A stretch of DNA of 15,738 bases, filler included, from an uncultured bacterium (lineage in GTDB: Bacteria > CAZSTA01), in the NCBI GenBank assembly GCA_964609495.1. It is 9 parts of 9 records of this genome, joined end to end, with 100 filler letters (N's around TTAATTAATTAA, not from the genome) between each part and the next. Parts side by side here need not be neighbours in the genome. Positions count along the whole stretch, not along the records: positions 3,828 to 5,518 come from CAZSTA010000343.1; 8 more parts are not named here. One strand, given 5' to 3'. The translations under genes and the position numbers were made by a program. This document shows, piece after piece, positions 1 through 15,738 of the stretch; the first letter of the stretch is position 1, and every line of letters starts with the position of its first letter. Below the pieces are notes generated by a model that saw only the letters and a program-made list of their open reading frames with translations, was not told where the DNA came from and did no database searches.

Positions 1-15
1 GGGGAATATGATTCT

Positions 16-143
16 CCCCCTCACCCTATCCCTCTCCCACGAGGGGAGAGGGAACGTCGAGATAGAGCTGATCTCTTTATTTTCCCCCTTCTCTTGATCC
101 TCTATTTCCCCCTCCCTTGATGGGAGGGGTTAGGGGAGGGTGA
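16..143. repeat. Pair of oppositely oriented REP-like GC-rich palindromes
   Basis: Hairpin TCCCTCTCCC(29-38)/GGGAGAGGGA(44-53) preceded by CCCTCACCCTA. Second hairpin CCCCTCCC(109-116)/GGGAGGGG(122-129) followed by TTAGGGGAGGGTGA, i.e. a related unit in reverse orientation. Confidence 0.65.
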
Positions 144-211
144 TTTAAGGAAACTCAAATCCAAATCTGCTAGCACAATATTCTACATACTTCATTATTT
201 TCTCGTCTATA

Positions 212-240
212 TTGACAATAGCCCTTATAAATTGTATAAT
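212..240 (+). promoter_or_regulatory. Consensus sigma70 promoter for the DUF2283-like gene
   Basis: TTGACA (212-217), 17-bp spacer, TATAAT (235-240), ending 18 bp before ATG 259. Confidence 0.85.
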
Positions 241-258
241 AACAGGGATGAAGCTATT

Positions 259-516
259 ATGCAGAAAAAATTAAGTTATTCTTATAATAAACGGAGCGAT
301 GAGCTAAATATCTTCTTAGGTGAACCAGAGGAATCGATTTTAGCTGAGATAGAAGATGAAATATATGTAAGACTAAATCCTGATACTAAAGAGGTGCTAG
401 GGTTTACTATACTTCATTTTATAGAGAGATGCAAGGGGAAGAAAAGGGTAACTCCTTTTCCCTTACCAATTCTTGGATCATTTTCATTACCTCGTGATAT
501 TGTATTTCAGGATTAA
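259..516 (+). CDS. DUF2283/YuzE-like small protein (putative antitoxin-type), 85 aa
   Basis: Pattern YNKRSDELNIFL...IYVRLNPDTKEVLGFTILHF resembles DUF2283. Start moved from TTG 232 to ATG 259 because 232 overlaps the -10 box; AGGGA precedes 259. Confidence 0.7.
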   Translation: MQKKLSYSYNKRSDELNIFLGEPEESILAEIEDEIYVRLNPDTKEVLGFTILHFIERCKGKKRVTPFPLPILGSFSLPRDIVFQD

Positions 517-546
517 TAGCTATCTCAATGCTTTAGGGGATAAAAA

Positions 547-1707
547 CTATCCGCTTCCCAACTCTGCTAGTAACTCCTCTACCCACTTGCTAAATTGCTC
601 CTCTCCTACTAACCTTCTGATATTCGCTATATCATTTCTCGCCAACTTCTCATAGGGCGAATGCAACTTATGAAATATGACTAATGCTTGTAAGTATTTT
701 TCCAGAGCTTGTTTATATTGCCCTTGAGCGTGATATAACTTTCCTAGTTGACCAAAGCTTAGAGCGATCCCGCTCTTATCCCCTAACTGCCTTGCTATCT
801 GCAAACTCTCCTCATAGAGCTCACCCGCTTCCTCATACTCCCCCTGAGACTGCTTTATCACCCCCAACTGGCTAAGGGAGTTAGCGATGCTAATCTTATC
901 TCCTAACTGTCTTGATATCCACAAACACTCCTGATAGAGTTCCTCCGCCTCCTCATAGCTCCCTTGCTGATAGTGGATATTCCCCAACTGGCCAAGGGAG
1001 TAAGCGATGCCTTTCTTATCCCCTAACTGCTTCCTAATCCGCAAGCTCTCCTGATAGAGTTCCTCTGCCTCCTCATAGCTCTCTTGCTGATAGTGGATAT
1101 TCCCCAACTGGTGAAGGGAGCTAGCGATGCCTTTCTTATCCTCTAACTGCCTTGCTATCCGCAAGCTCTCCTCATAGAGCTTCTCCGCATCCTCATAGTT
1201 CCCCTGATCCTGCTTTATTATCCCCAACTGGTGAAGGGAGCTAGCGATGCCGCTCTTATCCCCTAACTGCCTCTTAATCCGCAAGCTCTCCTCATAGAGC
1301 TTCTCCGCTTCCGCATAATCCCCTTGCTGATAGTGGATATTCCCCAATTGGTGAAGAGAGCTAGCGATTCCGCTCTGATCCCCTAACTGTCTGAAAGTCC
1401 GCAAGCTCTCCTCATAGAGCTTCTCCGCCTCCTCACAGTTCCCTTGATCTTGCCTTATCATCCCCAACTGGTGGAGGGAGATAGCAATTCCGCTTTGATC
1501 CCCTAACTGCCTGAAAGTCCGCAAGCTCTCCTCATAGCACTCCTCCGCCTCCTTATAGCTCCCCTGAGCTTGCTTCATCATCCCCAACTGGTGAAGGGAG
1601 GTAGCGATACCTATCTTATCCCTTAATCTGTAAGCTCTCCTCATAGTACTCCTCCGCCCTTCCTTCATTATACCCAACTGGTGAAGGGAGGTCGTGATGT
1701 CGTCCAT
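547..1707 (-). CDS. Tetratricopeptide-repeat protein (40-aa TPR_12/MalT-like repeats), probably lacking an N-terminal domain
   Basis: About 8 repeats of GIASSLHQLGxIxxxQGxYEEAEKLYEESLRIxRQLGDKS. Open 386-aa ORF with a degenerate first repeat. Confidence 0.9.
   Translation of the reverse strand: MDDITTSLHQLGIMKEGRRSTMRRAYRLRDKIGIATSLHQLGMMKQAQGSYKEAEECYEESLRTFRQLGDQSGIAISLHQLGMIRQDQGNCEEAEKLYEESLRTFRQLGDQSGIASSLHQLGNIHYQQGDYAEAEKLYEESLRIKRQLGDKSGIASSLHQLGIIKQDQGNYEDAEKLYEESLRIARQLEDKKGIASSLHQLGNIHYQQESYEEAEELYQESLRIRKQLGDKKGIAYSLGQLGNIHYQQGSYEEAEELYQECLWISRQLGDKISIANSLSQLGVIKQSQGEYEEAGELYEESLQIARQLGDKSGIALSFGQLGKLYHAQGQYKQALEKYLQALVIFHKLHSPYEKLARNDIANIRRLVGEEQFSKWVEELLAELGSG
743..1690. repeat. 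120-bp coding tandem repeat array underlying the TPRs
   Basis: CCCAACTG anchor at 863, 983, 1103, 1223, 1343 (CCCAATTG), 1463 and 1583 (period 120), then 1673 (period 90). Confidence 0.95.
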
Positions 1708-1766
1708 ATTGACAATAGCCCTTTCCTTACCTCGTGATATCGTATTTCAAGATTAATAGCTACCTC
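1700..1766 (+). pseudogene. Internally deleted relic of a second DUF2283-like locus (promoter -35 region fused to the last 10 codons)
   Basis: 1700-1723 matches 203-226 (23/24). 1722-1766 matches 482-526 (41/45). 1724-1756 encodes SLPRDIVFQD*. Confidence 0.85.
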
Positions 1767-1834
1767 TCCAACTCCCCTCTCATCCGCTCATATATCCCCT
1801 TAAACGGTTCCGCCAAGCCACCCACTATCTCCGA
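1760..1834 (-). CDS. C-terminal fragment of a hypothetical protein (SEIVGGLAEPFKGIYERMRGELER*), cut by the contig edge
   Basis: Open frame from the contig end to TAG at 1760-1762. Its position relative to the relic parallels the TPR gene's position relative to the intact DUF2283 gene. Confidence 0.4.
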   Translation of the reverse strand, partial: SEIVGGLAEPFKGIYERMRGELER

Positions 1835-1934
1835 NNNNNNNNNNNNNNNNNNNNNNNNNNNNNNNNNNNNNNNNNNNNTTAATTAATTAANNNNNNNNNN
1901 NNNNNNNNNNNNNNNNNNNNNNNNNNNNNNNNNN
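1835..1934. other. Artificial contig linker (also at 3728-3827, 5519-5618, 7298-7397, 9063-9162, 10796-10895, 12473-12572, 14109-14208)
   Basis: Identical 100-bp N44-TTAATTAATTAA-N44 spacers with stops in all frames. Genes break at each one. Confidence 0.99.
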
Positions 1935-2754
1935 CAGTCATATCACCATCTCCATTGAAATCCAATCCGTAATCAGCCTCATTTATCGTGTCCGTTGATG
2001 CTCGTTCACTTGTCTCATTAAATTGGAGCAGAGGGTCGTCTTTTCCTTCGACCACATCAGCGAAATCAGCATCGCCATTTACATCGACCAGATATCTATC
2101 TCCACCAACATCCCAAATACTGATCGCTACCTCTCCTTCTTCCAGAGGAGGAGTTTCGGGAGGCTGATCTGGATCATCCTCTTCCTCGCCTCCGCCAGGA
2201 GGTAATGCTCCTGTTGCTACCATTGTCTCGGTGTTCCTCGCCCACGCGGCAGCGGTCATCGTGGTGCTACCTTCTCTAACTAGAGCCTCCACGGTTACTC
2301 TTACCCTTCGAACCTTGTCCTTGTTGCCAGAGGTTGCGGCAAGTTTTGTCTCTATCTGATCGTAATATTCAAAGCTGAGGCTCTGGATATTGTTGGCTAG
2401 CTCCCTTTCATATCGCTTTGCCGGAGAATTGGGGTTCATAGTTCGAATTATCTGGTTGTTATCTAACTCATACTTAATATCTCCTTGGGAGGGAGAAATA
2501 AGGGTTATGCTATGATCCGCTATAGCTTTGAAGCCACTGGCATATCTGATATCTCGTGTCATTGTCGCCAAAGATATCCTTGCCGATTGGCTCTCCTCAG
2601 CCAGAGAGGCGGCTGATAGCCAAGCTTCAACTCCGCTATTCAGAAGATAGTAGAAGCCGCCTATAACAATAGTCAACATAGCCATAGCGATCATCATTTC
2701 TACCAAAGTTACTCCACCCTCATTTTGAACGATATAATCTCTGATCTTCTTCAT
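1935..2754 (-). CDS. Prepilin-type N-terminal cleavage/methylation protein (PilW/GspJ-like minor pilin) with C-terminal extension, 3'-truncated
   Basis: G|VTLVEMMIAMAMLTIVIGG class III signal with E+5, and A...MTRDIRYA helix. Likely ATG at 2754 after an AAGGGGGG RBS. Confidence 0.85.
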
Positions 2755-2903
2755 CGCGCTTTCGCCCCCCTTCTTTAGCTTTAAGTTTGAAAAATTGAGG
2801 ACTTCGATATTTAATCCTCCTGATCTCATCCCCTATCCCCTCCCCTATATTCGGTAAGGAGAAGGGTGCTTGTAAGGGCGGGATGAGTTTCTTAAGAAAA
2901 AGT

Positions 2904-3727
2904 TTAATGACCAGCAGGTGTTTCTACCTCTCGCCAGCCTGTTATATTCCACCTATTGAGAATGACCGGGAAGTTTGGAGGTGGATAGAAAGCGATGTCT
3001 GGATCCCCTAGATACTTCCTAGTGGGACGACCACTGCTGTAGCTTCCTGCACTAGTCCAAGCCCCTGCGCTTCCCCCGTTCTTGGTGATTATAGGTCCTT
3101 TAATCGCTAAGAACCATATCTTCTTATATATCCCAGTCCCAAAGTTATTGGTCGTCAGGTTGTTAACGTCTGACAACAGATCTTCCTCATTCCATCCATC
3201 CGCATTAAGTGCCTCTATAGAGCCATTTCTATCTAGATCGTATGAGCCAGTGGGGACGGTGTGAGTCCTCGGGCTCTTATCGTAACTATCATTATAATCA
3301 TTAGGCCTCCAGTTATTTTTTACCGCCATCAAGGCCGCCTCGATCCGCAACACCCTAGGGGTATACTCGTCGATATACACGTAATCCCAGGCTACCAACC
3401 CCATCTTGGTAGGGGTGCTATCGTTATTCGTTCCCATAATAGTCTCTCCAGTAATGAACATATCGTCTGAGGCGTATATAGTGACGGATTCCCCCTCAAG
3501 GTGTCCACTCACTCTAGCATCACCCTCGACAAAGATCGTTCCATTGAAATTTGATGGGATCGTATAGTTTTTGCCATCAGGGTCGGTGTAGTAAGGGTTA
3601 CCATTGTAAGTTGGTTGAGAGGGGTTAGTGACGAAATCAAAGAGGCTAAGATTTATAGTTGGATCGGGATTAGTGTTATCTATGTGCAATCCAGCAGAAT
3701 CCGCTAAAGCTCGATAGTGATCTAAGT
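2904..3727 (-). CDS. PilX/DUF4900-like pilus-associated protein, C-terminal part (5'-truncated)
   Basis: Motifs GTIFVEGDARVSG, TIYASDDMFITG, MGLVA, IEAALMA, PPPNFP and terminal WREV resemble PilX-like C-termini. Frame is open to the contig edge and lies upstream of a pilin-like gene. Confidence 0.6.
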
Positions 3728-3896
3728 NNNNNNNNNNNNNNNNNNNNNNNNNNNNNNNNNNNNNNNNNNNNTTAATTAATTAANNNNNNNNNNNNNNNNN
3801 NNNNNNNNNNNNNNNNNNNNNNNNNNNATATCCTATCCTCTTATATACTTAAATATAAGATTACAAATCAATAAGTATGTTTGTAATTATAAATAC

Positions 3897-4166
3897 TTAT
3901 TTAGGAGTGATAGGATTTCGTTCAAAAAACTCATCTATTGCTCTTCGCACCACTTCCGATTTATCAAGCTCATTGTAGAAAGCGTAGGCTCTAATATTCT
4001 GTATCTGGACAGGACGAAAATAGTAAGTCTTTCTTTTGTATTCTTGTTTTCTTGTAGACTTATCTACTTGTCCCTCAGCAGGGGATTCTTTCTCATTAGT
4101 CTTGTGGAAGAATATCTTTTTCCCCTCCTTAGGACTCTCTGGGATTTTAGCTCTTTTTTTACTCAT
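3897..4166 (-). CDS. Small ribbon-helix-helix (CopG/ParG-like) DNA-binding protein, probable ParA partner
   Basis: Basic, apparently disordered N-terminus. C-terminal KRKTYYF (strand)...IQNIRAYA...KSEVVRRAIDEFF pattern. Start overlaps the parA stop. Confidence 0.75.
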   Translation of the reverse strand: MSKKRAKIPESPKEGKKIFFHKTNEKESPAEGQVDKSTRKQEYKRKTYYFRPVQIQNIRAYAFYNELDKSEVVRRAIDEFFERNPITPK

Positions 4167-4923
4167 TGTTGATCACCTTAGCTAGCTGGCGATAAGCTTC
4201 TGCACCTTCACTATCGCTAGCGTATTTTAAAATTGATTCTTTAGCTACAGGAGTCTCCTTAAATCTTACGGTCTCTTTTATTACCATATCGAAAACTCTA
4301 ATATTTCTCTCAAATTCTGCTCTGGTTCTTTGAAGCACTTCTCTGGAATGAAGTGTTCTCTTATCATAACGAGTGGGTAGTATGCCTAAAATTTTCAAGT
4401 TAGGATTGACCTCTTCTCTTATCCCCTCAATTATATCTAATAGCAAACTTATTCCCACCATAGCGTAATATTCGCAGGAGAGGGGTATTAAAACACTATC
4501 TGCTGCTGAGAGAGCATTTACGGTAAGTAATCCTAAAGCCGGAGGACAATCGATTAGGATATAATCATAATTTTGTTTTATGGGCACTAAAGCATTTTTC
4601 AATCTATCTTCTCTATGATATTTGTTCATCAACTGGAGTTGAGCCGCAGCTAGGTCGATGTTAGAAGGAACAATATCTATCCCATCTTCCAGATTATATA
4701 TGATTTCTCCTATATCGATTTTGCCCATTAACACTTGGTAGATAGTTTGTTTAAGGTTATATACTTCAGGGACTCCAACACCAATACTCAAGCTTGCTTG
4801 AGGATCTATGTCAACTAATAGGACTTTCTTTCCTAGTTCGTTTAATGCCGCTCCTAAGCACCAACAAGTGGTTGTTTTTCCAACACCCCCTTTTTGGTTT
4901 GCAATGGCAATAGTTCTAGTCAT
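4159..4923 (-). CDS. parA: ParA/Soj family partition ATPase
   Basis: Deviant Walker A NQKGGVGKTT, LVDIDPQAS, YDYILIDCPP and ALSAAD motifs; 254 aa. Confidence 0.95.
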   Translation of the reverse strand: MTRTIAIANQKGGVGKTTTCWCLGAALNELGKKVLLVDIDPQASLSIGVGVPEVYNLKQTIYQVLMGKIDIGEIIYNLEDGIDIVPSNIDLAAAQLQLMNKYHREDRLKNALVPIKQNYDYILIDCPPALGLLTVNALSAADSVLIPLSCEYYAMVGISLLLDIIEGIREEVNPNLKILGILPTRYDKRTLHSREVLQRTRAEFERNIRVFDMVIKETVRFKETPVAKESILKYASDSEGAEAYRQLAKVINNE

Positions 4924-4953
4924 AATGTCCTCTTATGGATATAAAGATAATAT

Positions 4954-4994
4954 TACTTGAATACAAGTATACCACCAAAGAGATAAGAAGTCAA
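4954..4994 (-). promoter_or_regulatory. parA promoter with overlapping palindromic operator
   Basis: Minus strand TTGACT (4994-4989), 17 bp, TG-G-TATACT (4971-4966, extended -10). Inverted repeat TACTTG-aata-CAAGTA at 4954-4969. Confidence 0.7.
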
Positions 4995-5080
4995 GGGGGT
5001 AAAGGAGAAAAATTTTCTATAATAGCAGGCCATCATCTTCCTGTTAAAATAGCAGAAGTAGTAATGGAAGCTTACTAAAT

Positions 5081-5254
5081 ATGGAGATTATGCCAGATCA
5101 TATTCATCTTTTTGTCTCAGCACCACCTTATATAGCACCTACGGAAATGGTTAAAACTATTAAAAGTATAAGTGCAACAGAAGTGTTTCGGAGATTCAAG
5201 AATCTTAAAGCAAGGGGATTCTGGGGATCAGGATTATGGTCAAAAGGATATTAT
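5081..5254 (+). pseudogene. tnpA: IS200/IS605 Y1 transposase fragment, truncated at both ends
   Basis: HUH motif MPDHIHLFV, then IKSISA and LWSKGYY. Lacks the N-terminal region and the C-terminal catalytic YxxxQ helix; the frame runs into the RNA element and stops at 5290. Confidence 0.9.
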
Positions 5255-5510
5255 GTCAATGACCCACGACTGAAGGTCGTGGGCTTGTAGGGGAAACTGC
5301 AAGCCTGATTGACCAGCCTAAGTCCTGTTGGACTACGTTAGCTAGATCAAGACACCATAGGATGCTCCTCCAGTTCTATGCTCTGTCGCTAATAGTTAAA
5401 AGTTCTGAGGTCAGGAACGGTGCTATTAGCCTAGTAAGTCCAGCTAACATTGGCGAGGAGGGATAACCGAGAGGTTACGTTACCAGCCCCGTAAGGGGCT
5501 CCGCAAGGAG
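5255..5510 (+). ncRNA. HEARO-like / omegaRNA scaffold of an IscB/IsrB-family (RRXRR/PLMP) IS200/IS605 element
   Basis: Characteristic GTCAAnnACCC...GGGCTTG...TTGACCAGCCTAAG...CTACGTT...GACACC...GGATGC...CCAG...CTCTGTCG...AACATTGGCGAGG motif order. Multiple stems, a CTCCTC(5365-70)/GAGGAG(5455-60) long-range pairing, and GNRA-capped 3' hairpins. Confidence 0.85.
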
Positions 5511-5518
5511 AAAGAGAT
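5255..5518 (+). mobile_element. One end of an IscB-type IS200/IS605 element; nuclease ORF lost at the contig break
   Basis: Subterminal hairpin CCCACGAC-tgaag-GTCGTGGG (5263-5283). AGGAG RBS (5506-5510) followed by AT at the last two bases of the contig, a probable ATG. Confidence 0.7.
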
Positions 5519-5618
5519 NNNNNNNNNNNNNNNNNNNNNNNNNNNNNNNNNNNNNNNNNNNNTTAATTAATTAANNNNNNNNNNNNNNNNNNNNNNNNNN
5601 NNNNNNNNNNNNNNNNNN

Positions 5619-6893
5619 ATAGGCGAGATGGTGAGAATTCTCGTACTCCTTCTCGTATCCTGAGACCTGAAGGGCGGCATAGACCGCGGCTTGGGTATAG
5701 CTTTGCTCCGCTCCGATGACATTGATTACCCCATCCGTCTTGAATTTCTCCCTCTCTTCTCCTTCTGGATCGGAGCTCCAGAGCATCTTTCCATTCGGCT
5801 GGAGGCTATAGGCTAGATAGCGCATATCCCTGCTTAAAAGCCCAAATTTCCACATCTGATAAGCGATATCCTTGGCGGTGTAGGTAGGCAATCCATTCGA
5901 CCTTATCAATATCTTGCTGTTCAAATATTCATCATCGGAATTCGATTTACCGCTTGTCCAGAACTCGTCCATGTCTATTACCAAGCATCCCTTTTGGGGC
6001 CCATCCTGCGCCACATATACATGGGAGGATTTCTTTATCTTCTTCATCGCCTCTTCGAGAAGCTCGGATCGGACGATGTCGCTCTCCCAGCTCAATAGAT
6101 CATAGAAAACATTCAGACGCCAGGCTGTCTCCAACTGGGAATATAAGCACCTCTTCACGAATTCCCTATAATCACCACGCTCAAGCTTGGGCATCACCCC
6201 TTCTATTCCTCGCTCTATCTCTTTGAGTTCCTCTTCTTGGCTATCAGGATGTTCATCCTTCCCTCTCAATAGCGAATGCAAACGGACGTATAAATCGCCC
6301 AGGAAATGATCGAACTTGAGCCCATCGGGCTTATCCTCTTTGAAGTATTCGAAAGCATAGATAGTATCTGCTACCTGTTTTCCGGTGTCATCAATGTAGT
6401 TCTGTATCTCCACCTTATGCCCCAATTTTCTGAGGAGTCTTCCTAATACGTCTCCCAGAATCGCATTTCGGGAGTGTCCGATGTGCCAAGCTTTGTTAGG
6501 ATTAACCGAGGTATGTTCGATAATAACATTTTTCTTCTCGATCTCAGCAGGGACTCCGTAATCTTGATCGAGCTTTTGAATAAGAGTGATAAGCTGAGGG
6601 TAGAAAAGCTCGTTGTTGAGAAAGAAGTTTATATATCCTGCCCCGGCTACCTCGGCCCTCTCTACCAGAGGAGAGGAGGTATAATCGAAGCCTTTGACTA
6701 ACTCCTGAGCCATCCCTTGCGGTTTCTTCTTATATCTCTTACTGAGCAGAAAAGCTATATTGCAGGAGAGATCTCCGAACTCTCGACGGGGAGGGATGAC
6801 TAGAGAGATCTCAAGATCGTTTAGATCGATATTCTGAGATTTGATGAGATCGGTGCATTGTTCCTTGAAATCTAGGAAAGGGGTTTTCCGCAT
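5619..6893 (-). CDS. argS: Arginine--tRNA ligase, 3'-truncated
   Basis: FGDLSCNIAF, AGAGYINF, EHTSVNPNKAWHIGHSRNAILGD (HIGH), NYIDDTGKQ and RSNGLPTYTAKDIAY motifs. Confidence 0.96.
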
Positions 6894-6967
6894 CTATGAC
6901 CTCCCATTAAGTCTCCTTTACTTACTGCCTAAGTCCTATTAATGTTGCTAAAATTAAGGGTAAGAAT

Positions 6968-7297
6968 TTAATTTCTTGCCATCTTAAAATATTTATGTGA
7001 GGGAACAAATAATTTTTTGAAATAGATCTCTATTTGTTCATCTGTAACATCTTCAATAAAATCCCCCGGATTCCTACCTTTTATAGAGGCTTTGACGGTC
7101 TGAAATTTTAAGGCAGTTCTTTCTAAAACTTTTAGTAAGCTATTTTCCATACCAAATATCTGTTTTAGTAGTTCTATATCTTCTGAAATTGGGATCGAAC
7201 CACCAAAATCTTTTCTAAACCAATGTCCAACAGTATGCCGATATTTCTTAGGTAATCTATTTATTATATTTTGGATACTCAATCCATTGCTTTTTCT
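6968..7297 (-). CDS. C-terminal fragment of an AT-rich hypothetical protein, possibly a DNA methyltransferase
   Basis: Frame is open to the contig edge. GRNPGDF resembles the GKNPGDVW motif of N4/N6 MTases, but no catalytic motif is visible. Confidence 0.45.
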   Translation of the reverse strand, partial: RKSNGLSIQNIINRLPKKYRHTVGHWFRKDFGGSIPISEDIELLKQIFGMENSLLKVLERTALKFQTVKASIKGRNPGDFIEDVTDEQIEIYFKKLFVPSHKYFKMARN

Positions 7298-7399
7298 NNN
7301 NNNNNNNNNNNNNNNNNNNNNNNNNNNNNNNNNNNNNNNNNTTAATTAATTAANNNNNNNNNNNNNNNNNNNNNNNNNNNNNNNNNNNNNNNNNNNNGA

Positions 7400-7428
7400 A
7401 TTATATCATATTAGCTCCTCAAGGTCAA
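7400..7428 (-). promoter_or_regulatory. Leftward sigma70 promoter divergent from the SWIM operon
   Basis: Minus strand TTGACC (7428-7423), 17 bp, TG-A-TATAAT (7405-7400). The -35 box lies within (TCAAGG)2TCAAG tandem repeats at 7419-7435. Confidence 0.7.
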
Positions 7429-7451
7429 GGTCAAGAGGAGGCATTATAAAG

Positions 7452-7880
7452 ATGGTGGTTATCTGCAGGCATTGCGGAACAGTATATGAGGAGGACGAAT
7501 TTGAAAGTTGTCCAGAGTGCGATCTAAGGAAAAGAGAAGCCGAACATAGAAGGATCCACAAAAAAGCGATAGAGCAACTTACTTTTAAGCGAATGGAGAG
7601 TGCAAAGGAGCTTATGGATCCGGTCCAGCTTTCAGACACTTTATTTACAGTTATCTCAAGTGATGGTGATAAATGTTATACAGTTGCAAGAGTTAAGGAT
7701 GATAAATTTACCTGCGACTGTCCTGACTTTAGATATCGCAAGCATGGACAACTGGATTGTAAGCATATAATAAAAGTCCGTGAGTATCTCCAGAGGCAAG
7801 CGGAAGAGCATAAAGAGGAAGCTAGAGCTAAGATCGAAAGTAGAAAGGTTGAGGCTATAGCAGATCCTGGTTTTTTCTAA
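7452..7880 (+). CDS. SWIM zinc-finger protein with N-terminal Zn ribbon
   Basis: CRHC...CPEC ribbon and CDCPDF...CKH SWIM motif; GAGGAGG RBS. Confidence 0.85.
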   Translation: MVVICRHCGTVYEEDEFESCPECDLRKREAEHRRIHKKAIEQLTFKRMESAKELMDPVQLSDTLFTVISSDGDKCYTVARVKDDKFTCDCPDFRYRKHGQLDCKHIIKVREYLQRQAEEHKEEARAKIESRKVEAIADPGFF

Positions 7881-7896
7881 AGAGGAGGGATAAAAT

Positions 7897-8538
7897 ATGA
7901 GCTTATTAATTAGATCAGTCGATCTTAAACCCAAGATAAAGATCCTAGTGTGGGGGGCGAGTGGATCCGGCAAGACTCACTTGGGGCTTGCCTCCCCAAG
8001 TCCACTTGTGATTGATACCGAAAGGGGGACTGAAGCCTACTATTCTCAATTTGAATTTGATCTTTTGGCTCTACCTACCGTCGATCAGATCGAACTTGCA
8101 GTTGAGAAACTAGAGCAAGGGGAAGGGACTTATGAGACTCTAGTGATGGACTCCTTGACTGGAGTCTGTGATCTTTATAGGGATAAATACTCAAAAGCCG
8201 AAAAGACTACTTTGCAGGAGTGGGGGGTTATAAAGAGAAAATTAGATAAGCTTATGAGGAGACTTGTACCCCTTCCTCTAAACTTGGTCTTTACAGCTAG
8301 ATCACAAAACATCTTTAATAAAGAGTATAAAATAGTAGGTCAGAAACCTCATATTTTCAAAGGGCTTGCTTATTGGTTCGATATAGTCGGAAAGCTGGAG
8401 AGGAAGGGATCGGAGAGTCCGACTCTAATTTTGAGTAAGAGCCGATATCAGCTTTCACAAAAGATAGAGGATATATCTTTTGAGAGGCTAGAAAATTTAA
8501 TTTTCAATTCTAATAAGGAAAGGGAGGGGATAAGATGA
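7897..8538 (+). CDS. AAA_24 / Sak4-like phage P-loop ATPase (putative ssDNA-annealing recombinase)
   Basis: KILVWGASGSGKT Walker A, LVIDTERGT, ETLVMDSLT Walker B, QEWG and YWFDIV motifs; 213 aa. Confidence 0.85.
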   Translation: MSLLIRSVDLKPKIKILVWGASGSGKTHLGLASPSPLVIDTERGTEAYYSQFEFDLLALPTVDQIELAVEKLEQGEGTYETLVMDSLTGVCDLYRDKYSKAEKTTLQEWGVIKRKLDKLMRRLVPLPLNLVFTARSQNIFNKEYKIVGQKPHIFKGLAYWFDIVGKLERKGSESPTLILSKSRYQLSQKIEDISFERLENLIFNSNKEREGIR

Positions 8539-8945
8539 TATCTTATCTGAGCAGGTTAGTTTACAAAGTAGCGGAGGCGGAACTTTCTAAAGACTATAGG
8601 AACTTTCGCGGGGTACAAGAGGAGATCAAAAAGATCGAAACCTTACTTGAGGATCCAGATATAGTCCAAGATGAGATGAGTAGCAAATTAATAGCTGATC
8701 TTGAGAATAAAAGAAGTCTGATAGAAGATAAGATCAAATCAAGGGAACTGGAGATCTACGACTTTTATGCACTTGAATATGATGAGGCTAGGGGATGTGA
8801 ATCTGATCTGATGGAGAGTGAATTAGAGGATCGGCTTGTGAAACTCGGCTGGACTGAGACCGACCTCGAACTCCTCAAGATAGCCTCCGATAGCACCCAC
8901 CCCAAAGCTAAGCACTGGAAGGATGTTTACCCCGAAAAGAAGTAA
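8535..8945 (+). CDS. Hypothetical acidic helical protein
   Basis: 136-aa ORF; ATGA overlap with the upstream stop; GGGAGG RBS. Confidence 0.75.
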   Translation: MISYLSRLVYKVAEAELSKDYRNFRGVQEEIKKIETLLEDPDIVQDEMSSKLIADLENKRSLIEDKIKSRELEIYDFYALEYDEARGCESDLMESELEDRLVKLGWTETDLELLKIASDSTHPKAKHWKDVYPEKK

Positions 8946-9011
8946 ATTTCTATTCTAGGGAGGAGGGGAGGGGAGTACTCCTCTCCTCTAAAAGAGAGGA
9001 AGGGATATAAT

Positions 9012-9062
9012 ATGGATGATATTGAGAAAATAAATAAGGATATAGAGGAGATAAAGAGGGAT
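9012..9062 (+). CDS. Start of a hypothetical protein (MDDIEKINKDIEEIKRD...), truncated
   Basis: ATG after AAGAGAGGAAGGGATATAAT, similar to the leader of the 7897 gene; open to the contig edge. Confidence 0.5.
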
Positions 9063-9162
9063 NNNNNNNNNNNNNNNNNNNNNNNNNNNNNNNNNNNNNN
9101 NNNNNNTTAATTAATTAANNNNNNNNNNNNNNNNNNNNNNNNNNNNNNNNNNNNNNNNNNNN

Positions 9163-9576
9163 GTAGAGCTAGTGAAGGAAATTAACGAGCTTCGTCTGAA
9201 ATCTGGAAATAAAAGAGGTCGAGTTATCTTGAGCTTTACTCCCTTCGTCCCTAAACCTGTCACTCCTTTTCAGAGGGAGAAGATGGACGACGGAAAGTCA
9301 TTGGAGAGAAAGTATAGATATCTGAAGAAATCATTACTTGCTGAGGGAAATTTTCATCTGATATGGGAGAGCATCAGATGGTCGCTGATCCAGGGAGTTC
9401 TAGCCAGAGGAGATCGGCGCCTAGGAGAGGTATTGAGACAAGCCCAAAAATTAGGCGGAAACTATTCCGCTTGGAAGAAAGCCTTTGCAAGTTGTGGAAT
9501 AGATCCCGCCTTCTATCTATATCGTCTAAGAGATAAAGATGAAATATTGCCCTGGGATATCATAAAGATCAGATGA
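9163..9576 (+). CDS. C-terminus of a B12-binding-type radical SAM protein (5'-truncated)
   Basis: FVPKPVTPFQ, QGVLARGDRRLGEVL and terminal LPWD motifs; frame open to the contig edge. Confidence 0.8.
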   Translation, partial: VELVKEINELRLKSGNKRGRVILSFTPFVPKPVTPFQREKMDDGKSLERKYRYLKKSLLAEGNFHLIWESIRWSLIQGVLARGDRRLGEVLRQAQKLGGNYSAWKKAFASCGIDPAFYLYRLRDKDEILPWDIIKIR

Positions 9577-9601
9577 AATGGGAAAAAGAAATTAAGCTAA
9601 C

Positions 9602-10795
9602 TTAACTTTTATCCTTAACTCGCAACAAACGTAGGCTGTTAAAGATCACTGTCAAGGAAGTTCCCATATCAGCAGCTACAGCCATCCAAAGAGTTACCCA
9701 ACTAGGGATCACCATTATCAGAAATAGAGCTTTAATCAAGAGGGAGAAGGTGATATTCTGCTTGATGATCGCCAAGGTTCTGCGACTCAGGTTGATCGCA
9801 AAAGGAAGCCTCGAAAGATCATCAGCCATAAGGGCGATATCCGCGGTCTGAAGAGCCGCGTCCGTTCCCGCCCCTCCCATAGCTATCCCCACGGTAGCCA
9901 TCGCCATCGCGGGAGCGTCATTTACTCCATCTCCCACCATAGCCACCTTCCCATATCTCTCCTTCAGCTCTCTTAATATATCGACCTTATCCTGAGGTAG
10001 AAGTTCCGCATAGTACTCATCTATCCCCAACTTCTCAGCTATAGCTTTAGCTGTCCCTTTGTTATCTCCAGTGAGCATCACTGTTTTGATCCCCTCCTCC
10101 TTGAGGGTGGGAAGAGCTTCTCGACTGGTATCCCTTATATTATCCGAGATCGAAATTATACCTAGAATCTCCCTATCGCTCCCCAATAATATGGCTGTCT
10201 TTCCCTCGCTTTCCAACTCCCTAAGTTCGGCATCTATCTGGGGAGTGCAAAGTTTCTTCTCCTTGAATAGACGATGATTGCCGATGTAGAGATCCTCTCC
10301 GTTCATCTTAGAGTAAGCGCCTTTTCCAGTTATGGCTTGGAAATTTTCGATCTCAAGGAGTTCTAGGCCCTCTTCCTCCGCCTTTCTCAGGATAGCCTGA
10401 GCTAAGTGATGTTCGGATTTAGATTCGATCGAAGCCGCTATGCTCAATATCTCCGCGGGCTTCATGGAATTGGTGGGTATCAAATCTATCACCTCAGGGG
10501 TTCCCTTGGTGAGCGTTCCAGTCTTATCAAAGGCTATCGCTTTAAGGGAGCTTGTATCCTCTAGGTATATCCCTCCCTTAATTAAAATCCCCTGTCGAGC
10601 GGCGCTCGTCAGACCTGAGACTATCGACACTGGGGTGGATATCACTAAGGCACAAGGACAAGAGATAACTAGCATAACTAGCGCCCGATATAACCAGGGG
10701 GTGAAGGGTTGTTTGAATATTAGAGGCGGGACTGAGGCTATAAGGATAGCGGATAAAATAACGATAGGGGTATAATACTTAGCGAATTTATCGAC
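9602..10795 (-). CDS. cadA: Heavy-metal P1B-type ATPase (Zn/Cd/Pb, CadA/ZntA class), 5'-truncated
   Basis: SCPCAL, DKTGTLT, MLTGDN and GDGVNDAP motifs, plus Lys in TM7 (LIK) and Asp in TM8 (ADMG) as in P1B-2. Frame open to 10795 (VDKFAKYYTP). Confidence 0.92.
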   Translation of the reverse strand, partial: VDKFAKYYTPIVILSAILIASVPPLIFKQPFTPWLYRALVMLVISCPCALVISTPVSIVSGLTSAARQGILIKGGIYLEDTSSLKAIAFDKTGTLTKGTPEVIDLIPTNSMKPAEILSIAASIESKSEHHLAQAILRKAEEEGLELLEIENFQAITGKGAYSKMNGEDLYIGNHRLFKEKKLCTPQIDAELRELESEGKTAILLGSDREILGIISISDNIRDTSREALPTLKEEGIKTVMLTGDNKGTAKAIAEKLGIDEYYAELLPQDKVDILRELKERYGKVAMVGDGVNDAPAMAMATVGIAMGGAGTDAALQTADIALMADDLSRLPFAINLSRRTLAIIKQNITFSLLIKALFLIMVIPSWVTLWMAVAADMGTSLTVIFNSLRLLRVKDKS

Positions 10796-10895
10796 NNNNN
10801 NNNNNNNNNNNNNNNNNNNNNNNNNNNNNNNNNNNNNNNTTAATTAATTAANNNNNNNNNNNNNNNNNNNNNNNNNNNNNNNNNNNNNNNNNNNN

Positions 10896-11717
10896 ATAAG
10901 GGATATAGACTATCGGGGAGGAACTATTAGTTATCTTCTTAACCTTCCTCGCTAGCTCCTCGATGGTTATCTCCTCAGTAGAGCCGATATTGAATATCTC
11001 TCCTACTGCCTGAGGATGCTTAGATAGAGCGATCACTCCCTTAACTATATCCTTCACATAGGCAAAACATCTACTTTGTTTCCCATCGCCATAGATTGTG
11101 ATCGGCTTCCCAGCTAGAGCCTGACTTATGAAGCGAGGGATCACCATCCCATAGCGACCAGTTTGTCTCTCTCCCACAGTATTGAAAAACCTAACGATGA
11201 TAACAGGCAATCTCTCCTGTTTAAAATAAGCTAAGGCCATATATTCATCTACCGCCTTCGCTGTGGAATAGCTCCAACGATATCTGATAGTAGGTCCTAG
11301 AACTCTATCGTCATCCTCCTTATAGGGAACTTTCCCATTTTTCCCATATATCTCGGAGGTGGAAGCGATGATTACCTTCTTCTTCCCCAAGCTATTGGCT
11401 AGACGCAAGACTATATCAGTCCCCAGGATATTGGTAGAGAGGGACTGGAGCGGCTCATCTATGATCAGCTTAACTCCCACTGCTGCGGCTAAGTGATATA
11501 TAATATCGCACTCGGAGATGAGTTTCCTCATTACCTCCTCGTTCATTATCGTATCTACAACATAGGAGAAGCGATCATTGCCTATCAAGTGGGAAATATT
11601 GTTCATACTGCCCGTCGATAGGTTATCGATGATCTGAACCTCATCGCCTCGAGCGAGTAGTTCCTCGGCTAGGTGCGATCCTATGAATCCAGCTCCTCCA
11701 GTTATCAGTGCCTTCAT
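10896..11717 (-). CDS. NAD-dependent nucleotide-sugar epimerase/dehydratase (extended SDR), 3'-truncated
   Basis: TGGAGFIGSH, HLAAAVGV, ASTSEIYG and YSTAK (YxxxK) motifs. Confidence 0.93.
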
Positions 11718-11750
11718 CGCCTCACATCCTCTCGCAGAGAATATTATAGG

Positions 11751-12472
11751 CTAAAACGGAAGTGCGAACTGAAGGTAATATCCTAGATCAACCTTTGCTC
11801 CCATCCCCTCCAGCAAAGCCTTGATCTGTCGAGCTTGTCCTCGTGGCTTCCTCCTCAATATCGTAGTGGGCAACTTATCTGGATCCAATCTCTCCTTCGC
11901 CTCAGAAAGATCCCATCCAGTCATCTTGCTCACCTCTATTGCCACCTGATCAAAATTCTCCTCTTCTATCTCCTTGATAACGATGTTGTGACGAGTAGGA
12001 AGAGTATTGAAACTCAAGGCAAAGCTGAGATTGAAATCCTCTGCACCCGCTCCGAATTTCTCGGTCTCCGTATCGATTGCTAAATCTACCTTAAATAAAT
12101 CATAAGCATACTGAACACCACCATTGACATCTCTTCCATCATAATCAGCCATCAGGGTAAGCGCTGAGAGTTTATCGTTTAAGAACAGATCAAGCATCTT
12201 CACTGGATCCTTGGTTGTCTGAATAGAGTAGATCTGATCGGTTTCAAGAGATACATCGGTATGCTCCTTTACTACTTCCTCAATAGTCTCCGCGGACCAA
12301 GGCTCCTCTCCAAAGTCGTCGACTATACGCTCTAAGGTATCTTTGGAGAAACGTCTAGCGAGGCTATAGGTGGCATCCACTCCCCCGAAGATCCCTATCG
12401 CTGCACCTGGCTGAGCGAATCGGCTATTCCCTACACCTAGATGACCTCTAATCATATACTTATCCTCATCAA
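11751..12472 (-). CDS. Putative YjbH-like outer-membrane protein with an L7/L12 C-terminal-like domain; probably 5'-truncated
   Basis: HLGVGNSRF...GIFGGV...LMADYDGRDVNGGVQY pattern. EVSKMTGWDLSEAKERLD...IKALLEGMGAKVDL resembles the L12 CTD. Ends YYLQFALPF. Confidence 0.5.
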
Positions 12473-12604
12473 NNNNNNNNNNNNNNNNNNNNNNNNNNNN
12501 NNNNNNNNNNNNNNNNTTAATTAATTAANNNNNNNNNNNNNNNNNNNNNNNNNNNNNNNNNNNNNNNNNNNNGCTTCTATATGCATCCTAAAAGTTTGAT
12601 TCCC

Positions 12605-12633
12605 TTGACATATAACTTAGACTATGTTAATAT
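12605..12633 (+). promoter_or_regulatory. sigma70 promoter upstream of the radical SAM gene
   Basis: TTGACA (12605-10), 17 bp, TG-T-TAATAT (12628-33). Confidence 0.65.
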
Positions 12634-12788
12634 TAGATAATTCCAGAAAAGTATCTGGCTATTTTATCTGAGATATTGGGAAGCAAAATCATCGCTTATG
12701 CTAACGGGAGAGGAAAGAAGGATAGATGGAAGTATTGTCGCTTATTTTGAAAGGATAATTGGGGATACTGATCTCCTATTTTCAAATA

Positions 12789-13751
12789 ATGGTGGAAAAA
12801 TATTATCCAAGATATATAGAGCTATTCAGAAGTGGTGAGTTGGAAAGAAGGGCAGAGAAAGCTTACTCATCGCTTAAGAGCTGTAATCTTTGTCCCCGAG
12901 GCTGTGGGGTAAACAGGTTGAAAGGGGAGAGGGGATTTTGTCGTGCCTCGGATAAGCTGAAAGTGGCTAGCTTCAATCTCCATTGGGGAGAGGAGCCACC
13001 CCTAGTGGGGGAGTCTGGATCAGGCACCATCTTTTTTTCCCACTGCACCCTAAGATGTGTATATTGCCAGAATTATCCTATCAGTCAGTTAGGGAATGGG
13101 CGGGAGGTATCGATAGAGCGATTAGCTCGGATGATCTTATCCTTACAGAAGAGAGGATCTTTGAATATAAACTTTGTTACTCCTACCCACTTCATCCCTC
13201 AAATCTTATCCGCTCTTCTCATAGCTATTCCCGAAGGTCTTGCTATTCCCCTAGTCTATAATACTAGTGGATACGAGAGTGTTGATACCTTGAAGCTCTT
13301 AGAGGGAGTGATCGATATTTATCTTCCTGATGCTAGATATACTGATGAAGATATAGCCTTAAAATACTCCCACGCCCCTAATTATCCTGAGATAAATAAA
13401 TCTGCTCTAAAGGAGATGTATAGACAGGTTGGAGATCTAAAGGTGGACAGGAGAGGGATAGGGAAAAGGGGATTAATCGTTCGTCATTTGGTATTGCCCG
13501 AGGGCTTGGCAGGGACTGAGAAGATCATCCCTTTTCTAGTCGGAGAGATATCAAGGAAGATTCATATCAGCTTGATGAATCAATATTTTCCAGCCAATCA
13601 CGCCAGCGAGTATCCTCCTCTGGATAGGATGATAACTCAGGAGGAATATGAATCTGCTATCTCCATCTTAGATAAGGAAGAAGTGAAAAACGGCTGGATA
13701 CAAGAGCATCTCGACAAATGGGAGAGCTACGAAGAGGAGATGATATATTGA
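12789..13751 (+). CDS. Radical SAM protein, PflX-like (PFL-activating-enzyme-related)
   Basis: CNLCPRGCGVNR, HWGEEPP, GSGTIFFSHCTLRCVYCQNY (CxxxCxxC), NINFVTPTH and RHLVLP motifs. ATG 12789 preferred over TTG 12759. Confidence 0.9.
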   Translation: MVEKYYPRYIELFRSGELERRAEKAYSSLKSCNLCPRGCGVNRLKGERGFCRASDKLKVASFNLHWGEEPPLVGESGSGTIFFSHCTLRCVYCQNYPISQLGNGREVSIERLARMILSLQKRGSLNINFVTPTHFIPQILSALLIAIPEGLAIPLVYNTSGYESVDTLKLLEGVIDIYLPDARYTDEDIALKYSHAPNYPEINKSALKEMYRQVGDLKVDRRGIGKRGLIVRHLVLPEGLAGTEKIIPFLVGEISRKIHISLMNQYFPANHASEYPPLDRMITQEEYESAISILDKEEVKNGWIQEHLDKWESYEEEMIY

Positions 13752-13823
13752 TCTCTCTATTATCGGCTATAGATCAGCTAGATCGATCTGGAATAGGACC
13801 TAATAAATTTTGAAAATAAAATC

Positions 13824-13852
13824 TTGACGGTTTTCTATATATTTGTTAAAAT
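13824..13852 (+). promoter_or_regulatory. sigma70 promoter for the metallophosphoesterase gene
   Basis: TTGACG (13824-29), 17 bp, TG-T-TAAAAT (13847-52); AAGGAG RBS before GTG 13889. Confidence 0.7.
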
Positions 13853-13888
13853 GAGGAAGATTGGGAGAGCAAGGAAGGAGTTAAGCAA

Positions 13889-14108
13889 GTGCGATACGGT
13901 ATAATCTCAGATATACATAGCAACCTAGAGGCTCTAGAAGTTGTTCTGGAAGAGATAGAGAAATTAGACGTAGATAAGATTATATGCTTGGGGGATATAG
14001 TGGGCTATGGTCCTAATCCCAATGAATGTGTAGAAAAAGTGAGAGAAGTAGCTCATAAATGTATAATAGGTAACCATGACTTAGCGGGAATCGGAGCCTT
14101 GGATCTTG
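13889..14108 (+). CDS. Calcineurin-like metallophosphoesterase, 3'-truncated
   Basis: ISDIHSN, CLGDIVGYGP and GNHD motifs. Confidence 0.92.
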
Positions 14109-14208
14109 NNNNNNNNNNNNNNNNNNNNNNNNNNNNNNNNNNNNNNNNNNNNTTAATTAATTAANNNNNNNNNNNNNNNNNNNNNNNNNNNNNNNNNNNN
14201 NNNNNNNN

Positions 14209-14481
14209 TATTCCCCAAGGTTTTATAGAGGCGGAAAGCTGGGAACGGCAAAGAATCTTTTACCAAATGGTTCTTTTATGTCTCTTGTAGGAAAGATTAG
14301 TGAGAAGGGGAGACCTTTCTATGTGGGTAGGAAGCTTTCGTTTACTGCGAATAGATATGGAATGCTCTATTTAGGGGTGAATGATGCTATCACGAATGAT
14401 AGGGGAGAGACAATAGGAGAGTGGCATTCTTGGTGGAAGGATAACCGAGGATATTTCTCAGTGATAATCAGGAAGGAATAG
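14209..14481 (+). CDS. C-terminal fragment with a LecA/PA-IL-like (galactose-binding-fold) domain
   Basis: SLVGKI...PFYVG...GMLYLGVND...DNRGYFSVII pattern; frame open back to the contig edge. Confidence 0.55.
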   Translation, partial: YSPRFYRGGKLGTAKNLLPNGSFMSLVGKISEKGRPFYVGRKLSFTANRYGMLYLGVNDAITNDRGETIGEWHSWWKDNRGYFSVIIRKE

Positions 14482-14502
14482 AAAGCGGGGTGAGAGGGGA
14501 AA

Positions 14503-15288
14503 GTGGGATTTTTTCTTTTCTTAATCCTAGTAGGGATAATTATCTACTTCATAGTTAACCTTATACCTACTGAGGGGGATAAAGAGAACCAGCAATATTA
14601 TGGAGAAAGGAGTGAAGGCTCTATGTCTAAAGATGGAGGGGATTCCCAGTTACCGGAGAGATTAGATATAGATAGCTTGCGGAGAGACTTAGCAAAGTAT
14701 GAGCGAGAGAGGAGCTTATTTGAGAAGTTTAATAGTATGTTCTTTGAGGGTTTTTGGACGGATGTGGATAGGGGTGTTATAGAGAGGAAAAGAAAGTTAA
14801 TTGATAGCAAGACCAGTCTTATCCGAAGTATAATAGATATGAGAAAAACTGAGGATGATTATTATGGGGTTCTTCCTTATGAATTACAGAAGAGAGAGAA
14901 AGAGGCTCAGTTGGAACTAAGAAGGCTAGAGCTAGAGTTGAAGAGGGTAGAGAAGGAAGATAAGGAACTAGAGGCTCAAATAAAGAGGGTTGAAGAGAAG
15001 GGTAAGAAGACCGAAGATAATAAGTGGAAGGAGGAGATTGAGAAATACGAGCGTCAGCAGAAATATGTAGGAGAGGCAACGGCGAAGGGAGCTGTAGGAG
15101 AGGTCGAGATGTTAATGGAGGCTATAGAAGCATTAGAGAAGGCTAGAGAGGAGAAGATTGAGAAGGTTAGGCAGGGAAGGAAAGATAAGGAGTTGAATGA
15201 GAGGGAGTTAAAGAAGATAAAAACTATTGAGGAGATTTATGATCAGAAGATTGAGGAAGTAAAGCTAGGTCGATATCAAGGGAAATGA
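14503..15288 (+). CDS. N-terminally membrane-anchored coiled-coil hypothetical protein
   Basis: Hydrophobic first ~21 aa followed by long E/K/R-rich heptad-like helices; GAGAGGGG RBS. Confidence 0.8.
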   Translation: MGFFLFLILVGIIIYFIVNLIPTEGDKENQQYYGERSEGSMSKDGGDSQLPERLDIDSLRRDLAKYERERSLFEKFNSMFFEGFWTDVDRGVIERKRKLIDSKTSLIRSIIDMRKTEDDYYGVLPYELQKREKEAQLELRRLELELKRVEKEDKELEAQIKRVEEKGKKTEDNKWKEEIEKYERQQKYVGEATAKGAVGEVEMLMEAIEALEKAREEKIEKVRQGRKDKELNERELKKIKTIEEIYDQKIEEVKLGRYQGK

Positions 15289-15304
15289 AGGTAGGTGTCT
15301 GAAG

Positions 15305-15738
15305 ATGAATCCAAAGAAGTTCTTTAAGGGGAAAATAGTAAGTTCAAAAAGATATTTCAAGGATAAATTGGTCTCTCCTGAGGAGTTTATCAGAAGGAAA
15401 AGTGAGGAGCTTACAAGAAGGCGAAGAGGGGAAATATCTATAGGGACGAGTATAGATAGGAAAGAAGAGGTAGGTCTTCCCTTAAGGATTTTATCTACCC
15501 ATATGCACGTGATTGGTGCTACTGGGGTGGGTAAGAGCAAGTTTTTAGAGTATCTTATTCGTTTAATCATTACTATGCCTTCCAAGCCTCCGGTGATTGT
15601 TATAGACCCCCATGGAATTCTATATCGAAATATCTTAAAGGCCTGTGCTGTTCTCAACCTATATGACCGAGTAGTGCTTTTTGATCCCAGTGAGACTGAT
15701 TACATAGTGGGCTACAATCCAATGGCTCGTAATGAGAA
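15305..15738 (+). CDS. VirD4/TraD/HerA-like P-loop ATPase (type IV coupling-protein-like), 3'-truncated; absent from the ORF track
   Basis: Manual translation MNPKKFFKGK...THMHVIGATGVGKSKFLE...VIVIDPHG...VVLFDPSETDYIVGYNPM. Walker A at 15515-15538; AGGT RBS. Confidence 0.85.
   Translation, partial: MNPKKFFKGKIVSSKRYFKDKLVSPEEFIRRKSEELTRRRRGEISIGTSIDRKEEVGLPLRILSTHMHVIGATGVGKSKFLEYLIRLIITMPSKPPVIVIDPHGILYRNILKACAVLNLYDRVVLFDPSETDYIVGYNPMARNE

Follow-up and report, generated by a model that had tools for sequence, protein, structure and literature searches.

At the locus considered here, the scaffold of an IscB-associated omegaRNA directly abuts codons of an IS200-type transposase gene (tnpA), which raises the question of whether the element lies inside tnpA and whether its guide would send the nuclease to intact copies of that gene, as a first-pass annotation of this DNA had proposed. 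The window, that is, the whole 15,738-nt stretch of DNA that was analyzed, consists of nine contigs of ~1.5–1.8 kb in descending order of length, joined by eight spacers of the form N44-TTAATTAATTAA-N44. The transposase fragment and the scaffold share a single contig of 1,691 bp (positions 3828–5518; Table 1), which stops one base short of the ATG of iscB, and iscB itself lies outside the window. The arginyl-tRNA synthetase (ArgRS) gene found beyond position 5518, at 5571–6893, belongs to another contig and is unrelated to the IscB element.

Several studies of salt marshes and sediments yielded metagenomes that contain the same contig; none of the 24 sequencing runs listed for it is an RNA run. 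A scan of metagenome contigs with the 5′ end of the scaffold as the pattern retrieved five loci (L005–L009). The contig is contained in L008 (3.6 kb), in which positions 174–1864 are identical to it at 1691 of 1691 positions and iscB starts at position 1865, and in L009 (10.3 kb), which comes from a different metagenome record and has one mismatch in the 1691 positions. Patterns of the HEARO scaffold had no match in viral contigs, and a search of plasmid DNA with positions 4990–5518 returned only three distant tnpA matches (74–78% identity over ~100 nt).

Table 1. Features of the contig that carries the transposase fragment and the omegaRNA scaffold (window coordinates).
Feature	Position	Strand	Basis
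89-aa ORF, perhaps a small partner in partition, not assigned to a known family	3897–4166	−	ORF list; no Pfam/NCBIfam match
Partition ATPase of the ParA type, 254 aa, in divergent orientation to the tnpA relic	4159–4923	−	Pfam AAA_31 1.5e-63, CbiA 3.4e-25
Relic of the internal part of a Y1 transposase gene of the IS200/ISC2Y type, residues ~51–113 of ~134	5072–5254	+	tblastn, Pfam, alignments
Predicted guide slot of the omegaRNA, 20 nt directly 5′ of the scaffold, encoding (L)WSKGYY	5235–5254	+	HEARO start and published geometry
HEARO/IscB omegaRNA scaffold, starting at the transposon right end	5255–5467	+	Rfam RF02033
Right-end subterminal hairpin CCCACGACTGAAGGTCGTGGG, the first hairpin of the omegaRNA	5263–5283	+	24-nt direct repeat with the left-end hairpin; motif scan
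3′ extension of the omegaRNA region, including a ribosome-binding site of the GGAG type	5468–5518	+	L008/L009 comparison

The transposase relic and the transposon end

The tnpA piece upstream of the scaffold is a relic and not a functional gene. The ORF at 5081–5290 matches Pfam Y1_Tnp (E = 9.1e-18) over profile positions 46–104 of 121 only and scores 63.5 bits with NCBIfam transpos_IS200 (cutoff 55), and tblastn with three full-length TnpAs (P0001, P0002 and P0011) recovers only residues 51–112/113 (positions 5072–5257/5260). All nine full-length relatives in the alignment read ...LWSKGYYVGTAG(T/A)V(T/S)xETIxxYIxxQ..., but in the window ...FWGSGLWSKGYYV is followed by NDPRLKVVGL* (...LWSKGYYV|NDPRLKVVGL*) at the point where the relatives continue with GTAG(T/A)V(T/S)xETIxxYIxxQ. 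The annotated switch of the frame ...LWSKGYY|V into the RNA scaffold is thus confirmed and, because the frame switches at 5254/5255, the helix of the catalytic Tyr (YxxxQ) is absent from the relic. The fragment is truncated at its 5′ end as well, which the annotation had overlooked: the N-terminal 50 residues are missing, and no homology to the N-terminus of TnpA was found in the three frames upstream of the relic. Compared with a functional Y1 (IS200) transposase, the relic therefore keeps the HUH motif and lacks both the N-terminal strand and the YxxxQ helix. The GT at 5255–5256 falls where tnpA has an invariant Val codon, and a Gly codon (GGN) comes next in every relative.

The scaffold matches Rfam RF02033 (HEARO) over the complete model (1–211 of 211) with 157.3 bits (gathering threshold 83; E = 6.5e-34), in agreement with the proposed start of the RNA at 5255, and this is the only Rfam match in the whole window. 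The copies on L008 and L009 have the same score, and that on L006 reaches 156.2 bits. The criterion applied by Meers et al. (10.1101/2023.03.14.532601) is a position upstream of an IscB ORF, co-oriented with it and within 500 bp; on L008 and L009, the ATG of the co-oriented iscB follows the HEARO after 51 nt. No sigma-70-like promoter was found on the + strand at 4927–5254 in a scan of 4880–5518 with the bacterial consensus, which may not be that of the host.

The position 5254/5255 is the end of the transposon and the join is genuine, because L008 and L009, the protein records P0043 and P0044, and contigs of runs X3 and X7 share the join and the flanks of L005–L007 differ. On L006 and L007, the DNA ahead of the scaffold copies (~95% identical) is unrelated as far as the last base preceding GTCAATGA; the same holds for the more distant copy on L005, and one contig of run X3 matches the window only from 5255 on, its loose flank being that of L006. 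The comparison of 5′ flanks that had been suggested as a check therefore places the divergence of these copies exactly at 5255. The first-pass annotation had also raised a chimeric join, in which a tnpA read would have been fused to a HEARO read during assembly. Such an event might be suspected from the shortness of the contig (1,691 bp) and from the multiple copies of the element in the samples, but the same junction stands on the 3.6-kb and 10.3-kb contigs of two different metagenome records. It also stands in one contig each of runs X3 (record 13, 4270–5284) and X7 (record 26, 5230–5325), whose shorter arms across the junction measure 30 and 25 nt, slightly less than the 31 nt required for bridging, and in P0043 and P0044, which read through from the stub into the HEARO (...GYYVNDPRL...). 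An assembly artefact was rejected on the recurrence of the junction in independent contigs, runs and protein records, and its probability is considered negligible.

The two protein records are 98% (P0043) and 89–93% (P0044) identical to the stub, and the junction of stub and HEARO is, to judge from these diverged copies, inherited as a unit. A further reservation of the annotation, that the stub might be a fixed part of all copies of the element with no uninterrupted allele, comes close to what is found: P0043 and P0044 keep the junction, and an intact allele was not encountered (see below).

The IscB element, its flanks and its carrier

A non-autonomous ISC (IscB) transposon, a member of the IS200/IS605 superfamily, is the likely source of the stretch at 5255–5518, which would be its right-end portion and comprises the omegaRNA scaffold and the leader of iscB. 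On L009, the element comprises 1,583 bp (5328–6910) and contains the HEARO, iscB and a left-end hairpin, with no tnpA inside. Its IscB is an open frame of 440 aa, identical in L008 and L009, which is recognized as an IscB endonuclease by Pfam RRXRR (5.1e-68) together with HNH (1e-14) and scores 433.2 bits with the NCBIfam equivalog guided_IscB (NF040563; cutoff 175). The protein aligns to the solved TbaIscB (6e-53) and OgeuIscB (1e-30) and keeps the columns of the DPG, HNH and THYYDA, or (T/D)HYxDA, motifs, which we take to be the catalytic residues of IscB.

The left-end hairpin, CCCACGACTAAAGATCGTGGG, is located near the stop codon of iscB on L009 and forms, with the right-end hairpin, a direct repeat of 24 nt that is 92% identical (L009 5342–5365 and 6879–6902, the left one including three preceding bases). 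Both hairpins are on the same strand and are subterminal: 8 nt separate the right-end hairpin from the right end, and 17 nt separate the left-end hairpin from a GTGA. In a related family on viral contigs (L013–L021, with IscB 52–54% identical), similarity at the left end stops at the hairpin followed by ~19 nt and GTGA in seven of seven copies, each of which carries a different flank, and the same layout is seen in the present element (hairpin, 17 nt and GTGA) and in L010 (hairpin, 18 nt and GTGA). The GTGA at the one left flank available for this exact element has the form of a 4-nt ISC target/TAM. By analogy with these related families and with the literature, the left boundary can be placed at this position; this is in line with the account of Kapitonov et al. 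(PMC4810608), in which ISC transposons are 1,341–1,707 bp long, have subterminal hairpins and occupy GT|GG and GT|RA target sites. L005 had been considered as a second full copy for the left end and was set aside, as the HEARO is present there and IscB is absent. Copies of the element with different flanks, as expected of a mobile element, are found in L006, L007 and one X3 contig (~95% identical).

Non-autonomous ISC transposons, as described in that account (PMC4810608), share with the present element a single IscB (RRXRR/RuvC and HNH), a length of ~1.6 kb, hairpins at both ends, the lack of an internal tnpA, a 5′ terminus that begins GTCA..., a GTGA at the far flank and a HEARO upstream of iscB. 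Compared with these transposons and with OMEGA IscB systems as they are described, there is no structural difference, and the only peculiarity is the tnpA relic beside the right end.

An element inside tnpA should be flanked by one half of the gene at either end. The annotated nesting in an IS200 tnpA holds for the right end, which does abut a tnpA fragment, but not for the far end: beyond the GTGA, 51 residues match residues 503–553, the C-terminus, of AlbA_2/HATPase_c_4 proteins of 553–557 aa at 57–60% identity. This identification came from the protein search, the Pfam scan of the far flank having given only a sub-threshold match to AbiEi_4 (E = 0.037). No other part of an AlbA_2/HATPase_c_4 gene was found on L008 or L009, and tblastn with three full-length TnpAs detected neither residues 1–50 nor residues 114–134 of TnpA on the 10.3-kb L009. 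Thus, at this locus the element is not inside tnpA and is located between fragments of two different genes. At least one of the flanks is secondary. The simplest history would be that two copies of the element, located at different GT|GR sites, recombined or that DNA next to the element was deleted. A past insertion into tnpA at GT|GG is plausible from the codons at the junction, as TAT GT|G GGN (Tyr-Val-Gly) would give a canonical GT|GG site exactly there.

The carrier looks, by its gene content, like a plasmid- or phage-like replicon that is rich in relics of OMEGA elements, and the hint of a mobile replicon that the annotation had drawn from a par cassette is borne out to this extent by the ParA, the small ORF, the replication protein and the AbiEii of L009. 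The 89-aa ORF overlaps the end of parA by 8 nt, and the gene pair is also present on L008 and L009; NCBIfam models of the ParA/MinD type remained below their cutoffs for the ATPase. The replication protein has a phage-O-like N-terminal domain (Pfam 1.4e-16), and L009 additionally carries a tRNA, a TnpB with neighbouring resolvase and HTH ORFs, and a second HEARO. The latter is an orphan without iscB and is 74% identical to the HEARO of locus L030, which is described below, and 57% identical to the first HEARO. No terminal overlap indicative of circularity was found on L009, and no intact cognate TnpA was seen on the contigs.

The guide slot and its candidate targets

IscB guides are ~16 nt long. 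In the description by Meers et al. (10.1101/2023.03.14.532601), the guide is located outside the right end of the element and is taken from the flank, the target that IscB cuts is the donor joint of the two flanks, with the same TAM as that of TnpA, and IscB elements tend to have the same orientation as the upstream gene. Because the scaffold starts at 5255 and the published geometry applies, the 16–20 nt ending at 5254 are predicted to be the guide slot and consist of the tnpA codons LWSKGYY. The proposal that a guide at about this position encodes the WSxGYY motif of TnpA therefore stands as a prediction, as the slot fits the start of the HEARO and is tnpA-derived. The 20-mer is unique in the window even when up to three mismatches are allowed (0.01 matches expected).

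In the orientation of the guide, the empty site of the locus would read ...GGATATTAT|GTGAAG..., and, with a GT at either end, GT|GA is an equally valid notation for the cut. The guide and the GTGA may thus specify the locus's own empty site. An argument that intact tnpA, with GTN GGN at this position, cannot carry the TAM GTGA was considered and dropped, because ISC families also use GT|GG and the TAM of OgeuIscB is given as NWRRNA. The locus shares with the IscB elements in the account of Meers et al. (10.1101/2023.03.14.532601) an omegaRNA bounded by the right end, a flank-derived guide, a donor joint as the predicted target and co-orientation with the upstream sequence. It differs in that the candidate TAM is GTGA (TCAC on the top strand), whereas the Geobacillus TAMs are AT-rich, in that the upstream "gene" is a dead fragment, and in that the present system is known from sequence alone.

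The annotation predicted that uninterrupted tnpA alleles with the 20-mer would be found. An exact search of one genome from each of 185,579 species returned four matches, all in unrelated genes other than tnpA, and the same search of the IMG/VR viral contigs returned none. In a search of 5.8 billion protein clusters, no full-length TnpA came closer to the stub than 84% identity, and the closest proteins with an intact C-terminus, in a search that included shorter proteins, are 80–85% identical; in 3003 plasmid and 107 phage records, all TnpA matches are below 60% identity. The site equivalent to the guide was read in 38 tnpA genes, 15 from viral contigs and 23 from the 30 loci of a 401-genome sample of one phylum (at the remaining 7 of the 30 loci, the motif pattern did not find the site), in which the closest TnpA has 49% identity. 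The 16 nt equivalent to the scaffold-adjacent guide differ at 2–9 positions in these genes, and a near match combined with GTGR occurs at 0 of the 38 sites. In the two closest relatives, 4 and 5 positions are mismatched and GTTGG follows. Only at L048 is GTGG in the right place (TAT GTG GGA; 1 of 23 sites), with 8 mismatches, and at L035, a distant tnpA, the 12 TAM-proximal nucleotides match perfectly and are followed by TGTG.

Neither the genomes, IMG/VR and the protein collections nor the 38 sites thus contained an intact tnpA with the 20-mer, and the proposal that the nuclease cuts, homes into or suppresses intact tnpA copies is not supported, the best TnpAs with an intact C-terminus being 84–85% identical to the stub. 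The conserved WSKGYY motif can, judging from the sites read, create near-targets; an actual target was not found in the collections searched. A 290-nt contig of run X11 is identical to the window at 5072–5158, whereas its remaining ~200 nt are unaligned. The cover of run X11 over 5196–5252 falls away after 5253, although gaps in contig cover prove nothing, and the contig may derive from a tnpA allele that is longer or free of the HEARO, or may simply reflect short unitigs.

Related loci were surveyed for the recurrence of IscB insertions at the WSxGYY codons of tnpA that the annotation had envisaged. Relatives of this IscB (33–68% identity) occur at 20 loci on viral contigs; 14 of them have a HEARO, and all 14 HEAROs start with GTCA or GTAA after unrelated flanks. 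No TnpA-like segment was detected within 3 kb of any of the 20 loci (tblastn, E up to 1), so that no recurrence at tnpA is seen among them. A full-text literature search on IscB or TnpB nested in tnpA did not find a natural guide against a transposase gene, which does not prove that none has been described.

Among full-length TnpAs with DNA available, the one most similar to the stub belongs to L030, where a HEARO, a 401-aa IscB, an overlapping codirectional TnpA of 134 aa and a left-end hairpin follow each other. This corresponds to the autonomous ISC2Y organization, in which iscB is followed by an overlapping Y1 transposase gene (PMC4810608). The TnpA of L030 and the stub share 71% identity, which places the stub, as far as similarity can tell, in a lineage of transposases carried along by IscB elements. 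In contrast to ISC2Y, the tnpA piece at the present locus precedes the RNA and does not form part of the element, and the IscB is only 33% identical to that of L030. The stub is placed outside the element because tnpA in an element of the L030 type lies downstream of iscB and not upstream of the RNA.

Probable origin of a transposase-derived guide slot

The guide is probably an ordinary flank-derived one that keeps the element at its plasmid locus, with the IscB–omegaRNA complex re-cutting element-free copies. The guide slot is tnpA-derived because IscB guides come from the DNA bordering the right end. In the likeliest history, a canonical GT|GR insertion into tnpA would have been followed by a flank exchange between two copies of the element or by a deletion, and the slot, which is read from whatever DNA borders the right end, would have been filled with the LWSKGYY codons. 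Upon excision by TnpA, or in the presence of an element-free copy of the plasmid, IscB would cut the empty site specified by the guide and the GTGA. Recombination after the cut would then restore the element (cut-and-copy), which on a multicopy plasmid would amount to a drive through the plasmid population. Most simply, the tnpA identity of the guide would be a historical by-product, and there is no evidence of a dedicated anti-transposase function. The sequences show the parts of the element and their boundaries; we infer its expression, cleavage, TAM use and mobility. Read as such, the locus would be a well-resolved natural example of known IscB biology, with a right-end-bounded omegaRNA, a guide from the flank, GTGA and a plasmid-like carrier, and it illustrates that apparent associations of IscB with a neighbouring TnpA can be relics outside the element.

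The reading in which the element was inserted into tnpA and the guide directs IscB to intact tnpA copies, with drive by recombination or suppression as the outcome, would account directly for a guide slot that consists of tnpA sequence and for a junction at the invariant Val-Gly codons, where a GTG GGN allele is a GT|GG site, of which L048 is a real case. The similarity of the stub to the TnpA of the autonomous L030, the X11 contig with its match at 5072–5158 and its ~200 unaligned nt, and L035, whose 12 shared TAM-proximal guide nucleotides indicate that near-targets can arise, point in the same direction. This reading is nevertheless quite unlikely, given that the far flank is not tnpA, that the stub lacks the first 50 codons, that the junction is kept in diverged copies, and that the searches of 185,579 genomes, IMG/VR, proteins, and plasmid and phage TnpAs (all <60%) found no intact allele, the 38 sites no near match with GTGR and the 20 related IscB loci no adjoining tnpA. 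A hyperparasitic drive would go further. The element would insert at the Tyr-Val-Gly GT|GG site of an autonomous ISC2Y/IS200-type tnpA, IscB would cut intact copies with GTGR, the element would be copied into them, and the present locus would be a rearranged remnant. Such a drive would be coherent with the target-site rules of ISC transposons and is nonetheless very doubtful. If it were true, a transposon would have turned its RNA-guided nuclease on the transposase gene of another and would inactivate the transposase lineage that mobilizes it, which would bear on the competition between non-autonomous and autonomous IS200/IS605 elements.

It is also unlikely, on present evidence, that the element is a decaying relic, stranded with neither a cognate transposase nor a living target, in which the IscB–omegaRNA complex is now inert. 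Such decay would fit flanks that are both gene fragments, the orphan HEARO and broken transposon pieces on the replicon, the HEARO of L005 with no IscB, and the lack of a predicted + strand promoter. Fragmentary copies of tnpA are also common: 3 of 16 viral-contig relatives are broken (by an internal stop, a 5′ truncation and a 3′ truncation), and a further one runs into the start of its contig. However, the 440-codon frame of iscB is uninterrupted, does not differ between L008 and L009 and has kept its catalytic motif columns, the HEARO scores as high as the best members of the family, and at least two further copies (~95% identical) with other flanks in the same habitats suggest recent mobility.

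Maintenance by an ordinary flank-derived guide has a counterpart in TnpB, which drives IS200/IS605 elements through multicopy plasmids in the work of Mears et al. (2025; PMC11870625). In both cases, an insertion sequence with an RNA-guided nuclease is located on a plasmid-like replicon, and a guide that records the insertion site would cut element-free copies. That study is an experimental one on TnpB, whereas the nuclease here is IscB, on a putative plasmid known from its sequence.

Stop codon of iscB at the element edge

In both the 1,583-bp non-autonomous ISC transposon carried by L009, the 10.3-kb metagenome contig that holds the window's locus (L009 5324-5327), and another IscB element, L010 (about 2718-2723), iscB is terminated by the TGA that forms part of the flanking GTGA target motif, and the reading frame therefore spans the left-end hairpin and reaches the extreme edge of the element. 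Upon insertion between the GT and GG of a GTGG site, the iscB frame would continue into the flank. In the related multicopy family on viral contigs (L013-L021), iscB ends earlier, at a TAG codon, so that the stop-in-GTGA feature is found in two of the three families.

Relatives of the tnpA stub

The tnpA stub of the window starts at residue 51, and 5′ ends close to this breakpoint occur elsewhere: the close TnpA relatives P0045-P0047, P0052 and P0053 are protein records of ~77 aa that start with MPDHIHL, and the TnpA of locus L039 (about 2495) has a genuine truncation, at residue 55. Such starts could represent a recurrent breakpoint or the choice of start codon by gene callers, most of the relatives being known as protein records alone.

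The LWAKGYY codons of the tnpA on the viral contig L035 agree with the guide at 18 of its 20 nucleotides, among them all 12 closest to the scaffold, even though this TnpA shares just ~45% identity with the query P0046. This match is explained by conservation of the motif together with AT-rich codons; the site is followed by TGTG, not GTGR. In the autonomous L030 element (see table), the tnpA and iscB genes are codirectional and overlap, and the left-end hairpin is similar to the right-end hairpin.

Assembly context of the window

The nine contigs that make up the window, each of ~1.5-1.8 kb, are ordered from longest to shortest and separated by spacers of the form N44-TTAATTAATTAA-N44 (window 1835-1934, 3728-3827, 5519-5618 and five more); apparent genes on either side of a spacer are unlinked. 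Sequencing run X11 yielded a 290-nt contig that matches window 5072-5158 perfectly over part of its length; its remaining ~200 nt are unplaced on the window, and it may derive from another context or from a tnpA allele that extends further. Coverage of the 3′ part of the stub by this run (window 5196-5260) stops short of continuing into the scaffold.

Other mobile-element and toxin genes

Features on L009 and the complete element on viral contig L030
Feature	Position	Strand	Details
AbiEii toxin gene	L009 123-953		same contig as TnpB set
TnpB gene and neighbouring ORFs	L009 1510-3800		OrfB_IS605 and Cas12f1-like TNB domain; adjoining resolvase and HTH ORFs
Orphan HEARO, second on contig	L009 4265-4484	-	113 bits
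Complete autonomous ISC2Y-type element	L030 828-2800		HEARO (85.9 bits), 401-aa IscB, 134-aa TnpA, left-end hairpin

The TnpB gene and the resolvase and HTH ORFs form an IS607-like set. The orphan HEARO is followed by a tRNA gene instead of an iscB. It shares 74% identity with the HEARO of the autonomous L030 element and just 57% with the first HEARO, and could be either a remnant or an independent guide RNA able to serve in trans.

Follow-up and report, generated by a model that had tools for sequence, protein, structure and literature searches.

The 3' end of one contig from an uncultured bacterium carries a stretch of DNA that a first-pass annotation had read as an unannotated HEARO/omegaRNA scaffold of an IscB-type RNA-guided system (5255-5518), and this locus raises the question of whether such a scaffold is really there, which nuclease gene it accompanies and what kind of element carries both. 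The window, that is, the whole stretch of DNA that was analysed, spans 15,738 bases and is made up of nine contigs of ~1.7 kb and eight identical 100-base linkers (N44-TTAATTAATTAA-N44). Since these contigs were joined artificially, genes lying across a linker are unlinked and any neighbourhood argument reaching over one is void. The scaffold sits at the 3' end of the contig occupying 3828-5518, which is followed from 5519 on by a linker and then by an unrelated contig. A scan of the whole window against Rfam returned a single match, HEARO (RF02033), on the plus strand at 5255-5467, with a score of 157.3 bits versus a gathering threshold of 83, an E-value of 6.5e-34 and coverage of model positions 1-211 out of 211. 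The identity proposed for 5255-5518 is thus borne out by a significant covariance-model match over the full model. It is considered very likely that this stretch is the omegaRNA gene leading a ~1.58-kb non-autonomous element of the IS200/IS605 superfamily (ISC), working according to the guided-cutting model that is set out below.

The fold of the scaffold is in agreement with this identity. Every pairing that had been listed for it proved correct in both string and coordinate (Table 1), and the nested helices among them coincide with those in the consensus structure of Rfam HEARO. For the 284-nt stretch 5235-5518, the folding energy is -102.8 kcal/mol versus a mean of -81.4 for its shuffles (z = -4.14), a value that 0 of 200 shuffles reach. 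No open reading frame runs across 5291-5518 on either strand.

Table 1. Coordinates of the omegaRNA locus and of the features around it (window positions, unless the public contig L002 described in the text is named)
Feature	Position	Strand	Basis or remark
Artificial linkers	1835-1934, 3728-3827, 5519-5618, 7298-7397, 9063-9162, 10796-10895, 12473-12572, 14109-14208		
ParA-type ATPase, then small ORF	4159-4923	-	
IS200-type Y1 transposase (tnpA) internal fragment, truncated at both ends	5081-5254	+	Pfam Y1_Tnp
Predicted omegaRNA guide, ~16 nt inside the dead tnpA fragment	5239-5254	+	family architecture
Core omegaRNA scaffold, full-length Rfam HEARO (RF02033)	5255-5467	+	covariance-model match; also mobile-element end
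Helix GTCAAT / ATTGAC	5255-60 / 5308-13	+	string check
Helix CCCACGAC...GTCGTGGG (first hairpin, CCCACGAC-TGAAG-GTCGTGGG)	5263-83	+	string check
Helix GGCTTGTAG...CTGCAAGCC	5282-5305	+	string check
Helix AGTCC...GGACT	5321-34	+	string check
Helix GTTAGCT / AGCTAAC	5337-43 / 5442-48	+	string check
Helix CATAGGA...TTCTATG	5356-80	+	string check
Helix GCTAATAG / CTATTAGC	5388-95 / 5423-30	+	string check
Strings CTCCTC / GAGGAG (earlier pseudoknot register)	5365-70 / 5455-60	+	strings present
Pseudoknot 5' strand, loop UCCUCC of hairpin 5356-5380	5366-5371	+	covariation
Pseudoknot 3' strand, GGAGGG	5457-5462	+	covariation
GNRA hairpin 1, AACC-GAGA-GGTT	5464-5477 (string from 5465)	+	string check; beyond Rfam model
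GNRA hairpin 2, GCCCC-GTAA-GGGGC	5486-5499	+	string check; beyond Rfam model
GNRA hairpin 3, CTCC-GCAA-GGAG	5499-5510	+	string check; beyond Rfam model
Shine-Dalgarno AGGAG (5506-5510) and 8-nt spacer	5506-5518	+	L001 reads ...GAGAT, then ATGGTATTC...; the ATG falls in the N linker
TnpB ORF, 382 aa	L002 2652-3800	same strand	after tRNA-Asn; 2.5 kb from the IscB element
tRNA-Asn	L002 3991-4065	same strand	~200 nt downstream of the second HEARO
Second, diverged HEARO, 113 bits	L002 4265-4484	-	0.8 kb from the IscB element

The gene that the scaffold accompanies lies beyond the end of the contig. Two public metagenome contigs were found with a 28-base pattern taken from the 3' hairpins: L001 (3,634 bp), with 100% identity to all 1,691 bases of window 3828-5518, and L002 (10,287 bp), with 99.94% identity and a single base different. 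Both may stem from the same or sister samples and are therefore not independent of the window contig. An exact 36-nt pattern from the 3' end gave 0 matches in genome contigs, and no second copy was found within the window at up to three mismatches. The stretch was found in 24 listed runs, none of them an RNA run, a list that says nothing on expression. Past window-equivalent position 5518, L001 and L002 continue (...AAAGAGAT, then ATGGTATTC...) into an open reading frame of 440 codons (L001 1865-3187), whose ATG (L001 1865-1867) is equivalent to window 5519-5521. An iscB or isrB reading frame had been expected from about 5517 on the missing sequence; the frame is present and encodes an IscB with an HNH domain, its start being shifted to 5519. 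Likewise, the contig does end where it had been said to end (the N linker covers 5519-5618), while the final AT (5517-5518), as L001 reveals, is not the beginning of the ATG.

The protein encoded on L001 and L002 combines RRXRR and HNH domains. PF14239 (RRXRR) matches residues 2-180 with 228.8 bits over profile positions 1-174 of 174, the motif 'KKPLMP' (PLMP region) is found at residues 9-14, and PF01844 (HNH) matches residues 199-242 with 54.8 bits. An HNH domain set into a split RuvC domain is what distinguishes IscB from IsrB, and since HNH is present here, the ORF is assigned to IscB. Its best relatives in the PDB are TbaIscB (E = 6.3e-53), HfmIscB and OgeuIscB (7UTN/7XHT, E = 1.1e-30), and the alignment to the solved IscBs extends over residues 109-313. 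Residues D59, E158, H213, H305 and D308 do not vary among the 11 relatives aligned, and their counterparts in the OgeuIscB chains lie in DPG, E, HxVP and HYxDA; we take them to be catalytic, in RuvC (D, E, H/D) and in HNH (H). A mutant of GstIscB in D58/H209/H210 is mentioned by Meers et al. (bioRxiv 10.1101/2023.03.14.532601). The exact 440-aa protein is present in a public protein collection, where it has no name, and by its sequence it is an intact-looking IscB.

The recovery of this gene bears directly on whether the scaffold is still part of a working system or an orphan, decaying HEARO relic, with iscB absent or broken in the window's own organism and nothing being guided. The window itself is without iscB, orphan scaffolds do exist (e.g., the second HEARO of L002, with 113 bits) and many gene wrecks lie nearby, among them a tnpA fragment and a 51-aa gene tail to the right; however, the matching 1,691-nt sequence of the sister contigs runs into an uninterrupted 440-aa IscB with all catalytic residues conserved, Logan contigs of four runs extend 134-779 nt beyond 5518, and the HEARO score of the window scaffold is as high as that of the best relatives beside intact genes. 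On this balance, a relic is very unlikely.

Comparison with the family further supports the pairing of scaffold and gene. A scan of genome contigs yielded 64 loci encoding IscB relatives, the nearest of which are 67-68% identical and come from Peptococcales, Clostridia and Paludibacter MAGs, others being found in Methanosarcinales, Nitrospirota, cyanobacteria and further groups. When 20 of the 64 were scanned with Rfam, a HEARO was detected directly upstream of iscB on the same strand in 19, and the single locus with no match had only 136 nt of upstream sequence. The distance from the HEARO end to the ORF start is 29-84 nt in those 19 loci and 51 nt here (L001/L002), so that the gap is typical of relatives. 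The window scaffold is identical to none of the relatives scanned. The locus is an ordinary instance of the thoroughly described IscB-omegaRNA system, to which it adds only a fresh member.

The availability of relatives also allowed the pseudoknot to be placed by covariation. The alignment comprised 17 omegaRNAs from HEARO base 1 to the ATG: that of the window, 15 from related loci and, from L002, the second HEARO. The 5'-truncated L007 and three loci carrying long insertions were left out. Pairing of 5366-5371 with 5457-5462 is kept in 98.0% of 101 cells, and in 4 of the 6 pairs both partners have changed (10 cells); 0 of 500 shuffles reach this level, and all slid controls of this register remain at or below 76% paired. 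The window itself contributes one of these double changes, C5367/G5461 in place of the majority U/A pair. The register given previously, 5365-5370 with 5455-5460, is 91.1% paired and has 0 of 6 pairs changed on both sides, which 390 of 500 shuffles reach. Therefore, the pseudoknot that had been predicted is real, but in a different register, with a one-base shift of the 5' strand and a two-base shift of the 3' strand. Its counterpart in the cryo-EM structure of OgeuIscB is the 'nexus pseudoknot stem', described there together with terminal hairpins 1 and 2 (PMC9640706).

Downstream of the Rfam model, the three GNRA hairpins (GAGA, GTAA and GCAA) that had been noticed are present as strings and kept in many relatives; RF02033 does not include downstream structural elements, according to a statement in Meers et al. 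(bioRxiv 10.1101/2023.03.14.532601). Across the same 17 sequences, both partners have changed in 9 of the 10 pairs of terminal hairpins 1 and 2, and hairpin 3 (CUCC-GNRA-GGAG) varies on one side only. Taking all 13 pairs of the terminal hairpins together, 87.2% of cells are paired, compared with 73.6% for shuffles, of which 0 of 500 attain the observed value. Hairpin 3 pairs the ribosome-binding GGAG of iscB (5507-5510), an arrangement that could tie translation of the nuclease to folding or processing of the omegaRNA 3' end.

Several lines of evidence place the edge of a mobile element at the first base of the scaffold. Logan contigs of four marsh metagenome runs were aligned to the contig at 3828-5518. 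Contig depth is flat to 5252 and rises from 5253 on (X1: from 15.1 to 23-43.5). A variant contig with 6-8 differences spans 5296-5409/5424, and two contigs carrying unrelated upstream sequence join the window sequence at 5255 (X3) and 5253 (X4). The rise in depth and the divergent upstream joins imply that the scaffold is part of a repeat with its edge at HEARO base 1, and the element boundary is at base 5255. Several copies thus reside in differing flanks, which is compatible both with one genome and with several organisms of the metagenome. Repetition of the element in the sample is the most likely cause of the assembly break inside it. In 19 of 20 scaffolds the sequence starts with GTCA after unrelated flanks, and inspection by eye of the 30 nt upstream of HEARO base 1 in the 20 scaffolds revealed no common motif. 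Where copies were compared (12 locus pairs, most from one genome), similarity starts at GTCA in L029/L032 and one base earlier in L027/L030.

The opposite end of the element could be traced on L001. A near-copy of the first hairpin lies at 3146-3169 of this contig (22 of 24 bases alike), within the last iscB codons, and a GTGA (3184-3187) comes 14 nt after it, the TGA of this motif (3185-3187) being the iscB stop. A far-end copy of the hairpin near the iscB stop is found in 7 of 16 related loci at an alignment score of at least 27 and, more weakly, in 4 more; no convincing copy was found in the other 5 of 16. All 11 loci that have one show RTGA or RTGG within 30 nt after it. Among the pairwise comparisons, similarity ends right after RTGA in three (L027/L030, L022/L030 and L018/L031) and after ATGAAAAAAG in L029/L032; the remaining pairs are uninformative, as they show no difference over their whole length, are interrupted by the end of a locus or belong to a subfamily whose termini differ. 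The GTCA start, the hairpins at both ends and the far-end motif of RTGA type match the traits published for ISC transposons, a group with a specific 4-5-bp target motif and no target duplication; Kapitonov et al. describe their 5'-GTCA termini, their targets (GT|RA and N|ATGA) and the subterminal hairpins to which Y1 transposase binds (PMC4810608). HEARO is placed at the transposon right end, in TnpA convention, by Meers et al. (bioRxiv 10.1101/2023.03.14.532601). The element is consequently given as ~1.58 kb, from L001 1601 to ~3183, with ends that are ambiguous by 2-4 nt (N|GTGA versus GT|GA). The iscB stop codon falls within the GTGA target/TAM motif, at or just outside the transposon end, and the insertion site may supply it. 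This is not a general arrangement, as the ORFs of relatives end anywhere from 21 nt after to 148 nt before the end of the hairpin copy.

By analogy with these transposons, the first hairpin (5263-5283), as DNA, is probably a subterminal hairpin recognised by Y1 transposase. Its repetition at the far end, as described for TnpA-binding subterminal hairpins (PMC4810608), and the multi-copy state of the element could be taken to mean that the whole structure matters mainly as DNA transposon-end hairpins for Y1 transposase, the RNA fold being incidental. Such a reading is even less probable than a relic: only the first ~30 nt recur at the far end, whereas the remaining ~230 nt show covariation of RNA type, including the pseudoknot, that would be meaningless for the recognition of ssDNA hairpins, and RNA of this family has been seen bound to IscB by cryo-EM (PMC9640706). 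Both roles are compatible, and an omegaRNA gene leading an ISC element, which is the preferred explanation, includes the two of them. Attribution of the scaffold to an IsrB nickase or to a CRISPR-linked Cas9d/IscB instead of a transposon-borne IscB, prompted by the HEARO-like scaffolds that reportedly also accompany IsrB and some Cas9d systems (PMC9755519, PMC9581776) and by an IsrB match of the ORF in the PDB (E = 2.6e-18), is close to negligible in view of the HNH domain, the 440-aa length, the IscBs that are its best solved relatives, a self-comparison of the 10.3-kb L002 in which no repeat array appeared, and the termini and target motif, which are those of ISC transposons.

At the left edge of the element, the ORF at 5081-5290 matches Pfam Y1_Tnp (E = 9.1e-18) over profile positions 46-104 of 121 only. 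Homologs of this tnpA fragment, which exist at full length in public data, have 133-135 aa; the fragment aligns to them, with identity up to 85%, as far as residue 111 (...GLWSKGYY). The full-length proteins then carry a tail of 22-23 aa with a conserved YI(D/E)xQ motif that is absent from the fragment, and the IscB element in the window sits exactly where this tail would begin. The N-terminal third is missing or scrambled and the upstream frames are broken. The tnpA fragment is thus dead, and it lies outside the IscB element, which truncates it at the 3' side; no active Y1 transposase was found, the only transposase sequence adjacent to the element being this dead fragment. The possibility that tnpA is a regular part of the element was rejected, as none of 64 other IscB loci (0/64) matches the fragment in its flanks, which is in line with the ~1.5% association with tnpA given by Meers et al. 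(bioRxiv 10.1101/2023.03.14.532601). The fragment and the omegaRNA share the same orientation, and this fits the preference for co-directional insertion with an upstream gene stated in the same work, a single case proving nothing.

On the other side of the element, the right flank was considered as a candidate for the missing tnpA tail and discarded, since its alignment to the tails of 9 homologs (22-23 aa) gave trivial scores of 12-17. It consists of a 51-codon in-frame tail of an unrelated gene (L001 3184-3339) that starts exactly at GTGA and gives a weak match to an AbiEi_4-like winged-helix (HTH) domain (E = 0.037, below the Pfam cut-off). Since the right flank is not the tnpA tail, the flanks come from different genes and not from one split target, and this mismatch indicates recombination between copies or a later deletion. 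The present guide may, as a result, lack a matching 'empty site'.

Regarding the guide itself, the architecture of the family predicts that it comprises the ~16 nt immediately upstream of the scaffold, in keeping with the ~17-nt guides located 5' of the scaffold in OgeuIscB (PMC9640706). The predicted guide (5239-5254) matches the tnpA codons ...SKGYY, and homologs continue with V-G (GTN GGN), which could offer a GTGG or GTGA target of ISC type. A speculative reading of this configuration would have the IscB element home into intact tnpA genes of the IS200 family that it needs for its own mobility, and its RNP cut them. If true, this would represent a parasite-of-a-parasite loop, an improbable scenario. 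Within the same region, a GTCAA is found in the flank at 5239-5243, 16 nt upstream of the GTCAA of the scaffold (5255-5259), and in the minimum-free-energy fold 5308-5314 pairs not with the first strand of the scaffold but with a GGUCAAA that starts at 5237 in the guide region. This flanking GTCAA may be due to chance (~3% expectation) or be the trace of an insertion site.

In the model that best accommodates the locus, iscB is the only protein gene of the element, starting just beyond the contig end, and transcription would proceed from the upstream flank into the scaffold, by analogy with characterised relatives. A promoter scan of 4850-5518 gave no plus-strand site downstream of 4926, only 9/12 matches at 4898-4926, and no terminator-like site was detected in this interval; both outcomes are uninformative. 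The ~16 nt of flank would serve as guide, IscB would bind the scaffold, and the resulting IscB-omegaRNA complex would cut guide-matched DNA followed by a target motif of GTGA type. The motif would be the GTGA, on the strand considered here, that flanks the far end of the element and contains the iscB stop. The cut is expected to fall on the 'empty' site once a Y1 transposase provided in trans has excised the element, and recombination would then restore it, as proposed in the model of Meers et al. (bioRxiv 10.1101/2023.03.14.532601).

Most of these features have counterparts in systems already described. Like the HEARO RNA of OgeuIscB (PDB 7UTN and 7XHT; PMC9640706), the RNA predicted here matches the full model, keeps the order of helices and the pseudoknot from a loop to the 3' part, carries terminal hairpins after a linker and lies directly upstream of iscB on the same strand; it differs in having three terminal hairpins, compared with the two named in that structural account, the third of which pairs the iscB Shine-Dalgarno. 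The element resembles the ISC transposons (PMC4810608) and ISGst of GstIscB (bioRxiv 10.1101/2023.03.14.532601) in being short and non-autonomous, with IscB only and no tnpA of its own, and in its 5'-GTCA, subterminal hairpins at both ends, far-end motif of RTGA type and copies in several flanks. What sets it apart is the dead tnpA fragment beside it, which places the predicted guide within a transposase gene, and the origin of its flanks from two genes. The target motif would be GTGA(A) here versus the TTCAT (ATGAA in reverse complement) reported for GstIscB (bioRxiv 10.1101/2023.03.14.532601). A likeness also exists with the TnpB-omegaRNA elements of IS605/IS607, which also combine a transposon nuclease with a guide RNA overlapping the transposon end; however, the guide RNA of TnpB is at or after the 3' end of its gene and has an unrelated structure, as described by Meers et al. 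(bioRxiv 10.1101/2023.03.14.532601), and the protein in the present case is an IscB (RuvC plus HNH). Only two points are mildly unusual, namely, a guide that is a piece of a transposase gene and the mismatched flanks.

The known working of IscB-omegaRNA systems is unchanged by this locus, and its value resides mainly in correct annotation. A family that has already been mined for genome editing gains one more compact (440 aa), intact-looking IscB from salt-marsh sediment, together with the cognate omegaRNA, and the locus illustrates that a scaffold at a contig end can be completed from public contigs. The anatomy at base level (guide, scaffold start, pseudoknot, hairpins and GTGA motif) could allow direct testing of this orthologue.

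In the wider neighbourhood, the relatives of the ParA-type ATPase are at most 47% identical and are spread over several phyla; on a neighbouring, unlinked contig of the window, an ArgRS has relatives that are only 32-35% identical, in DPANN archaea. L002 adds to the surroundings of the element a Phage_rep_O-like protein, an AbiEii toxin, a serine recombinase, TnpB, the second HEARO and tRNA-Asn, and the region looks plasmid-like or otherwise mobile. The second HEARO is an orphan, with no iscB ORF after it, and keeps the pseudoknot pairs with compensatory changes. Directly after TnpB, an HTH_17/coiled-coil ORF of 217 aa overlaps by 17 nt an ORF of 159 aa with a resolvase N-terminal domain (L002 1510-2626, minus strand), a pair that may represent a frameshifted serine recombinase of IS607 type. 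Two direct repeats of 71 nt, 84.5% identical, lie just past the small ORF that follows the ParA-type gene (L002 8249-8319, window-equivalent ~3846-3916, and L002 8385-8454), and a plasmid-like replicon could use such repeats as a partition site or in the manner of iterons.
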